NCBI GenBank assembly: GCA_030679975.1
Contig: JAUXSL010000102.1
Span: 1-46,221 of the forward strand
Direction of reading: 5' to 3'
Origin: Actinomycetota bacterium
GTDB taxonomy: Bacteria; Actinomycetota; Aquicultoria; CAJVYJ01; JAUVQD01
Length of the DNA: 46,221 nucleotides
Notes under the pieces: generated by a model
Told to the model about the DNA's origin: nothing
The model's database searches: none
What the model saw: only the letters and a program-made list of their open reading frames with translations
Made by a program: the position numbers and the translations under genes
In this document: piece after piece, positions 1-46,221 of the stretch
Numbering within the stretch: the stretch's first letter is position 1
Layout of the letters: the number at the start of each line of letters is the position of its first letter

Positions 1-1
1 A

Positions 2-235
2 AAGCGCTCCCGCCGAAGCGATCTCATCGATGTCTACGCGCGCATTCATGTAGAGCGGGACTCGCAAAAAGGTATTATCATCGGTCACGGCGGGCGCGTA
101 CTCGAACAGATAGGCAGCCGGGCCAGGCGGGACATCGAAAACTTGCTCGGCAGCCAAATATATCTGGATCTGCTTGTCACTGTCACAAAAGACTGGCGAC
201 GGCAGGACAGAAAAGTCGAAGAGCTGGGATATTAG
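2..235 (+). CDS. era: GTPase Era, C-terminal KH part (runs off the window start)
   Basis: Frame 2 reads ...IHVERDSQKGIIIGHGGRVLEQIGSRARRDIENLLGSQIYLDLLVTVTKDWR..., the Era KH signature; TAG at 233-235; recO nearby. Confidence 0.93.
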   Translation, partial: KRSRRSDLIDVYARIHVERDSQKGIIIGHGGRVLEQIGSRARRDIENLLGSQIYLDLLVTVTKDWRRQDRKVEELGY

Positions 236-245
236 AGGGGACAAC

Positions 246-914
246 TTGGAAGACATAGCTAAGCTTATCGACCATACGACGCTCGGTTCGGATGTGGATA
301 TAAAGAAAATAAAGCAGTTATGCGCGGAAGCCCGCCAGTACGGCTTTAAGTCGGTTTTTCTCCAGCCGTGCCGGGTTGAGCTTGCGGTGGAGCAGGTATG
401 GGGAACCGGTGTTCATGTCGGCACGGTGTCGGGTTTTCCTTTTGGCGCCAATAATACCGAAACCAAGGCAGCTGAAGCGGCTCTAGCCGTCGCCCAGGGC
501 GCTGACGAGCTCGACATGGTCATAAACGTCGGGTGGATAAAGGACGGTCGCTGGGAAGCCGTCGAGGCGGACATAGGCCAAGTGGTGCACGCTTGCCGGC
601 AGGCAGGCGCCGGGCGCGAGATATCGGTTAAGGTGATCATTGAAACCTGCCTGCTTACAGACGACGAAAAGCGTCAGGCAGCGATGGCGGTAAAAGGAGC
701 CGGAGCGGATTTTGTCAAGACCTCGACCGGATACATGGGCCCCGGCGCTAACGTCGATGATGTGGCTTTGCTCAGGGCGGTGGTCGGGCCGGACTTCGGG
801 GTCAAGGCGTCCGGCGGGATAAGGACGCTTGAGCAGGTAAAAGCGCTAATAAAGGCGGGGGCCAACAGGATAGGCACCAGCGCCGGTGTGCAAATAATGA
901 ATGAAAACATATAA
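246..914 (+). CDS. deoC: Deoxyribose-phosphate aldolase
   Basis: IDHTTL, GFPFG, GADELDMVIN, KVIIET, FVKTSTG, VKASGGIRT, RIGTS motifs; TTG at 246 follows GAGGGG RBS (ORF track starts at 174, overlapping era). Confidence 0.95.
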   Translation: MEDIAKLIDHTTLGSDVDIKKIKQLCAEARQYGFKSVFLQPCRVELAVEQVWGTGVHVGTVSGFPFGANNTETKAAEAALAVAQGADELDMVINVGWIKDGRWEAVEADIGQVVHACRQAGAGREISVKVIIETCLLTDDEKRQAAMAVKGAGADFVKTSTGYMGPGANVDDVALLRAVVGPDFGVKASGGIRTLEQVKALIKAGANRIGTSAGVQIMNENI

Positions 915-1635
915 GACGACGGGCATCGCGATAAAGAGCCTTAGGCTGGGCGAAGCCGACAAGATAATCACTTTTCTGACCGCCGGGGGCAAGGTCTCCG
1001 CTGTTGCCAAGGGGATACGGCGGACAAGCAGTAAATTCGGCGGCCGGCTGGAACCAGGCAACGATCTCGAACTGGTTTTAGCTCGTGGGCGCGCGCTTGA
1101 TACGGTTACTCAGGTCAGCATAAAGAAGGCCCGGCCGTGGTTGTGGAACGATCTCGACAAGCTCGAAGTCGCCTTCGCCATACTTGAACTTGCGGATAAG
1201 CTCACCCCCGAGGCGGTCGAAGGGGACCGCTTGCTCGAATTAACGGCGGCTGCGCTTGATAGGCTGGAGGTCGAGTTGCGGCTACCCTTGCTTTTACTTG
1301 CTTTTGACATAAAGGCCTTGGCGATGACTGGTTTTCTTCCATATTTTAGCGCCTGTGTTACCTGCGGGGGGAAGACAGGTCTTAATCAAATAGGTCAGGC
1401 CGAGGGCGGGGTTATCTGTGATAACTGTTTCAGCGGGCAGCGGTCGGTTAAGGTGGGGAAAGAAGCCAAGGAGCTGGTCAGGCAGCTGCTGGGAGTGCGT
1501 CTTCTTAATCTTGATTCAGTCATGACCCACACAGGCATAATAAACGAGGTAAGACGGATAGTCTGGGAGCATGTTATGTATCACGTGCACGCGGATTTTA
1601 GGGCGAGAACCGGGGCGGGGACAAGTGGCCGATAA
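901..1635 (+). CDS. recO: DNA repair protein RecO
   Basis: LGEADKIITFLT..GKVSAVAKGIRR N-terminal OB fold, CxxC...CxxC zinc finger; era-recO synteny. Confidence 0.93.
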   Translation: MKTYKTTGIAIKSLRLGEADKIITFLTAGGKVSAVAKGIRRTSSKFGGRLEPGNDLELVLARGRALDTVTQVSIKKARPWLWNDLDKLEVAFAILELADKLTPEAVEGDRLLELTAAALDRLEVELRLPLLLLAFDIKALAMTGFLPYFSACVTCGGKTGLNQIGQAEGGVICDNCFSGQRSVKVGKEAKELVRQLLGVRLLNLDSVMTHTGIINEVRRIVWEHVMYHVHADFRARTGAGTSGR

Positions 1636-2707
1636 GACGGGCGCGCTACCTCTGGCGACCAGGGCCGGGCGCATTTTGCAGCGCTTCGGCTTCAGCTTGT
1701 TTTCGGGCGGGGACGGATTGATCGACTGGTACGAAGTGTCCGGTACGGCTATCGATGTTGGCGGTGAGGACTGGAGTCAGGCGTCAGTCGATCCCGGCGC
1801 GGCCGGCGAATTCGAAGAGTATGTTAACAGGGTCTCTCCGCACGTCGCGGAATTCACCGGGCTTTCATTAGCTAAGCCTCTGCCCGCGCCGGTCATATTC
1901 AATCGAAGCGAATGGATAGTCACCGCTGTCACCAACTTAAGACCGCTTTTGGAGTCGCTGCTCGGCGGCATATTGGAACACCCCACGCACCTCTTGCGCG
2001 CGGCAATCGGCGCTGAGATCGGGCTGGTAATCGGTTATCTGTCGGGAAGGGTCTTGGGCCAATACGACTCGCCGTTGATGGGCGGCGCCGCCGGCCGCGG
2101 ATCGATCTACTTTATTCATCCGAATATTCTGGAGGCGGAAAGACGATTAGCCCTGGCGCCCCGTGATTTTAGGCTTTGGCTGGCGTTGCACGAAGTCACA
2201 CATGGATTTCAGTTGGAAGCAAACCCCTGGATCAAAGACTATCTTAAAGAGCTCATAGAGGAGCAGGCCGGATATTTAAGAGCCCGCTTGGCTCGGGAGG
2301 CCGGAAACGGAATCCTCTTTGCAAAGCACCTGCGCCGTTTGATTTCGCCTGAAGAAAATCCGATGATGGCCAAAGCCCAGGCGCTCATGTCCGTTCTTGA
2401 GGGCTATAGCGAATATGTGATGGAAACGGCGGGGGTCGACATCATCGGCGACAGCAGCGACATTGCGGCTGTCCTGGATGAAGCGCGCCGCTCCAAAAGC
2501 CGGCCCTATCAGCTGATTGAAAGATTGATCGGTCTGGACATTAAAATGCGGCAGTACCGGTCAGGCTATCTCTTCATAAAGCAGGCCGCCGACGCGGGCG
2601 GCATGAGTTTGGCGAATCTGGTCTGGCGGGGTCCCGGCAACATGCCGACGCTAACGGAACTGAGCCGGCCGGACCTGTGGATAGCGCGCATGTTCAAGAC
2701 CCAATGA
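1625..2707 (+). CDS. Zinc-dependent metalloprotease of the actinobacterial zincin-like (DUF2342-type) family
   Basis: LGQYD, LALHEVTH (HExxH), MSVLEGYSEYVM, KMRQY..G, PTLTEL..PDLWI motifs; GTG start at 1625 inferred. Confidence 0.8.
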   Translation: MADKTGALPLATRAGRILQRFGFSLFSGGDGLIDWYEVSGTAIDVGGEDWSQASVDPGAAGEFEEYVNRVSPHVAEFTGLSLAKPLPAPVIFNRSEWIVTAVTNLRPLLESLLGGILEHPTHLLRAAIGAEIGLVIGYLSGRVLGQYDSPLMGGAAGRGSIYFIHPNILEAERRLALAPRDFRLWLALHEVTHGFQLEANPWIKDYLKELIEEQAGYLRARLAREAGNGILFAKHLRRLISPEENPMMAKAQALMSVLEGYSEYVMETAGVDIIGDSSDIAAVLDEARRSKSRPYQLIERLIGLDIKMRQYRSGYLFIKQAADAGGMSLANLVWRGPGNMPTLTELSRPDLWIARMFKTQ

Positions 2708-2711
2708 TCGC

Positions 2712-4007
2712 TCAGGGAGAGAGCTCGGCCCTTACCTTTTGATAAAACGTCTTGTCTTCGCGCCCCAAGCGCCAGATAGCTATGCCGGCGAGGTCGTATT
2801 TCACGGCCAAGGCGATTTTTGCTTCAAGGCTGCGGCTATTTTCAAACCAGACCGTATGCGCCCCCGAACCATCGTTGTAACGGAAGAAGGATGAAGCCGA
2901 TCGCGCGTCCCACTCGATCGGGGCCTGACTTGAGAGCGATTTTGCGGCGGCCTCATCATGGACGACGCTCCTAGCGCGTCCGGCGCCGCCCCAGTCGTAT
3001 CCGTAGAGAGGAACGCCGAGAATAAGTTTTTTCCGGGGAATCTTAGTCAATGAAAAAGCAATCACTTTTTCCACCCAATCGATGGCCGCGATAGGCCCCG
3101 GCGGACCCGCCGCGTAATGCTGATCGTAAGCCATCACCCGGACGAAATCGGCTGAAGCGCCGATGGCCGCATAGTCATGGCTCTGGGCCCCGTTCCAGTT
3201 GCCGGGCTCAAAGGTCTTGGCGTTCACGGTCACAACCAGCTGCTTGCCCGCTTCATGGACTTTGGCGGACAGTTCCTGAATAAAGCGGCTGAAGATGTCT
3301 TTGTCCGAGGCGGGCAGGTTTTCATAGTCTATGTCGATCCCGTCATACAGTGGATTGCGGACCTTGGCCATGATCTGCTCGATATGCGCGGCTCTCCCGG
3401 CATCGTCATTGAGTATCGCGCTGATCGGCGGGCCCTCGGCGGTGGCGATGGTCGGGATTATGGCCATGCGGCGGGCTTTGATCCGGGCCAGAACATCATT
3501 ATTTTCCGCTCCGGGCGAATTGGCGACGCCGCCATCCGGCGCGACCCCATACCAGAATGGATTCACCTCAGTTAGAGCGTCCGGAAATTCGTCGACCACC
3601 CTCATGCCCTCCGTCATATCCCAAAAAGGCAGCCAGCCGGAGACGATCTTTCTTGGCGGGGCGTTTCCGGGGGCCGCGGTCGTGTCGGTCGGCGCGGTCG
3701 TGTCGGTCGGCTCGGTAGCCGTCATCACGGGGGCGGCGCTTGCCGAAGGCTGTGGCTTTTTACGGGCGGCTGCCGTCAGCTCCGGCGGCTGGTCCGGCGT
3801 TAACGGCCAAATTTCCCCGGCGGTCTGACGGCGGTGGGGAAATGAGGCGGAGTGCCGGGTTGCGGCGGGGGCCGGTTGCGGCGGGGGCAGCGAGCCTATC
3901 AATACTATCGCCAAGATAATAATCAGTCTCGCGGTGTGGACGGATCGCCAAGACCTGCTCAAAATCCGAATTTTGTTAAAGTCTGCGAAGTTGAAAAAAG
4001 TCATCAC
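2712..4007 (-). CDS. Glycoside hydrolase family 18 protein with N-terminal membrane anchor and Pro/Thr-rich linker
   Basis: DGIDIDYE catalytic DxDxE motif, VMAYD, LGVPLYGYDW, GIAIWRLG. Confidence 0.88.
   Translation of the reverse strand: MMTFFNFADFNKIRILSRSWRSVHTARLIIILAIVLIGSLPPPQPAPAATRHSASFPHRRQTAGEIWPLTPDQPPELTAAARKKPQPSASAAPVMTATEPTDTTAPTDTTAAPGNAPPRKIVSGWLPFWDMTEGMRVVDEFPDALTEVNPFWYGVAPDGGVANSPGAENNDVLARIKARRMAIIPTIATAEGPPISAILNDDAGRAAHIEQIMAKVRNPLYDGIDIDYENLPASDKDIFSRFIQELSAKVHEAGKQLVVTVNAKTFEPGNWNGAQSHDYAAIGASADFVRVMAYDQHYAAGPPGPIAAIDWVEKVIAFSLTKIPRKKLILGVPLYGYDWGGAGRARSVVHDEAAAKSLSSQAPIEWDARSASSFFRYNDGSGAHTVWFENSRSLEAKIALAVKYDLAGIAIWRLGREDKTFYQKVRAELSP
3675..3710. repeat. Tandem 2 x 18-bp coding repeat (PTDTTA twice) in the GH18 linker
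   Basis: CGCGGTCGTGTCGGTCGG repeated at 3675-3692 and 3693-3710. Confidence 0.9.
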
Positions 4008-4055
4008 CGACCTAAATAAGATGGTCGCTATATTATAAAGAGCTGGGGGTTTACG

Positions 4056-5423
4056 TCAAGGCAAGCTCAATAATTCCTTGGTTAAATCGACTCCAGCGGC
4101 GGCCGGGCTCATGATCCGGTCGATCGAGAGCCGCGAGCCGGCCAGGTCGATTAGGCGGCCCGGAGCGGCATCGTCAAGTAATTTCACTTTCGGCCGCAAC
4201 AGATCATCCCGGTTCTCGCCGACAACCAGGGCCACTTGATCGGTGTTAAGCCTGACGACGCTGCCTACGGGATAGACCCCTAAAGATTTAACGAACAGAT
4301 TCAATAAAGCGGGGTCGAAAGCTTGCGGCATGACGCATAGCATGTAGTTCAAGGCCTCGGTAGGCAGAGACGGTTCGTGGTACGACCGCCTGGACGTGAG
4401 GCCGTCGTACGTATCGGCGATCTGAACGATCCGGCTAAACAGGTGCGGCGTCCGCCCTTCGGCGCGGACCGGATAACCACTAAGATCGTAGCCGATATGA
4501 TGTTCAAAGGCGACGATGAGCGCCGATGGCTCCAGACTGGGCAGGCCCGACAATATCTGCGTGCTTTCGATAGGATGTCTCTTCATTAACCGCCATTCCT
4601 CAGCGGTCAGCCGGCCGGGCTTGTTGATGATCTCTTTCGGTATATTTACCTTACCTATATCGTGAAGAAGGGCTCCCGTAGCCAGCCAGACAAGGCGCTG
4701 CCGGTTCAAGCCTAGTCGGTGGGCCAAAGCCACAGCCAACATTGCCACGTTGATTGAGTGGTGACACGTGTATTCATCATGTTCCTTGAGGGCTGTCAGC
4801 GCCAGTATTGTTGAATCGCCCGTCCCAAGGCTGCCCACAAGCCATTCAACGATTGCGTCGACCCTGTCGATCGCGACCGGTCGATCGTCGCCCGCCTGGT
4901 CGAAGATCTCGCTCAAACCGGTTACAGCCACATTGTATTGACGCTCGTGCCTCTGGAGCGGATTGGCTCGACTTGTTGCGTCGCCGTGCTCAGACTCCAC
5001 CGAGAGCAGACGCTTGACTTCAATGTGGCTGATTTCAGCCTGAGCCAAAGCGCGCGCGAGATCGGCGCCTTCGGGACCGTTTTCCTTCGTCAATAAACTT
5101 AAGAATCCGGCGAGTTCTCCTTGCGTCAGACCCGACAGGAAGGCGATCCTGTTGATTTTTTTATTGGCGCAGGTTTTTATCAGCGTCGCGCATGAGAGGC
5201 TTTCTTCTACCAGAAGATCATGTTCGAAAAAAATCTCGCCGGCGGAGAAGCTTAGGACCAGCTGTGGCTTTGATTTTAAGAAAGCGACGATATGTTCCCA
5301 GAGCTGCTCGATTTCGTTTTGGGTCTGCGGGTGGCCCATCGGGTAGAAAGATATAGTCTTGGAACAGGCCATCAGGGACGACACGATCTTTTTCACGAGA
5401 GCCATCGGATTTTTAGACGCCAT
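4056..5423 (-). CDS. HD-GYP domain cyclic-dinucleotide phosphodiesterase
   Basis: HDEYTCHHSINV, LLHDIGK, EHHIGYDLSGYP, IADTYD motifs. Confidence 0.9.
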   Translation of the reverse strand: MASKNPMALVKKIVSSLMACSKTISFYPMGHPQTQNEIEQLWEHIVAFLKSKPQLVLSFSAGEIFFEHDLLVEESLSCATLIKTCANKKINRIAFLSGLTQGELAGFLSLLTKENGPEGADLARALAQAEISHIEVKRLLSVESEHGDATSRANPLQRHERQYNVAVTGLSEIFDQAGDDRPVAIDRVDAIVEWLVGSLGTGDSTILALTALKEHDEYTCHHSINVAMLAVALAHRLGLNRQRLVWLATGALLHDIGKVNIPKEIINKPGRLTAEEWRLMKRHPIESTQILSGLPSLEPSALIVAFEHHIGYDLSGYPVRAEGRTPHLFSRIVQIADTYDGLTSRRSYHEPSLPTEALNYMLCVMPQAFDPALLNLFVKSLGVYPVGSVVRLNTDQVALVVGENRDDLLRPKVKLLDDAAPGRLIDLAGSRLSIDRIMSPAAAGVDLTKELLSLP

Positions 5424-7356
5424 TCTTGCTCGCCTCTATTTGGAGCAGTGCATTCGCGGCCGCCCCCGCTAATCGAGCCTGTTTTGCTCTGAAAAACATA
5501 GCTCTGGCTCCCGCGATCTTGCTGAGATGCCGGATTGACTGTTCCGCTCTTAGCCGCCCCAGAGCCCGGATAGCTTCAATTTTGACGTCGACCCGGCGTC
5601 TGAAGAAATCGCTTTCCTTGACGAGGCCTATCAAGATTTCCAATACACTCGGGTGGCTGATGTTGGCGATGGCTCTAATCGCTTCAAGCTGGATATTGAG
5701 GTCTTTGTCACGGAGCAGGCTTAGAATTACGGGGATTGCCGGGGGTCCGATGCTAGATGATGCTTTAACAGCCTCGCTCCTTACCCTGGGGTCGGGATGA
5801 GATGTGGTTTTTTGAAGATATTCGGCGGCGTTTGCGCCGCCGATTTGACCCAGGATAGAGACGACGTTTCGCACCAAATACCAGCGGTGGTCCATTATTT
5901 TGCTTCCGAGGCCCGCAATATCGGCTTGGCCGCAGTCTGCGAGGACCCGACAGAGCAGGCGCCGGCGGCCTTGACTCTTTTCCACCGCGAGCATATCGAG
6001 AAGAGTGAGAACGCCCGTATTGCCGATAAGCGTTATATATTCGACGGCTTGGCCAATTTGCGGGTTCGCCTGGTTTTCAAGCCGGGACAAGAGGGTGGCG
6101 ATCTTGCTCTGGTCACCCGCGTTTCGCACTATCTCTTTGAGAATCGAATAGTTTTCCGGCTCGTCCGCCCGCTTGCTCATCTCATTGATGATAATTGCCA
6201 AGGCGTCGGTGGCAACGTCAAGGCGCTGCTCTTTGAACGCGGAGAAGAGCAGGCGTTGGACCGCCGAGGAAGCGTATGCGAGACGCGATGCGTCGATCTC
6301 CATTGCCAAGACTTCGGATAAAGCAGCCAGCGCCCCCTTTTCGACTAGCGCTTTGTTCATCTCGGCACTTTCTTTTTCAATCCTGGCAAAGTCTTGTTGA
6401 TCGACCGCTGTGGCTTGCTCCGCGATCTTGGCAGCGTTCGCGCTTTCTACCGGCGCAGGTTCCGCCGTCTCATTTATGCGGGCGGACGTCTTGTCCTCGG
6501 CGCCCTCCAGGCTGCCGCCACTTAGCATAGCGTTTAATTCGTTCCAAACGGGTTCCTTTAAGAGCGACAGAGCCTCCTTTAGGTTGCTATAGAGGGAGGT
6601 TTGTTCGTCCGCTAATTCCCGCTTAATGACGGAATAGATCTTCGGTAGGGCGTTTGTATAAATGGCGGACGCTCCGCCCATTCCGTGTGCGACGTCGCCA
6701 AGCTTTTGCAGGAAATCGGATAATTGTTCAGGTCCCTGTTCTAAGTGTCTCTTAATAAGCTGGCGCTCCGGTTCCGACAGAGCGTCTTTGGATAAAATGC
6801 TTTTATAGGCGGTAAGGTCAATTTCATACTCGGCACTGGCGATATCTTCGTTTCCCGGCTCAGCGGCTTGGTCGAGCTTAAGAGAGGCGTGAGAAACTGT
6901 TATCGCCCTCATCTGTTTTTGCCAGAGCAGCTCCGTGACGCCGCCGGCTTTGAAAACGTCGTCAGCATCCATGCAGGCGATCATCAAAAAATCTACAAGC
7001 TGCGAGCGGTCGATGTCGGCCCGGATGGACAGACGGTCAAGTTTAAGGCGATAAAGTTGAAGCGCCAGGGACTTCATGCCGGGTGAAGTTGAGCCGACCG
7101 GTTGGCCGTCGATCAATAACGCATCGCGTTTGATCATTAAACCCAAATACTCGTGGTGGTTGAAATATTCCGACAGGAGAAACCAAAGTTTATCGATAGC
7201 CGACTTTGTGGTCGCATGATTTGCCGGATAGAGCTGAAGGCATTTCAAGGCGATATTGACTTGTTTTAATAGCGGCTCAAAGTCCGAATGCAGAGGCCGG
7301 GAAGAGTTGCTGATTGTGTTGTTCATCGTCTTAATATTTTCGGCAAGGCGCGCCAT
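5413..7356 (-). CDS. HEAT-repeat protein, co-oriented with and overlapping the HD-GYP gene
   Basis: C-terminal HEAT/PBS-like repeats (WYLVRNVVSILG, HPDPRVRSEAV, VKIEAIRALG). Real start probably ATG 7356 or 7326; the 717-aa ORF call extends into a repeat element. Confidence 0.8.
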   Translation of the reverse strand: MARLAENIKTMNNTISNSSRPLHSDFEPLLKQVNIALKCLQLYPANHATTKSAIDKLWFLLSEYFNHHEYLGLMIKRDALLIDGQPVGSTSPGMKSLALQLYRLKLDRLSIRADIDRSQLVDFLMIACMDADDVFKAGGVTELLWQKQMRAITVSHASLKLDQAAEPGNEDIASAEYEIDLTAYKSILSKDALSEPERQLIKRHLEQGPEQLSDFLQKLGDVAHGMGGASAIYTNALPKIYSVIKRELADEQTSLYSNLKEALSLLKEPVWNELNAMLSGGSLEGAEDKTSARINETAEPAPVESANAAKIAEQATAVDQQDFARIEKESAEMNKALVEKGALAALSEVLAMEIDASRLAYASSAVQRLLFSAFKEQRLDVATDALAIIINEMSKRADEPENYSILKEIVRNAGDQSKIATLLSRLENQANPQIGQAVEYITLIGNTGVLTLLDMLAVEKSQGRRRLLCRVLADCGQADIAGLGSKIMDHRWYLVRNVVSILGQIGGANAAEYLQKTTSHPDPRVRSEAVKASSSIGPPAIPVILSLLRDKDLNIQLEAIRAIANISHPSVLEILIGLVKESDFFRRRVDVKIEAIRALGRLRAEQSIRHLSKIAGARAMFFRAKQARLAGAAANALLQIEASKNGV

Positions 7357-7399
7357 TGTTGTTAGGGAATTTACCGCCGGTTGGGATTGGGAATATCTA

Positions 7400-7605
7400 G
7401 GAGTCTGTCTAAGTACTCCCGACGATAGCGAAAATCCGGAGGGCGAGTCGTCCGGCAAGGCGCGATAGGCCTCGGGGTCCCCGCGAGGCGGACTTTGTCT
7501 CGTGGGGCAAGGCGACGCGTAGCGGTAGCTACTCGGAGGAGTCGCAACGCAGCCGGCGGCCGGCATCCGGATTTGCAGCCGGAGTGGAGTATTTAGACAG
7601 ACTCC
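7400..7605. mobile_element. MITE-like palindromic element, family A copy 1 (206 bp), intergenic between divergent genes
   Basis: 20-bp terminal inverted repeats GGAGTCTGTCTAAGTACTCC / GGAGTATTTAGACAGACTCC (1 mismatch), flanked by TA at 7398-7399 and 7606-7607; homologous inverted copy at 25136-25298; no transposase. Confidence 0.9.
7474..7507 (+). repeat. 34-bp REP-like hairpin module nested in MITE A1
   Basis: GGGGTCCCCGCGAGGCGGACTTTGTCTCGTGGGG; lies in a ~43-bp segment absent from copy A2; homolog at 19798-19831. Confidence 0.85.
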
Positions 7606-7634
7606 TAGCCAAAGCCGAATTAATGCGAGGTGCC

Positions 7635-8642
7635 ATGGAAGACGCGGAGTTCGTTAGGGGCCAAATAGAAGCGCGCTTGGCCGAGCCGTATGATAAAAGC
7701 ACCGTGGATCTTAACACGGTAGCCAATGTAATCTACGTTGCGGCCGGGCAAGAGTATCTCTGGGAAACCTTCGGGCTTAGTGTCCGGGCGCCGGAGCGTG
7801 CTCTGCGCGCGAAATTTGTTGACCTGGCCCTCGAAGAGCAGCGCCAAGGGGACGTGATATCCTGCCTTTATGATCGAGATGAAACCGCATTAGAAAAAAT
7901 AGTCGCCATGCAATCAGCCTATATCACTAGATTAGCCGAATTCTATCTAACCGAGCGCGACAACGACATTAAGACTGCCTTTGAATATATCCTGGGAGAT
8001 CACTCCGCTCACTTCAGCCGGCTGGCGAGGAAATTGTCGCAAAAGGAAGGTCTGTCGCCGCTGGCTCGAACTGATTTTGACGAACGTGGCGGGAGGCCCA
8101 TCGATTTACAGTTTGTTCGGATAAAGGATTGCTTTAAGCGGCCATATGACCGCGAGGAAACCGACCCCGCGACAAAAGTGCGGGTGCGTCTGGCTCTGGC
8201 CCAGGAGTTGGCGCAGAGACGCGCCTATAAAGAGCTTGCGACTGTCAGCGGCGACAATCATCTGATTATCCTCGACCAACAGGCATGCATTATCGACAAT
8301 CTGCACATAGCCATGGTCCAATCTCTTATCGATGCGGGCGAGACTGTTTTGGAGTCCGCGTATTTAGCAGAATTAAGTCAGGTCGTTAACCTTGAGCGGG
8401 CCGTCAAGACAACGCCTCCCGGCAACATCAGAGACGTCTTTGTAAGATTCCTGGAAGAGGAGCGGCGACATCTGGCGGCAATCGGGGATATGCTGGTTGA
8501 ATATGAGGGTTGGTCCGGCCCGCAGACGGACGCCTGGCCTGTTTTAAAGACCGCAAACGATGTCGCCGCGATTGTCGCAAAGATATCCGACAGCAGTCAA
8601 AAGCTCGTTTCAAAAGCCGACGGTTGGCGGCGGGCAGCCTAG
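7635..8642 (+). CDS. Ferritin-like superfamily protein with an internal duplication
   Basis: Two similar halves (PYDKSTVD...DETALE...IKTAFEYILGDHSAH / PYDREETD...GETVLE...IRDVFVRFLEEERRH); ATG 7635 follows GAGGT RBS. Confidence 0.65.
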   Translation: MEDAEFVRGQIEARLAEPYDKSTVDLNTVANVIYVAAGQEYLWETFGLSVRAPERALRAKFVDLALEEQRQGDVISCLYDRDETALEKIVAMQSAYITRLAEFYLTERDNDIKTAFEYILGDHSAHFSRLARKLSQKEGLSPLARTDFDERGGRPIDLQFVRIKDCFKRPYDREETDPATKVRVRLALAQELAQRRAYKELATVSGDNHLIILDQQACIIDNLHIAMVQSLIDAGETVLESAYLAELSQVVNLERAVKTTPPGNIRDVFVRFLEEERRHLAAIGDMLVEYEGWSGPQTDAWPVLKTANDVAAIVAKISDSSQKLVSKADGWRRAA

Positions 8643-8715
8643 AACGCGGCCGTGAGCGGTTTGGCTCCGAGGTAGGTCGGGAACTTATAAAACAACAGTC
8701 GATCGGGGGTAAGAG

Positions 8716-9258
8716 ATGGCTGAAAAGGCATGGGTCAAGATAACCGATGAAGACCGCGAGGCAGACAAGGCGGGACAAATATACGAACAGGTAAGTGCTG
8801 CTCGCGGCAGCGGTTTCAATATGGAGCAAGCGGCCTATGTTTGGCCGGGGCTTAATGACATCCAAGAACGGGAATTCGAACTTTTTTTTGCCGGAACGCA
8901 TACAGCGCTGGGTTGCGACATTAAAGACCTTGTCGCCGTGCTCGTCTCCCAACTGAACAATTCAGATTATTGTGACGGCTGGTTTCGGGCGGCTCTTGAG
9001 CTTCGCGGTTGGTCGGATGAAAAAATAACCCACATCATGCAGGACATTGAATCCGGCCATCTCGATCCCGCCGGACGCGCCGTGTTGGTCTTGGCGGATA
9101 AAATAGTACGCCGGCCGCAATCGATCGACCCGGTCGATATCGCCGCCGCCAGAGCTGCCGGCCTGAGCGACCGGTGCATAATCGAAGTTGCCGCTTTGAC
9201 CGGATATTTAGATCATATGACCCGGCTGGCGAATGTCCTCGGGGTCATGAATGATTGA
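8716..9258 (+). CDS. AhpD/carboxymuconolactone decarboxylase-like (peroxidase-related) protein
   Basis: AWVK..EADKAGQIYE, KDLVAVLVSQLNNSDYC, ARAAGLSDRCIIE, RLANVLG pattern. Confidence 0.75.
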   Translation: MAEKAWVKITDEDREADKAGQIYEQVSAARGSGFNMEQAAYVWPGLNDIQEREFELFFAGTHTALGCDIKDLVAVLVSQLNNSDYCDGWFRAALELRGWSDEKITHIMQDIESGHLDPAGRAVLVLADKIVRRPQSIDPVDIAAARAAGLSDRCIIEVAALTGYLDHMTRLANVLGVMND

Positions 9259-9259
9259 T

Positions 9260-9297
9260 GGGGACACCATCACTTGGGCGTTTCGAATGGTGTCCCC
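9260..9297. repeat. Perfect 11-bp inverted repeat between convergent genes (REP-like or bidirectional terminator)
   Basis: GGGGACACCAT-N16-ATGGTGTCCCC. Confidence 0.7.
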
Positions 9298-9306
9298 TGA
9301 AGATAT

Positions 9307-9762
9307 CTAATCTTGCGTTAAAATATAATCGTCGTATTCGGTCTCAAGTCGCAACTTATGCGTGGCCTCTTGCATCGCCATGAACGCAAACAATTTTTTA
9401 AGCTCAGCATCGCCGGTGTGGTCGGCCAGGCCTTGGTACAATGAATGAGAGTGTTCTTCAGCTTTCATGGCCAGCACTAAAATGTCCTGAAAACTCATCT
9501 CCGGCGAGTACGATACGTCATGCATATAGTCGCTGATCTTGAGGTCTGGTACCGGTTTGATGCTCTCGTTCGCGACCAGGCCGACGTCAAGATTTTGTAA
9601 TGTCTCATAATGCTTGCGCTCTTCGGCGGCGAGTTCCGTGAAGATACCGGCCAAGCGGTCGGATTTCATCAGCTTGGCAAGATTTGCGTACTGCGCCTCA
9701 GCTTCAGATTCCTTTTCAAGGGCGAAATCAATAACGCCTTTAAGGGTCGATATATCATTCAT
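9307..9762 (-). CDS. Rubrerythrin-like / ferritin family di-iron protein (no rubredoxin domain)
   Basis: FALEKESEA..LAAEERKH and AMKAEEHS..MAMQEATH E/ExxH motifs. Confidence 0.85.
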   Translation of the reverse strand: MNDISTLKGVIDFALEKESEAEAQYANLAKLMKSDRLAGIFTELAAEERKHYETLQNLDVGLVANESIKPVPDLKISDYMHDVSYSPEMSFQDILVLAMKAEEHSHSLYQGLADHTGDAELKKLFAFMAMQEATHKLRLETEYDDYILTQD

Positions 9763-11456
9763 ATTGTCTCCTTGGTTGCGAACGGTTCTTTTTCAATAAT
9801 ATAGTCGCCGAGCGCCAGGCAGTCCATCCCTGAGGCCCGAAAAGTGCGAATTGCGTCGGCCGGAGTCGAGACTATCGGTTCGCCCATGACATTAAAGGAT
9901 GTGTTGAGAACGACAGGCACTCCCGTCAGCCGGCGAAACTCGTCAATCAAGCCCCAGTAGCGAGGATTCGATGATTTGGTGACGGTCTGCAGCCGAGCGG
10001 TCCCATCGACGTGAGTGATAGAGGGCACTGTGGCCCGGCGGCTTTTCTTGATATCCATAACTAATAGCATAAAGGGCGACGGGTAATAATCTTCGATATA
10101 ATCCGCCGCGTGTTCGGCCTGAATAGCCGGGGCAAAGGGACGAAACGACTCGCGTTTCTTGATTTTCAAGTTAACGATATCCTTGGTGTCGGTCCTGGTC
10201 GCGTTGGCCAGGATGCTCCGGTTGCCCAAAGCCCGCGGGCCCGCCTCGGCGCGCCCTTGGAACCAGCCGACTATCTTACCTTCGTTGATCTTGGCGGCGC
10301 AGTATTGTTCGACATTCTCTTGCCGTTGATAAGCAAGTCCGGCGCTTTTGATCGCCCCAACCAATTGATCGTCGCTGAATTCCGGTCCGAGGTAGGCATC
10401 TTTCAAAGGTTCCATACGCGGTTTGCCCAGGATGGTGTGCCAAACATAGTAAGCGGCGCCAAGAGCGTTTCCGGCGTCGCCGGCCGCCGGCTGGATAAAT
10501 ATGTCATTGAATCCACTCTTAAGAAGGATTTTAGCGTTCATGCAGCTATTGAGCGCCACTCCTCCCGCCAGGCAAATATTTTTTGATGCGGTCTTGAGCG
10601 CCAAGTAGCCGGCCAGTTCCAATGCCGCTCTCTCAGTAGTCGCCTGGACGGCTGCCGCGATGTCCTGATGACGGAGACCGATCTCCTCGGTCGGCAACCG
10701 TTTTGGCCCGAACTCGTTGATGAATTTACGGCTGCACCAGCCGGCTTTGCGATGATAAGTGAAATAATCGAGGTCGACCTTGAAGCCGCCCTCGTTGTCG
10801 GTGACTATCAACTCGTTAAACTTATCCACATAAATGGGATCCCCGTAGGGCGCCAGCCCCATCACTTTACCCTCGTCGCAATTGGGCCGGAATCCCAAAT
10901 AATCGGTAACCGCGGCATATACCTCGCCGATGGAATGAGGTTGCCGGACATAACTGAGGGGCTTGAGGTTGTTGCCCTGTCCCAGGCCAAGCCAGGTCGA
11001 AAGATAATCGCCGCCCCGGTCGATCGATAAGACGGCGGCCTCCTCAAAGGGCGAAGCGAAAAATGAGGCGGCGGCATGGGCTTCATGATGGCCGACAAAA
11101 ATCAGTTTACCGACAAAGCCTTGCCTGACCCGAAAGACGGGTTTTCGAAGATATAGATTGAAATCGACCGCCGGTTGCAAGAGCAAGCGCCTCCAAGTTC
11201 CCGGTAAGCGCCTGACGATATCGACCATAGCGCGTCCCATATCGACTCCCGGTTGGTGGGCAAAAGCCGCTATATCGACATCCCTGATATCGATATTGCC
11301 GGCGTCCAAACAGTAGTCGATAGCGGAAACGGGGAAGGCCTTGGTGTGTTTGTCCCGGTTGAAGCGTTCCTCCTCGGCAAAGGCGACGACTTTTCCGTCG
11401 GACAATAGGCAAGCGGCAGTATCGTGCGAAAAACAATTAATACCAAGTATATTCAA
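9759..11456 (-). CDS. Carbamoyltransferase, NodU/CmcH family
   Basis: HDTAACL, EEERFNR.KH, HHEAHAA, EGKVMGLAPYG, AGGVALN, EAGPRALGNRSIL, RESFRPFAP, THVDGTARLQTV, LNTSFN. Confidence 0.93.
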   Translation of the reverse strand: MNILGINCFSHDTAACLLSDGKVVAFAEEERFNRDKHTKAFPVSAIDYCLDAGNIDIRDVDIAAFAHQPGVDMGRAMVDIVRRLPGTWRRLLLQPAVDFNLYLRKPVFRVRQGFVGKLIFVGHHEAHAAASFFASPFEEAAVLSIDRGGDYLSTWLGLGQGNNLKPLSYVRQPHSIGEVYAAVTDYLGFRPNCDEGKVMGLAPYGDPIYVDKFNELIVTDNEGGFKVDLDYFTYHRKAGWCSRKFINEFGPKRLPTEEIGLRHQDIAAAVQATTERAALELAGYLALKTASKNICLAGGVALNSCMNAKILLKSGFNDIFIQPAAGDAGNALGAAYYVWHTILGKPRMEPLKDAYLGPEFSDDQLVGAIKSAGLAYQRQENVEQYCAAKINEGKIVGWFQGRAEAGPRALGNRSILANATRTDTKDIVNLKIKKRESFRPFAPAIQAEHAADYIEDYYPSPFMLLVMDIKKSRRATVPSITHVDGTARLQTVTKSSNPRYWGLIDEFRRLTGVPVVLNTSFNVMGEPIVSTPADAIRTFRASGMDCLALGDYIIEKEPFATKETI

Positions 11457-11556
11457 CGTAATCTCCCGAGATTAAACGGCAAGTACAACCATCGTATCAA
11501 AAGTTGCCGCTTACTTATATACCCCGAAACCGGAAAAACCCGGCCCCCCATCGACG

Positions 11557-11585
11557 TTGACGGCTCCTAAGAGCCGCTATATAAT
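11557..11585 (+). promoter_or_regulatory. Sigma70-type promoter with an inverted repeat across the -35 box and spacer
   Basis: TTGACG-17 bp-TATAAT; CGGCTC-ctaa-GAGCCG at 11561-11576; AAGGA RBS and ATG at 11625 downstream. Confidence 0.7.
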
Positions 11586-11630
11586 CAAGCATAATAACTG
11601 TTCAGGCAAGCAAAGGAAAAAGACATGCGC

Positions 11631-12494
11631 TCATGGTATCGTCTTTATCAAGACCTTCTCCCGATTGTCCGGAGCGACAATAAACAGCTCAACGTTGCCT
11701 TGAAGAACTTTCGCCAGGTCGAACAGGCGCACTCGCGCGGCATCATCTTCGGCAATTGGTCGACGGTCAGGAACGAGAACTTCTCTCCCTGCCACCCAGA
11801 CATGGTAACCTAACGCATTTCCCAGCTTGACCAGGTGGTATTGGACCTGGTCTTCCCGCTCCTTGGCCCGTTTTCGCTCCGCCTAAAGTAAGACGCTTTC
11901 CGATAGCTGGATTGGTTTTAGGCCAAGGCCTGCCGGAACCCGCAACCGGCCGGCGCCAATCTCGAACAACAAACCTGATACCGCGCCCAGGTCGGTCGAT
12001 AGTTTGGATTTCCAGTGCCCATTTATTTCGAGGATTTTTTCCCGCAAAAAGAAATAGTGCTCCCAACTGCTCAGCGGGACATCAAAGCCGGTGGCGGCGT
12101 TAAAACCTCTGACTATCGCCGTATTGAAAGCCGGGAAGAGGGTCGGGTGCAAGAAGTAGAGGATATTGCTGAGTGCCGGCCCTAACACTTTTATTTTCTA
12201 TGCGGCCAGGTCCGCCACCACTTCGAGCAGTTTCTTTTCACTTGATGTCGCCAGGCAATACTCCAGGCATTCGCCGGATTCTCGCTTGTTTGCCGGATTC
12301 TCATAAATGTCCGGGATCCTGAGTTTCGGTTTCCAGAACCAGTTTTGAACGCCGCGACGGATGGCTCCAAAATACTTCAGCCTCTCGGCGTCGGTGAACC
12401 AGGTATGGTAGACGGATTCATCGTCATGCTTATAGCTCTCGATAAGTTCGCCAAACCAGGGCCCAAGCCAGGGTTTATCCGCAAGCGTTGTCAT
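11631..12494 (-). pseudogene. Degraded restriction-endonuclease-like gene
   Basis: One reading frame with in-frame TAG stops at 12198-12200 and 11883-11885. Recognisable blocks: [73 protein letters not shown]. Apparent internal deletions; family call from memory. Confidence 0.65.
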
Positions 12495-12550
12495 AGGTAA
12501 ATTATAGCAAGTACTCACTTGGCAGTGAAACAAACTAAGCGACCGGCGGG

Positions 12551-13189
12551 TTACTGTTTTTGCCGAAAAGGAACAAAGCCCGGGGTCCGGCTGGCATAGA
12601 CTCTCCACGCTTCGCCGAACTCTTTTTCGGCTGCCCGTTCTTCGGTTCGGGCCAGCCGTGAATACATCCAAACCAGGACCGGAAACATAAGCAGGGTCGG
12701 CAAGGTAGGCCACTGGAGCAGAAACCCGAACATGATCAGCACGAAGGCGGCATATTGCGGATGGCGGATACGGGCATAGGGCCCGCTTATCGCCAGGGAA
12801 TGTTCGCGCTGCGCCTGATAGAGCACCTGCCAGGCCCGGGATAGCAGAATCAGGCCGGCGAAAATCAACACGTTGCTCACCAGATGGAACGGCCCGAGGT
12901 GAGGATCGCCGCCCGGGCCGATCAAGTTCTCAAGCAGATGTCCGGCGTCATGGGAGAAAAGATCGACCCCCGGAAGCCGGGTTGCCAGCCAACCGGAAAA
13001 AAAATAGACGGTCAGGGGAAATCCGTACATTTCGGCGAAGAGAGCGACGATAAAAGCGGAAAAAGCCCCAAACGTGCGCCAGTCCCGCTGCGTTTTCGGT
13101 TTGGTGAAGCTGAAAGCGAAAACAATGAATATCAGCGCGTTTACAACGACCAGTGGCCACAAGCCGTAGGCCGGAGCCGAATCACTCAT
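12551..13189 (-). CDS. Isoprenylcysteine carboxyl methyltransferase (ICMT/PEMT) family membrane protein of copper-resistance clusters
   Basis: AYGLW..V, EMYGFPLT, GPYARIRHPQY, LLQWPTL.TLLMFP, LARTEE motifs. Confidence 0.85.
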   Translation of the reverse strand: MSDSAPAYGLWPLVVVNALIFIVFAFSFTKPKTQRDWRTFGAFSAFIVALFAEMYGFPLTVYFFSGWLATRLPGVDLFSHDAGHLLENLIGPGGDPHLGPFHLVSNVLIFAGLILLSRAWQVLYQAQREHSLAISGPYARIRHPQYAAFVLIMFGFLLQWPTLPTLLMFPVLVWMYSRLARTEERAAEKEFGEAWRVYASRTPGFVPFRQKQ

Positions 13190-13374
13190 GGCTTTTCATG
13201 GTCCTTGTGGTCCTTATGCATGAACAGGTGCATCACCAGGTGCAGGACGATGAAGGCGACAAACAGGATATTCGGCAAAGCCCCCAACACATGCGCCTTG
13301 TGTTCGGCGATGAGAAAAAAAGTCACTATCGCCGGAAGGCCAAATAGTGCCCACGTATTTCTCGAGACCTTCAT
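13186..13374 (-). CDS. DUF2933-like small membrane protein
   Basis: EHKAHVLGALP...MHLFMH motif; ATGA overlaps with neighbours on both sides. Confidence 0.8.
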   Translation of the reverse strand: MKVSRNTWALFGLPAIVTFFLIAEHKAHVLGALPNILFVAFIVLHLVMHLFMHKDHKDHEKP

Positions 13375-13523
13375 AATCGCAGCCTCTTATCGGCTTCCAT
13401 TTCGGCGGCGCGGGCGGGACAATTATCGGCGCAGCAGGCGCAGTCGATAGGCTTGGCGGCCACGTCCTTGCGGGCGCCAAGGTCCGGCGCCGGCGCGGCG
13501 TGATGATGTTGGTGATCGCGCAT
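13371..13523 (-). CDS. 50-aa His/Cys-rich mini-protein derived from copA by in-frame deletion (not in the ORF track)
   Basis: MRDHQHHHAAPAPDLGARKDVAAKPIDCACCADNCPARAAEMEADKRLRL*; GGGAGG RBS upstream; 13388-13409 equals copA 18462-18483 and 13362-13388 equals 16519-16545. Confidence 0.7.
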   Translation of the reverse strand: MRDHQHHHAAPAPDLGARKDVAAKPIDCACCADNCPARAAEMEADKRLRL

Positions 13524-13723
13524 GTAATCCTCCCTTTTGCGTTACGAAAAGCTGCCGATTGCCGTTAGCGAAATAAAATACTTTTTACGAGAGCATAGAG
13601 CAATCACTATGTTTTTCAAACTAAAATGTTGTGTCGCCATAACGGAAATCAGCTATATTGGGAAAAATAACCTGAATTAAGCATAAAGGAGTGAGTGGTG
13701 TCTTGGCAAAAAGGTGAGCTGAT

Positions 13724-14998
13724 GTGGCGGAGATGAGGATGAGGCCGCACCACCTCAGCACGGTGCGCATGTCCCTGAAGAGAAAAAGGCTCGATGATTA
13801 CAAGCCCCTGGTCGGGCAAGAAGTCATCGACGAGGTCTTGCGTCTGGCCTCAGACCTCAAGGGTTTGCGCGTTCTGCAGATCAACTCCACCGCTTATGGG
13901 GGAGGGGTTGCCGAGCTTCTTACAGCGCTGGTTCCTCTTGAAGTAGCCTCGGGCATAAATGTAGAGTGGAAGACGCTTCCCCAACATGTTGACTTTTTCG
14001 AGGTAACCAAACTCTTTCATAATGCGCTTCAAGGAAAGGAGTATGAGCCGTCGATCGCCGATATCGAAAAATATATCGAACATAACCGGTTATCGGCCGA
14101 GAGTGAGAGTTCCCGGTATGATCTAATCATCGCCCACGATCCGCAGCCGGCGGCTTTCCGCCACTTTGGCGGTCACGTGGGGGCAAAATGGGTCTGGCGC
14201 TGCCATATAGACACATCACATCCGGGCCAAGCGGTATGGGATTTTCTCCATCCTTTCATTCGCGAGTACGATGCGGCGGTCTTCACCATGAAGAAATTCC
14301 TTCCCCCCGGCATCGGCATCCCTGAAGAACGTATCTTTTTCATTCCTCCGGCCATCGATCCGCTGTCGACTAAGAATATCGATCTGCCGGTTTCTTTGAG
14401 CAAGACGGTACTTTCGGAATTTGGTATCGACCTGGAACGACCGCTCCTAACCCAGGTATCCCGGTTTGACCCGTGGAAAGACCCTATGGGCGTGATCCGC
14501 ATCTATAGGCGAGCGAAGGAGCGCGTCCCGGATCTGCAACTTGCCCTCATCGGTTCCATGGCCACTGATGATCCGGAGGGCTGGGAGATGTATGTCGCTA
14601 TCGAAAACGAGCTGAAAGACGATTCTGACGCCTTTATTTTTACTAACTTAAACGGAGCGGGAAGTCTGGAAGTCAACGCATTTCAGCGTCTTTCCAACCT
14701 CATCGTTCAGAAATCGATCCGAGAAGGATTCGGTCTCGTCGTCTCCGAAGCCTTATGGAAAGGGACGCCGGTCGTCGCGGGGAATACCGGCGGCATTCCG
14801 CTGCAAATGGCTAATGGCGTCGGCGGCTTTTTAGCCGACGGTGAGGACGACTATGTCGACCGGGTGATGTTTTTACTTGAGAATCCGACGGAAGCGCATG
14901 ACATAGGTTATCGGGGCATGAAGTTTGTGAAAGACCACTTTCTGGTCATCAGGCTTCTAATCGACGAACTAAAGCTATTTCGCTCGCTGGTATTGTAA
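13724..14998 (+). CDS. treT: GT4 glycosyltransferase, trehalose synthase TreT-like
   Basis: INSTAYGGGVAELL, HDPQP, WRCHID, QVSRFDPWKDP, QKSIREGFGLVVSEALWK motifs; start could be a later ATG. Confidence 0.75.
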   Translation: MAEMRMRPHHLSTVRMSLKRKRLDDYKPLVGQEVIDEVLRLASDLKGLRVLQINSTAYGGGVAELLTALVPLEVASGINVEWKTLPQHVDFFEVTKLFHNALQGKEYEPSIADIEKYIEHNRLSAESESSRYDLIIAHDPQPAAFRHFGGHVGAKWVWRCHIDTSHPGQAVWDFLHPFIREYDAAVFTMKKFLPPGIGIPEERIFFIPPAIDPLSTKNIDLPVSLSKTVLSEFGIDLERPLLTQVSRFDPWKDPMGVIRIYRRAKERVPDLQLALIGSMATDDPEGWEMYVAIENELKDDSDAFIFTNLNGAGSLEVNAFQRLSNLIVQKSIREGFGLVVSEALWKGTPVVAGNTGGIPLQMANGVGGFLADGEDDYVDRVMFLLENPTEAHDIGYRGMKFVKDHFLVIRLLIDELKLFRSLVL

Positions 14999-15064
14999 AT
15001 AACCTTCCTCAAAGGTTAGAGCGCACCCGGTACCATTCTCTCTAAAACAGATTTCAGAGTTTTC

Positions 15065-16141
15065 TTATTTCTGTTCCCTCATCAAATTGTTATTAAAAAA
15101 GTTCCGGTATTTAAATCTGGCAAAGGGATAGAGCAGCTTATGAATTTTGGTAAAATTATAACGGTTGCCCATGACCTTTCTTATATCCCCTATGACCGCT
15201 ATTTTTTTAAGTTGGCGCTCATAGCCGGCATTTCCCAATCTCTCAAATAGAAAGCGATTCACGATTCCTGCTCGTAAAAACGGCTGAATCTCCCGTTTAT
15301 ATAATTTATGATAGCTGTCACCACCGACCAGCGAATCAGCGGCCAGCTCGGCGGATTTAATCGCCAACCGCATCCCAAAACCAAAGAAATAGTCCTGGAT
15401 GCCGGCTGCTTCTCCAATAACCAAGTGATTGCCTGGCCCAAGCAAATAAAAATCTATGTAGCGGCCAAACTCGCGGGGATCAAAAATCTTGAAATTCAGC
15501 AGATCGGCATATCTTTCTAATGTTTCATGAAAGTACCGCTTGGAATCGCGGAACGGCGGTGTGAAAAAGGCGCTTACCAAAGTGGCCCGACCGTCAAAGA
15601 CGATAAAATAAGAGTAACCCTTGGGCGCCACCCGGTCATCGATGATCGCTATGACCATATCGGAAGCATCGGTTTTAAAAGAAATGCCGCGCGCGAAGGC
15701 GACTCCTTTTTTAGCTCCCGATGAATCGATATGCACTCGTCCCTTAATCTTGGTATTACAGATGACCTCTATTCCTAAACTTACCGCATGGTTTCTTAAG
15801 GCAAGATCCAAGCAACCGGGCGTGCCGCCTCTTTTGATCATGTAAAGAAGCGGCTGCTCAGCTTCGAAATCGTACCTTAGGTTGCTGGGCGAGAAAACAG
15901 TTATCTTGCTTACCGGTCGCAACCAGAAATCCGTCGTTATTCCCAGGCGAGCGAGATATTGCAGAACATTTTCATCATCAGTCCAATTTTCCAGCCCTTG
16001 AAAATCACCGTGGCGACGAATCCCGACGGCGCCGCTTTTCTCAAAGACGGTAACAGCAAAGCCCCTTTGAGCTAAGATAATGGCGCTGGTCAATCCTGCA
16101 ATTCCCGCGCCCTTGATCTTTATCTCTTTATTTATTTGCAC
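15065..16141 (-). CDS. FAD-dependent oxidoreductase (geranylgeranyl reductase-like)
   Basis: GAGIAGL Rossmann motif, VFEK, GEAAGIQD..GFGM..AI.S; visibly more AT-rich than its neighbours. Confidence 0.75.
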   Translation of the reverse strand: MQINKEIKIKGAGIAGLTSAIILAQRGFAVTVFEKSGAVGIRRHGDFQGLENWTDDENVLQYLARLGITTDFWLRPVSKITVFSPSNLRYDFEAEQPLLYMIKRGGTPGCLDLALRNHAVSLGIEVICNTKIKGRVHIDSSGAKKGVAFARGISFKTDASDMVIAIIDDRVAPKGYSYFIVFDGRATLVSAFFTPPFRDSKRYFHETLERYADLLNFKIFDPREFGRYIDFYLLGPGNHLVIGEAAGIQDYFFGFGMRLAIKSAELAADSLVGGDSYHKLYKREIQPFLRAGIVNRFLFERLGNAGYERQLKKIAVIGDIRKVMGNRYNFTKIHKLLYPFARFKYRNFFNNNLMREQK

Positions 16142-16225
16142 AATGCCTCACACTCGGGCATGGTTAAACAACTTCACGTGCACAATATAATCATGTCTCT
16201 GTTTAAGAAAGCAACCGAAGGCAGT

Positions 16226-16300
16226 TTAACGTCGTGCCCGGGACAAACTACAGTGGCCTTCATCACAATGAGCGATTCTTGGTGCCATGAATCTTTTCAT
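16226..16300 (-). pseudogene. Short ORF (MKRFMAPRIAHCDEGHCSLSRARR), probably a decayed copper-chaperone (CopZ-like) remnant
   Basis: Follows a strong promoter, a CsoR-type operator and a GGGGGAG RBS; AHC and, after a frameshift, MKA resemble the HMA CxHCVMK pattern. Confidence 0.35.
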
Positions 16301-16338
16301 TAAATACTCCCCCTTTTCTCATAGAGACTTTATTGCCG

Positions 16339-16388
16339 ATACCCCCTGGGGGTATATTTATCGTATAACCGGCTGCGGGTCTTGTCAA
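16339..16388 (-). promoter_or_regulatory. Sigma70 promoter plus CsoR/RicR-type operator
   Basis: Minus strand TTGACA (16388-16383)-17 bp-TACGAT (16365-16360); palindrome ATACCCCCTGGGGGTAT at 16339-16355. Confidence 0.8.
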
Positions 16389-16411
16389 GAAAACACTGTG
16401 GCCGGCACGAC

Positions 16412-16531
16412 CCTTATGCATGAACAGGGGCATCACCAGGTGCAGGACGATGAAGGCGACAAACAGGATATTCGGCAAAGCCCCCAACACATGCGCCTTG
16501 TGTTCGGCGATGAAAAAATCGAGACCTTCAT
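16412..16531 (-). pseudogene. Frameshifted second copy of the DUF2933-like gene
   Basis: 16412-16513 matches 13212-13313 with one mismatch; a net 43-bp deletion after the start codon shifts the frame. Confidence 0.85.
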
Positions 16532-18741
16532 AATCGCAGCCTCTTGAGCGACACAGCGTTGACCGCTACGATTATCGATGAGGCCGACATCAGCAGGGCC
16601 GAAATCTCCGGCCGCAGTACTACCCCGTAGGATTTGTAAAAGACGCCGGCGGCCACCGGGATCGCCAGCACATTGTAAATGGCGGCCCAGAACAGGTTCT
16701 GCTTCATCTTCCTGACCGTGGCCTTGCTTAGGCGGATGGCTGAGAGAATGTCGGCCGGGTCCGATCTCATCAGGACGACCTTGGCCGTCTCAATCGCCAC
16801 GTCGGTACCGGCGCCGATGGCGATGCCGATATCCGCCTGGGCCAGCGCCGGGGCGTCGTTGATGCCGTCGCCGACCATGGCCGTGAACTTGCCCTCATCC
16901 TGCAGTTTTTTGACGTGAGCCGCCTTGTCGGCCGGCAGCACCTCGGCAAAGACCCGGTCGATGCCCAGTTCGCTCGCGACAATGTCGGCGGTGGCCCGGT
17001 TGTCGCCGGTTATCATAACCGCTTCAATGCCCAGCGCTTTAAACCCGTCGATAGCTTCCTTGGCGGTCGGCTTAACGGTGTCGGCGGCGCCGATCACCCC
17101 GGCCGGACCGCCGTCCGATGCTACCAGCATTAGCGTGTTCCCTTGTTGTCGCAGTTGATCGATAGATGGTTGCAGGTTTGAGAAATCTATTTTTGATTCG
17201 GTCATGAGTCGCTCGGTCCCCACCAGCACCGCTTGACCGTCGAGCCGGGCTCTTATGCCGCGGCCGGGTATGGTCTCGAAGTCGCCGGCGTGGGCCGGCA
17301 ATGCCACACCGCGCCTTTCGCCTTCCTCCAGGACGGCGATGCTTAGGGGATGGGTCGATCGTCGTTCGGCTGCCGTTGCCAGTTTAATAACTTCGTCCTC
17401 ATCGAACCCCCCGGCGGCGGCTACTCCGGTCACCCGCGGTTTACCCTCGGTCAGGGTGCCCGTCTTATCGAGGATGATCGCCTGGATCCTCGACGTTTCT
17501 TCGAGGGTCGAGGCGTCTTTAATGAGTATGTTATGCCGGGCGCCGATGCCGGAGCCGACGGCGACGGCCGTCGGAGTCGCCAGACCCAGGGCGTCCGGGC
17601 AGGCGATGACGATGGTTGAGATGGCGAAGGTTAGGGAGACCAGCAGCCCCGCGCCCTGGCCGAAAAACCAAAATACGAAGGCGGTTATACCGGCGCCGAC
17701 CGCCAGCACGACCAGATAAGCGGCTGCGCGATCGGCGAGGCGCTGCCCCGGCGCCTTGGAGTTCTGGGCCGTTTCGACCATTTTCACGATTTGCGCGAGG
17801 ACGGTATCCCCGCCGACTTTTGTGGCCCTGAACTTGATCGAGCCGGTCTGGTTGATGGAACCTCCGACCACCCCGTCCCCCGGCTTTTTTTCAACGGGCA
17901 GCGATTCGCCGGTCACCAGGGCTTCGTCAATCAGAGTCGTGCCTTCGCTCACGCTGCCGTCGACCGGCACCTTATCGCCCGGCCGCAGGATCACCACATC
18001 CCCGACGGCGATTTCGGTGCTGGGGATGGAAATCTCGGCGCCGTTACGCTCAACCAGGGCCTTGGGCGGCACCAGGTTGAAGAGCGCCGTCAGGGCGTCG
18101 GACGTGCCCCGGCGCGAGCGCATCTCCATCCAGTGGCCGAAGAGAACAAAAGTTACCAGCAGGGCCGCCGCTTCAAAAAATGTCTCCTGACCCAGAGGGG
18201 TTAGAACGACGCTGAAAAGATAGGCCGCCAGGACGCCGGTTGAAATGAGGACGGACATGTTCAACATGCGTTGTTTAAGCGAGTAATAGGCGCCGACTAT
18301 GAAGATCGAGCCGGCCCAAAAGACGACCGGCGTGGTGAGCAGTAAAAGGAGCCAATTGACCGGGATAGGCGTCGGCAGGCGAATCCCCAGGGCCATGGCG
18401 GCCGGCGAATAAAGAAAGATCGGGATAGACAGCAAAAGGGAGATAAAGAAGCGCCGGCGCATATCGGCTTCCATTTCGGCGGCCATGGCCGGGTTGGACA
18501 TGGCCGCCTCGTGGTCGGCGTGCGAAGCCGTTCGCATATCATGGCCCATACCGGCGTGACTTTTGTGTTCATCGACTCGATATTCGTATTGCTTGGCTTC
18601 AAGGTCACAGCCGCAGTTGACGGCCAGGCGCTCGGCGACACAGCCGGGGCAATTCTCGGAACAACAATCGCATTTTAAGGGCTTTGAATCAACGTTCGGG
18701 GGATGATGCGAATGTTCGCGTTCGTGTTGGTGAGAGCTCAT
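16528..18741 (-). CDS. copA: P1B-type heavy-metal (copper) translocating ATPase
   Basis: TGES, CPDALGLATP, DKTGTLT, HP, GDGINDAPALA, YN and MSASS motifs; His/Cys-rich N-terminus. Confidence 0.9.
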   Translation of the reverse strand: MSSHQHEREHSHHPPNVDSKPLKCDCCSENCPGCVAERLAVNCGCDLEAKQYEYRVDEHKSHAGMGHDMRTASHADHEAAMSNPAMAAEMEADMRRRFFISLLLSIPIFLYSPAAMALGIRLPTPIPVNWLLLLLTTPVVFWAGSIFIVGAYYSLKQRMLNMSVLISTGVLAAYLFSVVLTPLGQETFFEAAALLVTFVLFGHWMEMRSRRGTSDALTALFNLVPPKALVERNGAEISIPSTEIAVGDVVILRPGDKVPVDGSVSEGTTLIDEALVTGESLPVEKKPGDGVVGGSINQTGSIKFRATKVGGDTVLAQIVKMVETAQNSKAPGQRLADRAAAYLVVLAVGAGITAFVFWFFGQGAGLLVSLTFAISTIVIACPDALGLATPTAVAVGSGIGARHNILIKDASTLEETSRIQAIILDKTGTLTEGKPRVTGVAAAGGFDEDEVIKLATAAERRSTHPLSIAVLEEGERRGVALPAHAGDFETIPGRGIRARLDGQAVLVGTERLMTESKIDFSNLQPSIDQLRQQGNTLMLVASDGGPAGVIGAADTVKPTAKEAIDGFKALGIEAVMITGDNRATADIVASELGIDRVFAEVLPADKAAHVKKLQDEGKFTAMVGDGINDAPALAQADIGIAIGAGTDVAIETAKVVLMRSDPADILSAIRLSKATVRKMKQNLFWAAIYNVLAIPVAAGVFYKSYGVVLRPEISALLMSASSIIVAVNAVSLKRLRL

Positions 18742-18813
18742 TTTTACTCCTTATCCGAATGATGCTCTATCGCCTGAATGGTTAAACCTACCCTTGCCAA
18801 AAATCCTTTTAGA

Positions 18814-18857
18814 TTGCCTTCAATCGCTAAGAAAGTTATTATACCCCCATAGGGTAT
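18814..18857 (+). promoter_or_regulatory. CsoR-type operator overlapping a candidate plus-strand promoter, upstream of copA on the other strand
   Basis: ATACCCCCATAGGGTAT at 18841-18857; TTGCCT-17 bp-TATTAT at 18814-18842. Confidence 0.75.
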
Positions 18858-19036
18858 CAAACAGCGCATTTTGAATTTCGTGACGGCAACCGTCCGGCTT
18901 TCAAACCGTCATGGTAGCGATAGCACGAAAGAATCTTTCCGTCCTTCTCATACTCGTCATCGAGGGGTTTGCCGCCGGTCTATACCAGCAAGCTACAGCC
19001 TTCATCAACGGTCGTCTAAGGGAGAGGGCAGCCGTT

Positions 19037-19117
19037 TTGGCCAAAGACCCGGTCTGCGGAATGGTGGTGCCACAGGAAAAAGCCGACTTGATTGCCGCGC
19101 CGGCGGATATTAGTTAA
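19037..19117 (+). pseudogene. Truncated YHS/TRASH metal-binding domain remnant
   Basis: AKDPVCGMVV present, but the downstream YYFCS..C half is missing before the stop. Confidence 0.6.
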
Positions 19118-19129
19118 GCTAGGGCGGTA

Positions 19130-19630
19130 ATGGCTGCCAACGCGCTGACGATTTTTCGAATTATCTTAATCCCGGTCGTCTTCAAAATGGTCATTGACGG
19201 CTCCCCTTGGGCGATAGTGTTCTTCGCTTTAGCCGCCTTGACGGACCTGCTTGACGGCCCTTTGGCGCGCCGGTCGAATAATGTCACTGAAGTTGGTCGG
19301 CTCCTGGATCCTTTCGCGGACAGGTTGTTTATATCGAGCATAGCCCTGGCCTTGTACATAAAGGGGTCGGTCCCGCCCATCTGGGCGTTGGGGCTATTAA
19401 TCGCCCGCGACGCGCTGATTCTCGGCAGCTCGATCTGGTTGAAACTTAAGGGCAGAGAGATCGCGGTCACCTATTTGGGCAAGGTCGCGACGGCTGTCTT
19501 GCTGGTGTCCATCTTATTGCTGGTCGCGGGGATAAGTCTAGGCGCCTGGATATTTTATATCGGCTTAGCCTTATACTTAGGCTCTGGTTTTAATTACCTG
19601 GCAAGGGGAAAAAAGCTACTTGATCCTTAA
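19130..19630 (+). CDS. pgsA: CDP-alcohol phosphatidyltransferase
   Basis: ANALTIFRI, TDLLDGPLARR....GRLLDPFADR signature. Confidence 0.88.
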   Translation: MAANALTIFRIILIPVVFKMVIDGSPWAIVFFALAALTDLLDGPLARRSNNVTEVGRLLDPFADRLFISSIALALYIKGSVPPIWALGLLIARDALILGSSIWLKLKGREIAVTYLGKVATAVLLVSILLLVAGISLGAWIFYIGLALYLGSGFNYLARGKKLLDP

Positions 19631-19651
19631 CTTATGAAAAAGAACGCAGAA

Positions 19652-19672
19652 TTCCATTTTCCATTTTCCATT
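19652..19672. repeat. Heptamer tandem repeat (TTCCATT)x3 abutting MITE B
   Basis: Read directly from the sequence. Confidence 0.85.
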
Positions 19673-19676
19673 TTGG

Positions 19677-19866
19677 AGAACGCGGCCCAAAGCCCCAGAT
19701 GCAAGCTTGCCCCGTACGTCGATACGGGGGCAGACGAACACCGAGGCGAGGGAGCGTATGTGCGATTACGTGACCGAGCCGAGGTGGAGGATAACCCGGG
19801 GTCCCCGCAAAGCGGACTTGGCTTTGTGGGGTGGAGCGTCGCAGATGGGGTTTTCAGCCGCGTTCT
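19677..19866. mobile_element. MITE-like palindromic element, family B (190 bp), carrying two nested hairpin modules
   Basis: Terminal inverted repeats AGAACGCGGC / GCCGCGTTCT with imperfect extension (AAAGCCCC..TGC / GCA..GGGGTTTT); nested CCCCGTA-cgtcga-TACGGGG at 19710-19729 and the 34-bp GGGGTCCCC module at 19798-19831. Confidence 0.8.
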
Positions 19867-19878
19867 AGAGGTGCGCCT

Positions 19879-22380
19879 ATGCCAATGATAAAAGCAGTGG
19901 TAATGGCCGGCGGCGAGGGTACCAGGATGCGCCCTCTCACGAGCAACCAGCCAAAACCGATGGTGCCGGTCTTCAATAAACCGATCATGGAATATATAAT
20001 TGAGCTGCTTAAGCAACACAAGTTCAACGATATCGTCGTTACGCTCCAGTTTATGCCGCAGATGATAAAGAATTATTTCGGGGATGGGGCGGACCTGGGC
20101 GTGAATCTGAGCTACGCTGTGGAACAACAACCCTTAGGCACCGCCGGCAGCGTTAAGAATGCTCAAGACCACTTAGGCGGAACTTTTATTGTTATCAGCG
20201 GTGACGCGCTGACCGATATCGACCTGACAAAAATCGTTGAGTTCCACAAAAGCAAAAGGTCAATGGTGACGATTGCGCTTAAGAGGGTAGAGAACCCTCT
20301 TGAGTTCGGTGTTGTCATCACCAACGATCAGGGCCAGATAGAGCGCTTTTTAGAGAAGCCGAACTGGGGTGAAGTCTTTAGCGATACGATAAATACGGGC
20401 ATCTATGTCCTGGAGCCGGAGATATTCGATTACATTCCCGAAGGTGAGAGTGTGGATTTTTCCAAGGATGTCTTTCCGCGGGTCCTGGCCGATGGGCGCC
20501 CTCTTTACGGATGCGTGGTTGACGGTTATTGGTGCGACATCGGCAACTACGAACAATATGTCCAGGCGCATCAAGATATTATGCAGGGGAAAGCCGATCT
20601 CAAACCGCCGGGCATCAAGATGCGTGACGATGTTTGGGTCGGCGAGGGAGCGTTTGTCGACCCATCCGCGGATATCAGCGGGCCGGTCGTTATCGGCCAA
20701 CACGCCAGGCTGGAGCGCGATGTGGAAGTGCACGAGTTTTCGGTCATCGGTCCCAACGTCGTCTTGAAGACGGGCGCCCACATACATCGCTCGATAATCT
20801 GGGAGAACACATACATCGGGTCGCAAACCCATTTGCACGGCGGGGTCATCGGCAAAAACTGCGACATTAAGAATGGCGCGAGGATCGATCAAGGTGTGGT
20901 CATCGGCGATGAATGCGTCATCGGTGAAAACGCCATCATCAATCACGATGTCAAAATCTACCCCTTCAAGAGCGTGGACAGCGGAGCCACAATCAATAAC
21001 AGCATAATCTGGGAGACCAGGGGGATGCGCAGTCTCTTTGGCAAAGAGGGCGTCACGGGGCTGGTAGGCATCGACATCACTCCGGACCTGGCGGTTCGCC
21101 TGGCGATGGCTTATGGTACATCGTTACCAAAGGGCAGTGATGTAGTGGTCAGCGGCGACATTAGCCGGGCGGCGCGGATGATAAAGAGGGCCATGATATC
21201 CGGGCTGAACGCGACCGGCGTTCACTGCCGGGACCTGCGTGTTACTCCTACCCCTGTCAACCGTTTCAGTGTTCATACCGGCCAGGGAGTCGGTGGCTTC
21301 CACGTCAGGGTCTCTCCGTTTGACGCCCAGACCATACAGATCAATTTCTTCGACGCGCACGGCCTCGACATAAAGGAAAGCGATCAACGCGGCATAGAGA
21401 GATACTTTTATCGGGGCGATTTTAGGCGTGTTTACTACACGGAATTCGGCGGAGTCTATTTCCCGGCCCGGAGCCGGGAATATTATACCGACGGTCTGCT
21501 CAAAGCTGTCGATCAGCGGATAATCAACCAACGGAACCTGAAGATCATCTTGGATTTCTATCACGGCAGCGCTTCGCTGACGTTTCCGATGGTGCTGGGC
21601 ACGCTGGAGTGCGAAATCGTCTCGCTCAACGCTTTTACCCAAGAGAGCAAGATAGCGATGGGCCAGGATGCCCTGATGGACGCGATAGAGCAACTTGAGC
21701 AGACTGTGACCGTCTTCAAGGCCGACATGGGAATGCTGATAGATACGGCGGGAGAAAAAGTCTACCTGGTCGACGATCAAGGCAGGCGCCTGTCTCTAAA
21801 CCAGGCGCTGATGGTTTTTGTCGAATTGATGTCAAAACACGGCGGTAAGGGAAAACTGGCGTTGCCGCTGTCTGTGCCAAGTATGGCGGAAAAAATCGCC
21901 GGCAAATACGATCGCACCGTTCTGCGGGTAAAAATGAGTTCCAGGGCGTTAATGGAGGCTGCCAACCGGCGGGATGTGATGTTCGCCGGCGCCCAGGGCG
22001 GCGGTTATATCTTCCCGCGGTTTCTCCCCGCTTACGATGCCGCCATGACTCTCTGTCAATTGCTTGAGCTGTTGGCTCGAGAAGGTCGTCCGCTCTCTGC
22101 CATCAGAGCGGACCTGCCCGATCCGTTCCTGGCGCAAAAAAACGCTTTCTGTTCGTGGGAGCAAAAGGGCTTGGTGATGCGCCGGCTGATCGAGGAAGCG
22201 AAAGATAAGAACGTCGAGCTGATCGATGGTATAAAGATATATGAAGATGGCGGATGGGCGCTCATCTTGCCGGATCCGGATGAGCCGATTTTCCGCATTT
22301 ATGCTGAAGCGCAAAATAATTCTCTGGCGGAAGCGAAAGTTGATGATATTATTCACTTTATTAATTCAATCATAATGTAG
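19879..22380 (+). CDS. Mannose-1-phosphate guanylyltransferase fused to a phosphomannomutase-like domain
   Basis: MAGGEGTRMRPLT..PKPMVP, EKP, hexapeptide repeats, LFG..GVTG phosphohexomutase fold; ATG 19879 follows GAGGT. Confidence 0.88.
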   Translation: MPMIKAVVMAGGEGTRMRPLTSNQPKPMVPVFNKPIMEYIIELLKQHKFNDIVVTLQFMPQMIKNYFGDGADLGVNLSYAVEQQPLGTAGSVKNAQDHLGGTFIVISGDALTDIDLTKIVEFHKSKRSMVTIALKRVENPLEFGVVITNDQGQIERFLEKPNWGEVFSDTINTGIYVLEPEIFDYIPEGESVDFSKDVFPRVLADGRPLYGCVVDGYWCDIGNYEQYVQAHQDIMQGKADLKPPGIKMRDDVWVGEGAFVDPSADISGPVVIGQHARLERDVEVHEFSVIGPNVVLKTGAHIHRSIIWENTYIGSQTHLHGGVIGKNCDIKNGARIDQGVVIGDECVIGENAIINHDVKIYPFKSVDSGATINNSIIWETRGMRSLFGKEGVTGLVGIDITPDLAVRLAMAYGTSLPKGSDVVVSGDISRAARMIKRAMISGLNATGVHCRDLRVTPTPVNRFSVHTGQGVGGFHVRVSPFDAQTIQINFFDAHGLDIKESDQRGIERYFYRGDFRRVYYTEFGGVYFPARSREYYTDGLLKAVDQRIINQRNLKIILDFYHGSASLTFPMVLGTLECEIVSLNAFTQESKIAMGQDALMDAIEQLEQTVTVFKADMGMLIDTAGEKVYLVDDQGRRLSLNQALMVFVELMSKHGGKGKLALPLSVPSMAEKIAGKYDRTVLRVKMSSRALMEAANRRDVMFAGAQGGGYIFPRFLPAYDAAMTLCQLLELLAREGRPLSAIRADLPDPFLAQKNAFCSWEQKGLVMRRLIEEAKDKNVELIDGIKIYEDGGWALILPDPDEPIFRIYAEAQNNSLAEAKVDDIIHFINSIIM

Positions 22381-23112
22381 GTGTTTTTTTTGGGATTTAA
22401 GCTCGGCCGGTGGCATCTCTCGCTCGCGATCGTCTTCTTTATCCTCGGGTTTCTTCTCTCCACGGCCTTCAGCACCCAACAGCGCTGGGGTGCGCGGCCG
22501 GGACTGCGCAAACAGACCTTAGTCGACTTGATCGAGCAGAAGCGCCGCGAACGCGAGAAACTCGGCGGCCAACTTATCGATGTAAGAAAAAAGGTTGACA
22601 ACCTGGACTCCGACCGCGCGGGGCGATTGGGAGCGTTGGCAAATTACAGTCGCGAACTTGAGAGCCTGCGGCTTAAGGCGGGTTTGAAGGTAGTCAGCGG
22701 ACCGGGTATCGACCTCCTCATCGGGGACGCGCCGAGAGTGCCTGTTGGGGCCGACCCCGACAGTTTCCTAATACACGACTATGACCTTCAAATAATCACT
22801 AACGCTTTGTGGCGCGGAGGCGCACAGGCCTTGTCGATAAACGGTGAGAGGTTCGTGACTAATACGGGTATCCGTTCCGCCGGCAGCACTATCTTGATAA
22901 ACTCCAAACCGCAAGGCGGCCCGTATCGCATACAAGCGATCGGTGAGCCGAAAAGACTGGTGCGGTTTCTGAAGACTGACAGCGATGCGGCTCTCCTGAT
23001 GGGGGACTACGCTCAGAAATATGGTTTAATAACGAAACTGTCCACACGGAAAATGGTTACGGTTCCGGCGTATATAGGGAGCTTAAGATTGCAGTCACTG
23101 GGGAGAAAATAG
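22381..23112 (+). CDS. DUF881 family membrane-anchored protein
   Basis: N-terminal TM, coiled coil, AGL..VSGPGI, IHDYDLQ...NALWRGGAQALSINGER, PYRIQAIG. Confidence 0.85.
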   Translation: MFFLGFKLGRWHLSLAIVFFILGFLLSTAFSTQQRWGARPGLRKQTLVDLIEQKRREREKLGGQLIDVRKKVDNLDSDRAGRLGALANYSRELESLRLKAGLKVVSGPGIDLLIGDAPRVPVGADPDSFLIHDYDLQIITNALWRGGAQALSINGERFVTNTGIRSAGSTILINSKPQGGPYRIQAIGEPKRLVRFLKTDSDAALLMGDYAQKYGLITKLSTRKMVTVPAYIGSLRLQSLGRK

Positions 23113-23451
23113 ATGTTGCCGCTTATAGGTCTGTTGACGGGGATAATCTTAGGGATGCTGTTTCGCGTGCCGGTGCCGGCATGGATGGCTCGTTATTTGG
23201 GAATCGCTTTGTTGGCCGCGCTCGACAGCGCGCTGGGCGGTCTGCGCGCGAGTCTCGAACAAAAATTCAATGAGAAACTGTTCATCGGCGGATTTCTGGC
23301 CAACACGACCATAGCCGGTTTAATCGTTTACATCGGCGATAACCTGGGGATTGAGATTTACTTAGCAGCGGTTGTCGCCTTCGGAGTGCGCCTGTTTCAA
23401 AATCTCGCAATCATACGCCGGCACTATTTTCAGATCCATCACTGGGAATGA
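23113..23451 (+). CDS. sbp: Small basic protein (DUF1290)
   Basis: YLGIALLAALDS..GGLRA, GVRLFQNLAIIRR; between two DUF881 genes. Confidence 0.88.
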   Translation: MLPLIGLLTGIILGMLFRVPVPAWMARYLGIALLAALDSALGGLRASLEQKFNEKLFIGGFLANTTIAGLIVYIGDNLGIEIYLAAVVAFGVRLFQNLAIIRRHYFQIHHWE

Positions 23452-23454
23452 TTT

Positions 23455-24117
23455 ATGGGAAGCGATAATAGGATGCTTAGGGCGCAGGTAATAATCGCGG
23501 TCGCGCTGCTGCTCTTTGGCTTTGGCCTGGTAACCCAATTAATCTCTCGAGAACAGCTGAGTGAGCGGCTGACGGCGCAGTCTGAGCCTGATCTTATCCA
23601 AATAATCGACAGTCTGGACGCGGAGATAAGTTCGATCCGGTCTGAATTGACGGACCAGCAGGTAAGGCTGGTCGGCTTCGAGGATAATGAAACAAGCAAT
23701 CAAGCCATTATAAATAGAGACAAGAATGAGATAGCTGATTTAAGACTGCTTCTCGGCGTCGAGGGCGCTGAAGGCCCGGGAATAGTCATTGAAATAAGAG
23801 ATAGACAGCGCTTGTTGACCGGATTCGACTTGCGCCAAATAATCGAAGAGATACGTTCCTCCGGCGCCTGGGCGATAGCAGTCAATGGGCGAAGGCTCGA
23901 TGAGCGGACCAGTTTTTGGCGCAATTCCGGCTCCGTCTACATCGACGGCTTAAAACTGAAGCCTGTTTTTAAGATTGAGGCGGTTGGCGACGCCGGTCTG
24001 CTCTATCAAGCGATAACTCTGCCGAGAGGCATCCGCGACAAACTGGGTACTTTTAACGGGGTCAGCGTGAGCGTCAGGCGGCAATCAAGATTAAGATTAT
24101 CAGCGGTCAGGCAATAA
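23455..24117 (+). CDS. DUF881 family protein
   Basis: TM, coiled coil, GAEGPGIVIEIRD, EEIRSSGAWAIAVNGRR, FKIEAVGD. Confidence 0.85.
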   Translation: MGSDNRMLRAQVIIAVALLLFGFGLVTQLISREQLSERLTAQSEPDLIQIIDSLDAEISSIRSELTDQQVRLVGFEDNETSNQAIINRDKNEIADLRLLLGVEGAEGPGIVIEIRDRQRLLTGFDLRQIIEEIRSSGAWAIAVNGRRLDERTSFWRNSGSVYIDGLKLKPVFKIEAVGDAGLLYQAITLPRGIRDKLGTFNGVSVSVRRQSRLRLSAVRQ

Positions 24118-24901
24118 ATTTAGCCAGATCGCGCTCGGGGAGCATGGCTTTTATTTCAGCTTCATTTTCCGGCATGTTAAGAACCCGTTCGCAAATCATC
24201 TTAGGGTAGACGGCCATTTGCGTGGCCTGAATAAGGTAGGCTTTTTCGAGTCGCTCAAAAACCAGGCGAGCAGCTTGAACGGGCGTTTCCGGAAGAACCA
24301 GGCAAAAGCAGTTGTCGCTTAGGTAGCCCACTTCGTCAATTAATCTTACATGGCTTCGCATGATGTTGGCTACTTTTCCGATCAGCTTTTCACGAGCAGC
24401 CGTCTCCGAGGGTTGCGTCCAATCAAGGGTTACGAACAGGATTGAAAAGGGTCGGGCGTGACGATGATACTCACTAAATAAACGCGCTATCGACTTTTGC
24501 AGATAGGCTTGACTGTAAAGATGCGTCTGATCTTCGAGGTGCTCCCCGCCGGCCAGCCCGGCAATGAGATATTTGCTTCGAGTCGCCAACTCGCTTCCGA
24601 ATATGCCGATCAAACCAAAAAGGACGGCCCTGGCCATAACGGACCGACCGTCCTGAGTCAATAGATTCAAGTTGTTAATTTCCTCCACCCTGGCGATCAA
24701 ATATATCATCGCTCCACTGGTGGCGGCCATGAATCCCAGTTGTCTGCCATAGTGCAGGGCGATAAAGAGAATCGGTACGAAGAGTGCTTGGCCTAGAATT
24801 TCCGACGATGGCGCTCTTTGAGTGAATGAAATTATAATTGACAATAAGACGGCAGAAAAAGTCAGAGCTAAAAACAGAATTTCCAGTCTGCGATATTTCA
24901 C
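24107..24901 (-). CDS. Membrane protein with a degenerate GGDEF-like domain
   Basis: N-terminal TM helices; DQTHLY, RPFSILF, VRLID.VGYL-SDNCF-CLVLPET (SDNCF at the GGDEF position); GTG 24901 after AAGGA. Confidence 0.7.
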   Translation of the reverse strand: MKYRRLEILFLALTFSAVLLSIIISFTQRAPSSEILGQALFVPILFIALHYGRQLGFMAATSGAMIYLIARVEEINNLNLLTQDGRSVMARAVLFGLIGIFGSELATRSKYLIAGLAGGEHLEDQTHLYSQAYLQKSIARLFSEYHRHARPFSILFVTLDWTQPSETAAREKLIGKVANIMRSHVRLIDEVGYLSDNCFCLVLPETPVQAARLVFERLEKAYLIQATQMAVYPKMICERVLNMPENEAEIKAMLPERDLAKFIA

Positions 24902-25038
24902 AAAGATCCTTTCCGCGGGAGAGTAAAAAGTCAATATATTAATCGGCATTTTCGCGCCCGGCTTGAGAAATAATGAGAAGTCCGGGCCGAATGCGGTAAG
25001 ATGTTCGGAGATACTTGAGCCGGGCCGCGAAGAGTTTT

Positions 25039-26361
25039 ATGGCAAAAAAACTGGGATTCATAATCGTTTTTCTTTTGTGCGGCGCCATCCAAATCGGCGT
25101 TGGCACGGCCGTCGCCGAAATCGTCCCGGCCCATAGGAGCCTGTCTAAGTACTCCACTCCGGCTGCAAATCCGGTATGGCGGCCGCCGGCTGTGTTGCGA
25201 CTCCTCCGAGTAGCTACAGCTACGCGTCGTCCTCGCGCCTTGCCGGACGACTCGCCCTCCGAATTTTCGCTTTCGTCGGGAGTAATTAGACAGGCTCCTA
25301 GCATCTCATCACCTTCCGCGTTTCTTCTGGATGTACGGACCGGTCGTGAGCTCTTCTCCAAGGAAGCTTATAGCCAAAGACCGATCGCAAGCACGACCAA
25401 AATACTGACGGCTCTGGTGGTGATGGAAAAATCCAGCCCAAACGATGAAGTAGTTATCAGCGCCAACGCCGCATCCACTGGAGGCGCGACTATTGGTCTT
25501 AAGCAGGGAGAGCGGCGAAAGGTAGGGGAATTGCTGGAGGCGCTGATGCTGGCCTCGGCAAATGATGCGGCCGTTGCTCTTGCCGAACACGTTGGCGGAA
25601 GTGTTGCGGGGTTTGCGCGGATTATGAATGAAACAGCCCAGTCGTTGGGCGCCAAAAACAGCCGGTTCATGAGCCCCAACGGTTTGGCCCCCGGCAACCT
25701 GCATTATTCAACAGCCGAGGACTTGGCCCGCATAGCCCAAGCGGCTATGAAAAAAGATGAATTCAGGATGCTTGTTTCGACGCGCAGATACACCTGGGAA
25801 ACGACGGAGTCGAGCAGACCGACGTTATTGACTAACAGCAATAATTTACTGGAAAAATATCCGCCCGCGACTGGGATAAAGACAGGCTATACAAATGAGT
25901 CAGGTTACTGCCTGGTGGCCAGCGCCACCAAGGGGGAGCGGTCGGCGATAGCGGTTATTCTGGGCAGTCCGTCAAGAGACGCCTCGTTTAACGATGCCCG
26001 CCAATTGCTCGATTGGGCTCTCGATCGTTTTGAATTTATGCAGGTAGTCAAAAAGAGCAGACGGTATGGCGTTCTAATAAAAGCCGGTCTTTCGGTGCCC
26101 CTGGTCGCTGATAAGACGTGGGAGGAGCTCGTCTACAACGGTGCCGACGGAGGGCCGGTTTTGAAAGCGTTGATTAAAAAGGGGGTAAAGCTGCCCATAA
26201 CTAAGGGGCAGAGAGTGGGGGAATTGGCAATAATGCGCCTGGGCAAAAAGGTCGGCTCCGTTGGGTTGTTAGCGGGCAGATCGGCAGCCGATCCTTACGT
26301 GGCAGGCAGTATTCAAGATTACTTCCGACGGGTTGTCAAAAAGATAGAAAATCTGCTTTAA
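25039..26361 (+). CDS. dacA: D-alanyl-D-alanine carboxypeptidase (peptidase S11) carrying a 55-codon in-frame element insertion
   Basis: Signal peptide; ASTTK (SxxK), SAN (SxN), KTGYT motifs; PBP5-like C-terminal domain. Confidence 0.88.
   Translation: MAKKLGFIIVFLLCGAIQIGVGTAVAEIVPAHRSLSKYSTPAANPVWRPPAVLRLLRVATATRRPRALPDDSPSEFSLSSGVIRQAPSISSPSAFLLDVRTGRELFSKEAYSQRPIASTTKILTALVVMEKSSPNDEVVISANAASTGGATIGLKQGERRKVGELLEALMLASANDAAVALAEHVGGSVAGFARIMNETAQSLGAKNSRFMSPNGLAPGNLHYSTAEDLARIAQAAMKKDEFRMLVSTRRYTWETTESSRPTLLTNSNNLLEKYPPATGIKTGYTNESGYCLVASATKGERSAIAVILGSPSRDASFNDARQLLDWALDRFEFMQVVKKSRRYGVLIKAGLSVPLVADKTWEELVYNGADGGPVLKALIKKGVKLPITKGQRVGELAIMRLGKKVGSVGLLAGRSAADPYVAGSIQDYFRRVVKKIENLL
25136..25298. 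mobile_element. MITE-like palindromic element, family A copy 2 (163 bp, inverted relative to copy 1), inserted in frame in dacA
   Basis: TIRs GGAGCCTGTCTAAGTACTCC / GGAGTAATTAGACAGGCTCC; TA at 25134-25135 and 25299-25300; 163+2=165 bp=55 codons, no stop. Confidence 0.9.
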
Positions 26362-26399
26362 TTGATTACGCGCAAATCAAAGTGCTTGGAGGGTCTGAC

Positions 26400-26669
26400 A
26401 TGAGTGACGAAAGCGAAATGGTCTTAACAGAGCTTTCAGAAAAGAGCGACCAGGACCTTAGGGGTATCTTGGACAAACTCGATACCGATGAGCAAAGATT
26501 GTCGTATGAGCGAAGGTTGCTCCACGCCAAGATCGATATTTTGAAAGCTGAACTGCTGGCTCGAATTAAAGAGAAACACCGCCGGGGCAAGAGCATGGTA
26601 ACCGGACGGGATTTAGAGCGCCTCACCGAGATTCTCGCGCGCGACCTCACCAAAAAAGCCATAGACTAA
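26400..26669 (+). CDS. Small single-motif RsiG/AmfC-like protein (candidate c-di-GMP-binding anti-sigma factor)
   Basis: EQRLSYERRLLHAKIDILKAEL matches E(X)3S(X)2R(X)3Q(X)3D with H in place of Q; ATG 26400 after GGAGGG. Confidence 0.7.
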   Translation: MSDESEMVLTELSEKSDQDLRGILDKLDTDEQRLSYERRLLHAKIDILKAELLARIKEKHRRGKSMVTGRDLERLTEILARDLTKKAID

Positions 26670-26752
26670 ACGTCTGGTCTGTAACTGTTTGCTTTTTAAA
26701 CTGTCAGAAGATAAACTATAAATATAAACCTCACCTTTAGGTAGGAGAAGAG

Positions 26753-27016
26753 ATGTCCGACAAGGTTACGGTAATTATCCAACGGTTTTTTGAAGAGATG
26801 CAGGTCGACGTGGTTGAAGAGCGCGTCGTCAATTACATCCTGAAGGAACTTCATTTAGGGCGTAAGCTGTCTGTCATTATTCAAGACCCCTACGTAAAGA
26901 ACCGCGTTGACGAAGACAGGTTGGGCCAGATGCTCGAGAACAAAGAGATAATATCCGCCGTGGAAGAAGAGCTGGAAGCGGCCTTTAAGGGCCATGACTT
27001 TAAGTTTGCGGAATGA
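26753..27016 (+). CDS. Hypothetical protein (87 aa)
   Basis: AGGAG RBS; ATGA overlap with the FHA gene; no recognisable motif. Confidence 0.7.
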   Translation: MSDKVTVIIQRFFEEMQVDVVEERVVNYILKELHLGRKLSVIIQDPYVKNRVDEDRLGQMLENKEIISAVEEELEAAFKGHDFKFAE

Positions 27017-27495
27017 GTGTTATCTGCTCCCAATGCCGAACTGAAAATCCCAAAGAGAGCCAGTTTTGTTCCCGTTGCGGGGAGAAGCTCATCTCAGACC
27101 TGGAAACGACGATTACATTTGCCGAGCCGATTGAAATAGGCGAGGAAGAAAAGATCGATCTGGAAAGATTGGCGATTGAAGGTCCCTTACTTGTCGTTAT
27201 TAAGGGGATAGGGGTCGGGCAGACGTTTCGGATAGGCACTATGGATGTGCTGATCGGCCGGGATCCCACAAACGATATTTTCTTGGACGATATTACGGTC
27301 TCACGGCGGCACGCTCAGATCAAGCACGGCGACAATGGCTTGGTTATTCTGGACACAGGCAGCCTCAATGGGACCTATCTGAATAGGGAGCGGGTCGAGG
27401 GAGCCTGCCTGAATCACGGCGACGAAATACAAATAGGGAAGTTTAAGATGGTTTTTTTGGATAAGTCCGGAGCTGCCCATGACGACAAAGAATAA
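27013..27495 (+). CDS. Zinc-ribbon + FHA domain protein (GarA/OdhI-like)
   Basis: CxxC...CxxC, ETTITF, IGRDP..DIFLDDITVSRRHA, GSLNGTYLN, DEIQIGKF. Confidence 0.88.
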   Translation: MSVICSQCRTENPKESQFCSRCGEKLISDLETTITFAEPIEIGEEEKIDLERLAIEGPLLVVIKGIGVGQTFRIGTMDVLIGRDPTNDIFLDDITVSRRHAQIKHGDNGLVILDTGSLNGTYLNRERVEGACLNHGDEIQIGKFKMVFLDKSGAAHDDKE

Positions 27496-28192
27496 TGGCA
27501 ACGGTTCAAAAATGTTAAGCATAGGGCAGGCGGTCGGTCAGCTAAAACCGGCGTTTCCAGATCTCTCTATCAGCAAAGTTCGTTTTCTAGAGGACGAAGG
27601 ACTGCTAAGGCCGCGCCGGACCAAGGGCGGATATCGTTTATTCTCAGAAGAGGATATCGGCAGGCTTACAGAGATACTCCGCTTGCAAGGCGATCAATTT
27701 CTGCCTCTGGCTGTTATTAAAGAGCGGATGAGCGGTTGGCATTACGGCGATAATCTAGTTGCGGAGCGCGAGGGGGCCGTTGAAGAGGAGACGGACGCTG
27801 AAGGCAAGAACCTGAAGCCTTTGTCTCTTGATGAAGTGGGAGCCCGGACCGGCATCGAGATGGAAACGGTCAGGGCGATGGAAAGCTTCGGCTTGATCAA
27901 GTTGATCGACTATAACGACCAGCTGGGAATCGGCCCCGATGACCTGGAAATATTGACGGTATTCACCGATCTGAGGAAGTTCGGCATCGAAGCCCGGCAT
28001 TTGCGGATGTACGAAAACCTGGCGCAAAGGGAATCATTGCTTTTTCAGCAGATATTCACCCCGCAGATCAAGCATAAAAGCCGGAAGCTGCGCCAGAAGA
28101 GCCTAACGGACCTAAGAGAACTCGTGGCTCTCACTGAAAGAATAAGACGCGCGATGCTTAAGAAGACGCTAGCGGAAGCGAATCTTTTATAA
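27479..28192 (+). CDS. MerR-family transcriptional regulator (Rv1828/FtsR-like)
   Basis: SIGQAV..LKPAFPDLSISKVRFLEDEGLLRPRRTKGGYRLF, GIEARHLR; conserved position after the FHA gene. Confidence 0.85.
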   Translation: MTTKNNGNGSKMLSIGQAVGQLKPAFPDLSISKVRFLEDEGLLRPRRTKGGYRLFSEEDIGRLTEILRLQGDQFLPLAVIKERMSGWHYGDNLVAEREGAVEEETDAEGKNLKPLSLDEVGARTGIEMETVRAMESFGLIKLIDYNDQLGIGPDDLEILTVFTDLRKFGIEARHLRMYENLAQRESLLFQQIFTPQIKHKSRKLRQKSLTDLRELVALTERIRRAMLKKTLAEANLL

Positions 28193-28219
28193 AAGAATCG
28201 CCCGGACGGAGCTCAACGC

Positions 28220-28558
28220 ATGTCTGAGATCAACTTCTCTCACCCCAGTGAACGCGAGTGCGCGAATATCCTGGATTTTTACAAGATGCGATGGGAATAC
28301 GAACCAACCACTTTTCCGCTCGAATGGGACAGAAAAGGTCGTATAATTCGATGCTTTACGCCTGATTTTTATCTCCCCGACCAGGATCTCTACATTGAAT
28401 TGACGACGATGAGTCAAAAGCTGGTAACTAAAAAGAATCGCAAGGTCAGGAAGTTACGGGAGATATATCCGCATATAAACGTCAAGATATTTTACCAAAA
28501 AGATTTTCGCAATCTGTTGTATAAATATGGTCTTCAGGCCAAAAAATCGACTCAGTAA
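28220..28558 (+). CDS. PD-(D/E)XK nuclease-like hypothetical protein
   Basis: SERE.A..LD...W.YEP..F...FTPDFYLP..DLYIELTT pattern. Confidence 0.7.
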   Translation: MSEINFSHPSERECANILDFYKMRWEYEPTTFPLEWDRKGRIIRCFTPDFYLPDQDLYIELTTMSQKLVTKKNRKVRKLREIYPHINVKIFYQKDFRNLLYKYGLQAKKSTQ

Positions 28559-28569
28559 AAAAAGGATCC

Positions 28570-29085
28570 ATAATCGATCGCGTCTTATTCAGCGCTGAAG
28601 ATATCTCCGCTGTCGTCAACAAGCTTGGGCTCGAGATCACCCGCGACTATGAAGGCCGGCGGCCGCTCCTGGTCAGCGTGCTCCGCGGGGGCCTGATCTT
28701 TTTGGCCGACTTGGCGCGCCGGATAGACCTGCCTTTGTCGGTTGATTTCATGGCTGTGTCGACTTATGGACCGGCGGTCACCACAGGAGTCGTGCAAGTC
28801 TTAAAGGATTTGGATGAACTGATAACCGGCAGGGACGTTATTGTGATCGAAGACATTATCGACACGGGCCTCACGTTAAATTACCTGCTCCAGATATTGA
28901 GGGCCAGGCAACCGGCCTCCCTTGAGGTCTGCACGCTGCTCGACAAGTCCGTCCGGCGCATAGCAAATATCCACATCGCCTACAAGGGGTTTGATGTCCC
29001 GGATGTATTTGTCGTGGGCTATGGGCTCGATTTTGAGCAGCGCTATCGTAACTTGCCCTTTATCGGCGTCCTCAAGGAAGAATGA
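28570..29085 (+). CDS. hpt: Hypoxanthine phosphoribosyltransferase (start atypical, see findings)
   Basis: IDRVLFSAEDI..V..LG.EITRDY, VLRGG..F.ADL, VIEDIIDTGLTL, LLDK, FVVGYGLD...YRNLP; homology extends about 36 codons upstream of the first GTG at 28678. Confidence 0.9.
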   Translation: MIDRVLFSAEDISAVVNKLGLEITRDYEGRRPLLVSVLRGGLIFLADLARRIDLPLSVDFMAVSTYGPAVTTGVVQVLKDLDELITGRDVIVIEDIIDTGLTLNYLLQILRARQPASLEVCTLLDKSVRRIANIHIAYKGFDVPDVFVVGYGLDFEQRYRNLPFIGVLKEE

Positions 29086-29152
29086 CCGGCCTGGCCACTT
29101 TTCGGCCGGACCTCTAGTGCCTCCAGCCTGAATCTGCTAAAATATTGTCTCA

Positions 29153-29668
29153 ATGGATCTTAAAGTCAACATCAGAGACGTACCGGACTTTCCCAAGCCG
29201 GGCATACTTTTTAAGGACATTACCCCACTTCTCTCGAACGGGCTGGCGTTCACGCATGCGATCGACACGATCGCCGAACATTTCGCGGGCCAAAAAATCG
29301 ACGTCGTTCTAGGGGCTGAGGCTCGTGGATTTATTCTCGGCGGGGCTCTAGCCTATAAGCTCGGTTGCGGCTTTGTACCGGCCAGAAAGCCGGGGAAGCT
29401 GCCTCATGCGGTGACGCAGGCCATCTATGATTTGGAATATGGGACAGACGCGCTTGAAGTCCACCGGGACTCTATCGCACCGGGCCAGCGCGTTCTGATC
29501 GTCGACGATGTTCTGGCAACGGGCGGGACGGCCGGCGCTAAGGCTGAGCTGGTTCGAAAAATGGCGGGCGAAGTTGCCGGGTTGGCTTTTCTGATCGAAC
29601 TCAAATTCCTGGATGGTCGAGCTAAGCTGGGCGACTATGACATTTATTCATTGATTGCCTACGATTAA
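29153..29668 (+). CDS. apt: Adenine phosphoribosyltransferase
   Basis: PDFPKPGILFKDIT, EARGF, RKPGKLP, LEYGTD, VDDVLATGGT. Confidence 0.96.
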   Translation: MDLKVNIRDVPDFPKPGILFKDITPLLSNGLAFTHAIDTIAEHFAGQKIDVVLGAEARGFILGGALAYKLGCGFVPARKPGKLPHAVTQAIYDLEYGTDALEVHRDSIAPGQRVLIVDDVLATGGTAGAKAELVRKMAGEVAGLAFLIELKFLDGRAKLGDYDIYSLIAYD

Positions 29669-29677
29669 CAGATACCG

Positions 29678-30073
29678 ATGAGCGGCAAAGTAAATAGGAA
29701 AGCCGCGGACCCGAAGCAACTATTGGCCTGGGCCGCGCTGATAATGATCGTGGTCTGGTTGGGCGTTAACCGGCCTAGAGTAGTGAGTACGAACGTTGCG
29801 ATTCAGAGAAGGTCCGCTCCTAAAGAGGCGGTCGAAGCGTCGCCGGCGCTGGACGCGGGCGGCAATCGTGTAGAGGTCATTACCGAGCTGCTCAATCTTA
29901 GGGCCGAACCTAACGCGGCTAAGAAAACCATCATCGGGACATTGAGAAAAGGTCTCGTGATAGATGTTTTGGAAAGAAGACCCGGCTGGCTTAAGGTCAA
30001 ATTGCCGGACGGGCGGACCGGATTTATCGCCGATCAGAGCAAGTACATAAAATTCTCAGGGACAATAAGATGA
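29678..30073 (+). CDS. Membrane-anchored bacterial SH3 domain protein
   Basis: TM helix then LNLRAEP...IIGTL.KG..VLE...GWLKV...GRTGFI. Confidence 0.8.
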   Translation: MSGKVNRKAADPKQLLAWAALIMIVVWLGVNRPRVVSTNVAIQRRSAPKEAVEASPALDAGGNRVEVITELLNLRAEPNAAKKTIIGTLRKGLVIDVLERRPGWLKVKLPDGRTGFIADQSKYIKFSGTIR

Positions 30074-30375
30074 GAGTCTTTGGTAAAGCATCGGATTTCT
30101 ATCGCCTCAGGGTCATAAAGGTCACTGAAGACTCGGATGTCGATCTCAACTGGCGGGAGGACATCCTCTATCGGCGGCCGCCCGGCGCGCCTATGGCAAC
30201 CAAGGTCTGGTACGTCATCCAAGCCGTCATGGTCGACAATGAAAGCCCTTATAATCTAAAGCGGTTCGCTACGGGCGAGGCGGCGATGCGATTTAAGGAC
30301 CGGGTCGAAGAACTGCTCCGCGATTTGACCAAACAAGAATTTGAGGAGCGCTTTCCCACTACAAACAACCCGTAG
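30070..30375 (+). CDS. Hypothetical protein (101 aa)
   Basis: ATGA overlap with the SH3 gene; coding-like composition. Confidence 0.65.
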   Translation: MRVFGKASDFYRLRVIKVTEDSDVDLNWREDILYRRPPGAPMATKVWYVIQAVMVDNESPYNLKRFATGEAAMRFKDRVEELLRDLTKQEFEERFPTTNNP

Positions 30376-30464
30376 AAGCCGCGTTCTCCAATTTTGGCCT
30401 GCCTCTCGCTGCATATTAAAGCCTGGTATTTGGAACAAATAAGAAAATTCCAATAAGAAAAGGG

Positions 30465-31508
30465 ATGACAGCGATGAAAATTGGTCTGATTGCGCCCATT
30501 TGGTATCCGATTCCTCCGGTAGGTTATGGCGGCATAGAATTGGTGGTCAGTCTTTTAGCGGAAGGATTGGTCGATAAAGGCCATGACGTAACGGTTTTTG
30601 CGTCCGGGGACTCAAAGACGAGGGCCCGGCTGGTATCGTCCTGCGATGTAGCTCCCTGCGCCTTGATCGGCCAGGTCTATCCTGACCTGGTTCACGCCTT
30701 GACCGCATATACGCGGGCCGCGGAATTCGATGTCATCCACGATCATAGCGGCATTATCGGTCCCTCGGTCGGCGCTTTCAGCGCGACGCCCGTCCTGCAC
30801 ACGCTTCACGGTCCGGCGACAGCGGAGGCCAAGAAACTGTACAATATGTTGAATTTTGGTCTTTCCTTTAACGCCATTTCTAATTACCAGCGAAGCCAGT
30901 TCGGCGATCTGAGCTTTGTCGATACAATTTATAACGCCGTCGATATGGGCCAATACCCGTTTTCCGTGGAGAAGGAAGACTACCTGCTCTTCTTGGGAAG
31001 GATGAACCCCGAGAAGGGGGCGCATATAGCGGTTGATGTGGCGAATCGTCTGGGACGGCGCCTGGTTCTGGTAACAAAAATGGTCGAACCGGCGGAAATA
31101 GAATATTTCGAGACTCGAGTAAAGCCGCTTCTCGACTCGAACGTGGAGATAATGGGTGAAATAGACCCCGTCACAAAAGCGGGAATATTCTCCAAAGCGG
31201 CCTGCACTCTCTTTCCTATCCAGTGGCCCGAACCGTTTGGTTTGGTCATGATCGAGTCGATGGCTACCGGAACGCCCGTTGTGGCGATGAGGCAGGGCGC
31301 TGTACCGGAGGTCATCGCGGATGAGCGGACAGGCTATATCGTCGATACTGTTGACGAAATGGTCGAGGCCGTCGCTAAGGCGCAGACTCTTGACCCGCGT
31401 GAATGCCGCACTTATGTAGAGGGCAGATTTTCTCAAGACCGCATGGTCGATGATTATGTCGCCGCGTACAAGCAGATTTTGGAAGCGAGGTCCAATAAGG
31501 CGGCCTGA
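30465..31508 (+). CDS. Glycosyltransferase family 4
   Basis: IPPVGYGGIE, GHDVTVFASGDS, LGRMNPEKG, WPEPFGLVMIESMATGTPVV. Confidence 0.9.
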   Translation: MTAMKIGLIAPIWYPIPPVGYGGIELVVSLLAEGLVDKGHDVTVFASGDSKTRARLVSSCDVAPCALIGQVYPDLVHALTAYTRAAEFDVIHDHSGIIGPSVGAFSATPVLHTLHGPATAEAKKLYNMLNFGLSFNAISNYQRSQFGDLSFVDTIYNAVDMGQYPFSVEKEDYLLFLGRMNPEKGAHIAVDVANRLGRRLVLVTKMVEPAEIEYFETRVKPLLDSNVEIMGEIDPVTKAGIFSKAACTLFPIQWPEPFGLVMIESMATGTPVVAMRQGAVPEVIADERTGYIVDTVDEMVEAVAKAQTLDPRECRTYVEGRFSQDRMVDDYVAAYKQILEARSNKAA

Positions 31509-31534
31509 TAGGCCGATTTTCGCCCCGCGCTCAA

Positions 31535-31563
31535 TTGACAGCTAAATCCTCTTCTGCTAGCTT
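31535..31563 (+). promoter_or_regulatory. Candidate ileS promoter
   Basis: TTGACA-17 bp-TAGCTT; upstream hairpin CGGCCT-gat-AGGCCG-ATTTT at 31501-31520 may terminate the GT4 gene. Confidence 0.6.
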
Positions 31564-31611
31564 AACATTTGATCAAACCTCACCCGGCGATACGGGTGGG
31601 GAGTTATTTTT

Positions 31612-34419
31612 TTGGGGGTTGCGTTGAACGAGAAGCCCAGTTATAAAGACACTCTGAATCTGCCCCGGACCGACTTTCCAATGAAGGGAAATCTGCCGCG
31701 GCTGGAGCCGGAACTTTTAGATAAATGGGCTGAATTGAAGATAAGCGCCAAGCTGGCGCAGCCCAAACAAGATCAACCCACTTTTATCCTTCACGACGGT
31801 CCGCCTTATGCCAACGGGGATATCCATCTCGGACACACGCTTAACAAGGTCCTTAAAGACATTATCGTCCGAAGTAAGGCCATGGCCGGCCATTATAGCC
31901 CATTCGTGCCGGGATGGGACTGCCACGGCCAGCCGATCGAACATGAAGTCGAGAAAAGACTCGGCCGGGAAAGAGCCGATATCGGCACGGCGGAAATACG
32001 TCGTCTTTGCCGGGAATATGCCTTGAAGTTTGTCGACCGTCAGAGGGGGCAATTCAAGCGATTGGGTGTCGGCGGCATCTGGGACGAACCTTATCTAACC
32101 CTCGATCCGGGCTACGAAGCGACGGTCGTGCGGATATTCAATCAGCTTTACCAAGAGGGGCTTATCTACCGGGGCCGAAAGCCGATACACTGGTGCTATC
32201 GGTGCAAGACCGCTTTAGCCGAGGCGGAGATCGAATATGAGGACGAGCCTTCGCCCTCGATATATATTAAATTTCCCCTGCTCGACGACTTCGAACCGCT
32301 GGCTAAGGCGAGTGGGAACAAAAGTCTGTTAGTGTGGACGACAACGCCGTGGACCTTGCCGGCCAACGTCGCTGTGGCTGTAAACCCAAACGCCGATTAT
32401 GCGGCGGTAAGCGACGGTCGGGATATATATATTTTGGCGGACGCGCTGGTCTCAGCGGTCGAAAAGATAGCCGGTCGGGAACTTGTCAAGATCGCCGGCT
32501 TTAAGGGCGAGAGCCTGGTCGGGCTGGGCTGTAAACATCCGACTAAAGAATACCGGTCGCCGGTCGTGGCGGCGGATTTTGTGGCGTTGGACCAGGGTAC
32601 CGGCTGCGTGCATATCGCCCCGGGCCACGGCGAGGAAGACTATCTTATCGGGCAAAAATATAACCTGCCTTCACCGATGCCGGTTGATGAAAACGGCCGG
32701 TTTACGGAAGAAGCCGGCGCGCTCGCGGGTCTGCATATCATCGAGGCCAACGACCGTATTATAGAGGACCTTAAAGATAGAGGCATTTTGCTTATGTCCG
32801 GGTCGATCGACCACTCTTATCCTCATTGCTGGCGTTGCAAGCAACCGGTTATATTTCGGGCAACCGAGCAGTGGTTTGTTTCGATGGATGCCGGGGACTT
32901 GAGGCAACGGGCCCTGCGGGCCATCCAATCGGTTAAATGGGTACCGGACTGGAGCATCAGGCGGATCAGCGGTATGGTCTCGGAGCGACCCGACTGGTGT
33001 ATCTCCCGCCAGCGATCGTGGGGGGTGCCGATTCCGATCATATTCTGTGGAGATTGCGGACAAATTTTAGCCGGCGTCGATATCTTAAAGCATATCGAGG
33101 CGCTTTTTCGGGCGCAGGGGGCCGATGTCTGGTTTGCCAGAGAACCGGTTGAGCTCTTGCCGCCGGGTACTGTCTGCCCGAAATGCTCGGGCGCGGATTT
33201 CAGAAAAGAAAACGACATCCTGGATGTCTGGTTTGAATCCGGTGTCAGCCACGCCGCTGTCTTGGAAACGCGCTCTGAGCTGTCCTGGCCCGCGGACCTA
33301 TATTTAGAAGGGTCCGATCAGCATCGCGGTTGGTTCCAGTCGTCATTGCTGACGTCGGTGGGGACGAAGTCGACCGCGCCCTACCGTGAGGTGCTGACCC
33401 ACGGTTTTCTGGTGGACGGGGAGGGAAGAAAGATGTCCAAATCGCTCGGCAACGTCATCGATCCGTTAAAGGTTATCGAGCGCTCCGGAGCGGATATTCT
33501 CAGGTTGTGGGTATGTTCCGCCGACTACAGTTCGGATATCGCCATCTCCGACGAGATATTGGATCGCATCAGCGAAGCGTATAGAAGGGTGCGAAATACT
33601 CTCAGATTTCTATTGGGCAGCCTCGCCGATTTTGACCCGGCCAGGGACAAGGTCGATTACGCTGATATGGAAGCGATAGACAAGTGGGTGCTGATACGGA
33701 TGGACGAGTTGATCGCCAAGGTCCTGGGGGCTTATGAGGATTACCGTTTGCACATTGTCTACCATTCGATCTATAACTTCTGCACGGTCGATCTAAGCTC
33801 ATTCTATTTGGACGTGTCAAAGGACCGATTGTATACATCGGCGACGAACAGCAAAGCGCGAAGGTCGGCGCAGACGGCCATTTTCGAGCTGGCGGAAAGT
33901 TTGATAAAGATCGTCAGTCCTGTGCTGGTCTTTACCGCCGATGAAGCCTGGTCTTATCTGCCGGACAGGCCTGCCGATGAGCCGAGCGTTCACTTGAGCC
34001 GGATGCCTGTCGGCAATAACGCCCGCATAGATATGAAACTTAAGGACGAATGGGGAAAACTATTACTCATCAGGCAGGAAACTTCAAAGGCTCTGGAAGC
34101 GGCGCGAACGGCCAGGTTGATCGGCAGCTCTCTCGAAGCGAAGATAAGGCTGTCGGCGCCGAAGGAATATGAAGAAGTGTTGACAGTCTACGCCCGGGAT
34201 CTGGCGGCTGTTTTTATCGTCTCTCAGGTCGAGTTGGTCGCTGAGGGAACAGCGGTCTCTAACGCGTTCGAGAGTCAAGCGATACCAGGGGTGGTCGTTG
34301 AAGTGGACCGGGCTCAAGGGCATAAATGCGCCCGGTGTTGGAATTGGCGGCTTGAGGTCGGGGAAAACTCCGACCATCCGGAACTATGCGGGCGTTGCCT
34401 GGAGGCGATCGGCGCTTAA
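31612..34419 (+). CDS. ileS: Isoleucine--tRNA ligase, type 1
   Basis: LHDGPPYANGDIHLGH, GWDCHG, WTTTPWT, DWCISRQR, EGSDQHRGWF, KMSKS, C-terminal CARC...CGRC; start may be TTG 31624. Confidence 0.97.
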   Translation: MGVALNEKPSYKDTLNLPRTDFPMKGNLPRLEPELLDKWAELKISAKLAQPKQDQPTFILHDGPPYANGDIHLGHTLNKVLKDIIVRSKAMAGHYSPFVPGWDCHGQPIEHEVEKRLGRERADIGTAEIRRLCREYALKFVDRQRGQFKRLGVGGIWDEPYLTLDPGYEATVVRIFNQLYQEGLIYRGRKPIHWCYRCKTALAEAEIEYEDEPSPSIYIKFPLLDDFEPLAKASGNKSLLVWTTTPWTLPANVAVAVNPNADYAAVSDGRDIYILADALVSAVEKIAGRELVKIAGFKGESLVGLGCKHPTKEYRSPVVAADFVALDQGTGCVHIAPGHGEEDYLIGQKYNLPSPMPVDENGRFTEEAGALAGLHIIEANDRIIEDLKDRGILLMSGSIDHSYPHCWRCKQPVIFRATEQWFVSMDAGDLRQRALRAIQSVKWVPDWSIRRISGMVSERPDWCISRQRSWGVPIPIIFCGDCGQILAGVDILKHIEALFRAQGADVWFAREPVELLPPGTVCPKCSGADFRKENDILDVWFESGVSHAAVLETRSELSWPADLYLEGSDQHRGWFQSSLLTSVGTKSTAPYREVLTHGFLVDGEGRKMSKSLGNVIDPLKVIERSGADILRLWVCSADYSSDIAISDEILDRISEAYRRVRNTLRFLLGSLADFDPARDKVDYADMEAIDKWVLIRMDELIAKVLGAYEDYRLHIVYHSIYNFCTVDLSSFYLDVSKDRLYTSATNSKARRSAQTAIFELAESLIKIVSPVLVFTADEAWSYLPDRPADEPSVHLSRMPVGNNARIDMKLKDEWGKLLLIRQETSKALEAARTARLIGSSLEAKIRLSAPKEYEEVLTVYARDLAAVFIVSQVELVAEGTAVSNAFESQAIPGVVVEVDRAQGHKCARCWNWRLEVGENSDHPELCGRCLEAIGA

Positions 34420-34422
34420 AGC

Positions 34423-34812
34423 TTGGAGGAACTTGTGGACAAGAACAAGATCGAGACGTTCAAGGAAAAGCTGCTAAAAGAAGAGCGGCGATTGGCGGAA
34501 GAGCTGGAAACAATGCATTCAGAGAATGTTAACACCCGGTTCAATCCGGAAGAATATGGCGGTGACGGCAATTATGAAGATCACATAGCCGACGCGGCCT
34601 CAAACACTTTTGACCGCGAGCGGGATCTGTCGCTCGAACAAAACATCCAAGATCTTCTGGCGCAGGTCGGGGACGCTCTGCGGCGCATCAAAGACGGCAC
34701 ATACGGTAGATGCACAAACTGCGATAAACTGATGGCCGAGGCAAGGCTCAGAGCCATTCCTTACGCCGATTTATGTATAGATTGTAAAGAAGAAGAAGAA
34801 CGCCATCGGTGA
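34423..34812 (+). CDS. TraR/DksA C4-type zinc finger protein
   Basis: HIADAAS.TFDRE, ALRRI.DGTYG.C..C....ARL.AIPYA.LC..C. Confidence 0.9.
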   Translation: MEELVDKNKIETFKEKLLKEERRLAEELETMHSENVNTRFNPEEYGGDGNYEDHIADAASNTFDRERDLSLEQNIQDLLAQVGDALRRIKDGTYGRCTNCDKLMAEARLRAIPYADLCIDCKEEEERHR

Positions 34813-35282
34813 TTAGGCAAAACGAAGAGACCTCATCGAGCATGGCTTTTTGGGTTGCCGCTTCAGCGGTGCTCATTCTCGATCGGGCGACTAAGCTGGT
34901 TATTACGCGCCATCTGGACCTGGGAAGATCTATCCCTGTTATTCGGGGCTATTTCCAAATAAGTTACGTGCGCAATCCGGGCGGCGCGTTCGGGTTCCTG
35001 CCGGGCGGCCGCACGTTTTTTTTATTGGCCTCGATCATCGCCGTCGGCGGTATCATCGCTTACAAAAGCCGACGGGGGCCGCAGAAACCGCTCACCGATC
35101 TTTCCTTGGGCTTGATATTGGGCGCCGCCGCCGGCAACCTTATCGATCGTCTTCTATATGGCTCGGTGGTCGATTGGCTTGATTTCAAGATCTGGCCCGT
35201 CTTCAATATTGCCGATGCGGCTTTGGTGGTTGGACTCGGCTTGTTCTCTCTTGAGATCATTCGCTCGAATAGAAGTGCTTAG
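34809..35282 (+). CDS. lspA: Lipoprotein signal peptidase II
   Basis: LDRATK, NPGGAFG, GNLIDR, VVDWL, PVFNIAD. Confidence 0.94.
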   Translation: MIRQNEETSSSMAFWVAASAVLILDRATKLVITRHLDLGRSIPVIRGYFQISYVRNPGGAFGFLPGGRTFFLLASIIAVGGIIAYKSRRGPQKPLTDLSLGLILGAAAGNLIDRLLYGSVVDWLDFKIWPVFNIADAALVVGLGLFSLEIIRSNRSA

Positions 35283-35285
35283 CTT

Positions 35286-36236
35286 ATGACAGAGCCACTG
35301 AGCGCGATTGCCGGCATTGACGATGAAGGTTTGCGTCTGGACATATTTTTGGCTAACTGTCCGGGGGTCATCTCGCGCAGCCAGGCCCAGCAGATGATCG
35401 AGACCGGCAAAGCCAGGGTCGCGAATGCGGTCAGGCCGAAAAACCATCATCTTAAGATTGGCGACATCGTGACCTACGAGGTGCCGGCGCCACCCGCTAC
35501 GGTAGAACCCGAACAAATCGACTTGAGAATCGTCTATGAGGACGATGCCTTGCTGGTCATCGATAAACCAGCCGGCATGGTCGTCCACCCCGGCGCCGGT
35601 AACCACAACGGGACCTTGGTCAACGCCGCTTTGGCCCATACTAAGCTGGCCAATGTCGGGGCGCCGCTGAGGCCCGGCATCGTCCACCGGTTAGACAAGG
35701 GGACGAGCGGCTTGATGGTTGTCGCGAAGACGGATCAAGCGTATATGGCGCTGGTGGAGCAGATAAAAGAGCGCCGTGTAAGCCGAAAGTACCTGACCCT
35801 GGTGCGGGGAGACTTCGGTGAACCCGGGGGCCGCATCGAGGCGCCGATTCGGCGAAGCGCTAAAGACCGCAAGATAATGACGGTGGGTGTCTCCGGAGGC
35901 AAGGAAGCCGTAACGAACTTTCGCGTTCTGGCAACCGCGGCGAACTATTCTCTGGTTGAAGTCGCTCTGGAAACCGGGCGTACCCACCAGATTCGGGTCC
36001 ACTTCAAATTTATCAATCATCCGGTCATCGGCGACCCCGTGTACGGCGCGACCGGCAGCGGCGGGCCCCTCGATCTGACCCGCCAGTTTCTCCACGCCTA
36101 TCGGCTTGAATTTTATCATCCGGTCACCGGGGAAAGAATGGCATTTAGCATTGATTTACCGGCAGACTTGAAGCAGGCTTTGGATAAGATCGAGGGGTTA
36201 TCGCTTAAGTTGCCAAAGCAAGGGCAAAGGGATTAA
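35286..36236 (+). CDS. rluD: RluA-family 23S rRNA pseudouridine synthase with S4 domain
   Basis: RLDIFL, KPAGMVVHP, GIVHRLDKGTSG, ETGRTHQIRVH, GDPVYG, LHA. Confidence 0.9.
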   Translation: MTEPLSAIAGIDDEGLRLDIFLANCPGVISRSQAQQMIETGKARVANAVRPKNHHLKIGDIVTYEVPAPPATVEPEQIDLRIVYEDDALLVIDKPAGMVVHPGAGNHNGTLVNAALAHTKLANVGAPLRPGIVHRLDKGTSGLMVVAKTDQAYMALVEQIKERRVSRKYLTLVRGDFGEPGGRIEAPIRRSAKDRKIMTVGVSGGKEAVTNFRVLATAANYSLVEVALETGRTHQIRVHFKFINHPVIGDPVYGATGSGGPLDLTRQFLHAYRLEFYHPVTGERMAFSIDLPADLKQALDKIEGLSLKLPKQGQRD

Positions 36237-36245
36237 ATATTCAAG

Positions 36246-39032
36246 ATGGTCGAACCCGATCTTAAGATATGGGCGCTGCCCAAGAGCGAAGTATTCGATT
36301 CGCTGGGTTCTTCGACCGACGGGCTAGATGACGGCCAGGCCGGGGCGCGGCTGGAGGAATACGGCCCAAACGCGATCGAGGCAGGCCGGAAAAGCTCCCT
36401 CCTCCTGAAGTTCTTGGCCAACTTCTATCACTTGATGGCCTTGCTTCTCTGGGCCGCGGCTGCTTTTGCGTTTCTCGGCCAACAACCTCAACTAGGCTGG
36501 GCTGTAATCGGCGTCATCGTGATAAACGCCTTGTTCAGCTTCTTTCAAGAATATAAGGCTGAAAAAGCCACGGAAGCGCTTCAGAAACTTGTGCCCTTGC
36601 GAGCTAAGGTGATCAGGGGCGGGAAGCGCCTTGACATACCGGCGTCGGAGCTGGTCCCCGGTGACTTAATGGTCCTAGAGGAAGGGGACAAGATATCGGC
36701 CGATGCGCGAGTGGCCGAAGAATTTGAACTGCGTACCGATAATTCCACCTTGACCGGCGAATCAGAGCCTGTCAGAAGAACCGCTGACGCTTACATAGGC
36801 GAGGATATCTCAGCAGTCGAGGCGCCTAATCTGGTCTTTGCCGGGACCGCCGTGGCCTTCGGTTCGGGGCGCGCCGTAGCCTTCGCAACCGGCATGGCGA
36901 CCGAGTTCGGCAAGATAGCCAAGATGACGCAAGCGGTCACCCCTGAATTAAGCCCGCTGCAAAAAGAGATAAATCGTGTCGTAAAAATAATAGCGATGAT
37001 AGCGGCAGGCTCAGGTGTTCTCCTGTTCATCGTCGGTTCTCAGATCGCGTCGCTGAGTGTCTCTAAAAGCTTTACTTTCGCTATCGGAATGATCGTCGCC
37101 AATGTTCCGGAAGGTCTCCTGCCGACGGTCACTCTGGCCTTAGCGGTCGGTGTGCAAAGGTTGGTCAAGAAACACGCGCTGGTCAAGAAGCTCTCTTCAG
37201 TTGAGACGCTGGGTTCGACCAACGTGATCTGCACGGATAAGACCGGGACTTTGACTCAAAACGAGATGACTGTCAGGGAGATATGGTTTGATTCCCAGTC
37301 AATAAGGGTCGGCGGCGGCGGTTACGAACCGGTCGGGGACTTTTTCCCGGAAAACGCGGACCGGGCGCTGAACGATGACGAGATGACCCGGCTCCGGCCG
37401 TTGCTGGAGTCGGCGGTTCTATGCAACAACGCGCGGGCTTTGGCGCCGGATGACGAGCACGCGAAGTGGCACATCCTTGGAGATCCGACGGAAGCGGCGC
37501 TGGTAGTAGCGGCGAAAAAAGCGGGCATCGACGATGACGAGCTTTGGCGTCGCCGGGCCCGCATCTTTGAACTGCCTTTTGATTCCCGTCGAAAACGGAT
37601 GTCCACCATCAACCTGGAAGACAAAGACAAGGTGGCCAACGTTAAAGGCGCGCCAAAAGAGGTGTTGGCGCTTTGTGACAGCATCTTTTCCGCGGGGAGC
37701 GTAAGGCCCCTGACCGAGGCCGACCGGGCCGCTGTAATAGAAGCCAACGACACTTACGCCCGGGGCGCGTTAAGAGTGATCGCGGTAGCCAGAAGGATCA
37801 TACCGGCCGACCTTGCCGGCGACATAAGCCCTGAGACTGTCGAGAACAATCTGACGTTTTTGGGCTTGATGGCCATGATGGACCCGCCGAGGCCGGAGGT
37901 GGAGGCGGCGCTTATGGACTGTCGCACCGCCGGTATACGGGTCATCATGATAACCGGCGATTACGGTCTGACCGCCGAATCGATCGCCAGACGTATCAAC
38001 CTGGTGCAGGGCGATAAATTAAGGACGATCATCGGGGCCGAGATCGACTCCATGACGGAAGATGACTTAAAGAAGGCGCTCGGCGAAGGGGAGGTGCTTT
38101 TTGCCAGGGTCTCCCCCGAACACAAGATGATGGTGGCGGCGGCGCTAAAATCGATGGGGCAGATAGTCGCCATGACGGGAGACGGCGTGAACGACGCACC
38201 GGCTCTTCGAAAAGCCGACATTGGCGTGGCCATGGGCATTACGGGCACGGACGTGGCTAAGGAAGCTTCGGAGATGATCATCACCGACGACAATTTCGCC
38301 AGCATCGTTCACGCCGTCAAAGAAGGCCGCGTCGTCTTTGAAAATATGCAAAAGTTTATCGTCTACATCTTCGCGCACCTGACTCCGGAAATGGTGCCTT
38401 TCATCCTCTTTGTGTTGCTGCAAAAGTATGGTATGCCGATGGGAATATCGGTTATGCAAATACTCGCTATCGACCTCGGCACCGAAACCATTCCGGCCCT
38501 GGGCCTGGGCGTCGAGGAGGCCGAGCCGGGGATCATGGAGCGGAAGCCGCGTAGCCGCAAGGACGGCCTGGTTAATAAGGCGATATTGTTCCGGGCATAC
38601 GTTTTCCTCGGTCTGATCGAATCAGCGTTGGTCATGGGGGGCATGTTCTGGGTCCTGTTCAGGGGCGGCTGGCATTTCGGGATGGCCGACATATCCAACC
38701 CGGCAAGCCCGCATTACACGCTATTTCTGAAGGCAACCACTATGACATTCCTGGGGATTGTGACGGCCCAGGTGGGCACGGTCTTTGCCAGCCGGACAAA
38801 TAAAGCCTCGCTGTTTGAAGTGGGTTTCTTCAGTAATACCTGGGTAAACATAGGTATAGTGTTTGAGTTGGCGCTTGCCGCCGTTTTAATGTATGTTCCG
38901 TTTCTAAGCAGGTTTTTCGGGACGGCGCCGCTTGGGCCGGTCGAGTGGGTGGTAGCGCTGTCATTCGCGCCGGTTATCTTGAGTGCGGAAGAAATAAGAA
39001 AATGGTTAAGGCGAAGAAGCGGCCGGGCGTGA
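36246..39032 (+). CDS. P2-type cation-transporting ATPase with Na,K-ATPase-like (P2C) transmembrane motifs
   Basis: TGES, IVANVPEGLLPT, DKTGTLT, KGAP, DPPR, TGDGVNDAPAL, ILAIDLGTE. Confidence 0.9.
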   Translation: MVEPDLKIWALPKSEVFDSLGSSTDGLDDGQAGARLEEYGPNAIEAGRKSSLLLKFLANFYHLMALLLWAAAAFAFLGQQPQLGWAVIGVIVINALFSFFQEYKAEKATEALQKLVPLRAKVIRGGKRLDIPASELVPGDLMVLEEGDKISADARVAEEFELRTDNSTLTGESEPVRRTADAYIGEDISAVEAPNLVFAGTAVAFGSGRAVAFATGMATEFGKIAKMTQAVTPELSPLQKEINRVVKIIAMIAAGSGVLLFIVGSQIASLSVSKSFTFAIGMIVANVPEGLLPTVTLALAVGVQRLVKKHALVKKLSSVETLGSTNVICTDKTGTLTQNEMTVREIWFDSQSIRVGGGGYEPVGDFFPENADRALNDDEMTRLRPLLESAVLCNNARALAPDDEHAKWHILGDPTEAALVVAAKKAGIDDDELWRRRARIFELPFDSRRKRMSTINLEDKDKVANVKGAPKEVLALCDSIFSAGSVRPLTEADRAAVIEANDTYARGALRVIAVARRIIPADLAGDISPETVENNLTFLGLMAMMDPPRPEVEAALMDCRTAGIRVIMITGDYGLTAESIARRINLVQGDKLRTIIGAEIDSMTEDDLKKALGEGEVLFARVSPEHKMMVAAALKSMGQIVAMTGDGVNDAPALRKADIGVAMGITGTDVAKEASEMIITDDNFASIVHAVKEGRVVFENMQKFIVYIFAHLTPEMVPFILFVLLQKYGMPMGISVMQILAIDLGTETIPALGLGVEEAEPGIMERKPRSRKDGLVNKAILFRAYVFLGLIESALVMGGMFWVLFRGGWHFGMADISNPASPHYTLFLKATTMTFLGIVTAQVGTVFASRTNKASLFEVGFFSNTWVNIGIVFELALAAVLMYVPFLSRFFGTAPLGPVEWVVALSFAPVILSAEEIRKWLRRRSGRA

Positions 39033-39060
39033 ATATGGTTGGAAGGCGGGAGGTAAACAA

Positions 39061-39711
39061 GTGTACGTAGTCATCATGGGTTGCGGTAGAGTCGGGTCGC
39101 AGCTGGCCAAAGTTCTGACTCTCGAAGGGCATCAGGTGGCCGTTATTGACAAAGACAGTGCCGCTTTTAAGCGGCTGGGGCCGACTTTCACCGGCAATAA
39201 ATACGAGGGGATAGGCTTCGACCTTGAAGTATTAAAGGCGGCCGGGATTGAAAAGGCCGATGCTTTCGTTTCGGTGACAAACGGCGACAATACGAACATC
39301 CTCGGCGCCCGCATCGCCAAGAACACTTTTCGGGTGCCGAAAGTGATCGCCAGGATTTACGACCCCGTTCGCGAAAAACTCTACCGGCAGATGGGCATCC
39401 AAACTATCTCATCGACCAGCTGGGCGGCTAATAAAATCAAAGACCTGGTGCTTCACGCGGAACTTGTCCGTCACTTGAGCTTTGGCAACGGTGAGGTCGA
39501 TTTAATCGAAGGTGAGGTGGCGCCGGCGCTGGCCGGGGCCAGAGTCGCCGACCTGAATATTCCCGGTGAGGTAAAAGTAGTGGCGGTTATCCGGCTCGGG
39601 AGCGCCTTTATTCCCGGCTTGGGAACGGAGCTTCAGGCAGGCGATGGGGTACAATTCACAGTGCTCTCATCGGCCATGCCGAAGTTAAAGAAATTACTCC
39701 ATCTTTCTTAA
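39061..39711 (+). CDS. trkA: TrkA/CeoB-like RCK protein
   Basis: GCGRVG, AGIEKAD, GDNTNI, VIARIYDP; RCK_N plus RCK_C. Confidence 0.85.
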   Translation: MYVVIMGCGRVGSQLAKVLTLEGHQVAVIDKDSAAFKRLGPTFTGNKYEGIGFDLEVLKAAGIEKADAFVSVTNGDNTNILGARIAKNTFRVPKVIARIYDPVREKLYRQMGIQTISSTSWAANKIKDLVLHAELVRHLSFGNGEVDLIEGEVAPALAGARVADLNIPGEVKVVAVIRLGSAFIPGLGTELQAGDGVQFTVLSSAMPKLKKLLHLS

Positions 39712-39718
39712 GGGGGGC

Positions 39719-40390
39719 GTGATGTTCGCGATAATTATCGGCGGAGGCCGAACGGGTTCATACTTGGCGAAGACATTGATAGAGTCCGGTAACGACGTAG
39801 TTGTCATGGAGCAAAAACCGGAAGTTTTCGCCAAACTTGTTCAAGAGGTCGAGGCTCGTAGTTTCCTGGCTGACGGTTGCGATCCCGAGCAGTTGGAGCT
39901 GGTCGGCATTGGCCAGGCCGATCTGGTCGTGGCTATGACAGGCGACGATGAAGACAATCTGGTCGTATCCTGGCTGGCCAAGTATGTCTATAACGTCAAG
40001 AGGGTCATCGCCAGGGTCAATAACCCGCGCAACCGGTGGCTCTTTAGCGCCGAATGGGGCGTTGACGCGGCGGTAAGCGCCGTACATATCATAAGCAAAT
40101 TAATAGAGGAAGAAGCGTCCCTGGGAGAGATAGTCACTCTCTTAAAACTTGGCGAGGGGGATGTATCTTTGGTCGAGTTGACAATATCGGAAGACAGCCC
40201 GGGTGCGGGCGCGCCGCTGCGCGATCTAAAAATACCCGACGACGCGGTCCTGGTCACCATTGTCAGAGACGGCCGGGTGTTGATACCAAAATCCGAGACT
40301 GTGCTTGAGCCCAACGATGAGGTTTTAGCCGTCGTATCGCCGGCAAGCGAACGTCAACTAGCCGACGCGATCGGAGCGCGAACTAAGTAG
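39719..40390 (+). CDS. trkA: TrkA/CeoC-like RCK protein
   Basis: GGGRTG, TGDDEDNLV, IARVNNPRNRWLF...WGVD.AVS, RCK_C. Confidence 0.85.
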   Translation: MMFAIIIGGGRTGSYLAKTLIESGNDVVVMEQKPEVFAKLVQEVEARSFLADGCDPEQLELVGIGQADLVVAMTGDDEDNLVVSWLAKYVYNVKRVIARVNNPRNRWLFSAEWGVDAAVSAVHIISKLIEEEASLGEIVTLLKLGEGDVSLVELTISEDSPGAGAPLRDLKIPDDAVLVTIVRDGRVLIPKSETVLEPNDEVLAVVSPASERQLADAIGARTK

Positions 40391-40601
40391 ATCCCCTCGA
40401 CTTACCACTTAAAACTTGAAGCTTTGCCACGTTTTCGCTTGACGGGGTGTTAATGTGCTGCTATGTATAAAATGCCGTTTGGCTGTTTGTCGCTAAAGCC
40501 GTAACCCGTTGTTTCCCGATCGAAAGAAACCCCAGCTTCATCTGTCGCATAGCCAAAGGGCAATAATAATGGTTTGATTTAGTCCGGAGGTGCCTGACAT
40601 C

Positions 40602-41981
40602 ATGGCGAGTAGAGAGAGGGTCGGCCCGATCATACTTCGCATTCTCTTCGTGGCGGCGGCGGTTCTTCTATTGGTTGGGTCCGGCGTCTCAGCGGCCTCC
40701 ACCGAGAGGCCGGGGTCTCCACTTGACGACAAGCAAAAGGCGCAGATGCAAATGGCGATAAACCTGCTTAAGCTGACGAACGATGCGGATGCGCTGCAAG
40801 CTAGGTTAAAGGACGGCGCGATCAAGCAGGCTGACTTGAACGACCCTCCGCCGAAAGACCCGGCCGACAGGACTACCGGCCAGGGCTGGCCCGATCAGGT
40901 GGTCAACGATAAGACGATCTTCGGGACGATAATAATCGACACGGGCTTGCTGTCCGGTCCTGAGGCATCGAGTGAGGATACTATGACCTTGGCAAGCTTG
41001 GTCGGAATGAACGACGAGGATTTTGAAGCTGTAGTGAGATTGGCGGAGGCGCTCCATCACGAAAACATCCACAATCAGCAGCAGAAAAAGCGTGCTCTCG
41101 GAGAGGACGCGTGGCGGGCTGATAAGACTGACACTATCAGCAATTGGGGTGAATTGGAGGCTTATTACGGCGAACTCTTATGGAAACTTCGGTTGAAGCA
41201 ACTGATTGGAGAAACGCCGGGTGAAAAGCCAGAGATTATGAATGACTTGATAGGAAATTTAGTTAATTATATCGGTAGCGCGGAATACTCGACCAACCAG
41301 AATAAAACCGAATTCAAGCCAATAGAGAGACTGGATGCTTCTCCGACCGTCGGCAATGTTTACGATGCCAGTGCCTCTACGTCGACCAATATAGGAAAAG
41401 TCCAGGAAAAGAGAGATATGGCCAGGCAAAAACTAGAGTCGCTCAGTGACCCGAAAAAGCAGAGCCAGAGTCAACCCGTCGATCCCGGCACTGGCGGCAT
41501 GGTCGTGCTGCCGGACGGGAACGCCTGGGTGACCATACCGGGCGGCGGCTTGACGGAGCCGACAGTCATTGAGATCGACGAGATGGATATGACGGGGCTG
41601 CCGAACGGTCTTCGAGCCCTGAGCTCGGTTTTTCGACTCGACCCGGACGGCACCGAGTTTGACCCGGCTCATCCGGCGGTCCTGACCATAAAGATTGACC
41701 CCGCCGTTCTCGATCACGCCAATATTTACTATTGGAATCCGGGCGCGCGCCATTGGGACCTGGTCGATTCGGGCCGGGCCGTTTGGCCGGATGACGGCAC
41801 GATCAGCGTGACCATCGCCCATTTTAGTTACTACATCGTTGTTGATGACTCGCCCACGCCGGTGCCGGTGTCGAGCCCCTGGATGTTGGCGGCAATCGGG
41901 GTGATCGGCTTCGGCCTGATTGGCCGCCTCCTTAGAAGATCGTCTCGTTCGTCAACCGGCGCCCGCTTGAGCGACGCCTGA
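40602..41981 (+). CDS. Secreted, C-terminally anchored protein with HExxH motif and ZU5-like domain
   Basis: Signal peptide; HENIH plus downstream ELEAY; GGMVVLPDG...VTIP.G...F..PAVLTI...HFS; C-terminal VPVSSPW-TM-RR; ATG 40602 after GGAGGT. Confidence 0.65.
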   Translation: MASRERVGPIILRILFVAAAVLLLVGSGVSAASTERPGSPLDDKQKAQMQMAINLLKLTNDADALQARLKDGAIKQADLNDPPPKDPADRTTGQGWPDQVVNDKTIFGTIIIDTGLLSGPEASSEDTMTLASLVGMNDEDFEAVVRLAEALHHENIHNQQQKKRALGEDAWRADKTDTISNWGELEAYYGELLWKLRLKQLIGETPGEKPEIMNDLIGNLVNYIGSAEYSTNQNKTEFKPIERLDASPTVGNVYDASASTSTNIGKVQEKRDMARQKLESLSDPKKQSQSQPVDPGTGGMVVLPDGNAWVTIPGGGLTEPTVIEIDEMDMTGLPNGLRALSSVFRLDPDGTEFDPAHPAVLTIKIDPAVLDHANIYYWNPGARHWDLVDSGRAVWPDDGTISVTIAHFSYYIVVDDSPTPVPVSSPWMLAAIGVIGFGLIGRLLRRSSRSSTGARLSDA

Positions 41982-42092
41982 ACCTTGTTATTTTGCCCTC
42001 GTTGCTTTAACATGTTTAAGCTGGGCAAGGAGCATAGAGGCAGGCTCCAGCCGGTTAGTAATTAAAAGTCTTCAGCGTCCGGGATAATTAAT

Positions 42093-42803
42093 TTGACTTC
42101 AGCGGCCGAAGCGCCAAACGTTAAACACATTGTCACTAAATATCTGCCGGAGTCTATCAGGCCCCGTGAACGTTTGGCAGCCATCGGCGCGCCGCGCCTG
42201 TCTAATTCGGAGTTGATCGCGATTGTCATCGGGACCGGCGGGCGCGGAGTGACCTCGCTGCAGATGGCCGAGAAATTGATGGGGACGTTTGGCGGCGTCG
42301 GCAAGCTTGGGGCAAGCGATTTTCACGATCTGGCCGCGGTGAGCGGCATCGGCCCGGCAAAAGCCGCGCAGCTGATAGCCGCGATCGAGCTCGGCAAGCG
42401 GGCGGGAAGCGAGACGGCCTCGTCCAAGAAGCCTCTGTCGTCTCCGCAAAAGGTCGCGGAGATGTTGATGCCGATGATGAGATATCTGGAGATCGAACAC
42501 TTTAAAGCTTTGATAGTCAACAACAAGAACCAATTGATAAAAAGCGTCGATGTCGCGGTGGGCAGCTTGAGCGCGGCCATAATTCATCCACGTGAGCTAT
42601 ACAAAACAGCGATACGCGCCAACGGAGCGGGCTTGATAGTAGCCCATAATCATCCCAGCGGAGACGTCACGCCCAGCCGCGAAGATATCGTTTTAACCAG
42701 GCGGTTGGCGGAGGCCGGGCGGATATTGGGGATTGATTTTATCGATCATATCATCATCGGCGACGGTTGCTGGCTTAGCTTAAAAGAGCAAGGTTGTTTA
42801 TAA
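42093..42803 (+). CDS. radC: RadC/JAB-domain protein (UPF0758)
   Basis: PRERL, LSNSELIAI, GIGPAKA, HPRE, AHNHPSGD..PSRED, DHIIIG; radC-mreB synteny. Confidence 0.93.
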   Translation: MTSAAEAPNVKHIVTKYLPESIRPRERLAAIGAPRLSNSELIAIVIGTGGRGVTSLQMAEKLMGTFGGVGKLGASDFHDLAAVSGIGPAKAAQLIAAIELGKRAGSETASSKKPLSSPQKVAEMLMPMMRYLEIEHFKALIVNNKNQLIKSVDVAVGSLSAAIIHPRELYKTAIRANGAGLIVAHNHPSGDVTPSREDIVLTRRLAEAGRILGIDFIDHIIIGDGCWLSLKEQGCL

Positions 42804-42818
42804 ACATAAGGGAGAAGC

Positions 42819-43853
42819 ATGATCTTTGATTTTCTTTTCGGAGCGCTGGGTCGGGACATCGGTATCGACCTAGGCACCGCTAATACGTTGGTTTACGTAA
42901 AGGGGCGGGGAATAGTCCTCGTTGAGCCTTCGGTAGTCGCTATCGAAAAAGACACGGGGAAATTGCTGGCCGTCGGGACCGAGGCAAAAAGAATGATCGG
43001 GCGTACGCCGGGGAACATCGTTGCCATCAGGCCCTTGAAAGACGGAGTCATCGCCGACTTTCAAGTCACGGAAACGATGATACGCAAATTGATCGAGAGG
43101 GTGCACAAGCGACGTTTTGCCGTCCGGCCGCGAGTCGTGGTCTGCGTCCCTTCAGGCGTGACGGCGGTTGAAAAACGGGCGGTCTATGAAGCCACCTTGT
43201 CGGCGGGAGCTCGCGAGGCCCACTTGATCGAGGAACCGATGGCGGCGGCCATCGGGGCGGGGCTGCCTATCCAGGAGCCGACCGGGAACATGGTAGTCGA
43301 TATCGGCGGCGGCACAACTGAAGTGGCCGTTATCTCACTGGGCGGAATAGTCACGAGTATCTCCATCCGCATCGGCGGCGATGAATTTGACGAGGCAATC
43401 GTCGCCCACGTGAAGAAAGAATACAACGTGATGATCGGGGAGCGGACATCGGAAGAGATTAAAATGGAAATAGGCTCGGCTTACCCGCTTCCGGAAGAGG
43501 AAGATGTCGAGGTGAGAGGGAGGGATCTTCTTTCCGGTCTACCCAAGAACGTGGTCTTGTCTTCTGAGGAGATCCGGGTCGCGATCGAAGAACCGCTTAC
43601 TCAAATAATCACCGCGATAAAAAGCACCCTGGAAAAGACCCCACCTGAATTGTCCAGCGATATTATGGATAGGGGTATCGTCCTGACCGGCGGCGGGTCT
43701 CTGCTAAAAGGATTGGACGAGCGGCTTCGCCAGGAAACGGGCATTCCGGTGCACGTTACGGAGGATCCCTTAAGCTGTGTGGTCATCGGCGCGGGTAAAT
43801 CTCTTGAGGAACTGAACTTACTGAGGCGGATTTCCATCGGGACTCAGAGATAG
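42819..43853 (+). CDS. mreB: Rod shape-determining actin-like protein
   Basis: [57 protein letters not shown]. Confidence 0.97.
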
Positions 43854-43886
43854 CGCCGGGAGTAACCACACAAGAAATCTATTTTT

Positions 43887-44726
43887 ATGTACTCACGTAA
43901 TAGCGGTCGAAACCGGACCATACTGTTTGTGGCAATCATAGTGGCGGCGCTCTCAGTGGCGCTGGTCTATAGCGGCGACCGCGAAGGCGTTGTCAGTCAA
44001 TCTCAACATCTGTTGCTGGCGGCGACCGCGCCGCTGCAAAAGGCGGTCAACGTTGTCATCAGTCCGTTCAAGCGGGTCTCTCAATATACGCTCGTAATCG
44101 GTAATCTGACGAACGAAAACCGTCGCCTCAAGCATGACAATATCGTTTTGCGTCAAGAAGTCGATCATCTCAAGCGTTATGAGGCTGAAAATCGCCGGTT
44201 GCAGCGGTTGGCCGGCTTCAGGCGCGAATCACAGCCTAAAACAGTCGGGGCCCGCGTTATCAGCCGGTCTCCGACCAGCTGGCAATCGATTGTGACCATA
44301 GACGTTGGTTCAAGCGCCGGGGTCGGCGAAAATATGGCCGTTATAACCGATAAAGGGCTTGTCGGCCGGACTGTGCGGGTAGCGGGGTCGGCCGCTCTGG
44401 TCCAGCTGCTTGATGACCGGCGCAGCGGGGTTGGCGTGGAGATAGCGCGGAGCGGCGCGACGGGGATAATCGAAGGTTCGATGGAGGGGCGTCTGAAGCT
44501 GAGGTTTCTGGCGGCGGACGCGGATGTCAAAGTAGGCGATAAACTGCTGACTTCCGGTGTCGGGGGAGTGTACCCGAGAGGTATAGCTGTCGGGGCGGTG
44601 GCCGGCATAGCCAAGACGGCCTACAGCCTGGAAAAAAACATCGACGTGCGCCCGGCCGTTGATTATGCGCGGCTTTCGGAAGTCCTGGTAATAAACGACT
44701 CGGAAGCGGCCCGGAGCAAGTTATGA
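43887..44726 (+). CDS. mreC: Rod shape-determining protein MreC
   Basis: TM, coiled coil ENRRL, IDVGS..GV, GLVGR, TSGVGGVYPRGI.VG. Confidence 0.93.
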   Translation: MYSRNSGRNRTILFVAIIVAALSVALVYSGDREGVVSQSQHLLLAATAPLQKAVNVVISPFKRVSQYTLVIGNLTNENRRLKHDNIVLRQEVDHLKRYEAENRRLQRLAGFRRESQPKTVGARVISRSPTSWQSIVTIDVGSSAGVGENMAVITDKGLVGRTVRVAGSAALVQLLDDRRSGVGVEIARSGATGIIEGSMEGRLKLRFLAADADVKVGDKLLTSGVGGVYPRGIAVGAVAGIAKTAYSLEKNIDVRPAVDYARLSEVLVINDSEAARSKL

Positions 44727-45226
44727 ACGTAAATGTTCGGTTCGCGCTCGTACTGGCGGTCGCGTTCATCTGCCAGGCCGCGGTTGTTCCTTTTATTTCT
44801 ATAGGCCCTATCAAGCCCGATATCATCTTGATAATAGTGGCCAGTTTCGGTTTTTTGGACGGGGCGGCGCCGGGCGCGGTCGGAGGGTTTTTAGGCGGCT
44901 TGCTTCAAGATCTTTTGACGATCCGCGGTATCGGTCTCGAGGTCTTGATCAAGACCATTGTTGGCGGCTTTTCCGGCCGGGTAGAGCGGACGATCCTCGG
45001 AAACAGCCCCATCATGCCGATGCTGGCCATCGGCGGCGTCAGCATCGTTTCACAGATTCTCTACATCGGCTTGGCCTTTCTAACCGGCGAGCGGATGGAA
45101 TTATTGACCGTCATGCGCGAAGTAGTCCTGCCCTCAGCTCTGTACACCGCGACAGTCGGCTTCTTTATCTTCCCGCAACTAAGTAAGATTCTAAGCGCTG
45201 AGAGACAAGACAAGGTCTTCAGATAA
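44723..45226 (+). CDS. mreD: Rod shape-determining protein MreD
   Basis: Hydrophobic; KPDIIL, GFLGGLLQD; between mreC and mrdA. Confidence 0.9.
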   Translation: MNVNVRFALVLAVAFICQAAVVPFISIGPIKPDIILIIVASFGFLDGAAPGAVGGFLGGLLQDLLTIRGIGLEVLIKTIVGGFSGRVERTILGNSPIMPMLAIGGVSIVSQILYIGLAFLTGERMELLTVMREVVLPSALYTATVGFFIFPQLSKILSAERQDKVFR

Positions 45227-46221
45227 TGAGCGAAATCTCCGACTCGACGCACGCTCGGATAAAAGCGCTGGCCGCCTTTGCGATCATTGTGCCGGCGGTG
45301 CTGCTGGCGCGGTTGTGGCTCCTCCAGGGGGCATGGGGCAACGACTACAAGGCCATGGCCGAGGAGAACCGCATCAGGCATATAGCTATCGCCGCCCCGC
45401 GCGGTGAGATACTCGCTCGGGGCGGCGAGCCGTTGGTGAAGAATCGCCTGACCGTGACCCTGACCCTCTCTCCGCAGCGAGCCCATGACAAAAAACTTGT
45501 CGCGCGCCTCTCCAAGTTACTGGGGATGAGCGTGAGAGAGATATATAAACAAGTCAGAAGCGTGAAGATAAACCCGATAGAACCCCGGGTCATAAAGAGG
45601 GACGTCTCGAAAGAGGTCATGGCTTACATAGAAGAACATGATGCCGACTTTGTCGGTGTCGAACTGAAAGTCGAGGCCATCAGGGACTATCCGAACGGCG
45701 GTTTGGCCGCGCATATAGTCGGCTACCTTGGCGAGCTTTCCGAACTGGAACAGAAAGAGCGCGCATACAGCGGCTACGCGCTGGGCGATCTGGTCGGCAA
45801 AAGCGGTATAGAGCGACAGTATGAAAATGTTCTATCGGGCAGCAAAGGGACGGAATACGTTGAGGTCAACGCCGCGAATCGGCCGATAGAAGTAATAGAC
45901 AAGAAGGAGCCGGATCCCGGCAATAATGTCGTCCTAACCATCGATAAGAGAATTCAAGCCTCGGCGGAAGCGGCCTTAGCCGCAACCATGGCGGCGGCAA
46001 AGAAAACAAAATCCCCGCGAGCGTCGGCCGGCGCTATCGTCGTGACGACTCCGACGGGCGAAGTGGTGGCTATGGCTAGTTGGCCGACTTATGACCCCCG
46101 GATTTTTGTCGGCGGGGTCAGCACCGCCCAATGGGCGACATTGACCGACAAGAAGAGCGAATACCCGTTAAGTAATCGAGCGATAATGTCCGGCTATCCG
46201 GCCGGGTCGACCTTTAAAGTC
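45226..46221 (+). CDS. mrdA: Penicillin-binding protein 2, N-terminal part (runs off the window end)
   Basis: ATG overlaps the mreD stop; RLWLLQG, AEENRI...IAAPRGEI, RDYPNG..AAHIVGYLG, GKSGIERQYE, LTID, AMASWPTYDP, YPAGSTFK. Confidence 0.93.
   Translation, partial: MSEISDSTHARIKALAAFAIIVPAVLLARLWLLQGAWGNDYKAMAEENRIRHIAIAAPRGEILARGGEPLVKNRLTVTLTLSPQRAHDKKLVARLSKLLGMSVREIYKQVRSVKINPIEPRVIKRDVSKEVMAYIEEHDADFVGVELKVEAIRDYPNGGLAAHIVGYLGELSELEQKERAYSGYALGDLVGKSGIERQYENVLSGSKGTEYVEVNAANRPIEVIDKKEPDPGNNVVLTIDKRIQASAEAALAATMAAAKKTKSPRASAGAIVVTTPTGEVVAMASWPTYDPRIFVGGVSTAQWATLTDKKSEYPLSNRAIMSGYPAGSTFKV

What the first reader, a model, noticed from the sequence alone, without database searches (positions are those of the whole stretch)
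7474..7507. 34-bp hairpin module shared by two different host elements, with structure-preserving covariation
Seen: GGGGTCCCCGCGAGGCGGACTTTGTCTCGTGGGG (7474-7507, in MITE A1) and GGGGTCCCCGCAAAGCGGACTTGGCTTTGTGGGG (19798-19831, in MITE B) differ at 6 positions. Two pairs are fully compensatory (G-C to A-T), one is G-T to G-C, and one change is in the loop. The 11-bp stem and the 5' GGGGT tail are preserved. The module is absent from copy A2, so it is an independent insert. Inference: a REP-like unit with a 5' tail plus hairpin, resembling substrates of HUH/RAYT tyrosine transposases, that targets other repeats, i.e. a parasite of MITEs, with selection on ssDNA/RNA structure.
Basis: partly seen in the sequence, partly recalled or inferred. 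Interest (0 to 1): 0.75.

Follow-up and report, generated by a model that had tools for sequence, protein, structure and literature searches.

The report
Widespread mobile 42-base hairpin module
The 34-base hairpin shared by two unrelated small repeats is a real, separately inserted DNA module, and the same tag-plus-stem design turns up in dozens of copies in bacteria labelled as nine phyla, with no known transposase tied to it.

Summary
Observation confirmed. Both 34-mers sit at 7474-7507 and 19798-19831 and differ at six positions exactly as described.

The genome holds 14 copies. Four of 11 stem pairs show double compensatory changes.

The hairpin in MITE A1 is a derived 45-nt insertion. 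Three other A copies here, and every A copy I found in two related genomes, lack it. The module also sits at three places in family B, two in a third family, and elsewhere. It comes as a 36-45 nt unit, mostly 42, with no target duplication and no inverted ends.

Unexpectedly, the same design recurs in genomes labelled as nine phyla, in viral contigs, in head-to-tail arrays with 9-11 nt spacers, and in frame inside an ABC-transporter gene. The design is a GGGGY tag, an invariant CCCCGC/GTGGGG foot with a G·T wobble, and a free but paired upper stem. Copy numbers reach 3-77 per genome against 0-1 for a reversed control.

The RAYT idea failed every test I could run.

Best reading: a REP-like, strand-asymmetric DNA hairpin module mobilised in trans by an unidentified enzyme that reads tag and foot. 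I judge it a new variant of a known kind. No paper containing its sequence words in a bacterial repeat context was found.

The parts
7474..7507 (+). Hairpin H, copy in MITE A1: GGGGT tag, then a 12-bp stem with a G.T wobble at the fifth pair
   Evidence: CM hit at 56.2 bits.
7465..7509 (+). The whole 45-nt insertion in A1 relative to hairpin-less A copies (9 nt + H + 2 nt). It lies at the 5' edge of a predicted loop of the host element.
   Evidence: Alignments. Fold of the empty copies A2 and A3. A copies in G006 and G021 lack it.
7397..7608 (+). MITE A1, the host element, with terminal inverted repeats CTAGGAG...CTCCTAG
25134..25301 (-). MITE A2, a hairpin-less copy of family A (the empty site)
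19798..19831 (+). Hairpin H, copy in MITE B
   Evidence: CM hit at 59.7 bits.
19795..19839 (+). Span that holds the 42-nt insertion in B. It reads either as CCC+H+TGGAG or as H+TGGAGCGT; the boundary is ambiguous by 3 nt.
   Evidence: Alignment of filled copies (C26, C30, C13, C1) with empty B copies (C6, C100, C73, C47, C107, C106, C82). G006 copies.
19675..19868 (+). MITE B, the host element: mosaic family with inverted ends, 12 nt upstream of the next gene's ATG
19710..19729 (+). Second optional small hairpin in this B variant (CCCCGTA...TACGGGG), absent from most B copies

Best explanation
H is one member of a large, cross-phylum family of REP-like DNA hairpin modules.

The unit is about 42 nt. 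It has a single-stranded GGGGY tag, a stem whose lowest six pairs are invariant (CCCC-G-C against G-T-GGGG, with a G.T wobble), an upper stem and loop that vary freely as long as they pair, and an 8-9 nt 3' linker.

The unit is non-autonomous. It is copied into new places independently of the elements that carry it. Those places include the interior of other repeats (MITE families A, B and C here, and the loop of another hairpin repeat in an alphaproteobacterial MAG), sites directly beside existing units, and occasionally sites in frame inside genes.

I infer that it moves as folded single-stranded DNA, and that a trans-acting enzyme reads the tag and foot. That would explain why only those parts are conserved.

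Shown: independent insertion, no target duplication, no inverted ends, conserved structure, strand asymmetry, fixed-spacing arrays, patchy cross-phylum spread.

Inferred: the ssDNA intermediate, and the existence and nature of the enzyme. The enzyme does not look like a Y1/RAYT transposase.
For: Independent insertion:
- A1 carries a 45-nt insertion that 3 of 4 full A copies here lack. All A copies found in G006 (at least 5) and in G021 also lack it.
- Closely related B copies (96% identical) differ by presence or absence of a 42-nt block.
- Family C shows two further filled/empty sites.
- In total there are six insertion sites in three or more host families. Blocks are 36-45 nt, and four of the six sites have 42-43 nt blocks. 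None of the six comparisons shows a target duplication.

Structure:
- Own genome: 14 copies, 10 distinct. 96.3% of cells pair, 4 of 11 pairs change on both sides, and 0 of 500 shuffles reach the covariation score.
- Across phyla: 116 hits, 101 distinct. 98.8% of cells pair, 0 of 500 shuffles.
- In the stretch the search pattern left free, there are 2.68 further contiguous pairs against 0.66 in shuffles. A.C occurs in only 3 of 333 purine/pyrimidine cells.

Tag and foot:
- Pattern hits per genome are 3-77, against 0-1 for the reversed control, in 10 genomes.
- With the fifth pair left free, 175 of 225 hits keep G.T.

Other points:
- Head-to-tail arrays have 9-11 nt spacers in at least four differently labelled phyla. 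Neighbouring units carry different upper stems in 3 of 4 pairs in G070.
- A 41-42 nt unit sits in the loop of a host hairpin in G069, beside an empty copy of that hairpin.
- There is no sense-strand bias relative to genes. G070: 4 sense, 6 antisense, 6 convergent, 1 divergent. Own genome: 5 sense, 2 antisense.
- Distribution is patchy: 2 of 61 relatives carry it. 74 viral contig loci also carry it.
Against: - No mobilising enzyme was found, so mobility is inferred from filled and empty sites only.
- The insertion boundaries shift relative to the hairpin. The 5'/3' extras are 0/8, 2/6, 4/5, 9/2 and 6/1-2, which a simple fixed-end element does not predict.
- Predicted folds place only the A site, the post-TIR-L site of B and the G069 site in loops or unpaired stretches. 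The two other B sites are paired in the minimum-energy fold.
- In Clostridia, a Gaiellaceae MAG and this genome's B family, H directly precedes a similar GAGG..GAGCG..ATG..GCGA module. That arrangement could be an old composite element rather than a repeated insertion.
- The cross-phylum set was collected with a pattern that fixes tag and foot. Their invariance is therefore partly by ascertainment. Only the own-genome CM hits and relax it.
- Many carriers are MAGs.
- No RNA data were available.
Confidence: 0.55

Rival explanations
1. One reading: H is a REP proper, cut and pasted by a RAYT or IS200-like Y1 HUH transposase. The GGGGY tag plays the role of GTAG.
For: - The anatomy fits: a 5' tag plus an imperfect palindrome, a strand-specific mismatch, insertion without duplication, and arrays.
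- The genome has one Y1_Tnp gene fused to a DnaA-C-like domain. PF01797 scores 56-58 bits. NCBIfam REP_Tyr_transpos scores 62 bits, below its cut-off of 80.
- That gene's 5' flank is lost at a contig end.
- 6 of 11 H-bearing genomes have a PF01797 match.
Against: - 5 of 11 H-bearing genomes have no PF01797 match at E<=0.01, among them genomes with 27, 39 and 32 copies.
- Homologues of the own Y1 protein occur in 33 of 61 relatives, but H occurs in 2 of 61.
- Only 1 of 18 Y1 loci scanned with filters off has an H-like hit, and it is weak and about 1.3 kb from the gene.
- A loose regular expression for H-like hairpins found none in 8 Y1 or TnpB loci.
- The 14 copies here are singletons, not inverted doublets.
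Confidence: 0.15
2. H is a functional RNA hairpin, for example a transcript-end or 5' stabiliser or a protein-binding site. It is kept by selection in transcripts and spreads passively with the repeats that carry it.
For: - The G.T wobble is fine in RNA, and the H strand folds better than its complement in 13 of 14 copies.
- In Clostridia, Gaiellaceae and here, H is followed by a Shine-Dalgarno-like GAGG run and an ATG.
- The B copy in the window lies 12 nt before a gene start.
- Only 1 of 17 G070 copies lying between two called ORFs is in a divergent spacer.
Against: - There is no sense bias: 4 sense against 6 antisense in tandem gene pairs in G070, and 5 against 2 here.
- No Rfam family matched at gathering score or at E<=1.
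- H lies antisense and in frame inside an ABC-transporter ORF.
- Passive spread does not explain the clean 45-nt insertion into family A.
Confidence: 0.15
3. H is not mobile by itself. The repeats are mosaic elements, like pneumococcal BOX elements. Modules such as H are shuffled among them by recombination, template switching or deletion.
For: - Family B is clearly modular, with optional blocks.
- All 9 H copies in G006 sit at one place in B-like elements.
- H always has the same orientation relative to B at its three positions.
- The shifting boundaries of the inserted block fit imprecise exchange better than a fixed-end transposon.
Against: - Families A and C share no flanking similarity with B at the insertion points, so homologous exchange has no substrate.
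- The block length stays near 42 nt at four of six sites.
- In other phyla the unit stands alone between genes, or in arrays of units with different upper stems at fixed spacing.
- It occurs in the loop of an unrelated hairpin repeat in G069.
Confidence: 0.15

Closest known systems
REP elements and the GTAG-/CGTC-tagged palindromic repeat superfamilies (Di Nocera et al. 2013, PMC3733652, passages read; REPIN/RAYT, Bertels and Rainey 2011, PMC3116915, abstract seen in a search listing)
   Same: A short GC-rich imperfect palindrome carries a conserved single-stranded tag at one end. It is present in many copies, mostly between genes, and forms arrays. Stems are kept by compensatory change. CGTC repeats are also reported without an associated transposase.
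   Different: The tag is GGGGY, not GTAG or CGTC. Six stem pairs, including a wobble, are the same across nine phylum labels, whereas REP families are as a rule lineage-specific (recalled). Copies are singletons or direct arrays, not inverted doublets. No RAYT association was found. It is nested inside MITEs.
IS200/IS605 ends and their gene-less derivatives (abstract of Quentin et al. 2018, PMC6006769, seen in a search listing; mechanism recalled)
   Same: The hairpin is read on one strand only, with a mismatch in the stem. A short guide-like sequence sits 5' of the stem foot. Insertion leaves no duplication. A single-stranded intermediate is plausible.
   Different: There is one hairpin, not a left and a right end. 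The unit is about 42 nt. No TnpA match was found in 5 of 11 carriers, and no TnpB match in 3 of 5.
Rickettsia palindromic elements (recalled, no paper read)
   Same: A selfish palindromic repeat is tolerated in frame inside protein-coding genes. Here two 14-codon units sit in an ABC-transporter ORF.
   Different: RPEs are about 100-150 bp and limited to one genus (recalled). H units are 42 nt and cross-phylum.
Pneumococcal BOX elements (recalled, no paper read)
   Same: Composite intergenic repeats carry an optional internal hairpin module of about 45 nt in variable copy number.
   Different: H also enters unrelated repeat families and stands alone.
Yeast mitochondrial GC clusters (Wu and Hao 2015, PMC4478555, Table 1 passage read)
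   Same: These are 32-42 nt mobile GC hairpins with no known enzyme. One listed 32-nt cluster contains the same 11-letter tag-plus-foot word, followed by a pairing partner.
   Different: The compartment and host kingdom differ. The likeness may be chance among G/C-only sequences. I did not test it.

Membership tests
REP/RAYT system | Short imperfect palindrome in many, mostly extragenic, copies | tested here: met
   14 copies in 1.76 Mb. 3-77 copies in ten other genomes against 0-1 for the control. Copies lie between called ORFs.
REP/RAYT system | Conserved GTAG (or CGTC) tag at one end | tested here: not met
   The tag is GGGGT/C in all 14 copies and in the cross-phylum set. The definition comes from passages of PMC3733652.
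REP/RAYT system | A RAYT (Y1) gene flanked by the repeats and co-occurring with them | tested here: not met
   1 weak H-like hit in 18 Y1 loci. PF01797 was not found in 5 of 11 carriers. Y1 homologues occur in 33 of 61 relatives against H in 2 of 61. Caveat: the own gene's 5' flank is missing.
REP/RAYT system | Inverted doublets (REPINs) as the replicating unit | tested here: not met
   All 14 copies here are single. Elsewhere pairs are mostly direct, with 9-11 nt spacers.
MITE | Terminal inverted repeats and a target-site duplication | tested here: not met
   None of six filled/empty comparisons shows a duplication or ends beyond the stem itself. The hosts A, B and C do have inverted ends.
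IS200/IS605-derived element | Two subterminal hairpins and a TnpA (often with TnpB) in the genome | tested here: not met
   There is a single hairpin. TnpB (PF07282) was not found in G000, G070 or G064. For TnpA see the rows above.
Curated structured RNA (Rfam 15) | Match to a family model | tested here: not met
   0 hits on the window at gathering score. Only tRNAs and chance hits at E<=1 on 20 loci.
Integron attC site | Conserved R''/R' core sites and extrahelical bases; cassette context | not tested
The core motifs are recalled and I did not see them in H. No model was run.

The most novel reading that the evidence does not exclude
H marks a third, undescribed superfamily of 'tagged' palindromic repeats (GGGGY-tagged). 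Its tag and six-pair foot are the same from Clostridia to Acidobacteriota, and it does not depend on Y1 transposases. It propagates as a 14-codon, roughly 42-nt single-stranded unit, possibly a small circle opened at varying points in its linker. It lands in loops of other hairpins, beside its own copies, and even in genes. Phages carry it between phyla. Finding the protein that reads tag and foot would reveal a new kind of hairpin-specific DNA-moving enzyme.
Probability: 0.3. Interest if true: 0.85.

Novelty: new variant of a known kind. Interest (0 to 1): 0.68.

Why it matters
REP-type repeats are usually treated as lineage-specific and tied to a domesticated Y1 transposase. Here the same recognition part (tag plus foot with a wobble) is kept across nine phylum labels, while the rest of the hairpin is free. 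The expected transposase is missing in about half of the carriers.

This gives a sharply defined bait, a 34-nt oligonucleotide, for finding the protein that moves or binds such hairpins. It also offers cultivated carriers in which to test it.

The work shows repeats colonising other repeats and coding sequence in 14-codon steps. That bears on how intergenic mosaics and small protein insertions arise.

Tried and rejected
- Rfam, at gathering score and at E<=1: nothing but tRNAs and chance hits.
- RAYT, Y1 and TnpB association: rejected as set out above.
- Genes lying between nearby H pairs in eight loci: only ordinary ORFs in a stop-to-stop ORF listing, not scanned against any family library. 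No recurrent gene.
- Clustering of translated 300-nt flanks of 122 loci: no recurrent enzyme. It returned only the ABC-transporter host gene and translated non-coding repeats.
- Downstream 'ORFs' after the Clostridia-type H: not conserved as protein.
- Open-frame test for gene orientation in 300-nt flanks: too ambiguous to use.
- RNA evidence: no RNA holder listed.
- Laying metagenome contigs: the window's own contigs break at the repeats. Another groundwater run has A-like contigs that skip 46-50 nt at H, but these cannot be assigned to an organism.
- A 'flipped hairpin' reading of the C6 copy: I withdrew it on re-reading. It is the same site and orientation as C78, only without the tag.
- Annotated phage and plasmid collections: no annotation under the Clostridia-type element.
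- Looking for the contig that continues the Y1 gene: none found.
- The earlier-findings index by sequence: blank.

Full report
**1.
The two 34-mers are at 7474-7507 and 19798-19831 on the + strand. A pattern made of their shared letters finds only these two sites in the window and none in 100 shuffles. They differ at six positions. Two stem pairs change on both sides (G-C to A-T), one G.T becomes G-C, and one change is at the loop. Each folds as a five-base tail plus an 11-12 bp stem. The given strand folds better than its complement: -21.0 against -13.3, and -19.7 against -15.9 kcal/mol.

**2. Census and covariation in the genome.**
- The window is contig C26 of a 1.76-Mb, 127-contig assembly.
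- A covariance model built from the copies finds 14 full copies and nothing else above noise. 150 of 1118 first-look candidates were scored.
- A looser search adds two hairpins with the same stem but no tag, at C6:14612 and C86:371.
- Over the 10 distinct sequences, 96.3% of cells pair and 4 of 11 pairs change on both sides. 0 of 500 column shuffles reach the covariation score. Sliding the partner by 1-3 columns drops pairing to 46-65%.
- Nine of the 10 distinct sequences keep a G.T wobble at the fifth pair.

**3. The hairpin is a separate insert.**
- *Family A.* A1 carries 45 extra bases (9 + H + 2) relative to A2 and to copies on C43 and C112. Every A copy found in two related genomes lacks them: at least five copies in G006 and the copies in G021. 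Their matches run to query position 64-68 and resume at 114-119.
- *Family B.* This is a mosaic family with inverted ends and about 30 matches in this genome. Copies that are 96% identical differ by a 42-nt block holding H just before the right end. Other B copies carry H inside the core (C10, C29, C23) or just after the left end (C63, C75), always in the same orientation.
- *Family C.* This third family shows two more filled/empty sites (C34; C78 with C6).
- *Other copies.* C100 lies in a distant B-like element between tRNA genes. The context of C122 is unresolved.
- *Size of the block.* The inserted blocks measure 36-45 nt. Four of the six sites have 42-43 nt. None shows a target duplication. 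The hairpin sits at different registers within the block: the 5'/3' extras are 0/8, 0-3/8-5, 2/6, 4/5, 9/2 and 6/1-2.
- *Age of the hosts.* B cores without H occur in four relatives that have no H (G001, G003, G005, G007). In this lineage the hosts are therefore older or wider than the hairpin.

**4. Distribution among relatives is patchy.**
Of 61 genomes of the same phylum sample, only G000 (13 exact-foot hits) and G006 (9) have the motif. Two further single hits are not hairpins and match the control rate. In G006 all nine copies sit at the same place in B-like elements.

**5. The motif is a cross-phylum family.**
- A scan of one genome per species used tag, foot and three purine/pyrimidine positions.
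- The 80 titles shown name MAGs and isolates labelled Clostridia/Bacillota, Actinomycetota, Acidobacteriota, Chloroflexota, Dormibacterota, Alphaproteobacteria, Thermodesulfobacteriota, Cloacimonadota and WOR-3.
- Essentially all hits fold as full hairpins. In the part the pattern left free there are 2.68 further contiguous pairs on average, against 0.66 after shuffling. A.C occurs in 3 of 333 purine/pyrimidine cells.
- 116 model hits (101 distinct) pair in 98.8% of cells, and 0 of 500 shuffles reach the score.
- Per-genome counts of the exact foot are 6, 3, 27, 39 and 32 and 15, 15, 5, 12 and 77. The reversed control gives 0-1.
- Each genome has its own dominant upper stem, which points to amplification within genomes.
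- With the fifth pair left free, 175 of 225 hits in five genomes keep G.T. The rest are mostly A-T, with some G-C.
- 74 viral contig loci also carry the motif, mostly the Clostridia type.
- G063 is flagged unpublished. Only its count of 27 and the three-unit array of L138 rest on it.

**6. How the unit sits elsewhere.**
- Units form head-to-tail arrays with 9-11 nt spacers, giving periods of 41-47. They occur in Acidobacteriota (L072, L129, L131), G063, Dormibacterota (G064), an Actinomycetota MAG (L091) and WOR-3 (G070).
- In G070, 3 of 4 pairs, and also a triple, have different upper stems. These arrays are therefore not simple slippage duplications.
- In an alphaproteobacterial MAG (G069), a 41-42 nt unit sits in the loop of another hairpin repeat whose empty form lies nearby.
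- In five Acidobacteriota-type loci the units lie antisense and in frame, 14 codons each, just before the ABC_tran domain of a transporter ORF.
- In Clostridia a conserved element of about 120 nt begins exactly at H.
- In Clostridia, a Gaiellaceae MAG and this genome's B family, H is followed by a similar GAGG..GAGCG..ATG..GCGA module. I cannot explain this. It weakens the 'repeated insertion' reading for the in-core B site.

**7. DNA or RNA?**
- Orientation relative to called ORFs shows no sense bias. In G070 there are 4 sense, 6 antisense, 6 convergent and 1 divergent among 17 copies between two ORFs. Another 11 copies were at locus edges and 4 lay inside doubtful ORFs. In this genome there are 5 sense, 2 antisense, 1 convergent and 3 divergent.
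- Together with the antisense in-gene copies and the lack of any Rfam match, this favours a DNA-level, one-strand structure over a transcript function.
- Many loops are GNA-type triloops closed by C-G. These are stable in DNA (recalled).
- No RNA run was available.

**8. The RAYT hypothesis.**
- The genome has one Y1_Tnp gene with a DnaA-C-like tail (C118:2-973). It is cut at its 5' end by the contig edge, and there is no H in the DNA held 3' of it, which runs to C118:1858.
- Its homologues are common in the class (33 of 61 genomes) while H is not.
- 5 of 11 H-bearing genomes have no PF01797 match, among them three with 27-39 copies.
- 18 Y1 loci yield one weak H-like hit about 1.3 kb from the gene.
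- TnpB is missing from 3 of 5 genomes checked.
- MAG incompleteness tempers each single absence, but the pattern as a whole gives no support.

**9. Mechanism.**
I commit to a non-autonomous hairpin module that a trans-acting factor recognises by tag and foot on one DNA strand. It is copied into exposed single-stranded spots. Those spots are loops and junctions of other folded repeats (supported at the A site, the post-left-end B site and G069; not at the two other B sites) and the flank of an existing unit. The near-constant block length with a shifting register suggests a small circular or tandem donor opened at varying points in the linker. This rests on six events only and is speculation. 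The rivals are RAYT-driven REP, a functional RNA module, and module shuffling among mosaic repeats. Each is scored in its own section.

**10. Comparison and novelty.**
- The closest known kind is the tagged palindromic repeats (GTAG, CGTC). The CGTC class is also reported without a transposase (passages of PMC3733652).
- H differs by its tag, by the cross-phylum identity of six stem pairs, by direct rather than inverted grouping, and by nesting in MITEs.
- Full-text searches for seven 10-12-letter words of the motif found no paper on bacterial repeats.
- The REP survey papers I opened do not contain CCCCGC, GTGGGG or GGGGTC. Their supplements were not read and could hold such sequences.
- One yeast mitochondrial GC cluster shares the 11-letter tag-plus-foot word. 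This may be chance.
- The scan's earlier notes describe other hairpin repeat families, but none with this sequence.

**11. Caveats.**
- Most carriers are MAGs.
- The cross-phylum set was gathered with a foot-fixing pattern.
- ORF calls are crude.
- Taxon labels are those of the record titles.
- No enzyme and no intermediate has been seen.

Noticed in passing
window 19710-19729: A second optional 20-nt hairpin (CCCCGTA...TACGGGG) is present in this B variant and in C30, C6 and C100. Most B copies lack it. Family B therefore collects more than one kind of hairpin insert.
   Followed up: partly
G000:C118:2-973 (L001): A Y1_Tnp transposase-like gene is fused to a DnaA C-terminal-like helix-turn-helix. 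It is cut by the contig end. Homologues, often in several copies, occur in 33 of 61 genomes of the class. Their substrate is unknown.
   Followed up: partly
L144, L159, L040, L187, L204 and about 50 viral loci (L185-L258): Clostridia and their phages carry a conserved non-coding element of about 120 nt. It starts exactly at the hairpin, continues with AGAGGAGG, an ATG and a second covarying hairpin, and ends near GACGA. It is not annotated in the phage or plasmid collections.
   Followed up: partly
L072:3-674 (minus strand); also L044, L129, L131, L138: One to three 14-codon hairpin units are inserted in frame, just before the ATPase domain of an ABC-transporter gene, at the same place in five genomes.
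   Followed up: partly
L174, L086, L121 (WOR-3 MAGs): Runs of a 12-nt tandem repeat (aaaagctggtca-like) lie beside hairpin units. Further small hairpins with their own conserved feet (CTTTTC...GAAAAG, TCCCCC...GGGGGA) lie just upstream of H.
   Followed up: no
window 16830-17280: Summed metagenome contig depth rises 40-fold here in all four runs. Many loose ends occur at 16840 and 16880. This is probably a widely conserved gene segment shared by many organisms.
   Followed up: no
L179 (G069:C2:33500-39200): Two identical hairpin-in-hairpin composites lie 4.7 kb apart in direct orientation and bracket several ORFs in the stop-to-stop listing, none of them scanned against a family library.
   Followed up: no

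Follow-up and report, generated by a model that had tools for sequence, protein, structure and literature searches.

Introduction

The Correia elements of Neisseria are about 100-150 bp long, carry a TA duplication and long terminal repeats, and form a hairpin over the whole element in transcripts. Rickettsia palindromic elements (RPEs) are described as palindromic repeats of about 150 bp that can sit in frame inside conserved proteins, where they are translated as extra segments; in the same account nearly half of them lie within ORFs, and the peptide that a family encodes is conserved (PMC10969869). ERIC and RU-1/2/3 (PMC2759123) and Coxiella QMITE1/2 (PMC5896051) are presented as mostly intergenic, MITE-like repeats that sometimes lie in frame within genes or form C-terminal tails. 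For Methanosarcina acetivorans, ISMac2-derived MITEs of 160 and 169 bp with an IS1182-family partner are reported, and these are listed with 4-bp or no direct repeats (PMC3852290).

We analysed a 46,221-nucleotide stretch of an Actinomycetota genome (the window), in which a palindromic repeat lies inside the gene for an S11 D-Ala-D-Ala carboxypeptidase (dac). The dac copy resembles an RPE in being a palindromic repeat in frame in a conserved protein. The family differs from RPEs in that 1 of its 46 copies with known DNA context lies in an ORF and most copies carry stops in every frame; clear terminal inverted repeats (TIRs), the TA duplication and an IS1182-type partner also set it apart, a distinction drawn from how RPEs are described. 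An aroE tail that is supplied by a copy in a relative (G021) parallels the QMITE tails, whereas the sequences, the hosts (Actinomycetota from groundwater) and the partner transposase differ from those of ERIC, RU-1/2/3 and QMITE1/2. The ISMac2-derived MITEs are of similar size and also have an IS1182-family partner but live in archaeal hosts, and the exact core pattern of the present family had no Methanosarcina match in a scan of genome contigs. With the Correia elements the present family has in common the TA duplication, the long terminal repeats and the whole-element hairpin. Unlike in that family, RNase III processing, IHF sites and promoter creation found no support here, and a promoter and terminator scan of 24900-25450 gave 0 sites.

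Results

Anatomy of the insertion

The features of the interrupted gene are as follows.

25039..26361, plus strand: S11 D-Ala-D-Ala carboxypeptidase gene, 440 aa from ATG with the insert included; alternative TTG start at 25015
25039..25116, plus strand: predicted signal peptide MAKKLGFIIVFLLCGAIQIGVGTAVA, from translation and an AlphaFold helix at residues 2-27
25134..25135, no strand: left copy of the TA target-site duplication, from sequence
25136..25298, plus strand: MITE of 163 bp in the 'plus-form' orientation, coding for residues 33-87 of the host protein
25136..25155, plus strand: left terminal inverted repeat GGAGCCTGTCTAAGTACTCC, matching the end of the IS1182-family IS at G006:C108 at 18/20 positions
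25157..25170, plus strand: conserved core motif 1 CTCCGGCTGCAAAT, identical in copies retrieved from several lineages
25262..25271, plus strand: conserved core motif 2 AATTTTCGCT, pairing imperfectly with motif 1
25279..25298, plus strand: right terminal inverted repeat, from inverted-repeat comparison
25299..25300, no strand: right copy of the TA target-site duplication, from sequence

The inverted arms (25134-25155 and 25279-25300) span 22 nt including the TA and are 95% complementary. The TIRs alone are 20 nt long, match at 19/20 positions and are conserved among copies. Together with the TA duplication the element adds 165 bp to the gene, or 55 stop-free codons, and no transposase gene is present in its 163 bp (Pfam matches of the host protein are confined to the S11 part). 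TA flanks the dac copy, the sister copy described below and a copy in the related actinobacterial MAG G006 (G006:C8) on both sides, as it does in at least 6 of the 11 copies from metagenomes, and the duplication has decayed in older copies. We classify the element as a MITE, a non-autonomous DNA transposon, from its TIRs, TA duplication, dispersed copies and ends shared with an insertion sequence (IS). A preliminary description of the window had placed a palindromic mini-element of 163 bp with 20-bp TIRs and a TA duplication at 25134-25300, adding 165 bp in frame after a predicted signal peptide; sequence, ORF and copies confirmed this placement. That description had also noted an intergenic sister copy at 7400-7605, intact catalytic motifs, restoration of a normal S11 N-terminus by excision and fold-back of the whole element, and had suggested that the family may be undescribed. 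These points held in the analyses below, the last one as far as Rfam and the literature searched reach.

Partner insertion sequence and dispersed copies

The IS at G006:C108:1929-3526 is 1,598 bp long and TA-flanked, and its ends match the G006 MITE ends at 19/20 positions. It has one ORF of 466 aa, which matched the NCBIfam IS1182 model NF033551 with 359.9 bits (cut-off 270) and Pfam DUF772 plus DDE_Tnp_1. A Kofleriaceae MAG encodes a transposase with the same Pfam domain set as that in G006 (DUF772, DDE_Tnp_1 and DDE_Tnp_1_6), and the first 13 nt of the MITE ends there agree exactly with the ends of the Kofleriaceae IS. The family thus has an IS1182-family IS as its partner. The host genome (G000) was searched for the transposase and none was found, which we count against the explanation that we prefer.

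The element occurs at 5 places in the host genome; the four others have 74-98% identity and one of these is a 43-bp fragment at a contig end. There were 10 further matches in G006 and 3 in G021, and about 17 full copies were present in the Kofleriaceae MAG. The sister copy lies within the window, and its features are given here.

7398..7607, minus strand: sister MITE copy (TA + 206 bp + TA), in opposite orientation between divergent genes, non-coding
7473..7507, plus strand: 35-nt GC-rich hairpin module in the sister copy, most of the 44-bp extra segment

The sister copy is 206 bp long (7400-7605) because of an internal extra segment of 44 bp. Homologs of the adjoining minus-strand gene begin at about residue 71, behind the element. 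The hairpin module recurs in the host genome at C10:22803, C122:5752, C34:65864 and C29:5403 with compensatory changes in its stem. A search of Rfam with five loci containing the nested hairpin or the second repeat family returned only a spurious viral hairpin match. The core pattern gave 0 matches in viral contigs and a distant blastn search of a plasmid collection gave no match. Word searches of the literature with element sequence strings retrieved unrelated primers only, and the family was not found in Rfam or in the literature searched, where supplementary files may list further IS1182-derived MITEs.

The insertion is derived and the host gene otherwise looks intact

The insert was absent from 17/17 aligned dac orthologs, so that the segment is not ancestral. 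Orthologous ORFs are about 390-400 aa long versus 440 aa here, and the best S11 matches in the 39 other relatives with a match start behind the insert, except in G011 (residue 48). Orthologs without the insert occur in other genera. The insertion is derived, and it may be recent, which the perfect TA duplication and the 19/20 TIRs allow.

The ORF reads through the insert without a stop (residues 33-87, RSLSKYS...VIRQAP, 55 aa), and removing the insert in silico gave ...AEIVPAH + SISSPSAFLLD. Pfam PF00768 matched residues 84-311 of the protein (E 9.5e-56), and the catalytic motifs S118-T-T-K121, S173-x-N175 and K281-T282-G283 are invariant columns in an alignment of 19 ortholog sequences. Signal-peptide cleavage would fall after AVA by the n/h/c-region rule. 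AlphaFold, run with a 19-sequence alignment, gave residues 27-83 a pLDDT below 50 with no secondary structure and gave the domain from residue 91 onward a pLDDT of 86-98 by 10-residue block. In the model the insert is a disordered tether next to a catalytic domain of high confidence. An intein was considered and rejected, since residues 33-87 have no Pfam match, are too few for an intein at 55 aa and come out as disordered in the model.

The insertion could nevertheless have disabled the gene by impairing export, by exposing the mRNA to cleavage at the hairpin or by steric interference, leaving a young pseudogene that is in frame by chance. An intact ORF is not proof of function if the insertion is recent, and the perfect TA duplication and closely matching TIRs would fit a recent event. 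However, no other lesion was found in the 440 codons and the catalytic motifs are all intact. The net charge of the insert is +6, and its first arginine lies about 7 residues past the predicted cleavage site; in E. coli, positive charge early in the mature region can slow Sec export. This charge near the signal peptide and the sense RNA hairpin of -79.9 kcal/mol speak for damage, whereas the model places the insert outside the fold. PBP5-type carboxypeptidases are usually dispensable, which also favours a lost gene, but this was the only S11 gene found in the host genome, and 40 of the 41 genomes searched, the host included, have one. The junction was moreover present in runs of two studies (2022 and 2024) with no empty allele seen. 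On balance we regard a crippled gene as a serious but rather unlikely possibility.

Copies inside genes are rare

DNA context was available for 46 copies, and the dac copy is the only one of them that reads through a real gene; this Pfam-based count could miss disrupted genes of no known family. Flanking ORFs at two Kofleriaceae loci (L068 and L109) and one in G006 (L008) had no Pfam match and were not counted as intragenic. Long ORF joins produced by in-silico excision at two further loci (L006 and L076) were rejected as pairs of adjacent genes. The family is mostly intergenic, and its orientation relative to upstream genes had no bias (12 copies in one direction, 9 in the opposite one). In most copies all six frames contain stops; at most one frame, and mostly none, is open in 14/17 Kofleriaceae copies and 8/11 actinobacterial copies (G000, G006 and G021). 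Frame +2 is the only sense frame that escapes the TAA and TAG codons of the TIRs. Among the actinobacterial-type copies, which are related to one another, 10/19 have the reading frame of the dac insert (frame A) open, as compared to a rough chance expectation of about 0.36 given the GC-rich interior.

A search of 5.8 billion proteins returned one further good case, a QueH enzyme (P0002) that carries the peptide in the frame also used in dac. The match to the Pfam QueH profile is interrupted by it at positions 76/77, and five orthologs have no such interruption; here too orthologs in other genera are without the insert. In the antisense (-,1) frame none of 136 candidate proteins reached E<=0.001. 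The antisense (-,0) frame gave 3 matches with E of 1e-4 to 1e-6 in a representative library of 1.84 billion, with 40-44% identity over 23-27 residues in many stretches, and we read these as compositional.

The preliminary description had suggested that this may be a family of protein-invading elements with RPEs as a precedent, and had asked whether copies inside coding sequences are enriched for lengths in multiples of three. A family specialised for life inside proteins would have its length and open frame selected and its peptide would be a reusable module. The length does follow this pattern, as 14/19 actinobacterial-type copies are 163 bp and the commonest length, with the TA added, is divisible by three in the actinobacterial (163+2), Kofleriaceae (160+2) and Rickettsiales-labelled (163+2) lineages. 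In-frame insertion into proteins also gained a second case with QueH, giving two independent insertions into conserved enzymes in the same frame, and in the dac copy 3 of the 6 frames are free of stops, versus 0.67 expected from shuffles (P for at least 3 = 0.013). The palindrome couples frames on the two strands, however, and frame A is open in a share of the related copies that is not far from the expected one. The single intragenic copy, the stops that fill most Kofleriaceae and actinobacterial copies and the antisense-frame searches, which gave nothing convincing, all argue against specialisation. The proposed family was not borne out, and we consider it improbable. The in-frame insertion is a real but rare accident for an otherwise intergenic repeat family.

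Folding, conserved core and RNA-level removal

The element folds back on itself, with -79.9 kcal/mol for the plus strand (z -6.2) and -92.2 kcal/mol for the minus strand (z -7.5), and 0/200 shuffles folded as well on either strand. A hairpin of this stability (about -80 kcal/mol) in the mRNA could be a target for RNase III or hinder ribosomes. A core of two motifs within the long hairpin, with covarying stems, recurs in four phyla. Motif 1 does not vary among the copies from Actinomycetota, Myxococcota, Bacteroidota and a Rickettsiales-labelled MAG, an identity that is by selection in this set because the copies were found by searching for motif 1. Motif 2 pairs imperfectly with motif 1 to give the same internal-loop layout in four lineages, the hairpin stems have changed by compensatory substitutions, and the TIRs differ by lineage. 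Of the two strands, the one opposite to that translated in dac has the better fold and contains the wobble pairs in most lineages. A tRNA-like role of motif 1 was rejected, as the flanking bases form no anticodon stem.

One possibility is that the MITE contains a functional module that acts in single-stranded form, as a structured RNA or as a DNA hairpin specific to one strand. The two motifs lie in the same asymmetric internal loop of a hairpin of about 160 nt, the stems are compensatory across at least four phyla, and the TIRs track the host's own IS1182 relative. We offer this tentatively and think it unlikely.

Removal of the element, or its bypass, at the RNA or translation level had also been suggested and would yield a mature protein without the 55 residues. 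In its favour, the very stable whole-length hairpin would bring the element ends together. The insert is stop-free, therefore no bypass is needed, and splicing would be purposeless in the intergenic positions of most copies. A length of 163 nt, DNA-transposon ends and a TA duplication are not intron-like, and a search of Rfam with 25080-25360 on both strands at E<=10 returned only a spurious 16-bit plant microRNA match. Self-splicing introns, IStrons and ribozymes were rejected, as no catalytic RNA family in Rfam matched. Nothing was found in support of removal or bypass, and we judge it very improbable.

Support for the assembly

Independently built contigs from run X1, which may be the source sample, bridge both insertion junctions. 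A contig from run X2, of a different study, bridges the right junction with 1 difference. The DNA contigs of four runs, of a kind that drops rare variants, contained no empty-site join, and no same-species empty site was recovered from these runs. An assembly artefact, by a misplaced repeat or a chimeric join in a MAG of 127 contigs with one element copy at a contig end, is the least credible reading of all, as the flanks rebuild a single gene exactly with a TA duplication and the X1 and X2 contigs cross the junctions.

Discussion

We favour, as probable overall, an explanation in which an IS1182-mobilised MITE is tolerated as a translated insert. The element, without a gene of its own, would be moved in trans by an IS1182-family transposase that recognises ends of about 20 nt and duplicates TA, usually within CTAG. 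One copy would have entered an ATAG site of dac, downstream of the signal-peptide codons and ahead of those for the first strand of the catalytic domain, after the split of the host lineage from the relatives searched. The gene would survive because element and duplication amount to 165 bp and keep the downstream frame, because the insertion phase is the sense frame left open by the stop codons of the TIRs and because the site falls in a flexible linker at the N-terminal end. Most likely the insert is translated and forms a disordered tail or tether of 55 residues, rich in arginine, serine and proline, on an otherwise normal enzyme, and we infer continued export and an active enzyme.

The locus provides a clean, ortholog-dated case outside Rickettsia of a transposon fragment joined to a conserved enzyme, and with QueH the same peptide has been accepted in two unrelated folds. 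Tolerance would come from a length in multiples of three, one open sense frame and, in dac, a flexible linker, with no special protein-invading biology needed. For annotation, the case is a warning that a low-complexity segment of 55 residues behind a signal peptide can stem from a transposon. Further work is most warranted on the conservation of the element core across phyla. If the single-stranded module is real, the element would be more than a decayed IS, namely an RNA or DNA device that has spread widely on borrowed IS1182 transposases, and its insertions into proteins would be by-products.

An in-frame insertion in a carboxypeptidase gene

A 163-bp mini-element (the dac copy) interrupts the gene for an S11 D-Ala-D-Ala carboxypeptidase.

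Features of the dac insertion, read from the window sequence
25134-25135: TA target-site duplication, left copy
25136-25298: mini-element, 163 bp, between the two TA copies
25299-25300: TA target-site duplication, right copy

Inverted arms were placed at 25134-25155 and 25279-25300 using a repeat finder (22 nt, 95% complementary), and with the TA excluded the terminal inverted repeat is 20 nt with 1 mismatch. The carboxypeptidase ORF runs from an ATG at 25039 (TTG alternative at 25015) to 26361 with zero stops across the element, which encodes residues 33-87. These 55 residues, including 8 Arg, 8 Ser and 8 Pro and carrying a net charge of +6, lie between ...AEIVPAH and SISSPSAFLLD.... The S11 domain was matched at residues 84-311 (Pfam, E 9.5e-56), and S118/K121, S173/N175 and K281-T-G283 were invariant in an alignment of 19 ortholog sequences. 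The sister copy at 7400-7605 has TA on both flanks and the opposite orientation, and is 206 bp long because of a 44-bp extra piece inside. Homologs of the gene next to it begin at about residue 71 of the mechanical ORF, behind the element, placing this copy upstream of the gene. The preliminary description was accurate on all of these points: the TA-flanked 163-bp element with 20-bp repeats, the 55 stop-free codons, the intact SxxK, SxN and KTG motifs and the sister copy.

The S11 protein was searched against 41 genomes, the genome holding the window (G000) and 40 relatives, and was matched in 40. The best match in each of the 39 other genomes with a hit started at query residues 76-89, past the insert, with the lone exception of G011 (residue 48), and the ORFs of the relatives were mostly 390-400 aa versus 440 in the window. 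All of the orthologs aligned with the window protein (17/17) had a clean 55-residue gap precisely separating the signal peptide from the conserved P-S-I-x-S/A-x-S-A motif. The segment is therefore derived and not ancestral, the question for which an ortholog alignment had been proposed. Independently assembled contigs of sequencing run X1, which may be the source sample of the MAG, bridged both junctions (left, 24881-25170; right, 25254-25900). The right one was also bridged, with 1 difference, in run X2, which belongs to a different study and year. Among the contigs of four runs none joined across an empty site, a comparison in which rare variants drop out. The insert is derived and not an artefact, and the dac insertion is real.

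The insert and the enzyme

The protein was modeled with AlphaFold on the 19-sequence alignment (mean pLDDT 84). The model has helices at residues 2-27 and, at the C-terminus, 419-439, with no secondary structure and pLDDT below 50 at residues 27-83; the catalytic and C-terminal domains from residue 91 onward scored 86-98 per 10-residue block, apart from two lower blocks (79-81). Disorder beside such confident domains places the insert outside the fold, where it would form a flexible N-terminal tail after cleavage of the signal peptide or, with that peptide retained, a tether. Because of this position in the model, we favor translation and tolerance of the insert as the explanation, although its positive charge near the signal peptide and a -80 kcal/mol hairpin in the mRNA speak against it. 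Nothing supports removal or bypass of the element at the RNA level, as had also been proposed: the element gave no match in Rfam, its ends are of the DNA-transposon type, there is no stop in the insert to be bypassed and splicing would be useless to the intergenic copies.

The mini-element is a MITE with an IS1182-family partner

In G000 (1.76 Mb, 127 contigs, 95.8% complete) the element was found at five places: the two window sites, C43:14818-14982, C112:4658-4820 and, as a fragment only, one contig end (C10). Three of the 48 species genomes of the class carry it (G000, G006 and G021), each from a different family, and it was found in none of the five genomes sharing the family of G000. This patchy distribution fits a mobile element. 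Searching with the terminal repeat identified two inverted sites 1,598 bp apart in G006. The stretch has TA at both sides, its ends match the G006 mini-element at 19/20 and the dac copy at 18/20 positions, and it holds one 466-aa ORF (NCBIfam IS1182, 359.9 bits against a cut-off of 270; Pfam DUF772 and DDE_Tnp_1). The IS and the mini-element have only their ends in common and their interiors are unrelated, indicating that the mini-element is a MITE dependent on an IS1182-family transposase. No homologs of the G006 transposase were found in G000 or G021. From the flanks of the copies, the target seems to resemble CTAG, its TA being duplicated; in dac the site is ATAG. Immediately right of the dac insertion, 9 bases (25299-25307, TAGCATCTC) are identical to those right of the full-length G006 IS (L063:1521-1529), probably by coincidence, as other copies have only TAG in common.

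In a Kofleriaceae MAG (L081:488-2639) an IS1182-like IS lies between two complete mini-elements, each abutting it through a shared TA, and at a Persicobacter locus (L070) an IS end likewise lies directly against a mini-element; new insertions seem to favor the TA at the ends of existing copies. In sequencing run X4 the summed contig depth over window 25128-25303 was 600-900 across the element and near 0 in the flanks, indicating that this groundwater sample is rich in relatives of the element borne by other organisms.

G000 also carries a second, far commoner repeat family, whose unit is a long hairpin of about 80-125 nt found on over 30 contigs; it was unmatched in Rfam. A 35-nt GC-rich hairpin with compensatory stem changes occurs as an optional, variously placed insert within copies of both families, as if it were a nested mini-insertion, and accounts for the 44-bp extra in the sister copy.

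Places of the second repeat family and of the 35-nt hairpin
Second family: window about 19741-19860; G000 C10:22758-22931, C29:5315-5474, C107:5547-5628 and about 30 others
35-nt hairpin: window 7473-7507 and about 19797; G000 C10:22803-22837, C29:5403-5437, C122:5752-5786, C34:65864-65898

Intragenic copies are rare

Copies with flanking DNA were collected (n=46: 11 from G000, G006 and G021, 17 from the Kofleriaceae MAG, 6 from Persicobacter diffluens, 1 from a Rickettsiales-labelled MAG and 11 from metagenome contigs). The initial 30 cleared a filter that demanded coverage of 90% or more and identity of 82% or more to the lineage representative; five more-diverged actinobacterial copies were added by hand and three contig-end fragments omitted. 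A copy was counted as intragenic if a stop-free frame with long open flanks crossed it, or if the flanks fused to one long ORF after removal of the element and one TA. Only the dac copy (1/46) was intragenic. The family is not specialized for proteins, contrary to the protein-invading family proposed in the preliminary description. Two apparent ORF joins proved to be neighboring genes, aroE then a secretion ATPase in G021 and an acyl-CoA ligase then another gene in the Rickettsiales-labelled MAG. Three other split-gene candidates had no Pfam match on either flank and were left uncounted; a disrupted gene of unknown family could hide there. At G021:C270 (L006:1634-2497) the mini-element supplies the last few codons and the stop of aroE (shikimate dehydrogenase), a small C-terminal tail swap. 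Stop codons adjoin several copies, which a TA or TAG target would lead one to expect.

The insert peptide was also searched against 5.8 billion predicted proteins, where stop-free insertions alone are visible and enrichment is thus not measurable. Among proteins of 242-770 aa the sole match was the window's own protein, and among those of 105-2000 aa there were two more, P0002 and P0003. P0002 is a 239-aa QueH epoxyqueuosine reductase with the peptide at residues ~81-135 (86% identity, same frame as in dac), breaking the Pfam QueH profile at positions 76/77, just before the RCxxC motif. QueH is uninterrupted in G000, G001, G002, G006 and G021 (173-210 aa). P0002 carries an independent in-frame insertion, mid-protein in a different enzyme. 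In P0003 (166 aa) the peptide lies N-terminally and Pfam identified no domain; this may be a spurious protein call. Searching proteins with the two antisense open frames gave nothing convincing.

Sense frames 0 and 1 are closed by a TAA in the left repeat and by TAA and TAG in the right repeat, so that frame +2, the one read in dac, is the only sense frame able to stay open. Ten of the 19 actinobacterial-type copies, a set of related sequences, have it open, and the chance of about 40 interior codons without a stop in the GC-rich interior is roughly 0.36. Fourteen of the 19 are exactly 163 bp and thus add 165 bp. A 163-bp variant in a gene therefore always preserves the downstream frame, and about half of the orientation and phase combinations are stop-free; the remaining factor is selection on sites where a protein accepts 55 more residues. 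Three of the six frames of the dac copy are open, where dinucleotide shuffles predict 0.67 (P = 0.013 for at least three), a figure in which the palindrome couples the frames of both strands; none or one was open in 8/11 actinobacterial and 14/17 Kofleriaceae copies. In three lineages the modal length plus TA is divisible by three (163+2, 160+2, 163+2), even with all frames stopped, which may be coincidence.

A structured core is conserved across four phyla

A pattern was built from the two blocks conserved in actinobacterial copies (motifs 1 and 2): CTCCGGCTGCAAAT, 75-100 nt, AATTTTCGCT. With 24 specified bases, about 0.1 chance matches are estimated in 596 Gb. It was found at 25 places in the species-genome collection and also in 11 metagenome contigs.

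Core-pattern matches by source
Kofleriaceae MAG: 16
Persicobacter diffluens NBRC 15940: 5
Rickettsiales-labelled MAG: 1
G006 MAG: 2
G021 MAG: 1

Motif invariance within this set is by construction, as the copies were found by the motifs, whereas the constant distance of the motifs from TA-flanked inverted repeats, the close lengths (160-163 bp) and the variation of the terminal repeats between lineages are not. The core is conserved across four phyla, an unexpected finding. The Kofleriaceae MAG has an ORF with the Pfam transposase domains of the G006 IS1182 element; the ends enclosing this ORF are identical to those of the local mini-element over their first 13 nt. Persicobacter has an IS1182 relative also ending in GGAGCCTGTC, flanked by C-TA...TA-G.

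A covariance model of the 19 actinobacterial-type copies alone matched the other lineages full-length (34-61 bits). On 12 other-lineage rows its structure held in 90.5% of cells, compared to 69% with partners shuffled and 33-46% with partners slid, and 37 of 52 pairs had compensatory changes; caveats are the fitting of the alignment to the model, the kinship of the rows and DNA-level causes that can keep palindromic transposon arms matched. In minimum-energy folds from four lineages both motifs fell in the same asymmetric internal loop. When folded as RNA, the strand complementary to motif 1 was the more stable in 37 of 39 distinct copies, by a mean of 16 kcal/mol. Wobble-type mismatches, counted using a strand-neutral definition of arm pairing, were commoner on this strand in most lineages.

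Wobble-type mismatches, motif-1-complementary strand : other strand
Actinobacterial type, 103:65
Kofleriaceae, 81:8
Rickettsiales-labelled copy, 6:0
Metagenome lineage L132, 10:2
Persicobacter, 24:28 (no bias)

Copies faced either way with respect to the gene upstream, without bias (12 against 9). Together these data hint that selection acts on one single strand, RNA or DNA.

Relation to known elements

Passages of a 2024 review call in-frame MITE fusions "not unusual", with Rickettsia palindromic elements as the extreme case (PMC10969869), and further examples appear in portions of reports on enterobacterial repeats (PMC2759123) and Coxiella QMITEs (PMC5896051). A table in another report (PMC3852290) lists IS1182-derived MITEs of Methanosarcina acetivorans, 160 and 169 bp long. 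No description of the mini-element family was found in Rfam or the full-text literature, a search that covered main texts, largely outside subscription journals, and it appears to be undescribed, as first suggested. The original interpretation was partly right: the sequences point to in-frame translation of a mobile palindromic element that is apparently undescribed, with a second case. It was partly wrong, as the family is not specialized for proteins and nothing speaks for removal from RNA. The structured core across phyla is the most interesting loose end.
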